Below are positions 1-64,000 of a DNA stretch of 64,000 nucleotides, piece by piece. The position numbers and the translations under genes are program-made. Within the stretch, counting starts at the first letter, position 1. Every line of letters begins with the position of its first letter. This stretch comes from Octopus vulgaris (taxonomy: Eukaryota), in contig OX597819.1 in NCBI GenBank assembly GCA_951406725.2, positions 62,001 through 126,000 of the forward strand, in the 5' to 3' direction. Below the pieces are notes generated by a model that saw only the letters and a list, made by a program, of their open reading frames with translations, made no database searches and had not been told where the DNA came from.

Positions 1-107
1 TTTCTTTACGAGTAACGTATTTAGAACTACATCATCCAATGATTTTCTTTCTATTTCGTAAGATATCAGGGCGTGATATGAAGACTATTTGTCTGCCACG
101 CACACAC

Positions 108-149
<42 letters not shown>

Positions 150-151
150 GC

Positions 152-189
<38 letters not shown>

Positions 190-836
190 CCACATATCAC
201 ATACACACACATACGTACACAGTCACACATTATGTGTTATGATATATAGTTTATTTTATTTGCAAAAAGGACAAGAAATCGTCACTAAACCTTACCGGCT
301 TTGCAACATATAACCATCATATGACATCATAAATACTGAAGCGAGACAACCAGCTACTCTGTTAGAAATAGAAGACCACGTGGATCGCCTAGCTATGCGA
401 CTGCTACATACATTTTCTATTAAGGACCACAAGCTAAATAGTCTTCGCAATCTCAAACGTAGGTTAATAAGCCCTTCCCACCAAAAGAGAAATCGATAAC
501 ACCTCGCATTGATTTACGCATTAGACTGCAACAATTTTCGTTACTTCATCCAGTTCGGTCAATGCTTCATTCACCGCAAACATCTGGACAATGAGATACT
601 TGCAACGAAACTCTGTGTAATGGCTATCTATATAAACAACCATGTACCTATGTGTACGCGCGCGTTTGCGTGTGCGTGTGTGCGCGTGCCTGCGCGCACT
701 TGGATGGGTGTGCGCGTGTGCAGGCGAGCGTACACGTCTCTATATTGACATGTATATACTCATTATGTGTGTTTTTGTTTATGAAATGGGTGTGCATGTA
801 TATGCGTTAATTTATATATGTATGTACGTATATGTA

Positions 837-970
837 TAGGCGTGGGTGTGAGGTAAGAAGCTTGCTTCCCAACCCCATAGTTCCGGGTTCAGTCCCACTA
901 TAGCGTCAAGCCGACCAAAACCTTTTTGAGTAGATTTGGTAAATGGAAACTGAAATAAGCTCGTTGTATA
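837..970 (+). mobile_element. tRNA-derived SINE family A, 5' fragment
   Basis: GGTAAGAAGCTTGCTTCCCAACC...GGTTCAGTCCCACT head with A/B-box-like motifs; matches the reverse complement of the fuller copy at 44943-45372. Confidence 0.7.
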
Positions 971-2149
971 TGATGGAATAAGCACCAGATTTTTAAAAAA
1001 TGGACTGGGATCGATTCGTTCGATTAAAAATTCATAATAGGAGGCAAGTTTTACGATATTGGGTGAATATTGCCTTCTCCCATTAAATATTGTTCTACGT
1101 GTAGTTCAGGCTCCGGTAGGCGAGGAAAGAAATCTTTAAGTACAAATGCACTTTACAACCGGTTTATTTACAAGTTTCACAGAATAGGTGAAGTGTGTTG
1201 CTCTCAGCACACCATCTCAAGTTGTGTGCGTTTCGTTGTATCCCCGTTAACGCGTTGTATCTCCATTGCCTCTGGAGACAGGACTTACTGTCCCTCTCTC
1301 TCTCATTCTTCATTCTTTCTAGAACCCAAGGCTACTACTGTCTTTCTGACCCGGCTTCCTTCAAGTGTGGACGACTTTCCCTGTCTCTTTCCCCGTCCTC
1401 AAAGCGTTCAAAATATTTTTTCATTTTGTTCTGGCTTAACAGCCCTCAATGTTCGTGTTACTGTTATTCTCCTTGTCCTGTCTTTTACTGTTTATATTTT
1501 GTACTGTCTTTACTGTCCTGTTTTTGTTACCATTTTTACCCCTCCGCAAAAAAATCTCAAATTTTATTTAATTTGCTTTTGCGTGAAGGACTGTTTCAAG
1601 GAAGTCGTGTCTCGCCTTTACCTCCGAAACGCGGAGTAGACGAAACAGAGGCGGCTGAAGAACGGGAATGTTCCTTGTGTTGTTTATATTGTACTCTATT
1701 TTTTCGTTGTTTAAAAAGAATGTCCATTTCCTTGGTTTTGTGTTTGTTTTCATTTCTCATTGTGTTCGACGTTTTTTTGGTGTGCTGTACCCATATATGC
1801 ATGTATATATACATATAGATGTAGGTAAGTACATATATGTATGTATATATGCATATGTTTTATTTATTATTTTGTTATTATATATCTATATACACACACA
1901 CATGTGTGTGTGTGCGTGTGTGTATGTGTATAAAAACACAAATGGATTGCGGTTCAATACAGTTGTGTTATTTTTTGATGAACAGAAGTGTTACATCATG
2001 CAAAAAAAAGAAAACGGTTTCATCAAGTGAATACAGATAATAATTAACAATTAGGATTTCTAAAAAAAAAACAGAGCATGGTGTCAAGTGACTCGACCAA
2101 CTTGATTTCTATGGCTTAGTACTACGTCTGATTGCTTACATTATTTTTT

Positions 2150-2173
2150 AATATATATATATATATTGTCTCG

Positions 2174-2225
<52 letters not shown>

Positions 2226-2300
2226 ATATATATATTTATATATATACATATATATAAACATATATATATTTATATATATATACACATATATATATATATA

Positions 2301-2377
<77 letters not shown>

Positions 2378-2400
2378 ATATATATATTTATATATATATA
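2150..2400. repeat. (TA)n microsatellite, interrupted
   Basis: Directly visible. Confidence 0.95.
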
Positions 2401-2864
2401 TGTATGTATGTATGTATATGGCGCGTGCCGTAAGTAAATACTTAATGTACACAGGTACAAAAATCCTTATCAATGTATGACAACGTAAAAATCCTTTGAC
2501 AAAAATATTTATTTACACACACGCACACACCGTTGTTTCTGTTTAAGTTTGTGTGTGTGTGAGCACGTGCGTGTGTGTGTGCATTTATGTATGTATGTAT
2601 GTATGTATGTATGTATGGATGGATGGATGGATGGATGGATGGATGGATGTGTATGAAAATAAATAAATGACAAGGGAACAGAAATTGCGTAATAAATTAG
2701 CATGTATTTAAATGCTTTTCAAAATAAACATGCAAGTTATTTCAGATGCACAAGCATTCGGCTCTGAACTCACTATATCTTATGGCAGAAACAGCGGTTG
2801 ATGATGTAATTTCTGTTCTCTTGTCATTTAATTTCATATTACGTTCTGTACACAAATACACACA

Positions 2865-3615
<751 letters not shown>

Positions 3616-3955
3616 GGGTAAAGACCCCCTTCGGTCACGAATGGCCATGGGATTGCACTTAGAAAGTTCCCCTTCCCAGTTACAAGTCCGGCCAAAGTTG
3701 TTTATGGAAGACCAGCAGTCACCCGTGCATACCAAGCCTCCTCTCTCCACGCCACTGATGTCATCCAAGGCAAAGGGGCCAATACACCTTGGCACCAGTG
3801 ACATCACAACTCATTTCGACAGCTGAGTGAACTGGAGCAACGTGAAATAAAGTGTCTTGCTCAAGAACACAACACACACCCCATTCCGGGAATCGACCTC
3901 ACTACCTCATGATCGTGAGCCTGACACTCGAACCACTGAGCAATGCGCCTTCACA
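3616..3955 (-). mobile_element. tRNA-derived CORE-like SINE
   Basis: Minus strand reads GCTCAGTGGTT...GGTCGATTCC (A/B boxes), then TTGAGCAAGACACTTTATTTCACGTTGCTCCAG, a segment shared with 7420-7692; ends in a (TATG)n array. Confidence 0.7.
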
Positions 3956-4298
3956 CACATACATGCGTACGTACATGCGTATATACACACGTAGGTGGGT
4001 GTTAATTTTACGCTTATGTGCACATGGGTGCATATTTATCTAGGTATGCATCCATTTTTTGTATTATAAAAAGCTACACATCAATTTCCCAATGAGCGTC
4101 TGCATTCATTGTCAACGACTTGTAACTTTCAATTTTTTATTATATAACAGTCATATCTACTCTACAATTTTGTATTAAGTTCTGTAATAGATAATATTTA
4201 ACCATTGTGTAGGAAACAACCATATATGTTAAACGCCCACACCAATTACGATATGAATCTATCTGTATGTTTATTTAGCTCTCTCTATCTTTATCCCC

Positions 4299-4362
<64 letters not shown>

Positions 4363-4714
4363 TGTTATTATCTGTGTATCTCTGTTACTAACACACATAA
4401 ACACATACATAAGCAGCGCGCATGCTCTCACACACACTCACACATATACTGAATGATATGTGGCGGGTTGTTTAATAGTGGGTTACAGTTTTCTGTCAGT
4501 GTGAGCTATAGTCGTTAATCTTCACTAATCACTGTGTAAACATATAACTAAATAATTAAGTACGCATCTGGCTTTACTTCTTGTCCACTGACCAACGGAC
4601 GTTGGGGTGAGTCTAAAAGATAGTGAGAGAAGTGAGAGAGAAAGAATGAGAATGAAGTAAGGGTTGACAGAGAGATAGTGATAGAGACAGTGTACACAAA
4701 CAGCTAGATAGACA

Positions 4715-4769
<55 letters not shown>

Positions 4770-4830
4770 GCAGAAAAGAAATGTTTGACAGAGGAGAGAT
4801 TGAACGTGAAAGGGGAAAAGGCGAGGGAAG

Positions 4831-4881
<51 letters not shown>

Positions 4882-6267
4882 CTGACGGATTGAGAAGAGG
4901 AAAATGAGAGAGAAAGAGACAGACTGAGAAGAGAAAATGACAGAGAGAGAAAATGAGTAAGGGAGATTGATGGATGTTTTGCTTTTCCTGTCTGATCCTG
5001 TGAATTAATTACAGACGTAGGTAATTTTCAGTTAATTGGTTTCCAAAGTTGTGAAGTGTACACAAACAGCTTTTAACCTCTTGCTGCTAAGCTGGGCCAA
5101 GTGTAGTTATTCAATGTTAGGTTGGTCAGCGTAAGATCTGGTTTCCAGGCAAAAGCAAGCGGAGAGAGGAATTTCTGATACGTTATTTGATACTGTGAGA
5201 GAAACGTTGAGCAAATCAACTTCCCAGGAACTTCTAAGTGGAAACCAGCAGTTTGGTTTATGAGACAAAGGTAAATAATCGCTAATTTCATTATTCTTGT
5301 GAAGGTGATTCAGAGGAAAGCCGAGCAAGAAGTAGAGGTTCTTGGCGAATTATAACGAAGAATCTGATTTCGATTCTTGGCAGAAGCAGTAAATAAATAG
5401 TAGATTTGTGTAATCGATAAAGCGTTGAGAAAATTGTGCTGTGGCATCTAGTTACGACTATTTATGTTTTAAGTTCAAACTCCGGGATTAATAAAAATAA
5501 AGTACATGACCTATAAAGTATGGCGGTCGGTGCAATAGTCCTATAATGCTTTCCCAATTCAGATTACTGAGAAAAGCATGAAGTTCACAACCCTGTTATC
5601 GTTGCTATTGATGTCACGAGTGGTGGTAGTGTTATTGTTGTTGCTTTTGTTGGTGTTGTTGTTGCTATCGCTTTTGTTATTAGTGATGTTTTGCTGTTTT
5701 TGCTGTTATGGTAATCGTTGTTATTGCTGTTGCTAATGCTGCTGTTGTTGTTTGTTGTTGTTGTTGTTATTGTTGTTGTTGTTGTTGCTGCTGCTGCTGC
5801 TGCGGCTGCTGGTGATGTTGCTGATGCTACTGCTATTAATGTTCTTGCTGTTGCTACTGTTGTTCTTGTTACAGTTATTGTTGATACTACTCTAATTATT
5901 TAGTTGCAGGTCAACCTTAATTGGTCAAACCTATGGTCATAGACAGTCTAACCATGACCACAACCATTCGCTTCTTTCAAGGTCATCGAGGACAACACTA
6001 TCCAGTGTGCCTTGCCTTATTTAAGAGATGGGCTGTGACTTCAGACATATATTGTTGCTATTTCTAACAGGTAGAGCAACTGCGTGTGTAAAGGCTCGCA
6101 AATCGGCTCATTATTTGAGGAATAGTAAGAGTAGAGAGAAAACGAGAGAGAGAGGCAAAGGAAGAAGCTAGAAAGAAAGAAAAAGTGAAGAATGAAAGAT
6201 TAGGGAAATAAATGACTAAATATTTAATCAATTTATTCGGTACTTATTCTGTTCACTTCCTTTATGC

Positions 6268-6750
6268 CATCTCTAGTAACATGTCACAGAACGAGCCTCT
6301 AGTCACATGTCACACAACCAGCCTCTAGTTACATGTCAAACAACGATCCCCTGGTTACATGTCACACAACGAAGCTCTAGTTATATGTCGCACAAAATCT
6401 AGTTATACGTCAGATAATACAAGAGACTCTAGTTATACATCACACAAAAAGACCCTCTAGCCACTCGTATCAACGAAGCTATAGCTACATCCTCTAGAAC
6501 GCCTCTTCTGGTTATTTATCACGGAATGCTTCTAGCTGTTTTTCACATTACAAACCACTTACATGTTACATAAAACCCCATCTAGTAACACACATCTCTT
6601 TGCATGTCACAGAATAAGCCTCTAGTTTGATGTCACATAATGAACTTTTAGGCATATGTCCCATTACAAGCTTCTAGTTACATGTCACACATATAACACC
6701 TTATTCTAGGTTTCTTATCACACAAGAGACTCTAGTTATATGTCACGCAA
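6268..6750. repeat. Degenerate minisatellite, unit about 28-30 bp (consensus near CCTCTAGTTACATGTCACACAACGAG)
   Basis: CTCTAGTTA(C/T)ATGTCAC recurs more than ten times with divergence. Confidence 0.8.
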
Positions 6751-7419
6751 AACCTCAACTATGATCAAAGTTGTGATCAAAGTTCTTCCAGTTGTGACCA
6801 TTCCATATTTTAGGAGTATTTAGGATATATTTATTGAATATATCCTTTTCTTATTTAAGATGAAGAAGTGTTATTTGAGCGAGAGTTGGTTGTTATTTCT
6901 AACAAGTGGATTTACCCTCCCCCCTTACACACACACACACAGAAGCTTTCCCATTAAAAGAGGTGAAATGCAGTTGATATGATGGGAGGGTTCGGCCGGA
7001 TCATCGGTCCGAGACTTAAAGAATCACCAAGAAACCTTGTGACTATCTGCTGGGCTCAGCCCTAAAAAGAACAATACCTCACGATTTCTTGTATTCCGAG
7101 GGGTTGTCATCTCAGCTGTTGCGTTTCACATTATTAAATTTTTCAACGGGTTACTACATACTTCCCATCTACCAAATTTTGCTCTTAAGGCATTGATTAA
7201 CGCGAAGGTATAGTTGAGGACCCATGCACAAAGTGCCGCGCACAGTGGGATCAAACCATTAACTACGAAGCTAACGAAGTTGCGAAGCGAACTTCTTAGT
7301 ACACAGACATGCCAGCATCCATAACAGGGCTCCATGCCGGAGATAGAAACCGTGTTGCATCAAGCATGCCACATTGCTCTTTCATCTTCTGAATTCAATA
7401 GAAAGCTATTGATGCTTTG

Positions 7420-7692
7420 GTGAAAGCACGTGATCGTAAGGTCGTGAGTTCGATTCCCAGCAGCGCGTTGTGTCCTTGAGCAAGACTCTTTATTTCACGT
7501 TGCTCCAATCCACTCAACTGGCAAAAATGAGATGTAATTCAAAGGGCCGACCATGTCACACTATGTGTTACCTTGAATCTACCTGAGAACTACATTAAGG
7601 GTACACGTGTCTGTGGAGTGCTCGGCTACTTGCGCGTTAATCTCACGATCGGATCAACTGGATCGCTCGTCGTTGTAACCGACGGAGTGCCA
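7420..7692 (+). mobile_element. tRNA-derived SINE (CORE-like centre, 3' half shared with family C at 57479-57848)
   Basis: GAGTTCGATTCCC B-box; tail GAGAACTAC..TAAGGGTACACGTGTCTGTGGAGTGCTC...GTAACCGACGGAGTGC is shared with about 57720-57848. Confidence 0.75.
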
Positions 7693-7819
7693 GTATTGAC
7701 GTCTTGATTTTTAGTGTCTCGTAAAAGCTCTGTCAATAAAAAGGAAAAGATTTATTGCCCACCCGATTAACACTGTTTTATATATTGAGCTAAACACTGG
7801 ATGTTAGCAAGGAAATGAG

Positions 7820-8560
7820 AAATGAGAGAGAGAGAGAGAGAGAGAGATGGGGAGAGAGAGAGAGAGATGAAGGAAGGAGGAAAGGGCTTAGAAAAGGAAC
7901 AAAGGACAGTGACAGAGAGACAGAAGAGGTGAGAAATGGAAGTGAAAAAGAAATTGAGAGCTAGAGAAAAAATAAAGGAGAGAATTTGCAAGACTGCACG
8001 GAAACAGAACCGTGTAGAGAGGAGGAGAGAAAATGTAAAGAGAAGAGTATATAGGGACAGAGAAAGGGGAAAAAGAATAAGAGACTGCGAGATAGAGAGG
8101 AGAGACAGAGAGAGAATGAGAGACGCAGTGAGAGTGGGTAAATATGTGGAGGGAATGGAGAGAGAGTGGTAGAGAGAGAACACAAGGAAAATAATGTTGT
8201 GGAGTGGGAATGGTAAGGCGAAAAGGTAAGAGACGAAGAAAGAGAGGTAAAGAATAGTAAAGAAGCAGAAGCAGTGGGAGAGAGGATAAGGAAGAGAACA
8301 AGAAATTGAGAGAGTAAGGGGAGTGATGTGGTGCTGCGGAAGATGTTGGCATAGAAAAGGTAAGAAAGAAAGACAGGGGAAGAGAAGCGGTAAAGATGGA
8401 GGTCAGAGAAGGGGGTGAGATGAACAGAGAGATCGAGAGAGAAAGACTGATGAAGAAGAAGAAGAAGAAGAAGAAGAAGAAGAAGAAGAAGAAGAAGAAG
8501 AAGAAGAGAGAGTGAGAGAGAGAAACCGAAAGAAAAAGAATGGGGAGAATGAGAGATCTC
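7820..8560. repeat. Polypurine (AG-rich) low-complexity tract including (GAA)n
   Basis: Directly visible. Confidence 0.85.
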
Positions 8561-8654
8561 GGTGAGTAATGTCATGCGTACGTGACTTGTGCAAAGTAAG
8601 TAATTATAAGCATTATCACTGAGAGAGTGAGTGTGTTTGTTTGTTTGTTTGTTT

Positions 8655-8697
<43 letters not shown>

Positions 8698-9001
8698 ATA
8701 CGGATAAATCGTAGTCATAAAATTCGAGAAAGGCTAAAAGATAGATAGATAGATAGGTATATAGATAGACAGATAGATAGTTAGTTAGATAGATAGATAG
8801 ATAGGTATATAGATAGACAGATAGATAGTTAGTTAGATAGATAGATAGATAACTTTTTATTGTAGCCACACAGGGCTAAACACAGAATAAAAATGGATGA
8901 AATACAATGTAGAATTTTTTCTTTTCGAGGTGGGATGGGTGGGGCACAAAAAAAACACGTTTGATCAATAGGGATCTGTGGGTTGTGTGGTGTATAAAAA
9001 G

Positions 9002-9064
<63 letters not shown>

Positions 9065-9179
9065 TCACAGTTTAGGTGTAGCCTTGGAAAGAAAAACCTA
9101 CAAAAAAGACCAAGGTCACCTCAGACAGTTCGAAAATGAACACATGAGTAAGTCGCCTTACTCTCGTTGTCTCTTTTGG

Positions 9180-12100
9180 TTACAGATTTATGCTTAAAAT
9201 AGTGTCGTCTTTCATACTGACCATTTTTGCCACTTTTACCCACTTTTTATTAAAACATTCGTTCGACAAAGCCTTCCTCTCTATTCTCATCCTCCTTTTC
9301 AAGTGGTACTTGAAAAAGTTGACGAGAGACTGACCAGAGAGGAAGGTGTTTGTTTGCAGTCCTTTCAAACGCGTCCACCACACACATTCTTTCGCCATAG
9401 CCATCAGCGTAACGAAAACCGTTTTCCCTTCCCGTTTAAAGGAAGGTGGTGGAACAGTATTCACGATAGACTCGGCCGATAGGCGGGCCCGACCCACACG
9501 TGACAACAGCTGTTCGACGAAGGTCCACAGCTCTGAAATATCTGGACACTGCACGTGTCCGTGCAGAACGGTTTCGTCGCTCTGACCGCATCTCGGGCAG
9601 GTCGGTCCGGTGATGGTTTTCGAACCGTGCCTGTAGCTCTTCTCTCGAACAGGTAGTGCGTCTCGATAGCACTGTCAAGCCAGGGATTTCTGGAAGTCAT
9701 CTATAGGCCCCGGCCCGAACGTCGTCCTGAACAGGCGGGTTAGGAATTTCTCGTCGACGCCCAGGTTTGCCCCGAGTTTGTCGTCGGACCTCCCCTCCAC
9801 TAGTCCTCTATAGAACGCTTTAGTCGTTTGTAAATTGCACAAGTTTGACCCCGGTCGGCAGAGCTGCTGTAGAGCTTGGCGACACTCTCGGTGCCAATTG
9901 CCCAGTTTCGGTCTCTTCTTGATCCACGTTTGCAGTTCGGTCAGTGAGACGAGCTGCGGGAAGGCGCGCCTCACAAACGGCGCCCACACCTGTTCACCGT
10001 CGTCGATGAAGTTCCAGAGATGCCGCAGTCTCAGCGCATGCCTGCGCATCATCAACCACGGCATGCCCAGTCCTCCATTCAACGGATGTTGACAGCAAAT
10101 GGACTTCCTCACCATCGGAACGCCACCCTTCCACAGGAAGCGGAAGAGTATGCGCTCCAGTTTGGTGATGGTGGCGTCGGGACAAGGCACGACGGTCAGG
10201 TGGTAATCGATGACGGATGCGATGTATGCGTTCGCCACCTCCGCTCGACCTTTTAGAGACAGCTTTCTCTCGGCCCATGTTTGGCTGAGAGCGACCACTC
10301 TACTCGTGATCCCGTCCCAGTTCTTATCCATTTGGAGGTCCGGACTGAACCAGACCCCGAGCAATTTAACCGGTCCGTCCGTCCAGCGTCGCACTACTGA
10401 GCCGCAGTCGGACGGCATGGGCTTGCTTCTTCAGGTGCCGAGTAGCAAACCCACTGACTTTTCCGGGTTAATCTTCGCTCCCGTCACCGTTTCGTATTTT
10501 CTTAGTGTCTCGCCAATCATCTTGATGTGTTTGTCGCTCGACACTATGACGGTGACATCGTCCGCATATGCCGACACGCTCGTCCCGCAACCCAGTTCCC
10601 GTGGGATGCCCCTCAGTGTCGCCAGCTTCCTGCAGTAGCGGCTCGAGAGTCAATACATACAGAAGCGCCGACAGGGGACACCCCTGACGGACCGAACGCG
10701 TGATGTCAAACGGTTTCGACAGGTGACCGTTCACCCATATCACCGATCGAATGCCGCTATACAAGGCAGCGATCCAACCGCGGAAGACGGGACCGAAGTC
10801 AGCCGCCCTGAGGACGGCCGCCAAGTACCGATGGTCGACCCTATCGAAGGCTTTAGACTGATCCAAATTGTTCAGCGCCCCACCCATGCCAGGATCCTTA
10901 ACTACCCTGTCCACAATGTAGCGCATCAGATGGAGGTTGTCATGTATGGTTCTGCTCGGCACGGCGCATGTTTGAGCCCTGTCGACCAGTTTACCAATGA
11001 CAAGCGCCAACCTCTCGGCTATTACTTTGGCCAAAATTTTCAAATCTGCGTTGAGCAGAGTGATGGGCCTGAAATTATCTATAAAATTCCCCTTGTTTGG
11101 GTCTTTCTTCAGCAACGTCACTGCACCTCGGCTCACGAAACCGGGAATTCTCCCGTTTTGTTGCCAGTTGCAGTAGACTGATGCCAAGAGGTCGCCAAAC
11201 AAGTCTGGCATTTGACAATACAGCTCGTAGGGTAAACCATCCAATCCAGGCGACTTATCCCTCGCGCAGCCCGCCATCGCATCCCGCACGTCAGCGGCTG
11301 TGATGGGACTTTCACAACACTTCGCTTCTCTTGCCGAGAGCCGCGGCAGGTCGGTCAGGTAGGCACTGAAATCCATCCCGCGTTCCGACCCACCACTCGC
11401 ACCAAACAGTCGAGCAAAGTGCTGTTGAAAGGCCTCACACATCCTTTCGGGTTCGAGTAAACTGCATCCCTGTTGATCTATTAGAGACCGAATGGTGGCT
11501 CTGTTGTCACGCTGCGCCTCCGCTACCCGGGCCTCTCGCGCAGCTTCGATCCCTTCGTTCCTTAAGGCACGCATTTTAGCTCTGACGACGCAACCTTCGT
11601 GCTTGGCGTTGAGGTGTTGGTTGAGGGCCATCCTCGCAGCCAGCACGTTGGTTGCGCCGCCAGTGGTAAGTGCCTCTTCTAGTTTCTTAACCAGGTTTCC
11701 CTCTACTCTATTTCGATCTATCGCTAATTCTTTGCTAAACCTAATTGATTCCGATTTTATTGCCATTTTCAGGGCGTACCACCAGCGGTTGTTAACGACG
11801 GCTCCCGTCAGCGCCCTCTTAATTAACTCGCTAATCCGGTTCCTGTAAACCTGTCGCGCTAAGAGCGACGTGTTCAGTTTCCAGTAACCGGGACCCTGCC
11901 TATGTGTTTTATCTAAGTCGAGCGTACACGTCACAAATTTGTGATCTGTGTAGCTGACTATTTTAAATTGTGGACATCCTACACTATCCCTATCCGCTGT
12001 CCTGCATAGAATTCTATCTAGATAGGATCTCGACGATCCGACGCGGTTTGTCCAAGTCCACGTTGGCACGTTCGGATGGTCGAGTCGGAACCTGTCAGAC

Positions 12101-12621
12101 AAATGGAAACGTCTGAGTAGGTCTTTGAGGCACTTACACCCCCTTCTATTCCTATCCATTCCCACATAATCTAGATGCGTGTCCAAGGTAGCGTTCCAAT
12201 CCCCTACTAACAGTAAAGGTCTAGACGTACCCAGGAAAACCTCTAGACGTCTGAAGAAATCTGCCCGACCCATTAAGGACGGTGCATAAACTGCCATCAG
12301 ACGGAATGCACAACCATTTCTGCCATCCACGTCCAAGACAACCAGCCTACCCTCCGGGTCTAGGAATATTGCTCTTACTTTTACATTTAGACTCTTTCGA
12401 AAAAGCACCGCGGTACCTCCATCACCCATGTTCGGCAGACAGGGAGAAAAATAAATGTCAAATTGATTGCCAAACATGGACGCGAGGGCCCGCGGCTTGC
12501 TGAGTCTGGTTTCACTGATAGCTACTATATTCACGTTCAGTGACTTGATGTCGTTTAGAAGGTAACCTTGCTTCCAAGCCGACGCCAAGCCACGCGCATT
12601 CACACAACCTAATTTAAGCAT
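9180..12621 (-). pseudogene. LINE ORF2 (AP endonuclease, reverse transcriptase, C-terminal Zn finger), disrupted
   Basis: VNARGL, ISETR, VYAP, GDWNA, YLDRIL, YTDH (APE); SPGLDG, NFRPITLLN, DQSKAFDRVDH, VRQGCPLS, AYADD (RT); CPRC...ETVLH...C; frameshift near 10630 and stops near 10431 and 9675. Confidence 0.92.
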
Positions 12622-12969
12622 AATTGACGTTTACGAAAATTGTGTTTCACACACAAACATTGGAAGAGACAAGAGGCAAGAGGGAAGGTCACTTACTCAT
12701 TTCGAAAGTTTCATTTTTTTCTTCTTCTTTTGTAGCGTCTTTGATGAGGTGTTTGTATAGTTTTTTGGAGAGGTATCGTTGAAACTCGCCTACCGCATTT
12801 GGAAATATTGTTTTCAGTGTATGGTGTTGTGTTTGTGTTATGTGTACAATTTTTATGTGCTTCGGTGGTGTGGTGCGCGGATGATTGTTTGTCTTAAAGT
12901 CATCTTCACAGATGTCCGTGTTGAATGCAATGTAATCCATTAATTTTTTATTTTCTGTGTCTATTGCAG

Positions 12970-14451
12970 TTAGTTGTGTGGTTTTGCGTGTTCATTGATT
13001 TTTTGATTGTCTAGGGGGATGCTGTCCGGAGTTAAATATCTCCCTGCTTTACTTCCTTGTTTGGTGGGCTTTTTTGATCTTTTCCTTTTACCCCCTGTGG
13101 CTATTTGCCATTCCGTCGAACTTTCGTCGTCCGACGTATCAGAAGAGGGTAAAGGCAAAGCATTTGTGTTAATATGTATGCTTGTAGAAATTGTTGATGT
13201 TTTGTGCGGTGTTTGTGTTGTTATGGTGTTAGGTGTAGAATTTATCTTCTCGTCACTGTTTTCTGTCTTTTTAATTGTCGTCCTGGGTGTTGGTGTGGTT
13301 CTATATTTTGATTCAGCATGATGAATTGGTTGCGTCGTCAACGGTGATTTTGTTGGTACTGTTTCTTTTCTTGGTGATGTTGTTGGGGTTTGTTTGCTGG
13401 TTTGTTGTTTTTCTTCTTGGCATTGTTCCATAATTGAGTGTGTTGGTGTTGGTGTTGGCAACAAGGGTTTTTTATTTGTTTTCTGATTTGTTCTTTCTTG
13501 TTTTTTCTGTGCTAGAGCGCACTTGGCAATTAAATGCTCTGGGCTACCACAGTTGTAGCATCTAGGCTTTTTGCCTTCTGCCACAACATATAGGCTTTGC
13601 CCATTTTCTAGGTGGATCCTATCGGGTAGGTTCTCGATAGAGGCCCCCACAATCTGGATGGTCACTACTATTGTTTTTCCACCCCAATTGTCGTTTAGGT
13701 ACACGGCGGTTTCTAAAATATTGATCTTTTTCAAATGGTAACAGATTTCCCCTGTTATCCATTTGTTCGGGATCTCGGGGGGTACATTCTTAATAGTAAT
13801 TCTACTCACTCTCTGGCCTTTGAAATAAAGTACCATTTTGATATTATCATTTTCCAAAGACTCGGTAGAGTGAGCTTTTGCCACTTCCTGGTTAGGGAAG
13901 CGGACCACTACTGTGTTAAACTGGGGGCCCCAGTTTATATATTCTTTTATTTTCATTATGTTTTTTAAACATTTTTCTATATCTGTTTTTATAATCTGTT
14001 CATTTTGTTTTTTGTTTTTTCTTATAATTTTATATATAATTGTCTTATATTCTATTTGTTCCTTTATGTGTTGAGGTGTATGCAGCACTAAATCTTGCCC
14101 ACGGGTTGTAAAGAGAGCTCTCGTTTCTATTAGCTCTTCATTTGTAAATGTTAATATTTCTTTCTTCTGACGCTGAGTGTCAGCGAAATTTACTGGTGTT
14201 GTTGATTTTTTTATATTAACATCTTCACTATTAGATAGTTCATATTTATTGTTGTTCTTGTTGTTGTTGTTTTTCTTAATAGTATTCGCGTGAGTTTCAT
14301 TCTTATCATTTATGTTGGTCGTGGTGGTAGTGGTGGTGGTGGTAGAGATGGTGGTGGTAGCAGTAGTAGTCTCGTTGTTGTTGTTGTTAGTGGTGGTGGT
14401 GGTGGTGGTGACAGGGCTGTTACCGCAAGTGGTTGCAGCGTTCACTATCAC
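12970..14451 (-). CDS. LINE ORF1 gag-like protein with zinc knuckle (may continue past a stop into 12689-12940)
   Basis: CYNCGSPEHLIAKC CCHC motif; RITIKNVPPEI RRM-like region; lies directly upstream of ORF2; start codon uncertain. Confidence 0.8.
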   Translation of the reverse strand: MIVNAATTCGNSPVTTTTTTTNNNNNETTTATTTISTTTTTTTTTNINDKNETHANTIKKNNNNKNNNKYELSNSEDVNIKKSTTPVNFADTQRQKKEILTFTNEELIETRALFTTRGQDLVLHTPQHIKEQIEYKTIIYKIIRKNKKQNEQIIKTDIEKCLKNIMKIKEYINWGPQFNTVVVRFPNQEVAKAHSTESLENDNIKMVLYFKGQRVSRITIKNVPPEIPNKWITGEICYHLKKINILETAVYLNDNWGGKTIVVTIQIVGASIENLPDRIHLENGQSLYVVAEGKKPRCYNCGSPEHLIAKCALAQKKQERTNQKTNKKPLLPTPTPTHSIMEQCQEEKQQTSKQTPTTSPRKETVPTKSPLTTQPIHHAESKYRTTPTPRTTIKKTENSDEKINSTPNTITTQTPHKTSTISTSIHINTNALPLPSSDTSDDESSTEWQIATGGKRKRSKKPTKQGSKAGRYLTPDSIPLDNQKINEHAKPHN

Positions 14452-14767
14452 GTCATTCAGGTTTGCACTTTGCGTGCATACGTTCTTTTTTCTCCGAGCG
14501 TTTCCAGACTGGGAAAATGCTGGTCCATAAAAGAACGCGACCAGCGTTCTACAATAAAATTTCTCGACATTTTTTAATCTCGAGAAGAAAATTACACAAA
14601 TTAAATAGGGTTGAAACTGCCCCTAGGGGCGAATTCCTCCCTTGGAAAAGCACTCAAACGAAAGTTGGGTGCCTTACACACCTTATTTACAAAAATGTAC
14701 ACAAAATATGGGCTATAAATAGTCAAAATAAACGATTACCTTCGGAGCCGAAGTGACAGCACGTCCG

Positions 14768-14791
14768 TAGATAGATAGATAGATAGTTAGT

Positions 14792-14889
<98 letters not shown>
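14768..14889. repeat. (GATA)n array separating two Tx1-like LINEs
   Basis: Directly visible; contains the GTTAGTTA variant also found at 8821-8850. Confidence 0.95.
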
Positions 14890-14890
<1 letters not shown>

Positions 14891-17148
14891 GTTTCTTTAT
14901 TGGCCACACAGGGCTGCACACAGATGGGACAAGTTACAAGGTAGAGCTTTTCTTTTGGGGGGATGAAAAAAAAAACCCAAAAAACAAAGGAAACAAAAAA
15001 AATCCTTGCTACATTCACCCATCTTTTTTTAAAACATTCGCTAGACAAAACTTGCCTCTCTACTCTCACTTTCCTTTTCAAGTGGTACTTGAAGAAGTTG
15101 ATGAGAGATTGACCATAGAGGAAAGTGTTTGTCTCCAATCCTTTCAGACGCGTCCACCAGATACATTCTTTCGCCATAGCCACAAGGATGATGAAAATAG
15201 CCCTTCCTTCCCGTTTGAAGGAAGGAGGCGTGACAATATTGACGATAGACAAAACTTGCCTCTCTACTCTCACTTTCCTTTTCAAGTGGTACTTGAAGAA
15301 GTTGATGAGAGATTGACCATAGAGGAAAGTGTTTGTCTCCAATCCTTTCAGACGCGTCCACCAGATACATTCTTTCGCCATAGCCACAAGGATGATGAAA
15401 ATAGCCCTTCCTTCCCGTTTGAAGGAAGGAGGCGTGACAATATTGACGATAGACAAAACTTGCCTCTCTACTCTCACTTTCCTTTTCAAGTGGTACTTGA
15501 AGAAGTTGATGAGAGATTGACCAGAGAGGAAAGTGTTTGTCTCCAATCCTTTCAGACGCGTCCACCAGATACATTCTTTCGCCATAGCCACAAGGATGAT
15601 GAAAATAGCCCTTCCTTCCCGTTTGAAGGAAGGAGGCGTGACAATATTGACGATTACTTTCACTTTCCTTTTCAAGTGATACTTGAAGAAGTTGATGAGA
15701 GATTGACCAGAGAGGAAAGTGTTTGTCTCCAATCCTTTCAGACGCGTCCACCAGATACATTCTTTCGCCATAGCCACAAGGATGATGAAAATAGCTCTTC
15801 CTTCCCGTTTGAAGGAAGGAGGCGTGACAATATTGACGATAGACTCAGCTGATAAACCGACTCGTCCCACACGTGACAGCAGTTGTTCGACATAAGCCCA
15901 CAGGTCGGAAATTGTTGGACACTGCACGAGTGCGTGCAGAACGGTTTCGTCGCTCTGACCGCATCACGGGCAGGTCGGCCCTGGGTTTCTCGAGCCGTGT
16001 CTGTAGAGCTTATCCCGAATGGGTAGCGCTTCTCGGTAGCACTGCCAGGCCAGGGATCTCTGGAAGTTGTCCATGGGCCCTGGCCCGAAAGTCGTCCCGA
16101 ACAGGCGGGTCAGGTACTCCTCGTCGACGTCCAGGTTCGCCCCGAGCTCGTCGTCGTACCTCCCCTCCACTAATCCCCTATAGAATGCTTTGGTTGTGAT
16201 GAAGTCACTCAAGGTCGACCCGGGACGGCAGAGTTGCTTGAGAGCAACGCGACACTCGCGGTGCCATTCGCCCTTCCTCGGCCTCTTTTTGATCCACGAC
16301 TGCAGTTCGGTCATGGAGACGAGTTGCGGGAAAGTGTGCCTCACAAACGGCGACCACACCTGTTCACCGTTGTCTACGTAGAGCCGGAGATGTCACAGTC
16401 TCAGCGCATGTCTGCGCATCATCAACCACGACATGCCCAGTTCTTCTTTTAACAGGTGTTGACAGCAAATGGATCGCCTGACCATCGGGACGCATCCTTT
16501 CCACAAGAAGCGAAAGAGAATGCGTTCTAGTTTGGTGATGGTAGGGTCGGGACAAGGCACGACCGTCAGGCGGTAGTAGATGACGGACGCGATGTACGTG
16601 TTCGCCACCTCCGCCCGACCTTTTAGGGACAGTTTCCTCTCGGCCCATTGCCGGGCGAGAGTGACCACCCTACTCGTTATCTCGTTCCAGTTCTTCTCCA
16701 CTCGGAGGTCCGGACCAAACCAGACCCCGAGCAACTCAACCGGGTCGTCGGTCCAGCGTCCCACGACGGAGGCGCTGGTGGACGGCATGGGCTTGCTTCT
16801 CCAGGTGCCTAGTCGCAAGCCCACTGACTTTTCCCGGTTGATTTTCACTTCCGTCACCGCTTCGTAGTTTTTCAGTGTCTCGCCGACCTGCTCGATGTGC
16901 TCATGGCTAGACACTATTACGTTGACGTCGTCCGCGTATGCTGACACGCTCGTCCCGCATCCCAGTTCTCGCGGGATGCCCCTCAAAGTTGCCAGCTTCC
17001 GCAATAATGGCTCGAGAGTCAATACGTATAGAAGCGACGAGAGGGGGCATCCCTGACGGACCGAACGTGCGATGTCGAAGGGTCTCGATAGATGTCCATT
17101 TACGCGAATTACCGACGGGTGCCTCTGTACAAAGCGGCTATCCAGCCC
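14889..17148 (-). mobile_element. 5'-truncated second Tx1-like LINE (related subfamily) with an internal 204-bp tandem amplification
   Basis: VRQGCPLS, AYADD and the C-terminal region are homologous to 9180-10790; similar 3' terminus; truncated at 17148. Confidence 0.92.
15043..15845. repeat. About four tandem copies of a 204-bp ORF2 segment
   Basis: Identical 63-aa ORFs at 15125 and 15329 (offset 204); the peptide IVNIVTPPSFKREGR occurs four times in the 14791-15927 ORF. Confidence 0.95.
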
Positions 17149-17315
17149 AAAACCATATAAAATAAATATACATACAAACCCACATACATACACATGCGAA
17201 TATCCATATATATACATATACGTATGCCCATGCATATACATACAGACACACGCATACATATAAATACACAAGCACATATATATACACATATACATACACA
17301 TACATATACACACAT

Positions 17316-17384
<69 letters not shown>

Positions 17385-17452
17385 TCGGGGTTAACCACAG
17401 TAAATAAGGTACTCAATACATAGCAGAGTAAATTAATTTATTTTATAGAAGG

Positions 17453-17503
17453 AGCTTCTACAGGACTAGAACTGTTTCATTCAAAAGAAATCATCAGGAA
17501 GCT
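17453..17503 (-). ncRNA. Type I hammerhead ribozyme motif, antisense twin of 17500-17550
   Basis: Exact reverse complement inside the perfect palindrome 17436-17567. Confidence 0.85.
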
Positions 17504-17550
17504 TCCTGATGATTTCTTTTGAATGAAACAGTTCTAGTCCTGTAGAAGCT
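17500..17550 (+). ncRNA. Type I hammerhead ribozyme motif (predicted GUA cleavage after 17544)
   Basis: AGCTTC-CTGATGA-TTTCTTTTGAAT-GAA-ACAG(ttctagtc)CTGT-A-GAAGCT; stem I 6 bp, stem III 4 bp, weak stem II. Confidence 0.85.
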
Positions 17551-17565
17551 CCTTCTATAAAATAA

Positions 17566-17604
<39 letters not shown>

Positions 17605-17792
17605 CATACAAATACACATACACATACACGCAAACACACGCACATATATATATATATATATACATATATATACCTACATATACACACACACACACATATA
17701 TATTTTTTCTCCTCATCTTCCTCCCTTATTTTATTTTTATTTTTATTTCCTTTTCTCTATTTGTCTCTCCACCCTACTCCAAACACATAGAG

Positions 17793-17840
<48 letters not shown>

Positions 17841-18867
17841 ACACACACACACAAAAAAAAAACACACGTACACATAGAGACGCGCACACACACATCTCCA
17901 TAGTACAGTCATATAAAGTAGATGAATTTCTTAGCTGACCGTCTTCAAAATCATAAGGGTTTAATTTATGACCTGCCTACACACCGACACACATTCAGTG
18001 ACGCTAGAATAGAGAAACGCCAAAAGTCCCTAGAACTCCCCTTGGGATTCCAGTCGGCCAAAGGGGATCCTTCTACCACTCCCCACTCCCTTCCTTTCTA
18101 TCTCGTTACCCACGGATACAAAGGCACACACTCACACACACGCACACTCATACACATACACATACACACATGTTCTCTCACTCATTTCCTCCTCATCCAC
18201 TTATACATATGCATATATCTTTCTCTACATGCACATATATATACATATATATACATACACAAATACACACATGCGTACATACATAAATGTACCCACGTTC
18301 ACATAAACATATGCATAATTATGCATATATAAACACACATGTATAAACGTACTTCTGTACACATAAGCACACATAAACATCTGCCCGCTTATATAAACGC
18401 ATATGCACATATAAAACCATATGTGCATATAAACATACATACGCATATATACGCATCCATACGCATATAAATACATATATGCACACATGCATGCATACCT
18501 GTATACATAAATGCATACATGCATATACATACATACACACATATATACATACATGCACATACATATGCATACATAAACATATGCACATATAAATACACAT
18601 ACGCATATCTACACACGTACACTCACACACACTCACACACTGACACACACACACCTATATATACATATAAATGTCTACAAGTCCATACATTTACACACAT
18701 ACACATATATATATATACATATACATATATATATATATATATATGTAGGTCCCGGGTTGATTCGGGGTTAACCACAGTAAATAAGGTACTCAATACATAG
18801 CTGAGTAAAATTAATTTATTATATAGAAGGAGCTTCTACAGGACTAGAACTGTTTCATTCAAGAGAA

Positions 18868-18918
18868 AGCTTCCTGAAGATTTCTCTTGAATGAAACAGT
18901 TCTAGTCCTGTAGAAGCT
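18868..18918 (+). ncRNA. Type I hammerhead ribozyme motif (predicted cleavage after 18912)
   Basis: AGCTTC-CTGAAGA-TTTCTCTTGAAT-GAA-ACAG...CTGT-A-GAAGCT; differs from the 17500 copy only at core N7 and loop 2. Confidence 0.85.
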
Positions 18919-18941
18919 CCTTCTATATAATAAATAAATAA

Positions 18942-18984
<43 letters not shown>

Positions 18985-19809
18985 CATACATACATATATA
19001 CACATACATACATACATATATACACATACATACATACATACATACATACATACATACACCCATACACAAGTATACAAGCATATACATATACATATATATA
19101 CATAAATACACATACGCATACATATAAATACATACAAGCCTACGTATGTATACACATACACATATACATACATACATACATAAACCTATACATGTATATA
19201 CTCATACTTACACATGCACATACACACATATATATATATATATTTACATATACATAAATACACACATGCGTACATATATATACATATACACCTATACATA
19301 CATACATACATACATACACATAGATACACGCACATAAGCACAAACATATAAATATTTATATACACATAAATTTATACATATGCATACACATACACATACA
19401 TATATGCTCGTGTACACACACACATGCATTAATACATACACCCACATATACAAACATATGCACGTATACACACATGCATATACACGCATACATATACACA
19501 CACATATATATACACACATACATATATACATACATATACATATATATATATATATATATATACATACATATATATATACACACAAACCTGCACACATATA
19601 CACATACACACGTATACACGCCCACACATACACACGTACATACACTAATGCACACACACACATACAGATACATATATGCACTCGTATACATACATGTGCA
19701 CATATACACATGCCCACTTCCATATATATGTATATCGTCTTAGGAGAGAAGGTAATTGGGGGTGATGAAGGAACGGTGGGGGTGGGGGGCTTTTGTGGGT
19801 GGGGTGACG

Positions 19810-20165
19810 TCAATCGGGTTGCCGGGTGGGTCTGTAATGTTTGTAGTTTGCATAAATTTTGTGCATACAGTTTGGGGAGTGTTCCGAGATCTTGTTGAGG
19901 AGAGGGCCTTTGGCGAACAAGATCTCCAGGCTCTCAGAAATGCAAAGGTCGTAGCAAGTATGGCCTCCAGTGTAAGAACGCGCCCTCTTTAGTAGTCTCC
20001 ACTTGATCTTGAAAGGGATGGAGTTCCTTTTTAGGTGCCAGATATGGGCGGTGAGAATAGTCTGGTTAGATTTGTCAGGTCGCCGGAACGAATGTGTGTG
20101 GGCGTACCAGCGAGTCTTAAAACTATTTGACGTCATTCCGATGTACGATTTTCTAGGAACTGTTG
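19810..20165 (-). pseudogene. Penelope-like GIY-YIG endonuclease C-terminal fragment
   Basis: SYIGMTSNSFKTRWYAH..SF...HIWHLK...IKWRLL...DLCISE...LLNK..E....CMH follows the PLE endonuclease pattern. Confidence 0.8.
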
Positions 20166-20568
20166 GCGTTTCTCTATTCTAGCGTCACTGAATGTGTGTC
20201 GGTGTGTAGGCAGGTCATAAATTAAACCCATATGATTTTGAAGACGGTCAGCTAAGAACTTCGTCTACTTTGTATGACTGTACTATGGAGGTATGTGTGT
20301 GCGCGTCTCTGTGTGTACGTGTGTGTTTTTTTGTGTGTGTGTGGGGGGGATGTGTGCGTGTGTGTGTGCGCGCGCGTGTCTCTATGTGTTTGGAGTAGGG
20401 GGAGAGACAAATAGAGAAAAGGAAATAAAAATAAAAATAAAATAAGGGAGGAAGATGAGGAGAAAATATATATGTGTGTGTATATGTGGGTATATATATA
20501 TGTGCGTGTGTTTGCGTGTTTGCATGTATGTGTATGTGTACTTGTATGTGTGTATATATATGTATGTA

Positions 20569-20617
<49 letters not shown>

Positions 20618-21004
20618 ATGTGTGTATATGTATGTGTATGTGTATATATATATATGCTTGTGTATTTATATGTATGTGTGTGTGTGTGTCTGTATGTATA
20701 TGCATGGGCATACGTATATGTATATATATGGATATTCGCAAGTGTATGTATGTGGGTTTGTATGTATATTTATTTTATATGGTTTTTCATTTATCTACTT
20801 CTTCCCTCAACTTAATAACAACAACAACAAAATGACTAAAAGCAATAGTCTTCTAATTTACCTAAAACTCTATTCAATTATTCTATTTATTCATTTATTT
20901 ACTTTATCACTGATTCTTTTGACAACTCCCTTAAGAACGATAGTTTGCGATCTGCTTACCCAAAAAACGTCCCCCACCACCACCCCATTAAATCTGCCTA
21001 AAGG

Positions 21005-21011
21005 TATAAAT
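21005..21011 (+). promoter_or_regulatory. Candidate TATA box of a Penelope pseudo-LTR
   Basis: GGTATAAATACC about 29 nt upstream of the hammerhead stem I. Confidence 0.4.
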
Positions 21012-21033
21012 ACCAGACCTTATTTTGACAGCC

Positions 21034-21084
21034 AGCTTCCTGATGATTTCATTTGAATGAAACAGTACTAGTCCTGTAGAAGCT
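21034..21084 (+). ncRNA. Type I hammerhead ribozyme motif (predicted cleavage after 21078)
   Basis: AGCTTC-CTGATGA-TTTCATTTGAAT-GAA-ACAG(tactagtc)CTGT-A-GAAGCT. Confidence 0.85.
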
Positions 21085-21092
21085 CCTTCTAT

Positions 21093-21163
<71 letters not shown>

Positions 21164-21210
21164 ATATATATATATAGTTATACATACATACATTCATACA
21201 TACATACAAA

Positions 21211-21353
21211 GCAGCGTGGAAAATGTTTATAAGCCATCACACAAAAAAAAAAAAACACGAAAATATTTTGACACAAATTAAATTTAAATGCTGAAGTGAA
21301 TCTAACGGATGTTTGTGTGTTCTTAAATGACTTATAAACATCTTCCACGCGGC
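21211..21353. mobile_element. Small MITE-like or fold-back element
   Basis: Imperfect 27-bp inverted ends GCAGCGTGGAAAATGTTTATAAGCCAT / ATGACTTATAAACATCTTCCACGCGGC. Confidence 0.55.
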
Positions 21354-21503
21354 AATTATATATAATGTTATAATTATATATAAGGTTATAATGGATACAG
21401 ATCGTGTATCAATAGCTATCTTAAGGCGGTGGCCTCATGGAGCTGACCAGCGGCAGCGATTATTCTTATATCTATAAGAATGCCATATTAATATGGCGAT
21501 AAC

Positions 21504-21565
<62 letters not shown>

Positions 21566-21568
<3 letters not shown>

Positions 21569-22258
21569 CGTGGTTTCAGCTCAGAGCTGCGGCCATGCTG
21601 GAATACTGCCGTTTTGCTACACGGTAATTGAGAGCCTCCTCTAATATGTGACATTTGGTGAATAAGGGAGTTTGATGTCGCTACCTACATTTGCACCTCT
21701 TGCCATGAGGTAGGTGCATCTGGGACTCTCGACAGGAAGAGGTCCAGTTTTGATTTGAAAACACCTACATCCACTTTGTGTAGTTTCCTCAGGCTCTTTG
21801 GGAGAATATTAAAAAGCTGTGGACCCCTGAAACCCAGGCTGTTGCAGTAACTGTTCCTGAAGCGCGATGGCATTGCTGGGATCTTCGGCACTGTGAAGTG
21901 TCGATGCGTTGCCAAAATTTGGCACAATTCCTTCCAGGATCTTCCAAATGTATATTACTGCATACCTCTCCCGCCTTCGCTCCAGGGAGTAGAGTCTTGG
22001 CTGTTTCAGCCTTTCCCAGTAGCCGAACTGTTGCAATGAGACGATCTTCTTTTTGAAGCTTCGCTGGATTGCTTCAAAGTCCGCTGTTAATTTTACACTG
22101 TTGGGTGACCATAGCTGGGAGCAGTAATCCAGGCGGCTGAGGACGAATACCTTCCAGAGGACCATTATTGTTTCTTTCTCCCTGGTTCTGAACGTTCTTA
22201 GGATCCATCCAGCTAGTCGTCTGCACTTTGTCGCCATATATAAACGTAATAGATGCAT
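21566..22258 (-). mobile_element. CR1/L2-group LINE 3' fragment
   Basis: RLDYCSQLWSP, LYSLERRRERY, GPQLFNILP; same family as 32170-35155. Confidence 0.85.
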
Positions 22259-22929
22259 TCCTGTTATATATTACACAGACTTGAAACGTACGTATTAAAT
22301 GATTTCAAGATATTTGGTTCGACTTCATTCCTACAGCTACACACACACACACACACACACGTATACACATATGTACACACAAACACGCACACACAAGCAC
22401 AGACATACAAACGCACGCACATATATGTATACACACACGCACATACACACGCACGCACACACATATATGTATATATATATATGTGCATGTGCTCTTTGCT
22501 TCATTCACTGGTTTCAACCATTGGATTACCACGTACTGGAACGCAGCCTTCAAGTTTTGTTACTGTTGTTGTTATTGTTGTTTCGGTTGATTACATACTT
22601 ATTCTATTGACCAAGCATAACAGATGTTCCCCATTACCTCTTTCCGCTTTGTCTTACCTCTTTCTCTCTCTCTCTCTCAACCTCTATGTCTTTCTCCGTT
22701 TGTTTGTCTATCTGCCTCTCTGTCTCTCTGTCTCCCTCTCTCTCTGTTTCCCTCTCTCTCTGTCTCCCTCTCTCTCTGTCTCTCTCTCTCTCTCTGTCTG
22801 TCTCTCTCTCTCTCTCCATGCTCACCTTACCAACGTACATCAAACACCTTTATCAGTGTTACATCGAAGACTAATTGTATATCGGCTGATGTGAAATTAA
22901 CTCCTGAACACTACTGCCGCTACCTTCGC

Positions 22930-23180
22930 CACCCTACCACCACCACCACCACCACCACCATAACCACAACAACCACAACAACAACAATAACAGCGACAGC
23001 CACGACAACCACGACTCCCCACAAGCACTGCCAGCATCTCCTCACACCATCACCAAATGACTCCTTAGCATCACTAGTAACAACAGCAAACAAGGCGGAA
23101 CACTCACACACGAAGAAGTAAGAAAACAAAAGGAAAAGACAACCGACTACACCACCACCACCACCACCACCACCACCACC

Positions 23181-23234
<54 letters not shown>

Positions 23235-23440
23235 GCCGTCGTCGTCGTCGTCGTAGCCACTACCATCACCGCCGCCACCGCCGACCGCTGTTGCCACCAA
23301 CACCTCCGTCATCTCCACTACTACCACCCCCATCATCACTATCACGACCACTGCAGCCGCTGCCACCACAGCTTCAGTCATCATCATCATCATCATCAAC
23401 GTCGTCGTCCTCGACCTCGTTGTCGTCGTCGTCGTCATCA
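22930..23440. repeat. Compound trinucleotide repeats (CAC/CAT/CGT/CAA)
   Basis: Directly visible. Confidence 0.9.
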
Positions 23441-23632
23441 CGAATGTTAATTTCCCTACCCCACCCAGATATAAAACATCACCCCTTTTCTTTCCTCACT
23501 CAGACTCCCACTCTTTCATCTCCTACCCCCATCCTTGCATATTTCGCTTACTTACCCGAATGCGGTAAACGAACGAGATGCACGCATGCACAAACACAAT
23601 CACGCGCACAATTCTCACATACGCGTATATAG

Positions 23633-23692
<60 letters not shown>

Positions 23693-24310
23693 GTACATGT
23701 TACAAGAACACATATACATTCCTATATAGACAATCACACATCCGGAAACAATATATAAAAGCTCACTGACACACACACATCCAAATACACAACCACATAA
23801 AATCACTCACGAAACCACTCACGTACATCCAGGCGCAATCACATATCCACATAGTCAAAAGTACACACACACACACATACACGTACATAGCAACCCTTCC
23901 TACATCAGCATACACATATACAAACAGTCATGCATTCATCAACAGAAATACATATAACACTCACACTCCAACCAAACAAATGTATAATAGGAGGATACAA
24001 TTGAAAACAGCGCACGGAATTATTTACTGTGTCTCAGATGTCTTGCGGACAGGATGAGGTACGATGTTCCCCAATTATTTTTGGCACAGAGATGGTACTG
24101 GAGATTTACGTATCCTTCAGGAACTGGCTTCTATGTAAGTAACAAACTGGCCTGTTACTGTCTCTTTGAAATGTTTAGCCACATTTATTCAGTTTTTCGA
24201 ATGAAAACAACTTGCGCATTTTGTTTGTAGTTTCAAACTAAAATATCAGCTATTATAAAATACACTCAAAAGGTAGAACTGAATGGAAATAGTTACCCTG
24301 CGTTTAAATA

Positions 24311-24814
24311 CCGTAAATCCTCGAGTATAGTCCGCTGGGGATTTTTAGGGGGCTGTACCTCTGAAAAACCTAAACCTTGTGTATAATACGCACCCCTTCT
24401 CTAACTTGAGTCAAGGAGGTCTATATAACGCCCTTGGTTTGTAAAAATGTATATTGTAACGTCCTTTATTATTATTGTATATATAACATAATGCAAATGT
24501 GTAGCTTTTTTGTGCATTTTGTTTGCAGAAAATAAAGAAATAACAGTAATAACAGTAATAACGTTTAATAAATGTTGCTTACTGTAAGTTATGAAAGCTC
24601 CTTTTATGACTTCATTGCTTTCAGGCTTAGCTTAAGGTATTTTCATGTCCGGCATCACAAAATGCATCTGAATAAACATAGCCAGACAGCAAATAGAGAC
24701 TCGGACATTGCTTAGAAAATATTTTTCATTTTTAACCTCGTATATAGTATGCACTAGGGAGTTTGACCTTTAAATTTTTGGGGGAAAATGCGGATTATAC
24801 TCGAAGATTTACGG
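24311..24814. mobile_element. Tc1/mariner-superfamily MITE
   Basis: TIRs CCGTAAATCCTCGAGTATAGTCCGC / GCGGATTATACTCGAAGATTTACGG with TA on both sides. Confidence 0.85.
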
Positions 24815-24892
24815 TAGTTTTGTTAATCCTTTACTATTTCTGTGACGTTTTTCTTTCTTCCTAATTTCTTGTATTAGTAGTAAGGCGAAAAA

Positions 24893-25520
24893 AAGGCGAG
24901 CTGGCAAGCAGAAACAAAATGCTTAGCGGCATTTCGTCCGTCTTTACGTTCTAGGCTCAAATTCCGCCCGGCTTGACTTTGTCCTTGATCTTTTCGTGGT
25001 CTATAAAATAAATATGTCAATTATTGATGTAATCAACTACCCGCCTCCTCTGAAATTGCTGGCTGTGTGCCAAAATTTGAAATTACTATTAGTAAGGCAT
25101 TGCGCCTATAGCAGAAAGGATTATTAGAAAGGCAAAAGCGTCGAGCACACCAGACAAAATGCTTAGAACATTTCGCCTGTATTTACGTTCTGAGTTCAAA
25201 TTCCGCAGAGGTCGACTTTGCTTTTCATCATTACAGGATCTATAAAATATATACCAGTTGAATACTGGGGGTTGATGTGATCGAATAGCTCCCTTCCCAG
25301 AAATTGCTGGCCTTCTGCCAAAATTTGGAATTATTATTAGTAAGACGGCAAATTGGTAGAATCAAGCGCATCGACTCTTTAGTGCTGAGCTCAAATCCCA
25401 CAGAAATCAGCTTTGCTTTTCATCCTTTAAGGATCGATAAAATAAGAACCGGTTTAGCGCTGGGATCGATGTAATCGATTTACCCCCGCCCCTCAACATT
25501 GCCGGTCTTGTGCCATAAAT
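24893..25520 (+). mobile_element. Three head-to-tail copies of SINE family B
   Basis: GAGTTCAAATTCCG B-box, GACTTTGC.TTTCATCCTTT..GG.TC.ATAAAATAA centre and GCCTTGTGCCAAAATTTG tail repeated three times, separated by ATTATTAGTAAG-like linkers. Confidence 0.8.
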
Positions 25521-27719
25521 TAGAAAAAATTTAGAGGCTGTGAGCTGGTAAATCTATTTCACTGTGGAATTTCGGCGTTAGTCGAAATTCAAGAACTCCT
25601 TGCGACTTTTTGCAGAAACCTAGGATTCCGACGAAAGCCAGTTAGAAAGGATTTTGTTTACTTTTGTGTCACCTGTTGAACCTCTTTAATTAATTTAACC
25701 AGTCGCAGCGAGTTTTAACATGTTTTGTTTTGCATTTTAACGTTTTTTAAATATCTTTTCTGTCTGCTTTCTAAAATCGTATGAATTTAGCTCCGTTGTG
25801 GAATTTAGTATTAATCGTCTTAAATTTTAACCACTTTCCGCAAGTTTTAACCCATTGTTTTTTCTTCTAATTTTCCTTCTGATATTCTATCAGATTATCC
25901 TTACCATGAAAATCGACGTTAATCAAGTATGATACTCCTGCTAAATCCTCCATCACCTGTTTTATCTCTTTAGCCACACGTACCCAGTTCTAACTAGTTT
26001 GTCCTTTTTTGCTGTTCCTTCTTCACTTTTTTAATATTCCACCAAAATGGAAACTGTGTCAGAGACCAGGTCGCAGACAATGCGACGAAAATTTTGACAC
26101 CAAATAATAAATGATTCAACGAAATTAACAGTTTCTGTGTTTTTTGAAAGTCTAAAGTGAATTTTCAGTTCTGTGGTTGCTACCTTATTGTCGTCAACAT
26201 AAAATTCAACGTAGAATTCGCTGTTAGTCAAATGAAATATTTCCTTAAACTCTTACTACTTATTTACACTCTTCAGCCAAATTTTACTCATACCACTTCT
26301 TCCTAGCTTTCCTAATTTTTGAATGGCTAAATGTGTATCTTCCACGCTGTAATTGTTTTAGTTTCAACACACGACCCCAAATCAAATTATTGCCTGGCAA
26401 GCACATCTCCGAACTTCATTCTGCCAAATTATTGTCACATTGTCACTATGGAATTACGTGTTAGTTGAATAAGACAATCTTAATAAATCTCATGTTTTTT
26501 TCCTCACTTAACATCTCTTTCTAATAATCGTTTTCTTTTTAATATCCTTCCAAAATGCTATACAATTCGAGTGTTAGTCGCTAATTGTGATAATTCTTAT
26601 ATTTAGTTTCTTTAACCAGTTGGGTTTCATTTACTGTTCCTTTCTCACTTTTTCTAACGTTTTGCCAATTCAACGTCAGACTAATAAGACTTGTCACTTG
26701 GACTAGTCGTCAGTTCCAGCTAATTTGAAGCAAGTTTTAATTAGTTTTGTTTCCTACTTAACAGAAATATTCTTACAAATTATCGTCTTCAGGAAATTCG
26801 ACCTTAATCGAATACGATATACCTGTGAGTAATAAGTTATTCTCCTTTACTCTCAGATAGTGTAGACATATGACTAATGGTGGTCCCGCCGCGACCATTT
26901 CGACATTTTAGAAAATATCTAGGATTATATTATGCCATTTATCCATTCCTTCTGAAAAAAAAAACTGTAGGGTATAATTTGAGAGAGACTTGACTGCTAA
27001 TTCTAGCAGATTGACGGAACTTATGGATTGAATGATGTATAAACCAAACAATCGTATAGAATTACTTAATCAGAGCGAGGGTGGCAATTCAATGGTGAAG
27101 TGGTGCGTTGCGGTGAGGAGAAAGGACTAGTCCGAGGTTGCCTGCTGAAGTATCTACTTCACACTCACTCGATGAGCAGAATTTTAAGCTAAGAAAACAT
27201 TCCCTAAATGATGTTGTTGCTGTTGTTGCTGTCGATCCCTCGGGCAGACTTGCTTGGAAATCCTTCTTTTGTTTTTTCCATGTGCAGAGCTCCTAGTTTA
27301 ACCAAGATTATCCAAGGCGTCTTTTTCTAAGACGATATGGAGATTCTGCTGCTATTTCTAGCAGGTAGTGCTACTGCATAGAGGCTCCCTCGTTGACTCA
27401 ATTCTTTAAAAGTTAACGGAGCTGTTGTCTTCTTCCAATCAGACTTACGCCATCAGCCTCAAAGAATAATCTCTAATTCGATCCTACTCTAAGCTACTAA
27501 GAATGCGTTTCACAACTTGAAGATCCACCCACCACACGCGATAGACTGGCGGTTGCACGGGCGCGAAAGCTACGTTGTTATCCTCATTCCGCAAACGGTG
27601 GCTTTAAACGGGTGGAGAGCTGAACCATCCTAAGGTACAGAGGATTCGCAATCTAGACATGGTTCTGAAAGTTTACCACACCATAGTGGGTTACACCATG
27701 GTTCCGCTGCTTTGTGGCA

Positions 27720-27925
27720 GAAGTAGGAAGAAATAGTGAGAGAAAGTTATGGTGAAAGAGTACAGCGGGGTTCACCCCCCCACCCCCCACCCCCGGCCGG
27801 TGCCTCGTGGAGCTTAGGTGGTTTTGCTCAATAAACACTCACAATGCCCGGTCTGGGAATCGAATCGGCGTTCTTACGACCGCGAGTCCGCTGCCCTAAC
27901 CACTGGGCTATTGCGCCTCCACACG
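27720..27925 (-). mobile_element. SINE family C, 5' half
   Basis: Reverse complement of the 57479 head (GCGCAAT.GCCCAGTGGTTAGGGCAGCGGACTCGCGGTC). Confidence 0.8.
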
Positions 27926-28349
27926 GAGCTGTTGTTGCTGCTGCCGTATACAATGCAGTGTTTACTCAAGTCTCCAGGTGCCTGATTACGTCCACATAGA
28001 CTGAGACATTTCACTGTTAGATGTCTTAAAAACAGCACCAGAAATTGCTTACAAACTGCTGGCACAAACTGAGAAGCACAGTTTCTCAACCATTTTGATT
28101 TTGTGATACATTTCGGAACATAAAAAAAAACTGACAGGCATACTTCGTATGGAAGTTTATAAAAAAGTATAAAACTATTGTTCACCTTGTGATACTAACC
28201 GTACTCGTGTATAACAAAATTTTATGAATGTTGTTAATACAGTTAATAACATTTTATCAACTCTGACCTTCGCGAGTTTCGTTAAATTTAATGAGTTTTC
28301 ATTCCAACTCCCACATATCGGAATTCTACTTTCTGCATCTACTAAAATA

Positions 28350-29000
28350 TTGGTTTCAAATTTTGGCACAAGGCTAGCAGTTTCGGGGGAGTGGGTAAGT
28401 CGATTACATCGACCCCAGTGCTCACTCAACAGGTACTTATTTTATTGACCCTGAAAGGACGAAAAGCAAAGTCGTCCTCGGCGGTATTTGAACTCAGAAC
28501 GTCAAGATGGACGAAATGATGCAAAGCATTTTACTCGGCGTGTTAGCGATTTATTTTCTACTCTAGGCACAAGGCCCGAAATTTTGGGGGAGGGGGTCAG
28601 TCGATTAGATTGATCCCAGTACGCAACTGGTATCGACCCCTAAAAGATGAAAGGCAAAGTTGAACCTCGGCGGAATTTGAACTCAGAACGTAGCGGCAGA
28701 CGAAATACTTATTTCTTTACTAACCACAAGGGGCTAAATACAGAGAGGACAAACAAGGACAGACACATGGATTAAGTCGATTGAATCGACCCCAGTGCGT
28801 AACTGGTACTTATTTAATCGACTCCGAAAGGATGAAAGGCAAAGTCGACCTCGGCGGAATTTGAACTCAGAACATAACATTCTTACCCCAGTGCGTAACT
28901 GGTACTTATTTAATCGACTCCGAAAGGATGAAAGGCAAAGTCGACCTCGGCGGAATTTGAACTCAGAACATAACGGCAGACGAAATACCGCTAAGCATGT
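28350..29000 (-). mobile_element. Cluster of about four nested or tandem SINE family B copies with different 3' tails
   Basis: GATGAAAGGCAAAGTCGACCTCGGCGGAATTTGAACTCAGAAC repeated, including a duplicate of about 95 bp at about 28790 and 28886. Confidence 0.85.
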
Positions 29001-29181
29001 CGCTTTAGGTATCTACTAAAATATCTCGCCTAAGCTTACGTTTCCAGAAGTAATGTATGAGTTTGTTTCAGCATTTGATTAATGTGAGTTAAATGTAAAT
29101 TTGGCCTACCATTGTTCGCTCAATTAGAGAAAGAAAAATAACAAAAAAAACGGAAACGTATCCCGGCGACTTAGCTTCTTT

Positions 29182-29752
29182 ATTACTTCCACCTTAGCGA
29201 AGGCGGAAGTATTGTTTTTAGTCATGTTTGTTTGTTTGTCCGTGGACAAAGATATCTCAAGAACCGCTGGATGGATTCAGATGAAACTTTCAGGGCTTTT
29301 TAGCCGCGTTACAGGCACGAACTGATTAAATTTTGGTGCAGGACAAGGATTCTGGGTTATTTGTTATATTTACTTTACTTTTCATGAAGTATTACGATCT
29401 TACGTTGACTTTCAAGTCTTTCTCTGATTATCTCCCTTGAAAGCACGCGGATGGTTTCCACATAATTTATGGCGGCGTTACTGTTTCCAAAGTTTTATTT
29501 TCGTTTCTCTATTATCAATTTTACTCGCGTCTCTATCTTATAAGAAACTGATGGTTTATGAAATCAAACTACATAAACCGTTCAGAAATTAAGTAACACT
29601 AACATATTCAGTGGCAATAATATATTTGATTTATCCTCGACAGTTTTTAGTTTTATCAATTTTGAATATATCGCTCCTGTTTAAAACCTCTTACCTACTT
29701 GACAATTGCTTTTCTAGTTCTGCCTTGAAGGAAGCTTTTCTTCTTGGACTCA
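29182..29752 (+). mobile_element. Helentron-associated (HINE/DINE-1-like) non-autonomous element
   Basis: Terminal hairpin TACTTCCACCTTAGCGAAGGCGGAAGTA, then (GTTT)n; reverse-complement homolog at 49391-49960. Confidence 0.6.
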
Positions 29753-30035
29753 ACTGATGAAGGGAATGTTCTTTATGTTGCCTGTCTACTTTCTCTATTT
29801 GTTTCTTTCGTTGTACGAAAAAAGTTCGTATTCCATGCTTTTGCTTTTTATGTCCTCGTTTCTCAGTTTGTTAACGTTTTCTTTTATGTTCTGTACCCAT
29901 ATATGCATGCATATATACATATATATGTAGGCATGCACATGTATGTGTATATATATGCATATATATGTATATATATATTATGTATATTATTATATGATCG
30001 AACGCCTCGCATCCATTTCCAAGTAGGTTTTATCT

Positions 30036-30103
<68 letters not shown>

Positions 30104-30329
30104 ATTGAAGAAATGGAGTTGAACGAAGATTGAACAGAAATCCTTTTATATATATAAATATTAGGGAATAAATCCAAATTTACAGGGAAAAAATCAGATT
30201 TAGGATTAAATCCAATTTTATAGTAAAATATTACATAATATTAATTCGAGACAAAACCACTATTTTGCAAAACAAACAAGGAAAGACTTAATCAATACAT
30301 AAACATTTTTATTATAAAGAAATAAACCG

Positions 30330-30372
30330 CCACTACAATCGTTTCATGTCTTCAATGACATTCGTCAGGTGG
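30330..30372 (-). ncRNA. Type I hammerhead ribozyme motif (antisense twin of 30461-30503)
   Basis: Reverse complement of the + strand motif, within inverted arms 30235-30407 / 30425-30597. Confidence 0.88.
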
Positions 30373-30460
30373 ATTTTCGATCTCCTAATCTGTTTTAATT
30401 TATGAAGTTCTGTAAATTAAATTTACTTCATAAATTAAAACAGATTAGGAGATCGAAAAT

Positions 30461-30503
30461 CCACCTGACGAATGTCATTGAAGACATGAAACGATTGTAG
30501 TGG
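30461..30503 (+). ncRNA. Type I minimal hammerhead ribozyme motif (predicted GUA cleavage after 30499)
   Basis: CCAC-CTGACGA-ATGTC(attgaa)GACAT-GAA-AC(gatt)GT-A-GTGG: complete core, stems of 4, 5 and 2 bp. Confidence 0.9.
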
Positions 30504-30587
30504 CGGTTTATTCTTTATATTAAAAATTTTTATGTATTGATTAAGTCTTTCCTTGTTTGTTTTGCAAAATAGTGGTTTTGTCTCGAA

Positions 30588-30652
<65 letters not shown>

Positions 30653-30859
30653 CATTGTGCAAATAAGATAACGCTTGTTATGTTGTAGAGAATAAATATA
30701 TTGTGAATGCTTTATTAATAGATGGATGTTGGAGTGTATTGTCAAGAAAACACTTTATTCACTTGAATAACTTATCACAAGCACCAGTGGTGGATTAATT
30801 TATCAATAGAATATTATGATTAGTTTTATCAAATGACTTATTATAAACAATTTATAAAT

Positions 30860-30890
<31 letters not shown>

Positions 30891-30945
30891 TCTTTTATAT
30901 GTTTCAGCCTTGAGGCTGTGGCCATACTGGGTTACCACCATTAGT

Positions 30946-30977
<32 letters not shown>

Positions 30978-30984
30978 TCATTCA

Positions 30985-31195
30985 TTCTTTTACACGTTTC
31001 AGTCATTTTGACTGCAGACGTGCTGGAGCACCGCCTTAAAGGGTTTAAGTCGAAGAAATCAACCCCAAGACTTATTCTTTGTAAGCCTAGTATTTATTAT
31101 ATCGCTCTTTTTGCTGAACAGCTAAGTTACGGAGATCTAAGTGCACCAACATCCGTTGTCAAGCGTTGGTGGGGGGAGAAATACAGACACAAATA
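30985..31195 (-). mobile_element. SINE family A, 3' half
   Basis: GTTTCAGTCATTTTGACTGC...GCTGGAGCACCGCCTT matches about 44970-45150. Confidence 0.75.
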
Positions 31196-31208
31196 CACAC
31201 ACACACAA

Positions 31209-31313
<105 letters not shown>

Positions 31314-31820
31314 ACAATTGAGGGTAAAATTAATTAGTTATTAATCAATTTCACCAAGTAGTGTTCAGTATGTAAAAGGACCATTTAAGGCGAATTCAAA
31401 ATATTATATTATATAATTAGGGCTTAGTAAAATAAATTACTTTGCCACATACTGAACTATCTAGAAATAGCAGCCAAAAAAGATTTTGTTAGTACTGGCA
31501 GTCTGAGCGGTTCATCTGAGGTGATACGTCGCCGAAGGGTATGTTCTTCCTTTTAGTGCTTCCAAATCCAAATTAAGAAATGTTGAGCTGACGAAAGAAA
31601 TGCTGAGTTTATTTGGCTAATCTAGAAACGTTAACGTTCTCAAATAATCTTTGTACTTGTGATATTTTTCTGTTTTTACCTCCATAACTTCGTGAGTTAT
31701 TTATAAGTAAACATTATCTGAGAGAAATTTTCTTAAAGTGGTGGAAATGGCTAAAAAAATTTTTTGGCTGCTATTTCTAGAAAGTTCAGTATGTGGCAAA
31801 GTAATTTATTTTACTAAGCC

Positions 31821-31952
<132 letters not shown>

Positions 31953-31998
31953 TAGATATATCTGTAAATGAAATATGCGACAATTATTCGGTAGCCAT

Positions 31999-32059
31999 GA
32001 TAAAACTCCGAGTTTCGGATGCCGAGGTGGAAATCCACGCCGCCATCTCTTCAGTTATC
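31999..32059 (-). ncRNA. Type I hammerhead ribozyme motif with long stem II
   Basis: Minus strand GATAA-CTGAAGA-GATGGCGGCGTGGATTTCCACCTCGGCATCC-GAA-ACT(cgg)AGT-T-TTATC. Confidence 0.8.
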
Positions 32060-32169
32060 CGTCCATCGGATAACTAAATGAGCTATTCAAAAGTATTTTC
32101 ACTCCGCCCCTAGGATACTTGCGAGTCAGAAATCCAACTGACTTTTTTTTTACCACTGTAGATATAAAA

Positions 32170-35155
32170 ATAGAGGCAGTGATGATCGATTACATCAATA
32201 TAAAGTAAGACGATGTAATAAGGGCTATAGATGAAATGAACTCAAACTCAGCTACTGGCCCTGATGGATTCCCAGCAATCTTTCTAAAAGCATGTAAGCG
32301 AGTCCTAGCAAGAAACACTGCAGTCCCTCTTTCAGAGCTTCTCCAGCAACTGGCAAACTTCCAAGAGAACTGAAGCAGGGTAAAATATGCCCTATTCATA
32401 AAGGAGGTAACAGAGCGGAGGCCAAGAACTACAGACCTATCTCTCTGACTTGCACATCAGCAAGGTAATGGAACGAATAGTCAGAAGAAAACTAATTGCC
32501 TTCCTTGAAGAAAATGACTTGATACCTGACACCCAACGTGGTATCCAACCAGGAAGAAGCTGCCTAACTCAGCTCTTACAACACTATGACTGGATGCTGA
32601 AACATCTGCTCAATCACTCAAATGTAGAAGTGATATATCTCGACTTTGGAAAATTGAGAGAATGGCTTCATGACTTTCTGGAGGATAGAAGTCAGGTGGT
32701 AGTAGCCAATGGGACCACCTCCAATAAAACGCAAATACCGAGCGGTGTTCCGTAAGGCTCAATTTTGGGAACACTACTGTTCGTAATGGCCCTCTCAGCC
32801 ATGCCCTCAGCCACACAGAGAGCCACGATCACAAGTTATGCAGATGATACAAAAACGTCTCACAGGTAATACATAACCCTGAAGACACTATGTACTTGCA
32901 ATGTGAGCTGGATACAAGTGGGCTGAAAAGAATAGCATGCTGAAAAGTTTCAAGCCTTGTGCTATCAGCATGCAAAACTAAATGCAATACCCATTAAATA
33001 CACTGGACCTGGAGGGATTGCAATCCTAGAGGCACAGTCAGTTCGAGATTTACATGAGTAATGATGCATCCTTCCATGTGCATGTTGCTAAATTGGCAAT
33101 GAAATGCAGGCGGCTGACAAGATGGATTCTTAGAACTTTTAGAACAAGAGATCAGGAAACCATGATGGTCCTCTGGAGGACACTTGTCCTAAGCCACTTT
33201 GGCTATTGTTCTCAGCTATGGTCACCAACCAGTGTCAAATTAATCTCAGAACTTGAGGCAATCCAACTAAGCTACACGAAGAAGATAGCCTCTATGAAGC
33301 ATATACGCTACTAGGAAAAACTCAGGAGATTAAGACTCTATTCCTTAGAGCGTAGGCGAGAAAGATATGCCATAATATACATCTGGAAGATCCTGGAAGG
33401 ATTTGTCCCAAACTTTGGCATCGAGAGTTACATAAATACTATTGGGTTGTCCGAAAGTTCGTGCCGATTTTTAAAGGAAAGAAAAAGGTCAATAAATACT
33501 TGCCATTACATTTTTAATCAACCAAATGTGAACCATTTTGATGCACAATGCGACTCCATCTTTCCTTTAACTTGAAAATACCCTCTTCCCAGAATTGAGG
33601 TGGTTTCATGGCAAAGAATTCATCAAGGTATCTTTTTATGTCATCCAAGGAATTGAAATTTTTACCATTAAGACTATTCTGCAGAGACCTGAATAAGTGG
33701 AAATCCGAAGGAACAATATCTGGTGAATATGGAGGGTGGGGTAACACATCCCAGCCGAGCTGCAGCAATTTTTGTCTGGTTCCTAAAGAAACGTGCGGTC
33801 TTGCATTATCATGTTGGAAAACAACCCCCTCATGTTGGCCAATTCTGGGCGCTTCTCTTGAATTGCTGCTTTTAACTTGTCCAGTTTTGTGCAGTATTTC
33901 TCAGAATTAATTGTCTGGTTACTTGGGAGAAGCTCATAGTACAGAATTCCTTTCCACTCCCACTAGACACAAAGCAAGACTTTTTTAGGGCGAAGACACG
34001 CTTTTGGGATGGCTTTCTCTGAACATTTCGGTAGATAATCCATTTCTCATCACCTGTCATAATTTGCTTTAAAAAAGGCGCGTTTTCATTCCGTTTATAA
34101 AGCGAAACACAGATGGAAATGTGATCCAAAAGGTTCTTCTTACTCAACTCATGTTCCGAGCTGGAGATTGTAGCCTTATTGATAAAAAGAGATCAGGCAG
34201 ACCATCCACAACATATGATGACCAAATCAAGTCATTAATTGAGAATAACCCACATTTCACAACGCGGGAATTAGCAGAAAGCACCAACCTATCAAAATCC
34301 GTCATTCATGAGCACCTTGTAAAGCTTGGGTACACAAACCGCTACGATGTTTGGTGCTTTCTGCCAATTCCCGGGTTGTGCAATGTGGGTTATTCTCAAT
34401 TAATGACTTGATTTGGTCATCATATGTTGTGGATGGTCTGCCTGATCTCTTTTCATCAATAAGGCTACAATCTCCAGCTCGGAACCTTGCAAACCACTTA
34501 CGTACAGTTCTTTCGGATAAAGAAACATCACCGTAAACTGCGCATGTTTCTTTGGTTGCTTGTGAGGCATTTTTCCCTTTACGGAAAAAGAAAAGTATCA
34601 AGTGCCGAAAATGAACTTTCTTATCTTCCATTTTAAAGGGTTACAGGTTATAGGAACATAAACCTTCTTCCACGAAAAGATAGCTTAAACCGTGCTCTAA
34701 ATGGAAGTGTAGTCAAATCCTATTTCATGGACTCAACTATGTTCTAAAATAAGTCGGAAGGTAAGCTACAATAAATCGGCACGAACTTTCCGGACAACCC
34801 AATAGATCTGGGCGTCACTGCATAGTGCCAAGGACACCAAATTTGCCATCAAGATATTGGACAAGATACTACAACAGCCTGGTCTTCGGGGACCACAGCT
34901 CTTCAATATCCTCCCGAAGGACCTGAGAGACCTGCATGGGGTGGATGTAGGTGTCTTCAAAATAAAGCTGGACCTCTTACTGTCAAGTGTCCCAAATGAG
35001 CCAACTTCGTGGCTGGAGGGGCAGATGAGGGCAGCTGTACCCTCATGTACCAGATGCCAATTCCTAAAAAGCATTCGTGAAGTAAAATTATGTAGCAACA
35101 CCAAATGGCGGTGCCCCAGCATGGCCACAGCTCATGAGCTGAAATTAGATAAATA
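32170..35155 (+). mobile_element. Degenerate CR1/L2-group LINE (RT and 3' end) interrupted by a mariner at 33442-34802
   Basis: GPDGFP, NYRPISLT, IYLDF, SGVP.GS, YADD, YCSQLWSP, GPQLFNILP; multiple frameshifts. Confidence 0.85.
33442..34802 (-). mobile_element. Mariner DNA transposon, defective transposase (33514-34631)
   Basis: TIRs TTGGGTTGTCCG(A/G)AAGTTCGTGCCGATTT; TA TSD; HTH N-terminus; TGDEKW, HDNARPH and HPPYSPDIVPSDFHLF motifs. Confidence 0.95.
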
Positions 35156-35333
35156 TATTTTGAAGACACCTACATCCACCCCATGCAGGTCTCTCAGGTC
35201 CTTCGGGAGGATATTGAAGAGCTGTGGTCCCCGAAGACCAGGCTGTTGTAGTATCTTGTCCAATATCTTGATGGCAAATTTGGTGTCCTTGGCACTATGC
35301 AGTGACGCCCAGATCTATTGGGTTGTCCGGAAA

Positions 35334-35385
<52 letters not shown>

Positions 35386-35782
35386 CCAAGAGAGTTAGAG
35401 GCTGTGAATCCAACCAACTAAGGGATAATATCTATCCAATATACAGCTGGTAGAATACCCAATTACTAATACACAAAGTGTTTTTTCATTGCATGGCAAT
35501 TACATTACCGAGTGTAATAAATGGGTGAGGGTAAAAAGTTATTTTACCCTTAATTTATATAGCAAAAGAAAATGGAAGGGTCAAGAGTTGGTATTCATCA
35601 ACTAATAGACATTATATTATGTCTATTTGTAATATTATATACTGTTTTTTTTAAAAATAAACTTGTAATAAATTATCTTTCATATGCAGTATATTAAAAC
35701 AATATCCCCTAAGTAATATCACTTTAACTGAAAATTCATATATATATATGAATTCATCTACATTTTGTTTTTCTGTAAATTT

Positions 35783-35842
<60 letters not shown>

Positions 35843-35970
35843 CGGGAAGCTTTATGAAAATAGACAAAAGACGAAGGCAGGTTTACGGAAATAAACAAAA
35901 GACGAAGGCAGGTGGAATACAAACAAACAATTGTATTAGTATGGCGCTCAGGAAATATAAATAAAACAAG

Positions 35971-36008
35971 TCTTTAACGTTTCGAGCCTACGCTCTTCAA
36001 CAGAAAGA
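35971..36008 (-). ncRNA. Variant minimal hammerhead-like motif (A6->U, extra A before stem II)
   Basis: Minus strand TCTTT-CTGTTGA-A-GAGC(gtag)GCTC-GAA-ACGT-T-AAAGA with palindromic ACGT in stem III. Confidence 0.65.
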
Positions 36009-36104
36009 TACACAGAGAAGAAACACAGAAAGAAGGAGAGAAAAAAATGCGTGCAGAAGCTAGCGAATCAACATGGCGATCTGATTTCGGCCAGAAGTCA
36101 AAGA

Positions 36105-37817
36105 TCAAACGTGAGATGCAAGAGCGAAATTAGGGGAGATAATAGGGTTAAATGACCTCGCTCCAACATAAGAGTGTGTGTGTGTGTGTGTGAGAAGAGT
36201 GTGTGTGTGTGTATGAGAGAGTATTAGTGCATATGAGAGGTCTGGACGTGTGTATGTATATATGATGTGATGTGTAAAGTCGTATGGTGTAGTGTAGAGA
36301 GAGGAGATGAGGGAAGAGGGGGGAGGTAAGGGGGGAGGGGTGGGGTGAGGGGGAGAAAGAAAGGGGAGAAGAGGGGAGAAGGAAAGGGGAGAAGAGGAGG
36401 GGAAGGGGGAGAAGGAAGGAGAGGAGAAGAGGAGGGGAGAGAAGGGGAGAAGGAAGGAGAGGAGGGGAGAGGAGGAGGGAGGATAGAGGGAGAGGGGGAG
36501 AGAGAGAGAAGGGGAGTGAGGGAGCAGAGAGAAAGAAGGAAGGGGAAGAGGGAAGAAGGAGGGAGGGAGAAAGAGGGAAGAAGGGAAGAGGAGTAGGGGT
36601 GAAAGGATGAAGGACTGAAGAGAAGTAGGGGTCGGGGGGAGGTTAGATGAGGAGGAGGGAGAGGGGGTTAGATGAGGAGGGGGAGAGTTGAGACCAAATG
36701 GCGTATAAGAGCGAAGAGAGAAGATTAAATCCTGTTCACGGCGCAAACGGGAATCCGGATGGCCTCTGTGTAAGGACAAACCGAACACAGACAGGTGTTG
36801 CAAGGAGTGACCGGTGGAGCGGAAATGGCGTGAGACCGGTGTGTCGTTCGCAAGGCGGATGTCCCGGAGGTGTTCCGCGAACCGGTCAGCCAAGCGGCGT
36901 CCCGTTTGTCCGATGTACAGGGAATGGCAGAAAGAGCAAGAGACGCAATAGATAATATTGCTGGAGGTGCAGGTGAAGGAGTTGATGATGCGATAGGGTC
37001 GATGATGGGTGCCAGTGAGGAGGGTGGTGTTGGAGAGGTAAGGGCAAGCGCGGCAACGTGGGCGGGAGCAAGGGAACGAGCCAGGTTGGGAGGTAGGGTC
37101 AGGGAAGAAGCTATGGACCAAAAGGTCTCGAAGGTTATGGGCTCGTTTGAAAGAGGGGAGGGGTCGGTTAGGGAAGAGGTGTGAAGTGGACGGGTCGGAC
37201 TGGAGATGACGGAAAGCTCGAAGAATGGTGCGTTGGAGAGGTAGGGTCGTGGGGTGGTAAGTGAGGGGAAAAGGGAGGCGGGAGACTACAGGGCGGGTTC
37301 GGGGAGAGAGAGCAGATACACGGTCCACGGAACGTGCTCTTGCAAGGGCGGTGTGGATAGTGGTGAGGGGGTATCCACGTAGGATGAAGTGGTGAGCCAT
37401 ACGTTGAGACTGAGTCTCAAAGTCATGGTCGTCACTACAGAGCCTACGTAGACGGAGGAATTGGGAATAGGGGATGGAAAGCTTGGTGTGTTCTGTTTGG
37501 GAGGAAGGGAAGTTGAGGTATGAGTGTGAGTCTGTGTGTTTGTAGTGAATGGAGGTGGTAAGAGTGGAGTGAAGAATGCTAACCGAAATGTCGAGGAAGG
37601 AGACAGAGGTGTTGGAGATAGTGGAAGTGAAGTGGAGGGCTGGATGGAAAGATTGAACGAAAGAGAGGACGGAATCTAGATGTTCACGGGAGAGTGAGGT
37701 GGCACCGATAATGTCGTCAATGTAACGACCATATAGTTCAGGAGTGGGACCAGTGAAATTAGAGAATATTTGGGCCTCAACATAGCCAACGAACAGGTTC
37801 GCATAGTTGGGGCCCAT
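36105..37817 (-). pseudogene. Penelope-like RT (C-terminal half) and GIY-YIG endonuclease; reads through into low-complexity sequence
   Basis: MGPNYANLF, RYIDD, SFLDI, HYKHTDSHSYL, CSRPRCRAC, IIYCVSC..C..LYIGQTGRRLADRFAEH. Confidence 0.9.
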
Positions 37818-39906
37818 TCACGTTCCCATGGCCATATATATATATAATTTCAGCAAAACAATTTAGATTCAAAAGAATATGGTACTTAACTTAGATGCAC
37901 CAGAATTTTTTTATGGTATTAACCATAAAATGATGTGAGGTGATTATAACCAGAAAATAAGCAACCGATCCATTGTTGTTGCTTATTTTTTGGTTATATA
38001 TATATATATATATACATAAAATGCAAAATGGGACAAGAACGCAAAACACCCGGACAACTAGGTGATACAAAAAGGGATAACAAAACATCCAGATAGACGA
38101 TACAAAGAAAACAAGGACGGGTCATTCGAAGTTTTCTATCTTCAGTCAAGAAACAGATTATCCTCGCAATTTCGACTGATTATTCTTGAGATTACTCCAA
38201 TCTGGCTAGCCCCAAGGAAAAACTAAGCTTCCTTGGAAGAATGCATCGAATGTATACAAAAACAAGGAAGGAAAAAACAGACAATGTTACACAAATATAA
38301 ATACAATAAAAAATATATAATATAAATAATAACAGGACATAACAACAGGTGTCTTTTGACTAAGGACGAGTTGAATTTAGCTGGCGCGTATATATAATAT
38401 TGCTAGCAGTATTTCAAATATCTTCCAAAATATTTAGGATGTCTAAAAAATAGTAGAGGAGCTGCCTTTATGGAGTTTGTACCATATAATAAGAAACCTT
38501 GGTTATGGGAATTTAAGAGTTTGTGGGCCCCTAAAACGTTGGATACATTTTCGGCTCCAAAACTATAGTCATTGTTCGTTTGCATATTTGGTAAACCTGA
38601 TGTGTTGCGATTTGAGAAACGCATTACGAAATCTTATGGATGTTGTACGAACTACATACTAACTGTACCATATTTCAGTCACAATAAAGACTCTTGATAA
38701 AGTAATTGTAGCAGCACCCGATAAGCTATTCGTTCGTTTTTATCGTGTTTTTATGTAACGCTTAAGTCTTTTTCTATCTTTGAATACCATTGGAGTTGCG
38801 GGTTACCAAACAAATATGAAATTCCTTTTATCGATGCATTCTGTGCTATGGTAAGGGATTACTTATTTGCCTTCTGTCTAGCCTATAATTGCGATGTATT
38901 TCCAGTAATTGTATAGTACACAAATATAAGTGTTGAACACAGAAGATTATATTATATAAATGAATATATTGATATTCTTACCATAATTGCCATGTTTTAA
39001 GAATTTCTACCAATCGATCGATCTAACTATATATCCATATATTTACTTATTCATCTGTTTAGCTTCCTATCAATCAATGAACCAATCAATTATCCTATCT
39101 ACCTGTATGTATGTATGTATGTATGTATGTATGTATGTATGTATGTATGTATGTATGTATGTATGTATAAATGTGTACGTTTGTACGTGTATATGTATGC
39201 ATACATGTATGCATATATTTATGCGCAAATGGATTGATTGGTGGAAGGGCGACTAGATGGAAGAGTGAATACAGACAGATGTATTATATTCGCATATTCA
39301 ATTACTCTCACTACATTTTAGCATAGTTTCCATCTTTCTGCAGGGATAGTTGCATAGCGCATAGTCAGATCAAACATGTTTTACAACCGAATGCATTTCT
39401 CGATGACGTTCACTCAACCATATATGTCGAATACTATTTTCAAATTGGTTGACTGAACAATAAAAAAAAAATTATATATAATGTAGATAGCAGGACATTG
39501 GATTGAACCTGAGATCTGAATTAGGTCCTAAGCCTGTTTTCTTTCATTGTTTTTGCTTTGTTTCCTGTTGTTTCGATTTATTTTTCATATACGCAGAAGT
39601 TCTCCATGGCGTTTTAGTTCCGAGATGAAATATATGAGGAAACTAGTATTGTTAGAAGTCAGGCGAGTGAGGTACAGTAACGATGAAAAGAAAAAAAATA
39701 TGATAAGACAAGAAGGGTTTGGACGAGGTGGTACATAATTTGATATTCAAAGGACCAGGAACCGGCGATGTAGGAGCGGTAGAAGAAAGAGGAGAGAAAG
39801 AGAGAGAGAGAAGGGGGAGAGAAAGATGTTACGACGATTTTTGCGTATTGGTGGAGACTAAATTATCGTTCCGATAATCATTTTTGAGTGTGACCTAAAT
39901 AGTGTA

Positions 39907-39957
<51 letters not shown>

Positions 39958-40240
39958 GTGTGTGTGTGTGAGAGAGAGAGCATATGTGCATATGTAAGCG
40001 TGCAAAGAATTTGCGACGTCTTCAGGCATACTTCAGAGAGAGATACTTATAAATTACCTCTCGTAATCGTAAAAAATTACGCAACACGGGTATCTCTGCA
40101 AAAAGCAACATTCATATCAAAAAAGTTCTCCCGTCCAACAGCTGCAGAAAGCTTCCTGTTTTAGTCCTGTGTTTGTCTTTGCTAAGAAAGAATTGAACTG
40201 ATAACATAAAAGACAATAAACGCTAAAAGATAACAGTCAA

Positions 40241-40280
<40 letters not shown>

Positions 40281-40764
40281 ACACACACACGCACACAAAC
40301 ACACACATATGTATATACCTTCTTTGTAGTTCAACTTATTGTCACAAATGTTTATCTTGCATATAGTTTAGCCGACAGTTGAAATGCTTTTAGACAAAGA
40401 TGCCAATTGGCAGTTATATAAACGCATGAACTTTACTTTAATTGGAATTCTTCAGCCAGTGATGAAATTAGAATGTTAATTTTCAAAGCTTGCATTGAAA
40501 CAGTTCAGAGACTTAGACAATATCAGAAACAGTAGTGGAAGAGAAAAACGCTGACCATCTTTCTCTCGTATAATTTGCATTTGCATTTTGCATTTCCTAT
40601 GAAGACAGCTAATATTATGAAGGCAAACTTTCTCAGCCGATAGCATTTTATGTTGAAAAAGATTCGTTTTTAATTAACAGTTTTCCAGAAAACCAAAAAT
40701 GCTATTAGGGGAGACGCGTAAAACGCATACATTTCCATGTTAATGAGGCTCTAGTTAGATGTAA

Positions 40765-40978
40765 GCGAGCTTGCAGAATTGTTAGCCTGTGGAACAAAAT
40801 ACTTAGTGACATTTTTTTCTGTCTATTTACACTCAAGGTTCAAATACTTCTCAGATCAACGTTTCCTTTTATCCTTTCGGTGTCGATAAAATAAGAACCA
40901 GTCAAATATTAGGGTTGATTTAGTTGGCTAATTCCCTCCTCTTAAAACTGCTGACCTTGTGCCAATATTTGAAACACC
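40765..40978 (+). mobile_element. SINE family B, diverged
   Basis: GGTTCAAAT B-box, TTTTATCCTTTCGGTGTCGATAAAATAAG, CCTTGTGCCAATATTTG tail. Confidence 0.7.
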
Positions 40979-41580
40979 ATTTGACTTAATGAATCTTCTG
41001 ACTTTGCTACGGCTGGGAGACCTATGGTGGAAGGGGATTGACCATTGTGGAGCGGACAGCATGTTTTACACTACTCGTGATGGAAGCAGCAGACATTGAC
41101 GAAGAGGATGAGATGTGCGTGTGCGTGCGCGTGTGAGTGTGCATGCGAGTGTGCGTGCGCGTGTGCGTGTGCAGTGTGCAGTGTGCGTGTGCGTGTGCGT
41201 GCGCGCGTGTAGCGGTTTCGCCTGTCTGAGTATGTGAACTGTATTATATAATATGAGACTCACGTGTGCATTGTACAAAAACAGCGACTGTTCGGTGTGA
41301 AAATGCTTTTCTCATCTTGAAAAGGAAATTTAGGCTTTTGGCCATAGTTTCGATCAGTTTTGTAATAGATGTGATGTGCGTTCGCTATGAAATGATATCA
41401 GAAATACTTTAAGGCAGTACAATAAGGTTTGAAAGATTCTGCTGTTATTTCTAGCAGGTCAAGTGAACTCCTAGAGACACCTTCGTAGGCTCACAAACAA
41501 TAAGTCGAGAGAATTGATATACTTGGGAATCTAATCAATACCAGCTGCCATAGAAAGAAAGACAAAAGAGAAACCTCAAA

Positions 41581-41639
41581 AGTAGGATAACTTAAGTAGG
41601 ATAACTTAAGTAGGATAACTTAAGTAGGATAACTTAAGT
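41581..41639. repeat. 14-bp tandem repeat AGTAGGATAACTTA x4
   Basis: Directly visible, perfect copies. Confidence 0.95.
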
Positions 41640-42293
41640 CTTTTTCTCTATCTTCGATGTTCTCAAGTGAGCAGGAAGTTACGCATGTATGTCGCATAAA
41701 AGCTGCAATAATGGGGGACATTACGCATAGAAAATGTTTGAAGGTAACCAATATGACGGTCGTTTTGAAACTTTCTCCAGCATTTTTAAGTGAAGGAGAT
41801 TATTTGATCTCCCCATAAGAAGGCTTTAGAAGGAAGCATTTTGCCAAGTACTACTAAAGAAGAGAGCAGCTAAAACCGGATGCCCTTATCAGTATTAACC
41901 TCATCATGCAACCACAAAAATAACTCTCCCCACTTATAATACCTGTTTAATGTTTAAAATCTAACCACATATTGACATTTAAAAGTTGTCAAACAACTAA
42001 GATTAGATTAATGTTGCATTACTTGAAATCATACACACGTAAATATAGTTAACGAATAAGCAATTAAATTTGATTGGGTGATTGATTTTCAAAAACAAAA
42101 CGGTGTAGTTTCGCTTACTAATGTAAGAGGCGGGGTGAAACTTAACGCTGAAATATATGAATACTTAATAAAATCGAAAGAAAATTTGTGTAAAAGTGAG
42201 TGAAAATGGGAGGAATATACCCAGAAAATTGGGTGTTTCTCGATATATTTCCGCCCATTTTCATTTTAATTCAAGGCGGTGATTTATAAAGAA

Positions 42294-42692
42294 CTAGCAG
42301 TATCGCCCGGCGTTGCTCGGGTTTGTAAGGGAAATAACTATATAAGCATTTTTAGAGATGTAAAGTATATTAGCCATCTCAATATGGCTAACCACAAAGG
42401 GGGAGGGGTGTTACTGTAGCTTTTTACGTTCTGAGATTTAATAATAAATCTTTAGAGAGTTACTTCCCTTATATATGCCAAAAATGCATTAAAAATGGGA
42501 AAAATTGATGGTAAATTCTTTTCAAAATCGTAGACTCATCGTAGACGCGCGCTAATACCCAGAAGGGCTCGATATGAATCACGACTATAAGATACCCGGT
42601 TTTGGTTAAACTGCACCGCAAAATGTGAGAGTAGTTAGGAGTCTAAATCGTAGGAGACAGACAGCACACAACCTCACTTTTATATATAAAGA
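42294..42692 (-). mobile_element. Non-autonomous Helitron
   Basis: Minus strand A|TC...CTAG|T termini; subterminal hairpin CCCGAGCAACGCCGGG; no TSD. Confidence 0.8.
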
Positions 42693-42870
42693 TATCGTGA
42701 ATTCCATTTTTGCTTCTTTCATCTGTTATATACTTGATAGACACTGAGGAATTCCTGAGGTAGATCCAGTGGCATTTATATCAGTACTGTGGATAACATC
42801 AGGTAGCCATAGACAGTGAAAGTGCTCTAATTGGCATATTACCAGGTGTACACTCAAGGTCTAAATAGCG

Positions 42871-42926
<56 letters not shown>

Positions 42927-42982
42927 ACCCATGCACAAATTCTTCACTTAAAAATGCTGGAGAAAGTTTCAAAACGACCGTC

Positions 42983-43051
<69 letters not shown>

Positions 43052-43063
43052 AGAATGGATCTA

Positions 43064-43238
43064 CGAGGGGGTGCTGAAAAGTTCTACTGCTTTTACAAGG
43101 CTTAGAAAAAACTGAAGGACCGCTGCAATAAGTGTGTAAATCTGAGAGGGTAATAGTTTGAATAAAATCACAATTAACTGATCCTCCTATATTATATTTC
43201 CTTTTTCCCAGAGCCTGGAACTTTTCAGCAACCCCTCG
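43064..43238. mobile_element. Mariner-derived MITE
   Basis: TIRs CGAGGGGGTGCTGAAAAGTTC / GAACTTTTCAGCAACCCCTCG; TA on the left flank. Confidence 0.8.
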
Positions 43239-43249
43239 TGTAAGTAATA

Positions 43250-43465
43250 TTAGTTTCAAATTTAGGCATAAGGCCATCAGTTTCGGGAGATGGGGTTAGT
43301 CCATTACATTGACTCCCGTGCTCAACTGGTATTTATTTTTATCGACCCCGAAGGTTGAAAGGGAAAGTCGACCTCCTCGGAATTTGAACTCAGAACGGAA
43401 AGGCGGACGAAATGCCACTAGGCATTTTACCCGGCATTCTAACGACTCAGCTAGCTCGCCGCCTT
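43250..43465 (-). mobile_element. SINE family B, near full length
   Basis: Reverse complement of the 24893 unit. Confidence 0.85.
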
Positions 43466-43779
43466 TCGTAAATGTAATATTAATAAAAAAGAGAGGTGTT
43501 TCAAAAATACCCGTGCACATTCATCTTCTTGCTTTGCCCATTAACTGAATAATTTGTGTTGCATGAAGAAGTGTTACTAAAATAGCTTTGAAGCAAAAAT
43601 ATAAAGCAATTTTCTGATTCGTTCGTCTAGAACCCACTTATCGTTCAGACAAGCTGAACGAGAGTTGTTCTGTGTTATAGAAAATATTGTGAAATTAAAT
43701 TTCAATCGAGTGCTATTTATATCTGTTTGAGTGGATCATGATACAGAAAAAAAATCCCCGTCTCCAGTTAATATGCGTC

Positions 43780-44120
43780 TTTGGAAACTGGAAAAATAGA
43801 CATGTGTACAAAGTGATGAGGGGAAGGGATAGACTGGGAGAGGGATTAACCTGGTGCTTTTAGTGTAAATTTGAAAACGGGTAGCGAATATGGAAGCTTT
43901 CCCTGTGGCAATACTGCTCACAAAACCATTGTTGTTGAAAAGTAGAAGTGACAAAGATATTGCAAAGTTGATGGAAATTTCTTTTGGCATGAGACAAGGA
44001 GGATCGGCTGAAGGAATCCTTCGCGGTATGGATAATGGTATTGTAAGAGAGATGCGGTGCTGAGTAAACACTACTCAATTTGGCGGGATGGTTGAGTTTC
44101 TCCAGTTCTTGCCGGCCTTG
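43780..44120 (-). pseudogene. Possible highly degenerate LINE ORF2 linker fragment
   Basis: LLFNNNGFVSSIATGKASIFATRF resembles the pre-RT linker (L...G......KA..FA..F); no catalytic motifs seen. Confidence 0.3.
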
Positions 44121-44942
44121 TTATTTGTAGTGATCTCTTTTTTTACCTGTAAATCTATGAGTCAACCACTTGATGGACATGTAGTAGTGAGTCTTTAGTT
44201 TTAGCATAAAACTGGCATACATAGATACATACATACATACATACATACATACATACATACATACATACATACATACATACATACATACATACATACATAA
44301 AACAAAAATTCCCTGTTGTTGATGTTGAAATTCCAATGAAGGAGCCTTGGATCTAGGTTAGAAACTGGCTCTTTCTCTATTGGCAAGAAATCTTGAAATA
44401 ATCTGAATAATGACATACATACATACATTCATACATACATACATACATACATACATACATACATACATACATACATACATACATACATACATACATACAT
44501 ACAGACAGACAGGCAGGCAGACAGACAGACAGAAAATTCAGGTAATATTACGTCTGATAACCTGAAGTAATCGGTACATACAAGTAGTGCACAGGTTGAT
44601 TTGCTGCCTAAAACTCCAACTTGAACTACAACTAAAAGCAAATATATAAGTGATTAATGACGATTGGATATAGGCGATTTCTCAGTTGATCAGGTACGTA
44701 TATGACACACTAAAAATATAAAAAGGCATACAGCTGATATCGGGTTATGATATTCATATATTTAGACATGTTATATGAGTGTAGATGATAAGAAGTTATA
44801 TGTAACTTTATGAAATAAAGCGTTCCGTTGTGGTTGAGCATCAAAATGCTCTTGAAACACTTATCGCAGGGCTCCAAACATCTATAATGATGAAACACGA
44901 GTAGGAAATATGATATAAACGCGTGTTTATCATTATTTTTCG

Positions 44943-45198
44943 TACTCTTTACTCTCTTTACCCTTTTACTTGTTTCAGTCCTTTGACTTCGGCCATGCTG
45001 GAGCACCGCCTTTAGTCGAGCAAATCGACCCCAGGACTTATTCATTGTAAGACTTGTACTTATTCTATCGGTCTCTTATGCCGAACTGCTAAGTTATGGG
45101 GATGTAAACACACTACCATCGGTTGACAAGCGATGTTGGGGGGACAAACACAGACACACAAACATATGCACACACACACACACACACTCACACACACG

Positions 45199-45238
<40 letters not shown>

Positions 45239-45367
45239 CGACGGGCTCCTTTCAGTTTGGTCGGCCCGAGGCTATAGTAGAAGACACTTGCCCAAGGTGT
45301 CACGCAGTGGGACTGAACCTGGAACCATGTGGTTAGTAAGCAAGCTACTTACCACACACCCACTGCG

Positions 45368-45372
<5 letters not shown>
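44943..45372 (-). mobile_element. SINE family A, near full length
   Basis: tRNA-like head (GGTAAGTAGC...GGTTCAGTCCC), CCTTGGGCAAGTGTCTT core, internal TA/TG microsatellite, tail GGCGGTGCTCCAGCATGGCCG..GTCAAA.GACTGAAAC followed by AAGAGTA-type repeats. Confidence 0.9.
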
Positions 45373-45414
<42 letters not shown>

Positions 45415-45427
<13 letters not shown>

Positions 45428-46221
45428 TCAACTTGTGTGTCTGTGTGTGTATCTGTGTGGGTGTCTGTTTGTTTAACTTCCCGGCACATCTCCTCCTAGC
45501 CAACAAATCGTAGAACCACCAAAAATGGGTCACTTAAAGTTTAGGCGAATGAAAATTGAACTGCGCTATTTCTGTTCCGAAATTCATCTCGCAAGTGCAA
45601 AAATCGATAATGTGTTTGTTTAGGCCTTATCCCATGCATTGAATAGGGAACTTTACTCAGTCAGCTGTTTGACGTGAACTGTGTTCACCACGCGTGCAAG
45701 AATGCGTAAATTGAATGAAAAATAAAAAATCAAGATATAAAAACGAATCGCAGTAAACATTGTAGAAATTCGGCAAAGAAATGAATTTTCAGGATGTAGC
45801 CTGTACTTTGTGAACACATACCAATTGTTTTCATAACATTTTTAACGCTTTGAATTAAATGTGACCATTTTGCGTTGAGTCTGCAGTTTGAATCACTTTA
45901 ACCAAATTTTAGCAGGCCGGATTTTTGACCATCACGATACATCGCCAGCAACTCCCTGGAACTCTCCTCTGAAATCCCCGTTGAGAAATACTGATCTAGA
46001 AGAATAATTCAACAATGCAATTATTTGATCAACAAAAATTTATGAAACGCTTCTTCGTACTTCCTGTTGAGGAAATGGAACACATAAGCGCAAAAATAGA
46101 GGGCATTAAATGCTTGATTTTAAAACCAAAATAATTGAATTTTGATTGAACTTCATCCAAGTTTAGCTTAATTCTTGCTTGCATAGAACGCACTAGCGCA
46201 CGAGCCGAGCATTACTGCTAG
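45415..46221 (+). mobile_element. Non-autonomous Helitron-like element
   Basis: 5' ATATATAAAA followed by a GT/GTCT microsatellite; 3' end GCATTACTGCTAG|T with a degenerate hairpin. Confidence 0.55.
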
Positions 46222-46243
46222 TATATATATATATATATATATA

Positions 46244-46274
<31 letters not shown>

Positions 46275-46342
46275 TGTATGTATGTATGTATGTATGTATG
46301 TATGTATGTATGTATGCATGCATGCATGTATGTATGTATGTA

Positions 46343-46480
46343 CTCTTACTCTCTCTCTTTTACTTGTTTCAGTCATTTGATTGTGGCCATGCTGGAGCAC
46401 CGCCTTTAGTTGAGCAAATCGACCCCAGGACTTATTCTTTGTAAGCCTAATACTTATTCTATCGGTCTCTTTAACCGAAC
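46343..46480 (-). mobile_element. SINE family A, 3' fragment
   Basis: Close match to about 44945-45085. Confidence 0.85.
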
Positions 46481-46486
46481 CATATG

Positions 46487-46546
<60 letters not shown>

Positions 46547-46700
46547 TGTATGTATGTACGTATGCATATAAGAGAAATAAGGATAAACACTTGTTTATAT
46601 ATATATATAAAACTTAGATATATATATATATACATATATATATATACACACACACATATATATATATGGGGGTATGAGTGTATGTATGTATGTATATTTG

Positions 46701-46731
<31 letters not shown>

Positions 46732-46834
46732 GCATGTATGTATGTACGTATGCATGTAAGAGAAATAAGGATAAACACTTGTTTATATATATATATATAT
46801 ATATATATATGGGGGCATGAGTGTATGTATATAT

Positions 46835-48098
46835 TGTTACGGTTTAGCTAGTGCAGTATTTCCCGGTGACCCACATTGGGTGTGGCACCGGCATGTCTGG
46901 AAGAAAAGTGACAGTTCTTTGTTTAATGGGAGATTAATGGGACCTTGTGACCCTGTGCGGGTGAATTAGGGGTCATTCTAGACACCCCTTGAATATGTGA
47001 GGAAGAATCTAGTAGTAGTAAGAAAAAGATAGAGTAAGGGCTGAGAGCAGATGGAGAGGGTGATAGGCAGCAGGCGATAGAGATAGAGTATAAGGCTAAG
47101 GGACAGATAGAGAGGGTGATAGGCAGCAGGCGATAGAGATAGAGTATAAGGCTAAGGGACAGATAGAGAGGGTGATAGGCAGCAGGCGATAGAGATAGAG
47201 TATAAGGCTAAGGGACAGATAGAGAGGGTGATAGGCAGCAGGCGATAGAGATAGAGTAGGGGATCAGAGAGCAGATAGAAAGGCTATAAGTGGTAGAGAC
47301 AGAGGGAGATGAGGGAGTGGAAGTCAGGACAAGGAAGTGAGGTCTTGCGGTTGGGAGCCGGTCGTCAGAGAACACAGTCGGATTCTGGAAGTCGGCAAGG
47401 AGCGGTGGAATTTTAGGAGCAAGTTGGGATGCGAAAGCTTGGCGGCACAGAGAAGGGAATATGTGCAGAGGAATTAGCGGTACGGAGAGATGAGGTGCAG
47501 AATGGGACACTGGCGATTCAATTAGGAATTAAGGTATTTAATTGTATTGATACGTGTTACGATGTAAAAGAAAAGAAAGAGAAAAGAAGAGAGAAAAAGA
47601 AGGACTCTGATGTAGACGATAATGAACTTTGAACTGTAACGTGAATTGTTGTGATACGAACATTGTATAATGTGTCGATTATAGTGTTCTGATTGAACTG
47701 TGTCTTCGGACGTGTACCTTTGAAATACTGTATATGACTTGTAGTGTCTCCGGACTGATATATTGTTACTTGCATGTTTGAATTGCTGTTGTTAAATGCT
47801 TGATCTGTGGTATACCCGTATGATGTGTTGATTTGTTGTTTGCCTTAAATGTATTTGATGTGTAACCATTGATTGTCATATAAACTAGTTGTTGAACATA
47901 AGCCAGTGTTGCCAGTTGTTGCCTTGCCTCTTTTGGTGTCTCTCTCGGTGTGCCTCTGTATCTCTGTGCTGCTGCGGTTGTTGTTGTTGCGTCTCTCCTC
48001 TCCTCTCTCTCCGAGTTTCCGTAGCTTATTCGCTGATCGAATCGGGCCTGTGTGAGGATTTCCGTAACAGTTTTCGGATGCTCCCCACCTTCGTAACA
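46835..48098. mobile_element. Solo LTR (Gypsy-like) with 4-bp TSD
   Basis: TGTTACG...CGTAACA inverted termini (TG..CA) flanked by ATAT on both sides; internal 56-bp tandem repeat at about 47025-47290. Confidence 0.75.
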
Positions 48099-48124
48099 AT
48101 ATGTATGTATGTATGTATGTATGT

Positions 48125-48206
<82 letters not shown>

Positions 48207-48277
48207 GCATACATACATACATATATACATATATGAGGAATAAGGCTCAACACTAGTTCATATATATGTGTTTAGTA

Positions 48278-48477
48278 CAGTAATCTCTCGCCATATTGCG
48301 GTTTATTATTTAAGCTTACGTTGGTCATTCCGTGGTGTTGTTTTGCATTTATAATAAAATAAATATATACAAATTATGAAAATAATAAAAAGATATACAG
48401 TACTATACTGTTTCTACTTCGCGGATTTTCACCTAGCGCCGGGGTGGGGGCGTAACACCCGCAATAGTCGGGGGATT

Positions 48478-48481
<4 letters not shown>
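48278..48481. mobile_element. pogo/Tigger-like MITE
   Basis: Imperfect TIRs CAGTAATCTCTCGCCATATTGCGG / CCGCAATAGTCGGGGGATTACT; TA flanks. Confidence 0.6.
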
Positions 48482-48542
<61 letters not shown>

Positions 48543-48559
48543 CTAAGGAACATCATCTG

Positions 48560-48800
48560 AAAGCGAAAATATCAATATTGAAATAGGAGTAAGACAAGGG
48601 TTATAATATCCTCCAACTTTTAAAGCTGCACTAGAAAGAATATAAAAAAAAAAAAAAAAAAGCTAAACTGGGATGAAAGAGAAATCAAAGGTGAATTTTA
48701 ATGTCATTTTCGCTTTGCTAGCAGACTTTAGTCTTCTCAAATGATGTTCGCAAACTGGAACCTGCTGGAACAGTGAAAACTAGAAGGTGGCACTATAAGT
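48560..48800 (+). pseudogene. RTE-clade RT remnant
   Basis: INIEIGVRQG, AALE, LNWDE and HFRFA pieces across frameshifts. Confidence 0.55.
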
Positions 48801-49139
48801 ATTAAATCAACATACGTCATTATCATGCAACAAGCGAATTCATCAATGTCAGCTTTGATAGTATTATAATAATAATAACGACGACGACGACGACGACAAC
48901 AACAACAACAATAATAATAATAATAATAAGAGCACTCAGAGAGTGCAAAGCTCCGCCAAAGTCACACCAACGTCCTCTCAACGATTAGTCGGAGATGGTT
49001 TTTAAAATGAGAATATCTAAATTAAACTCGACTGCTCTCACAAACGAGAATGCTAAAAATGAACCCGACCACTCTCAAAAATTAAGTTAAAAAACCGAAA
49101 AAATAATCCAGAATCCTTGTCTGGTACCTGATCGATGCC

Positions 49140-49390
49140 AATGGTAGTTACGGAATGTAAAGGTGGGTGGGTGAGCCATGTTTGAAATGCGGTGTGTGTG
49201 TATGTGTCGTCTGCAGTGGGAACAGGGACAGTTTTCTCTATAAATGCCTTTTTTACTCTATCCACTGATATAGTGTCTTTACGACCATTAAGGTCTATAG
49301 TGAATAATTTATCTGTGCGTGAAAGAAAACGGAAAGGACCTGCATACAGTGCTGTTAACGGAGAGTTAACAACATTGTTGCGCACTAAAA
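49140..49390 (-). pseudogene. Gypsy integrase C-terminal GPY/F fragment
   Basis: VLVRNNVVNSPLTALYAGPFRFLSRTDKLFTIDLNGRKDTISVDRVKKA. Confidence 0.75.
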
Positions 49391-49960
49391 CTTGAGTCCA
49401 AAAAGTAAAGCTTCCTTCAAGGCAGAGCTAGAAATGCAAGGCAGAGCTAGAAATGCAATTGTCAAGTAGGTAAGAGGTTTTAAAGAGGAGCGATATATTC
49501 AGAATTGGAAAAAATAAAAATTGTCAAGGATAAATTAAATTTATTATTGTTACTGGATATGTTATTTAATTTCTGAACAGTTTTGGCTGCTGTTTGTTTC
49601 ATAATCCATCAGTTTCTACTAAGATTGAGACGCGAGTAAAATTGATAATAGAGAAACGAAAATAAAACTTTGGAAACAGCAACGAAACCATGTTCAAGGG
49701 AGATAATCAGAGAAAGACTTGAAAGTCCGTAAGATCGTAATACTCCCTGTAAAGTAAATATAACAAATAACTCAGAATCCTTGTCCGGTACCAGATCGAT
49801 CCCAAAATTAATCAGTTCATGCTAGTCACGAGGCCAAACATCTCCGAAAGTTTCATCCGAATCCAATCGGCGGTTCTTGAGATAACTTGTCCACGGACAA
49901 CAAAGAAACAAAACACAACTGAAAGCAATAGCTCCGCCTTCACTAAGGCAGAGGTAATAA
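49391..49960 (-). mobile_element. HINE-like element, inverted homolog of 29182-29752
   Basis: Shared GCAATTGTCAAGTAGGTAAGAGGTTTTAAA segment and terminal hairpin CTCCGCCTTCACTAAGGCAGAG. Confidence 0.6.
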
Positions 49961-49989
49961 GCTTCAAATAATATTAACATCATCTGTGG

Positions 49990-51490
49990 CATTTTCCAAG
50001 TTAACTCAATTTCACCTCAAATTTTTTGCATATCTCTAATACCCCTGACAAGTAAACTTAGAGCAGGGTATGGATATAAAACTGACAATAAGAAAATAAG
50101 CCATCTATTTTATATGAATGGCATAAAACTATATAGCAAAGACAATAATGAGCTTGAAGGCCTATTGCGTATTATGAAAGCATTCAGTAACGACACCTTC
50201 CGGAAAGGGAAGTTGAAGGCAACAAATTCAGTTATTAATAGAACTTGAGCTAGAACAAACTTAGAAATATCTAGGAATAAAGGAAGGCTCTGGCATGCAA
50301 GCACGAAAGAGAAGTTCAGGAGGAATGTTACAGGAGAGTTTGAGCAGTCCTGAAATCTGAGCTAAATGCATGTAACAAAGTATTAGTCATAAATTCTTTA
50401 GCAGTTCAATTTATTACTTATAGCTACAATGTATTGAACTGGAATATCCATGAAAGAAAATTGACAGAAAAATACTCAAACTGATGGGTTGTAATAAGAT
50501 GCACCACCGAAAGCAGACGTGTATCGTCTTTACCTTCCCAGACCCCAATGAGGTCGAGATGTGATCCAATTTGAAATCTCTTACATAACAACCACAATTG
50601 GACTGGCCAAATATCTTGAAATAACGAACGATTGAATACTGAAGTTCGTTGAAAATCACGAGAGGTGTAAGAAGCTTCATTTTGTCATAAAGGGGAGTTA
50701 GAAATTTGCTACAGATCTCATGTGTGATATCCATGCGGAACAACCTAAGAAAAACGCGGCGTGGTAACTGTTGTTGCAAAGAATGAAAGACAAAGAAAAA
50801 TGCGCACGAGTAATTAGCCGATTGATTAGTGGGAGGAGAAATCTCTGCATGACAAATATCAAACAATTGTGTCCTGTATCATACAAGCGGATGTTACCAG
50901 AAGCAAAACCACCAGTGGCTTCGGAGCTCAGGGCTAAAGCTAGGGGGCAAAGATTTCATCTTAGCTGCTCACTACCCGGCGAATGTGATGAAAAGTGGAG
51001 TAGATCCAAAATGCCGATTTTGCAAAGACGTGACTGAAATAGTGGGCCACCTAATCTCTGGGTGTAAAGTTTTATCACCTACAGAGTATAAATCAGGACA
51101 TGACAGAGTTGGCTAATATCTACACTGGTTGATATGTCGGTATTATGAAATCAAAACTGCCGACAAGTGGTAAAATCACCACCCTGAAGCTGTGACTGAG
51201 GGAGAAAATGTAACGATTCTGTGGGACTTTCCAGGACATACAGACCGAACCATCAAAGCTAATAAACTGGATATTGTGTGAAAGACAAAACAGTAAAGTT
51301 TGTTTACTGAGCGACATGAATATTCCTTGTGATCATATCTCAGCAAAAGAATTTGACTAACTCAGATGTGGCCTCTCAAGGCGGTTACAACACCAGTGAT
51401 TGTAGGAGCACTAGGAATGATTAGAAAAGGAACTGCTGTGAGAACGATTACTACCCATGTATTTTGATTTCCTAATTTTAATTTTTTTTA
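49990..51490 (+). mobile_element. Old degenerate copy of the R4/Dong-like family
   Basis: Collinear with the reverse complement of about 59880-61600 (GYGYK..NKKISHLFYM, HHPEAVTEGENVTILWDFP). Confidence 0.85.
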
Positions 51491-52112
51491 TTTATTATCA
51501 ATAGGCGCAGGAGTGGCTGCGTGGTAGGTAGCTTGCTTACCAACCACATGGTTCCGGGTTCAGTCCCACTGCGGGGGTGGCGGGGGCGGCGGTGGTGGTG
51601 GTGTTGGTGCTGGTGCTGGTGCTGTTGGTAATGGTGATGATGATGATGATGATGATAACGACGACGACGAAGATGCTAGATACACACACGGATGCCCGCA
51701 TTTACCTTCACACACGCATAAATCTCAGTGCACAAAATTCCAAGTCCTAAAGCTACTGCTGGTGTACATGTATATGTGTGCATGTATACACACTACAGTT
51801 ATAATTAACTACTTGCTTGAGACTTACGTTTCATGTCATAATAAATCTTTATACGATTAAACTCCAACGCAGCCGTATCCGGCAATCCGCATCCAGCAAT
51901 CCAAAGCCCAAAGGAGTAGGGCTCCCGTCAGGGGCCTGAAAAACTTTAAGTGGCATGGAACCGAATCAAACTGTTTTAAACAATATATATATATATATTA
52001 TTTCATTGTTGTATACGTTTCAGCCTTAAGGCTGTGGCAATGCTGTCCATACACACACACACACAGCAAACATATACATAACTCTATATAGATTAAGAGC
52101 CTTGATAGTTAT

Positions 52113-52171
<59 letters not shown>

Positions 52172-52310
52172 TCAATAAATGGTGGGGTTGTGTTGACCGC
52201 ACGTGGAAAAATGATAAGCAAGGAAAAATTTTTTTAAAAAAATGCAGAATGCTCAAATGAAAGAAAATTTTAATAAAATGAGAAATTGATAAAATATATA
52301 AATATATATT

Positions 52311-52351
52311 TATTCAACCGGTTTTCGTCATTGTATGACTTGTCAAGAATA
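52311..52351 (-). ncRNA. Hammerhead motif, U3-A8 variant (left arm)
   Basis: Reverse complement of 57225-57265. Confidence 0.75.
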
Positions 52352-53926
52352 TTTATGTTTTAAGAAGTTTTTTTAAAAATTAGAAAAGGGAAAAAGAGAA
52401 AATTGCATTGTTTTTTGCAAAAGAATAATGATAAAAATGTACAAAAATTAAAAAATAGGTACTCCGATACATTGTGAGTTCGTTGTGTATCTTGAGTTTA
52501 ATGATTGTTCACGAAAAAATTACCTTGAGGTATTAGGATCCAATGGGATTAAGAGCATGTGTTGTTTGGTTTAATTCAGGAAGTAGTAGTAATTGTGGTT
52601 CTTCAGTTCCTGTGTTGTGAGTAAGGGGAGACAACTCTTTTGAGTTCTTCAATAAAGGCTGTTGGTAAAACCCAAATTATAAAATTATCATTTTAGCTTC
52701 ATTTGCGTTATCTTTTTTATATAATTGTTTGTTAACTTAACTTTCAGATTTTAACACTTTATATTTATATTATTTTCTAATTATATAAATCTGCATAGAC
52801 AATTGCATTTCAGATTGTCATATCATTTATAATAAAAATGATAGTAATAACAACAATAGTAAAAATGATATTTAAAGAATATAAGTTTTAGCTTGAAGTG
52901 ATGAATGCATGGTATCTTTATATATTTGTGTTAGTCCATCCATGAAGAGTGAGGTAGAAAAAGGAAGTTTGATCAACGAGGAGTTTGCATATTAAGTTGT
53001 GTTTGGAATTTTTCAATAAAGAGATTCTCCTTGTTAATTCTCTCCTGTGTGGTGATCCCGTCTTTACATTGGTAGAAGGGGAATATATAGAATTTGGGGT
53101 TTAAGTCTTTAGCACATGAGTCTAAGTGGTCACTCAGTGGAATTTGTCGGTATTCCGGGAGATTTATTTGTTCTTTATGCACCGTTACTCGTTTACGTAA
53201 CGGGAGACTCGTTTGTCCAACATAATTATGTTGGCAACCAGCGCATGTGAGAACGTAGATAAGGTTCTCGGAGGAACAGGAGAAGTTAGTCTTGATTTTA
53301 AACTTCGTACCTTGTTTGAAGGTAAATTCAGAGCCTTCAAGTAGAAAGGGGCAGGTACCACAGTTTGAGCGTGCACATTTTTTTTACTGTTGGGGGTGGA
53401 TGTAGTGTGTGAAGTTTGGCATTTGTCAAGAGTTTTTTTAAAGATTTGTGTTGCCTTTTACATTTGAGGATTTTGTGTGTATTTATAATGTTTTTCATTT
53501 TTGGGTCTGTTGACAGTAGACTGAGGTTTTGTATGATTGTGGTGTATGCTTCGATACTTTTGGGGTTGTGGGTGGAAATGTATGGAAGTATTTTGAGGTT
53601 GTGTGTGGTGTTAGGTTGGGTGGTTTTCAGTGTAGTGTTATCTAGTTCTTTGGCGCGTTTTATTCCATACTCCATAAGGGTGGAGAGATATTGATGTTGT
53701 AATAGTGTTTTTTTGAGGTCTTGAAGGCGTATTTCTCGTGTTTTTGGATCCGAGACAATGGTGCATACCCTTTTAGCTAAATTGGGTTCGTTGGGTGGGT
53801 ATTATATGTATCGGTGTGGGTAGGATACCTTGTTTGTTATTAGTGTGAGGGAGGGGAGCATTGAGGGGGGGATAATTCCTAATGTATGGGAGGTTCTTGA
53901 AGGTTCTTGTCGGTGGGGGAGGGGTG

Positions 53927-54757
53927 TTAGAGTGACTGGAAAACCAGGTTTTGTGGTGGGTCTTGTTTGAGATGTTTCGGGGGGGGGGGGGGAAAAGGTT
54001 TTTTATATGGTTGGGGGAGGTTGTGCCCTGTTAGGAGGGGGTTTGGAGAGTATGTGTATTTGAGGTGCGGTTTGGAATGGTGTTTATGGCGTACAGTGGA
54101 AGTCTGTGTTGTGGGTACTTTTATGAATGGGTTTTGGGATTTATGGTTTAATATGAATTGTGTTTCATAGTTGAGGAAGAAATCTTTGTTGTTTTCCCAG
54201 CGTTTAAGGGAGGTTCGTTCTTCCTTTTCACATTCATCTTTCCATAGTTTAATAACAAGTTCGAGGGGCTGTTCGTTGGTGTGTGAGGTTAGTTCTAGAA
54301 GTATCTCATCGTCTATTTTTGTGTATTTTTGTTCGTGGTTTTGTGCTCTGAGTTTTAGAAGTTCTACTTCAGTTTTCATTTTTTCCAATGTTAGTTTTTC
54401 TCTTAGGGAGCGTTGTTTTTCAGGTTCGTCTGGGATATGTTTGATTTGGAATTTTCGGGGTAGTATGATAGGGGAGGAGTTTAACCATTTGTCGTAAATT
54501 TCAGCTTTGTTTTGGTTTTTGAGCATGTTCCAGAAGAGAAGTTTTCTGTTGTGTAGTTTCTTAGTCCAAGTAGTGATGATCTGGTTTTTAATGCGTTGTA
54601 CTGGGGTTGAAATGTGTTCCTTCTGTGTGTTGAGTGGTGTCTGAGGTCTCTTTGGCGTTGAATTGGTAAGTAGAGTTTTCAGTGTAGTGTTGATTTCATT
54701 TAGGTTTACATCAATCTTATCCGAAAGTAAAGGGAGTGCTGTGGTCCTTATGGACAC
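53927..54757 (-). CDS. Helical/coiled-coil ORF, probably the inverted upstream part of the same Penelope-like element
   Basis: 276-aa non-repetitive ORF with the same A/C-rich sense-strand bias as the RT ORF, abutting it back to back; assignment is inference. Confidence 0.55.
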   Translation of the reverse strand: MSIRTTALPLLSDKIDVNLNEINTTLKTLLTNSTPKRPQTPLNTQKEHISTPVQRIKNQIITTWTKKLHNRKLLFWNMLKNQNKAEIYDKWLNSSPIILPRKFQIKHIPDEPEKQRSLREKLTLEKMKTEVELLKLRAQNHEQKYTKIDDEILLELTSHTNEQPLELVIKLWKDECEKEERTSLKRWENNKDFFLNYETQFILNHKSQNPFIKVPTTQTSTVRHKHHSKPHLKYTYSPNPLLTGHNLPQPYKKPFPPPPPKHLKQDPPQNLVFQSL

Positions 54758-56603
54758 GGAAGTTTATAAACACCTAGTGTTTTCCATGCTTAACAATAAC
54801 ATTTTCTATGAGGTTATTAACAAATACAAACAGCAAAAAACAATCAGAAACCTCACCACACTCATACGCCAACACGGTCAGGGACTCACAGAAAAAGAAA
54901 GGGATTATATCACCATTTTCAAATGCAAGCCCAGCCTCTTTTATGGCCTTCCTAAAATCCATAAAAACAAATACATCACCGAAGCCTGCAAACTCTCCAC
55001 TGACATCCACATCAACATCAAAGCACCGGAGGACCTAAAACTAAGGCCCATCGTGGCTGGTACCTCCTGTGAAACACACCGCCTGAGTAACTTCCTAGAC
55101 ATCCTTTTGAAACCTTTCCTTACCCACATCAAAAGTTTCATTAGGGATGATCTGGACATGCTCAAACACCTCCCGAAAACAGTTAACGAGGAGGCACTCC
55201 TGGTATCCTTTGATGTCATCAACCTCTACACCAACATCCCACATGAGTATGGTATAGAGGCAATTGACTTCTGGCTAGAAAAACACCCAGAGACATTCCC
55301 TGACCGCATCAACAAGTCTTTTATTACAGAATCTCTCAAGTTCATTCTGACAAACAATTTTTTTCTCTTCGACGACACACACTACCGTCAAAAATGTGGT
55401 ATTGCGATGGGTACCAAGGCTGCATCAGTCCTTGCGAACCTCATAATGGGTTACTTCGAACTGTCACTCTATGAAATATCAAGCCAGAAATTTGGACATG
55501 TTTTCCACACCTACCTAATGGAAAACTGGAAAAGGTATTTAGATGATTGTTTCATCATATGGAAAGAACCTTATGAAAAACTCCTGGAATTCAAAACCAT
55601 ACTAAACAACATACATCCCAACATCCAATTCACTATGGAATTAAGCAAACATCATCTCCCATTCCTTGATCTCCTAATTATAAAAACACCTAAGAACCAA
55701 ATCATAACAGACATCTACCACAAACCTACAGACTCACAACAATACCTCCTCTTTAGTTCATGCCACCCAAAACACACCAAGACAAATATCCCTTTCAATT
55801 TAGCTAAAAGGGTATGCACCATTGTCTCGGATCCAAAAACACGAGAAATACGCCTTCAAGACCTCAAAAAAACACTATTACAACGTCAATATCCCTCCAC
55901 CCTTATAGAGTATGGAATAAAACGCGCCAAAGAACTAGATAACACTACACTGAAAACCACCCAACCTAACACCACACACAACCTCAAAATACTTCCATAC
56001 ACTTCCACCCACAACCCCAAAAATATCGAAGCATACACCACAATCATACAAAACCTCAGTCTACTGTCAACAGACCCAAAAATGAAAAACATAAATACAC
56101 ACAAAATCCTCAAATGTAAAAGGCAACACAAATCTTTAAAAAAACTCTTGACAAATGCCAAACTTCACACACCACATCCACCCCCAACAGTAAAAAAATG
56201 TGCACGCTCAAACTGTGGTACCTGCCCCTTTCTACTTGAAGGCTCTGAATTTACCTTCAAACAAGGTACGAAGTTTAAAATCAAGACTAACTTCTCCTGT
56301 TCCTCCGAGAACCTTATCTACGTTCTCACATGCGCTGGTTGCCAACATAATTATGTTGGACAAACGAGTCTCCCGTTACGTAAACGAGTAACGGTGCATA
56401 AAGAACAAATAAATCTCCCGGAATACCGACAAATTCCACTGAGTGACCACTTAGACTCATGTGCTAAAGACTTAAACCCCAAATTCTATATATTCCCCTT
56501 CTACCAATGTAAAGACGGGATCACCACACAGGAGAGAATTAACAAGGAGAATCTCTTTATTGAAAAATTCCAAACACAACTTAATATGCAAACTCCTCGT
56601 TGA
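54663..56603 (+). CDS. Penelope-like reverse transcriptase and GIY-YIG endonuclease (5'-truncated; homology starts near 54728)
   Basis: KGSAVVLMD, FYGLPKIHK, LRPIV, FDVINLYTNIP, GIAMGT, RYLDD, FLDL, YHKPTD, CARSNCGTC, LIYVLTC..C...YVGQT; uninterrupted frame. Confidence 0.93.
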   Translation: MVSRVFSVVLISFRFTSILSESKGSAVVLMDTEVYKHLVFSMLNNNIFYEVINKYKQQKTIRNLTTLIRQHGQGLTEKERDYITIFKCKPSLFYGLPKIHKNKYITEACKLSTDIHINIKAPEDLKLRPIVAGTSCETHRLSNFLDILLKPFLTHIKSFIRDDLDMLKHLPKTVNEEALLVSFDVINLYTNIPHEYGIEAIDFWLEKHPETFPDRINKSFITESLKFILTNNFFLFDDTHYRQKCGIAMGTKAASVLANLIMGYFELSLYEISSQKFGHVFHTYLMENWKRYLDDCFIIWKEPYEKLLEFKTILNNIHPNIQFTMELSKHHLPFLDLLIIKTPKNQIITDIYHKPTDSQQYLLFSSCHPKHTKTNIPFNLAKRVCTIVSDPKTREIRLQDLKKTLLQRQYPSTLIEYGIKRAKELDNTTLKTTQPNTTHNLKILPYTSTHNPKNIEAYTTIIQNLSLLSTDPKMKNINTHKILKCKRQHKSLKKLLTNAKLHTPHPPPTVKKCARSNCGTCPFLLEGSEFTFKQGTKFKIKTNFSCSSENLIYVLTCAGCQHNYVGQTSLPLRKRVTVHKEQINLPEYRQIPLSDHLDSCAKDLNPKFYIFPFYQCKDGITTQERINKENLFIEKFQTQLNMQTPR

Positions 56604-57224
56604 TCAAACTTCCTTTTTCTACCTCACTCTTCATGGATGGACTAACACAAATATATAAAGATACCATGCATTCATCACTTCAAGCTAAAACTTATATTCT
56701 TTAAATATCATTTTTACTATTGTTGTTATTACTATCATTTTTATTATAAATGATATGACAATCTGAAATGCAATTGTCTATGCAGATTTATATAATTAGA
56801 AAATAATATAAATATAAAGTGTTAAAATCTGAAAGTTAAGTTAACAAACAATTATATAAAAAAGATAACGCAAATGAAGCTAAAATGATAATTTTATAAT
56901 TTGGGTTTTACCAACAGCCTTTATTGAAGAACTCAAAAGAGTTGTCTCCCCTTACTCACAACACAGGAACTGAAGAACCACAATTACTACTACTTCCTGA
57001 ATTAAACCAAACAACACATGCTCTTAATCCCATTGGATCCTAATACCTCAAGGTAATTTTTTCGTGAACAATCATTAAACTCAAGATACACAACGAACTC
57101 ACAATGTATCGGAGTACCTATTTTTTAATTTTTGTACATTTTTATCATTATTCTTTTGCAAAAAACAATGCAATTTTCTCTTTTTCCCTTTTCTAATTTT
57201 TAAAAAAACTTCTTAAAACATAAA

Positions 57225-57265
57225 TATTCTTGACAAGTCATACAATGACGAAAACCGGTTGAATA
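57225..57265 (+). ncRNA. Hammerhead motif, U3-A8 variant (right arm)
   Basis: TATTC-TTGACAA-GTCA(tacaa)TGAC-GAA-A(accgg)T-T-GAATA; palindromic AACCGGTT at stem III. Confidence 0.75.
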
Positions 57266-57418
57266 AATATATATTTATATATTTTATCAATTTCTCATTT
57301 TATTAAAATTTTCTTTCATTTGAGCATTCTGCATTTAAAAAAAATATCTAAGTTTTATATATATATATAAACAAGTGTTTATCCTTATTTCTCTTATATG
57401 CATACGCACATACATACA

Positions 57419-57477
<59 letters not shown>

Positions 57478-57478
57478 G

Positions 57479-57848
57479 TGGAAGCGCAATGGCCCAGTGG
57501 TTAGGGCAGCGGACTCGCGGTCATAGGATCGCGGTTTCGATTCCCAGACCGGGCGTTGTGAGTGTTTATTGAGCGAAAATACCTAAAGCTCCACGAGGGG
57601 ATGGTGGTGATCCCTGCTGTACTCTTTCACTACAACTTTCTCTCACTCCTACTTCCTGTTTCTGTTGTACCTGTATTTCAAAGGGCTGGCCTTGTCACTC
57701 TCTGTGTCACGCTGAATATCCCCGAGAACTACGTTAAGGGTACACGTATCTGTGGAGTGCTCAGCCACTTACACGTTAATTTCACGAGCAGGCTGTTCCG
57801 TTGATTCGGATCAACTGGAACCCTCGTCGTCGTAACCGACGGAGTGCT
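57479..57848 (+). mobile_element. tRNA-derived SINE family C, full length
   Basis: A-box TGGCCCAGTGG, B-box GTTTCGATTCC; partial copies at 27720 and about 7540. Confidence 0.85.
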
Positions 57849-58279
57849 TAGATGTATGTATGTAGCGAGAGAGGGGGGATAGAAGGAGATAGGAGAGAAA
57901 AAGAGACAATATACATATGTATACAACTTTCATTGTCGTTCGTGTTTGTTTATATTATGTTCTCTTGGTAACAGGACACAATCGTTGTATATTATCGATT
58001 ATGGTACATAATCTATATAAGCATTGTATTTAATATATTTATATCGAAAGCTATGAAATAGTTATAGTTATTAATTATTATTATTATCATTAATACCTTA
58101 TCAGGGATGAAGATAACTAAAACTATCTATATACCGTTATAATTTCTTTATATATATTTTCTTCTAAATTATTATCATTTCATTTCATGTAAACCCTAAC
58201 ACTTTATATCTGTCTTTGTATTGTCCTCCTCGTCCTTCACACTAGTGGCAAATAAAAGAAATTATTATCATTATTATTA

Positions 58280-58337
<58 letters not shown>

Positions 58338-58338
<1 letters not shown>

Positions 58339-58873
58339 GAGTGAGAGAGCAGTGTATGCCATCAAAGTGACACTGGGATAAAATATACGAAGCCCAATAT
58401 ACCCATCATGACTACTCGTCTGATAAGGGTACACTGATAAGGGTACATGCATCACAACCACATGTGCGCGACATGGTGATATCATATCAAGATAAACAGC
58501 GCATGACCTTGCAGGTGGGGCCCAGTTAGAATTTTCTTCTGGTCGAGTAGCCCATCCTGCTTAAAAGGTCCCTGAATAAGGTTTGTTTAAGGACCATGAA
58601 CGAACCACCCTTGTTTGCAATGTTGAATTATCAAAACCTCTAAGAATTCCTTTCAACACACGGCTATGATGCTCCCCCACTACATCTGCTCATGATCAGA
58701 GAGGTACATACCGTCAGCCACTAAGGAACATTGTCAACTGGTTAAGGTCAAACAACTGACAAGCAAATCTGTAGTATTGAGCAGAATATTTGCTGTAGCT
58801 CATCTTTTATACCAAGACAAAACAATAAGATCAGAAGCCATGAGAGCCACTGCCTGGTACTGCATCAGGGCAT
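58338..58873. mobile_element. Unclassified non-coding insertion bounded by (ATT)n arrays
   Basis: Sharp boundaries against (ATT)n on both sides, higher GC than the flanks, no ORF. Confidence 0.5.
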
Positions 58874-58887
58874 TTATTATTATTATT

Positions 58888-59709
58888 CAGTAGTTTTATT
58901 TTTATAGCTTGCTTTCACTTCACTACCGAGCGCAGCTCTGTGTGCCTTGGGTATGTGCTGTGATTTGTTGTGATGCTCTGATGGTTATTGTATGGAAAGT
59001 GTTCTGCGTAGGATGTGTGCAGTGCCTAGTAGTGCAATTTTCTGTATGTTATATGTGTTATAAGTCCTGGTGTTTTTGTTATGTATTTGTCTGAATATTT
59101 TCTATCATGCCTAATGCACCTACTACGATAGGAATTGTTTCTGTTTTCAAATTCTACATTCTGGTTACCTCTATTTCCAGATCTTTGTATTTTGAGAGTT
59201 TCTCCATTTCTTTTAGAGACACGTTGTCAAAGCATTTTTTTCTTCATGATCTCTAACAACTATATCTAGTCTGTTGGCCTTAATTTCTCTATCTGTGTGT
59301 ATCGGCATATCCCAGAGTATGGTTGATTTCTCGTTTTCTGTGACCTTTTCTGGTGTGTGCCTATACCATCTTTTTTCTGTTGTTATTCCATAATGTCGGC
59401 ATAGCTTCCAGTGTATGTAGGTCCCAACTCTGTTATGTCTGTGAATATATTCCTTCTTAGCCAGGACTGGGCAGCCAGAGATAATGTGATTTATTGTTTC
59501 TTGTCCCTCTCCACATATTCTGCAGTTACTTGTTATATTTCTTTTCATTACATGTTTTTGGTAATTTCTGGTGGGGAGGCTTTGGTCTTGTGCTGCAATT
59601 AAAAATCCCCGTCTCTGCTTTGAGTCCTGAGCTTCTCAACCATTGCTGGGATTTTTCTTTGTCTATTTCTTTTGCATTTAGTTTAGTCCAGTATTTCCCA
59701 TGAAGGGGC

Positions 59710-59712
<3 letters not shown>
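58888..59712 (-). mobile_element. 5'-truncated R4/Dong-like retrotransposon (second family) between (TAA)n arrays
   Basis: CRICGEGQETINHIISGC, RHN, ILWD, NRLDIVV: zinc finger and restriction-like endonuclease. Confidence 0.9.
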
Positions 59713-59742
<30 letters not shown>

Positions 59743-59743
<1 letters not shown>

Positions 59744-62700
59744 TTTTCTTCTTTCAAATTTGCTTCCATTTCATGCCGAGTGTCTTCCCGACTCCTAGGG
59801 CAAAGAAACTCATAGTATACATTGGTAGGCCATTAAACTAAACTCAATAGTGCGTTCATATTTTTTTTTAAGTTAAATTAAAATACATGGGTAGTAATAA
59901 TTCTCACATCGACAATGCTCTTCTCAATACGTGTGATGTACCAGTTAAGACAATCTTTTGCACTTCTTGCAGGGATGGTAAGCCAGGGATCATTCTCATA
60001 TAATTTTCGGTTCCCTTCTTGATCATTCCTAGTGCTCCTACGATCACTGGTATTGTAACCGCCTTGAGATGCCACATTTTCTCAATTTCAATGAGTAAGG
60101 CTTTATATTTTCTGAGCTTGTCAAACTCTTTCGCTGAGATATTATGATCACAGGGGATGCTCATGTCGATCAATAAGCAAACTTTATTGTTTTGGTCTTT
60201 CACAACAATATCTGGTTTATTGGCCTTGATGGTTCGGTCTGTATGTACTGGAAAGTCCCACAGAATGGTTACATTTTCTCCTTCAGTTACAGCTTCAGGG
60301 TGGTGATTATACCACTTGTCGGCAGTTTTGATATTGTAATGCCGACTTATTAGCCAGTGGAGATATTGGCCAACTCTGTCATGTCTTAATTTACACTCCA
60401 CTGGTGCTAAGACTTTACATCCAGAGATTAGGTGGTCCACTGTTTCAATCATGTCGTTGCAGAATCGGCATTTTGGGTCTGCTCCATTTTTCATTACATT
60501 GGCCTGGTAGTTCCGGGTTAATAGTCTTTGATCTTGAGCAGCCAGGATGAAACCTTCGCTCTCTGCTTTTAGCCCTGAGCTCCGTAGCCACTGATGGGTT
60601 TGCTTCTGGTCAACATCAGCTTGTTTGCTACGGGCCGCATATTTGCCGTGCAGAGGTTTCTCCTCCCACCTATCAGCCAATTGCTCGTCTGCTTTTTTCC
60701 TTGCCATTATTTTTACCTTCTTTGCAATAATAGTTGCCGTACTTCCCTCGGGTTGTTCAGTTTAGGTATTCTGCACGAGATCAATAGCAAATTTTTTGCT
60801 TTCCTTGATGATAGAATAAAGCTTCTTTCGTCTCTCGTGATTTTCCACGAGCTTTAGCATCCAGTCATTCGTTATTTCGAGATATTTGGCCAGTCCAATT
60901 GTGGTTGTTTTGTAAGCTAGTTCAAATTGGATCAGGCCTCGACCTCCTTGGGCTCTGGGAAGGTAAAGGCGATCTACGTCTGCCCTTGGGTGGTGCATCC
61001 TATTACAACTCAGCAGCTTGCGTATTTTCCTATCTATATTCTTTACTTCACTCATATTCCAGTTCAAACACATTGTAGCTATAAGTAACAACTGGAACTG
61101 CTAAGGAATTTATAGCTAACACCTTGTTACGTGCATTTAGTTCAGATTTCAGGACTGCACGAACTCTCCTATAACATTCCTTCCTGATCTTCTCTTTCAT
61201 GCTTGCATGCTGAATACCAGAGCCTTCATTTTTCCCTAAATATTTGTATGTTTGTTCTTGCTCAAGCTCTCTTATGACTGTGTCAACATCTAACACGACT
61301 GAATTTGTGGTCTTCACTTTCCCTTTCTGGAAAGTGGCCTTGGCACACTTCTCAAGTCCAAACTCTATCCCGATGTCATCGCTGAATGCTTTCACAGTGC
61401 GCAATAGGCCTTCAAGTTCATTATTGTCTTTACCATATTTAAGTCATCCATATAAAATAGATGGCTTATTTTTTTATTGGCAATTTTATACCCATACCCT
61501 GTTCTGTTTAATTCACTTGTAAGGGGTATTAGGGCTATGCAGAATATTAAAGGTGAAAGTGAGTCACCTTGAAAAATTCCGCAGTTGATGTTTATATTTT
61601 CTGAGGCAAGTACTCCATTAGAGAGGTATAATTGGAGATTCGTATTCCACAACGACATATTGTGCTTCAGGAAGTTTGAAATCACAGGGGAAATTTTGAA
61701 GATGTCCAACGATCTCAAGATCCATGGATGCGGTATACTGTCGAAGGCCTTTTTATAGTCAATCCATGCGGAGCTGAGATTTCTGCGCTTGTTGTGACAG
61801 TTCTCAAGGATCATACGATTAATTAGCAGTTGATCTTTGGATCCTTAAGAGCCTCGGCGGCACCCTTTTTGTTCGATGGGGAAAATATCGTTCTTCTCCA
61901 TGAATGCATATGTTTTCTCCGCCAGGATAGATGTTAGGATTTTATACGTGGTGGATAGACAGGTTATAGGCCGATAGTTTTTTGGAAGGTTAGTTTCGTT
62001 ATTCTTTGGGAGTAGGTAAGTAATACCACTTGCTAACCATTCAGGTGTTTTCTTTGGGTCTCTCATAATTCCATTGAGCAGCTGAACTAGCTAACCGTGT
62101 GCGCATGGGAGCGATGCGAGCCAGAAATTCGGCACCCTATCTTTACCGGGGGATTTCCAATTATTGGCCTTCGTGAGTGCCTTTCTTAGGTCTGCTATTG
62201 TGATGTCTTCCCATGCTTGTTGTAAATTTTGGTAGGATCCTTCAGTTTGTATAATCCAGTCTGCATTTAAGTTGTACGTCTTCTTGTCACTCCAAATCCT
62301 TTTCCAAAAGTTTTGAACTTCTTCCATGGGAGGGGGGGGTCTTTAACGGTTACTTTCTCCTTCCCTATTTCTCTGTAGAATTTTTTGGCATTGGATGTGA
62401 ACAGCTTATTTTGCTTGTAAAACTTGTTTCTCTTCTCAAATCTTCGTATTCTTTGGGCTTTTGCTTGGACTTTTTGTTTCAGCGTTTCTTTTATTGATAT
62501 CAGTTCTTCTCATGGTGAGGATCCAAATTTTCTCATCATCTTTCTTCCTGTTCTGGATCTTACATCATTTCCACATATTAGTTCATTTAATATTGATATT
62601 TCCCCTCTCATAAATTCAATCTCTTTTTCAATTTTACTTCTCCAGGTTTGATTTCTTCCCAGGTTTGGTTTTCTTTGTTTCTCCGGGGGCATACAGCTGG

Positions 62701-63695
62701 TTTCAATTGCCCTAGCAGAAGCGTAAATAATTTCATTTAACTCAGTAAAATCAGGTTTTAATTCTTGTATTATTTCATTTGTTACGTAGTTGCCAATTTG
62801 GATTTGTTTTTTATTTTGGTCTGTATTTGAGAGTTTATGAAGAGATTCTCTATCATTCATACTTGTATGTGTTACAACTTCAAGCGTATTCAGGATTTTC
62901 TGCCTCATTTCTGCCATAGACTCTCTGTGTTCTTCAGCAAATGCAAGATCTTCAGTTACTGTTGTTTTATCATTTTCCTGGCTATCTTTAACAGGTACAA
63001 TAGAATTTCTTGTATCTTCAGGCCTTTGCGTACTTTGGTCAGATGGCAGTCTTTCAATTAAGCCTCGTGGCGGGCTATACTGTTCATCTGATTCTTCATT
63101 TCCTTTGTGTCTTATATTTATGTCATTTTCCGTTGCGTGCTTGATCGCGCTTATTTCACTGTCTGTGAGTCTGTTATTTCTAAGGATATCCCTCCTCACA
63201 TTTGCTAATTTGTTCTCGTCCAAATAGGGCCTACTGTCTTGACTCCGTGTTCTCCATATACTGTAAGAGTTTGCGGTGTGTCTCTCTTGAGATGGCCTAC
63301 CTAATGCATAGTAATAAGCGTATATTACTTCTTTATACTCTTCTCGGGTCCATTTGTTCCGCTTACATTTTTCTTTCTGTGGTGGTTGTGGTGGTGAACT
63401 TGGAGGGCTCGAGTTGGGGGATTTCCCGTTCAAGTGACCATCCATGTCCGTATTCGGAGAAGAGTTTGTGCCAGTTGATGACTTTTCGATCCCAGGCTGG
63501 CTCTTCCCTGGGAGACGCGCTTCCAGATTAACCATAGGACAACCGATTTGGTATACTGATTTAGTTTTCCTTTTAGTTTCCAAAAACATTTTGGTGCTAC
63601 GATGTTATCATTTTTGAGCTTTGATTGGCTCGTGGGGAGACGGCCATCATTGCCGTTACAATTATAATCGTACCATTATAGCAGCCGTAGTCGGC
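59743..63695 (-). mobile_element. Near-full-length R4/Dong-like RLE non-LTR retrotransposon flanked by (TAA)n
   Basis: Single-ORF layout with N-terminal domain, RT, CCHC and RLE; ATT repeats at both ends. Confidence 0.92.
59904..63589 (-). pseudogene. R4/Dong ORF (RT and restriction-like endonuclease), frameshifted
   Basis: KWTREEY, KSPGKD, NYRPITCL, WIDYKKAFDS, GIFQGDSLSP, HLFYMDDL, CRFC...ETVDHLISGC, RHD, KPDIVV..IDMSIP..K..KY; split over at least eight ORF pieces. Confidence 0.92.
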
Positions 63696-63893
63696 TTATT
63701 ATTGTTATTATCATCACCATTATTATCACTATCGTCATTATCACCACCATTACCATCATCATTATCATCATCACCATCATCATCATCATCATCATCAATG
63801 ATATTGTTTTATGTGTAGTCACAGCAGTATCTTATTATTGTTATTTTTGTTTTTTATTATTACTATTATTATCATTATTATTATTATTATTGC

Positions 63894-63961
<68 letters not shown>

Positions 63962-64000
63962 CTATTAGTATTATTACTATTATTATTATTATTATTATTA
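63696..64000. repeat. (ATT)n/(ATC)n microsatellites
   Basis: Directly visible. Confidence 0.9.

Follow-up and report, generated by a model that had tools for sequence, protein, structure and literature searches.

A perfect palindrome of two opposite-strand hammerhead motifs in the octopus genome as a probable dead-end insertion of a Hydra-clade Penelope-like element

Results

In the 64-kb window of Octopus vulgaris DNA (the whole stretch that was analysed), an exact, spacerless palindrome of 132 bp is located at positions 17436–17567, with 66-bp arms, the centre AAGCTT and an overlap of the two strands' motifs in AGCT (17500–17503). The first-pass annotation had described this palindrome and its centre, and both are confirmed; it is the sole perfect non-(TA) palindrome with arms of at least 14 bp in the window. 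The same annotation had drawn a unit of about 180 bp with (TA)n on both sides. The (TA)n flanks are present, at 17323–17380 on the left and 17571–17598 on the right, but the unit itself spans 17381–17572 (192 bp) and is asymmetric, with a tail on one side. With the A of hammerhead stem I numbered as element position +1, the tail arm (17381–17503, minus strand) covers +1 to +123 and is composed of the hammerhead, an AT-rich stretch and the tail, and the short arm (17500–17572, plus strand) extends from +1 to about +68/+72, has no tail and abuts (TA)n. The window tail arm has 13 bases less at its tail end than most copies, and in 28 of 29 other compared loci the tail end is longer than that of the window unit by 11–13 bases. 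A target-site duplication is unreadable within the repeat.

The palindrome lies within an older copy of the same family, a long inverted insertion at 17147–21106 whose arms align over 17147–18035 and 20151–20790. This host copy retains an endonuclease fragment on the minus strand (about 19810–20154) and its own short-arm hammerhead (21034–21106), which is preceded by TATAAA at -29. Alignment of its arms identifies an empty-site counterpart at 20553–20579, where the same (TA)n is found in the other arm without the palindrome. A second short inverted unit (18745–18940) belongs to another subfamily and has another junction, its tail arm ending short of the ribozyme core. At its left border the older copy is without a tail end and is abutted by a broken LINE RT fragment (YADD, minus strand, 15840–17146); a 204-bp tandem repeat of about four units is situated at 15042–15844.

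An assembly artefact is considered unlikely because 469 copies of the palindrome are dispersed in the genome. The junction is also found in contigs from public runs, with the mirror arm continuing past AGCT loose ends in 10 contigs of run X8, possibly the assembly's own sample, and in one contig of run X1.

Each strand of the palindrome carries a full type I hammerhead motif of the Hydra-clade form, one at 17500–17550 on the plus strand and its mirror at 17453–17503 on the minus strand, and inspection of the sequence bears out the earlier reading that the two share AGCT. All type I features are present in the sequence: the CUGANGA core, GAAA, UH and three stems. In the plus-strand motif, stem I is formed by 17500–17505 and 17545–17550, the core by CUGAUGA (17506–17512) and GAAA (17525–17528), stem II by 3 bp plus a U.U mismatch, and stem III by 4 bp closed with an 8-nt loop; the U.U lies at 10.1–11.1 beside the core, as it does in many Hydra hammerheads. 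Cleavage is predicted after A17544, the site proposed previously, and between 17459 and 17458 in the mirror motif. This assignment rests on the sequence and its match to published Hydra-clade hammerheads. The Infernal search with Rfam models that had been suggested as a check detected no hammerhead: the 64-kb window gave no match at the gathering score, and the 61 matches at E ≤ 5 over 17200–17800 include none, the best being miRNA hairpin models, i.e., matches of shape that fall below their gathering scores.

It had been proposed that the palindrome RNA could fold either as a long dsRNA hairpin or as a ribozyme; the hairpin alone is predicted, at -113.9 kcal/mol versus -37.9 kcal/mol with the ribozyme helices forced, a gap of 76 kcal/mol, and the ribozyme helices have a predicted probability of 0.000 on both strands. 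The isolated motif reaches the ribozyme fold within 0.3 kcal/mol of the minimum, and this fold is excluded in the palindrome according to the same predictions; the plus-strand hammerhead is predicted to be sequestered by the antisense arm. In a separate parent transcript, that of locus L223, a rival hairpin at +41 to +59 overlaps stem I on its 3' strand; predictions favour this hairpin over the ribozyme fold, and it is a possible off switch.

Genome-wide, exact-match patterns, which miss old copies, recovered 4,661 occurrences of a 32-base tail sequence and 4,552 of the ribozyme, and the exact AGCT-centred palindrome occurs at 469 loci, in keeping with the expectation that many copies would have this centre in common. 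Among the common insertion products of the element, the window unit is of the shortest kind. The 40 best matches to the window unit are 99–100% identical to it. Among the first 100 tail matches on contig C1, an inverted arm lies at most 300 nt away in 63, and the tail is followed by a TA-type run in all 100 (94 of them clean). The 20 long loci retrieved have inverted arms of about 140 bp to more than 3 kb. Near-complete fold-backs of 3.0, 6.7 and 1.1 kb (L073, L074 and L077, contig C1) indicate that the genome tolerates very long palindromes.

Longer copies were used to describe the parent element. Locus L065 has an inverted 3' region, an RT-endonuclease ORF truncated at its 5' end, a 3' region rich in microsatellites, and the ribozyme with its tail; in tandem copies, the ribozyme and tail are followed by the ORF from near +183. 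RT and GIY-YIG-type frames are located 3' of the same hammerhead and tail. Two frames of L084 (506 and 230 aa) align to homologues of about 700 aa, some of which carry PF00078 or PF01541, and L287 has a single 680-aa open frame spanning RT and endonuclease, without the N-terminus; no full-length intact ORF was seen among the copies read. A Pfam search with two parent frames returned neither RT nor GIY-YIG, and the family call therefore rests on the homologues and on motifs, namely DKT (SDKTKN), YRDD, RIRWRS (with R for K, homologues having RWK or RWR) and a CxCX5C linker (CNCHDKTTC). A first pattern for the window-type pLTR-ORF junction matched no locus, and a shorter one matched 15, including L221 and L223. 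Over 123 nt, the window tail arm matches the pLTR of the ORF-bearing copies L269 and L270 at every base. On these sequence characters the parent is assigned to the Hydra clade of Penelope-like elements (PLEs), and the origin from a PLE, the mobilisation by PLE proteins and the (TA)n targeting suggested in the first-pass annotation are all supported. The Naiad clade was considered and rejected, the endonuclease being C-terminal.

Several features of the long copies are recorded here in their own right. A C run between the RT thumb and the endonuclease breaks the frame in 33 of 35 rows (L084:2656 and 34 others) in two subfamilies, a few of the loci overlapping, and its in-frame form is found at 24 loci genome-wide; the break could stem from sequencing error in the homopolymer, mark a non-autonomous lineage or involve recoding. 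Between the arms of a long copy, L070:5169–7091 encodes a different Hydra-like ORF with asparagine-rich inserts, comparable with the N-rich inserts in rotifer PLEs, and unrelated ORFs of 1015, 1039 and 302 aa, LINE-like by eye, are nested between inverted arms at L063:4254–7298 and L072:3865–7727.

To describe where arms end, the same first 100 tail matches on contig C1 were all retrieved. Downstream, 5' ends of the tail arms fall at +1 (24), +2 to +10 (23), +11 to +44 (10) and beyond +47 (7), with none at +45 to +47; upstream, 30 lie at or beyond -90, 5 at -89 to -11 and one at -10 to -1. The 63 short arms, a count that leaves out L247 for its spurious alignment, likewise end mostly at +1 (22) or +2 to +10 (25), the others at +11 to +44 (9), +45 to +47 (2), -10 to -1 (4) and -89 to -11 (1). 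At the opposite end, 57 of 64 listed short arms stop between +65 and +72, 29 of them at +68, and the tails of most copies stop at +135. The near absence of ends at +45 to +47 (0/100 and 2/63) indicates that the copied RNA was mostly uncut. Across 20 distinct upstream variants, a TATAA-type box is located at -29 in 14 and at -30 or -31 in 2; two variants with internal deletions have it at -18, and two have none.

Where arms are joined directly to (TA)n, the base at -1 is G in 43 of 69 cases, T in 11, C in 8 and A in 7 (hand count of 87 rows, from which 18 duplicates were removed). The parent mostly has T at this position, and the extra G is absent from parent and target alike, although in 3 of the 43 arms it is possibly a remnant of the other arm. 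Arms truncated elsewhere have it in none of 7 cases (Fisher p = 0.002 versus 43/69), a control that comprises these 7 arms only. At junctions with a spacer of 1–8 nt, counted by hand in the first 50 of 138 loci, G stands at -1 in 79 of 100 arms and in both arms of 33 loci; at arm-to-arm junctions such a G could in many cases be templated by the other arm. A different irregularity, a single missing G at +46 (10 of 178 palindrome arms) or +49 (17 of 178), is probably a systematic long-read error in hairpins.

With TATAAA at -29, a sharp-edged accumulation of arm ends at +1 and the extra G found there, the palindrome centre probably marks the start of the element's RNA. From the DNA junctions only, we infer that this +1 RNA was capped: the extra G is as expected from copying a cap, to which the extra G at full-length L1 5' junctions has been ascribed (PMC11702581), and a non-templated C added by RT at run-off would mimic it. 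The +1 edge might instead reflect stalling of the RT or a hot spot of resection at stem I, since it coincides with the helix end and AGCT offers 4 bp of homology. A stall, however, is expected on entering the helix (+51) rather than on leaving it, and this explanation accounts neither for G at (TA)n junctions nor for the TATA spacing kept across divergent subfamilies; we regard it as highly improbable.

The palindrome is probably a dead-end insertion of a Hydra-clade PLE, in which two short cDNAs were primed at both (TA)n cut ends on capped sense RNA and joined through AGCT, which is self-complementary. A pLTR promoter, with the observed TATAAA at -29, would start the capped RNA at the A of stem I, and the endonuclease would, as is usual for its family, cut the (TA)n that is found at the insertions. 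One target end would be extended from the tail end at +135 and the other from +68, the two points at which arms are seen to stop, with internal initiation at +68 proposed by analogy with the anole element PAc. When the 5' pLTR serves as template, each cDNA would reach the 5' end of the RNA within 135 or 68 nt and there often acquire one base opposite the cap, the putative source of the extra G. The 3' ends of the two cDNAs would then anneal at the short homologies found at the junctions, mostly AGCT, through a presumed joining pathway. The downstream pLTR as template would yield kilobase arms. Both ribozymes would be passengers: in read-through RNA a 66-bp hairpin is predicted, and it would block the two of them.

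Two separately primed cDNAs are likely because either arm can reach further 5' (the short arm in 15 and the tail arm in 10 of 63 pairs) and each occurs alone, the nine solo loci read comprising five short arms and four tail arms. Arms of one insertion are discordant in subfamily at three sites in 1 of 77, 2 of 86 and 2 of 89 cases, versus 38, 23 and 25 under random pairing; in the pools for the arm-pair, subfamily, fold and variant comparisons, a few overlapping loci are possibly counted twice. This concordance points to a single source locus or a single RNA for each event and is also predicted by one template copied twice or by fold-back; only a few loci, e.g., L179, look like two templates. 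PAc, which is predicted to be dimeric, cuts and extends both target strands, and two RT start sites delimit its tail (Frangieh 2024), which the arm ends at +65 to +72 and +135 recall; hammerhead cleavage is dispensable for PAc insertion in vitro.

A single cDNA strand that folds at its 5' end and is copied onto itself would also give arms that are nearly always of one subfamily and that end within 4 nt of each other, as 38 of the 63 pairs do, and self-priming of this kind on an antisense template has been published for palindromic junctions in rotifer PLEs (Arkhipova 2013, PMC3846280). Such a copy cannot exceed its template at the 5' side, whereas here each of the two arms is the one that extends further 5' in some pairs (15 and 10 of 63); short arms occur alone, with the extra G in three of the five read; and the non-templated G stands at the sense 5' end, in both arms of 33 of 50 spacer loci. 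Fold-back is thus improbable here, and the junctions argue against the antisense self-priming proposal.

The first-pass annotation had suggested that the palindrome may be a minimal non-autonomous fold-back retrozyme. If such an element propagated itself, a palindromic master would be transcribed, e.g., from the TA run beside it, its own ribozymes would process the RNA, and the whole unit would be inserted again. Such propagation would fit the exact centre common to 469 loci, the 99–100% identity of the 40 best matches, the RT start regions on both arms and the pair L017 and L025, which have one asymmetric variant in common. The perfect AGCT centre, however, is found in just 10 of the first 100 insertions on contig C1 (L149, misaligned, being left out of this class). 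The annotation had reasoned that random fold-back points in other copies would reduce these units to truncated PLE insertions; the remaining junctions do form a continuum, yet the centre itself is non-random. Perfect palindromes fall into at least four subfamily haplotypes, every variant common among them is also present in long copies, and a comparison of 40 perfect, 65 long and 103 other arms gave no variant private to the perfect class, a test of limited power because 30 of the 40 were chosen for closeness to the query. L009 and L281 have a rare tail variant in common and differ in their junctions. The unit is without an upstream TATA, its ribozyme fold is disfavoured by 76 kcal/mol, no tandem direct repeats are found, the arms contain uncut ribozyme, no tail arm of 100 starts at the cut site, and just 29 loci join at that site through stem I. 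Self-propagation is accordingly a very unlikely reading, and perfect palindromes are likely made de novo at each insertion.

Of the 29 loci joined exactly through stem I, 10 were read, and 8 of these have a tail arm that terminates at the cut site. Ribozyme-cut RNA was considered as their template; the 6-bp stem I homology accounts for them equally well, and they are therefore not used as evidence.

Discussion

The stump architecture is already known and is standard for EN+ PLEs, whose insertion unit comprises a pLTR, an adjacent inverted 5'-truncated copy and a one-sided tail (Craig 2021, PMC8557442; Arkhipova 2013, PMC3846280). The octopus units have the same head-to-head arms, one-arm tail, junction palindrome and AT-rich target. 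Unlike that unit, both arms here are reduced to the ribozyme region without an ORF, the tail is about 67 nt compared with 30–40, and an extra G stands at junctions, a feature unmentioned in the portions of PMC8557442 and PMC3846280 available to us.

Within the Hydra clade as described by Craig 2021 (PMC8557442), the parent has the C-terminal endonuclease, DKT, the CxCX5C linker and the (TA)n target in common, together with RWR at the RWK position and the hammerhead form ctgatgat...tgaa with U.U beside the core. In the same source, an inverted 5' copy and hammerheads on both strands are recorded for Penelope-13_HM. The octopus ribozyme differs in sequence from every Hydra row seen in File S2 of that source, including Hydra-1_oBim; its stem III loop has 8 nt versus 1–3 in the clade, and the unit, at about 5.2 kb and with a long 3' region rich in microsatellites, compares with mostly less than 3 kb for Hydra.

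In Schistosoma mansoni, dual minimal hammerheads on opposite strands have been ascribed to truncated PLEs (Cervera and de la Pena 2014, PMC4209133); there, too, two PLE hammerheads lie close together in opposite orientation, but 100–700 bp apart, whereas here they overlap by 4 bp. Non-LTR retrozymes (bioRxiv 10.64898/2026.07.22.740005) are likewise non-coding, derived from a PLE pLTR and equipped with type I hammerheads; they consist of direct repeats in tandem with at least two hammerheads on the same strand, whereas the arms of the window unit are inverted and each strand has a single motif. For L1, too, insertions that join two oppositely oriented RT products have been described, but they are rare (PMC11702581). 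As in L1, both DNA ends would be RT-extended and joined by microhomology, with an extra G at full-length 5' junctions; unlike L1, this is the majority outcome here, and both arms start near the same 3' point, which differs from twin priming.

The origin of tandem and inverted PLE structures has been listed as unresolved (Craig 2021, PMC8557442). On balance, and with considerable reserve, we lean towards regarding the octopus insertions as the first genomic record of a PLE that primes at both target ends and uses capped sense RNA whose 5' terminus is the first hammerhead base. The inverted pLTRs would then be two joined cDNAs, not products of antisense self-priming, and the ribozyme would be placed where its cutting decaps the element's own mRNA. 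A literature search limited to papers outside subscription returned no report of a cap-derived base or of two-ended priming in PLEs.

The palindrome in the window is probably not a self-copying ribozyme element. It would be a by-product, one of several hundred mirror-image stumps, whose value lies in the mechanistic record that their DNA junctions appear to hold. Thousands of young insertions give base-level predictions, namely a start at AGCT, a cap-derived base, RT starts at +68 and +135 and one cDNA per target end, and these could be addressed in the existing in vitro system in which both strands are cut and extended (Frangieh 2024). Where opposite-strand hammerhead palindromes are met in animal genomes, they should be checked for PLE stumps before retrozymes or microRNA hairpins are called, and in the octopus, small-RNA silencing of the PLE family may draw on the hundreds of 66-bp hairpins.
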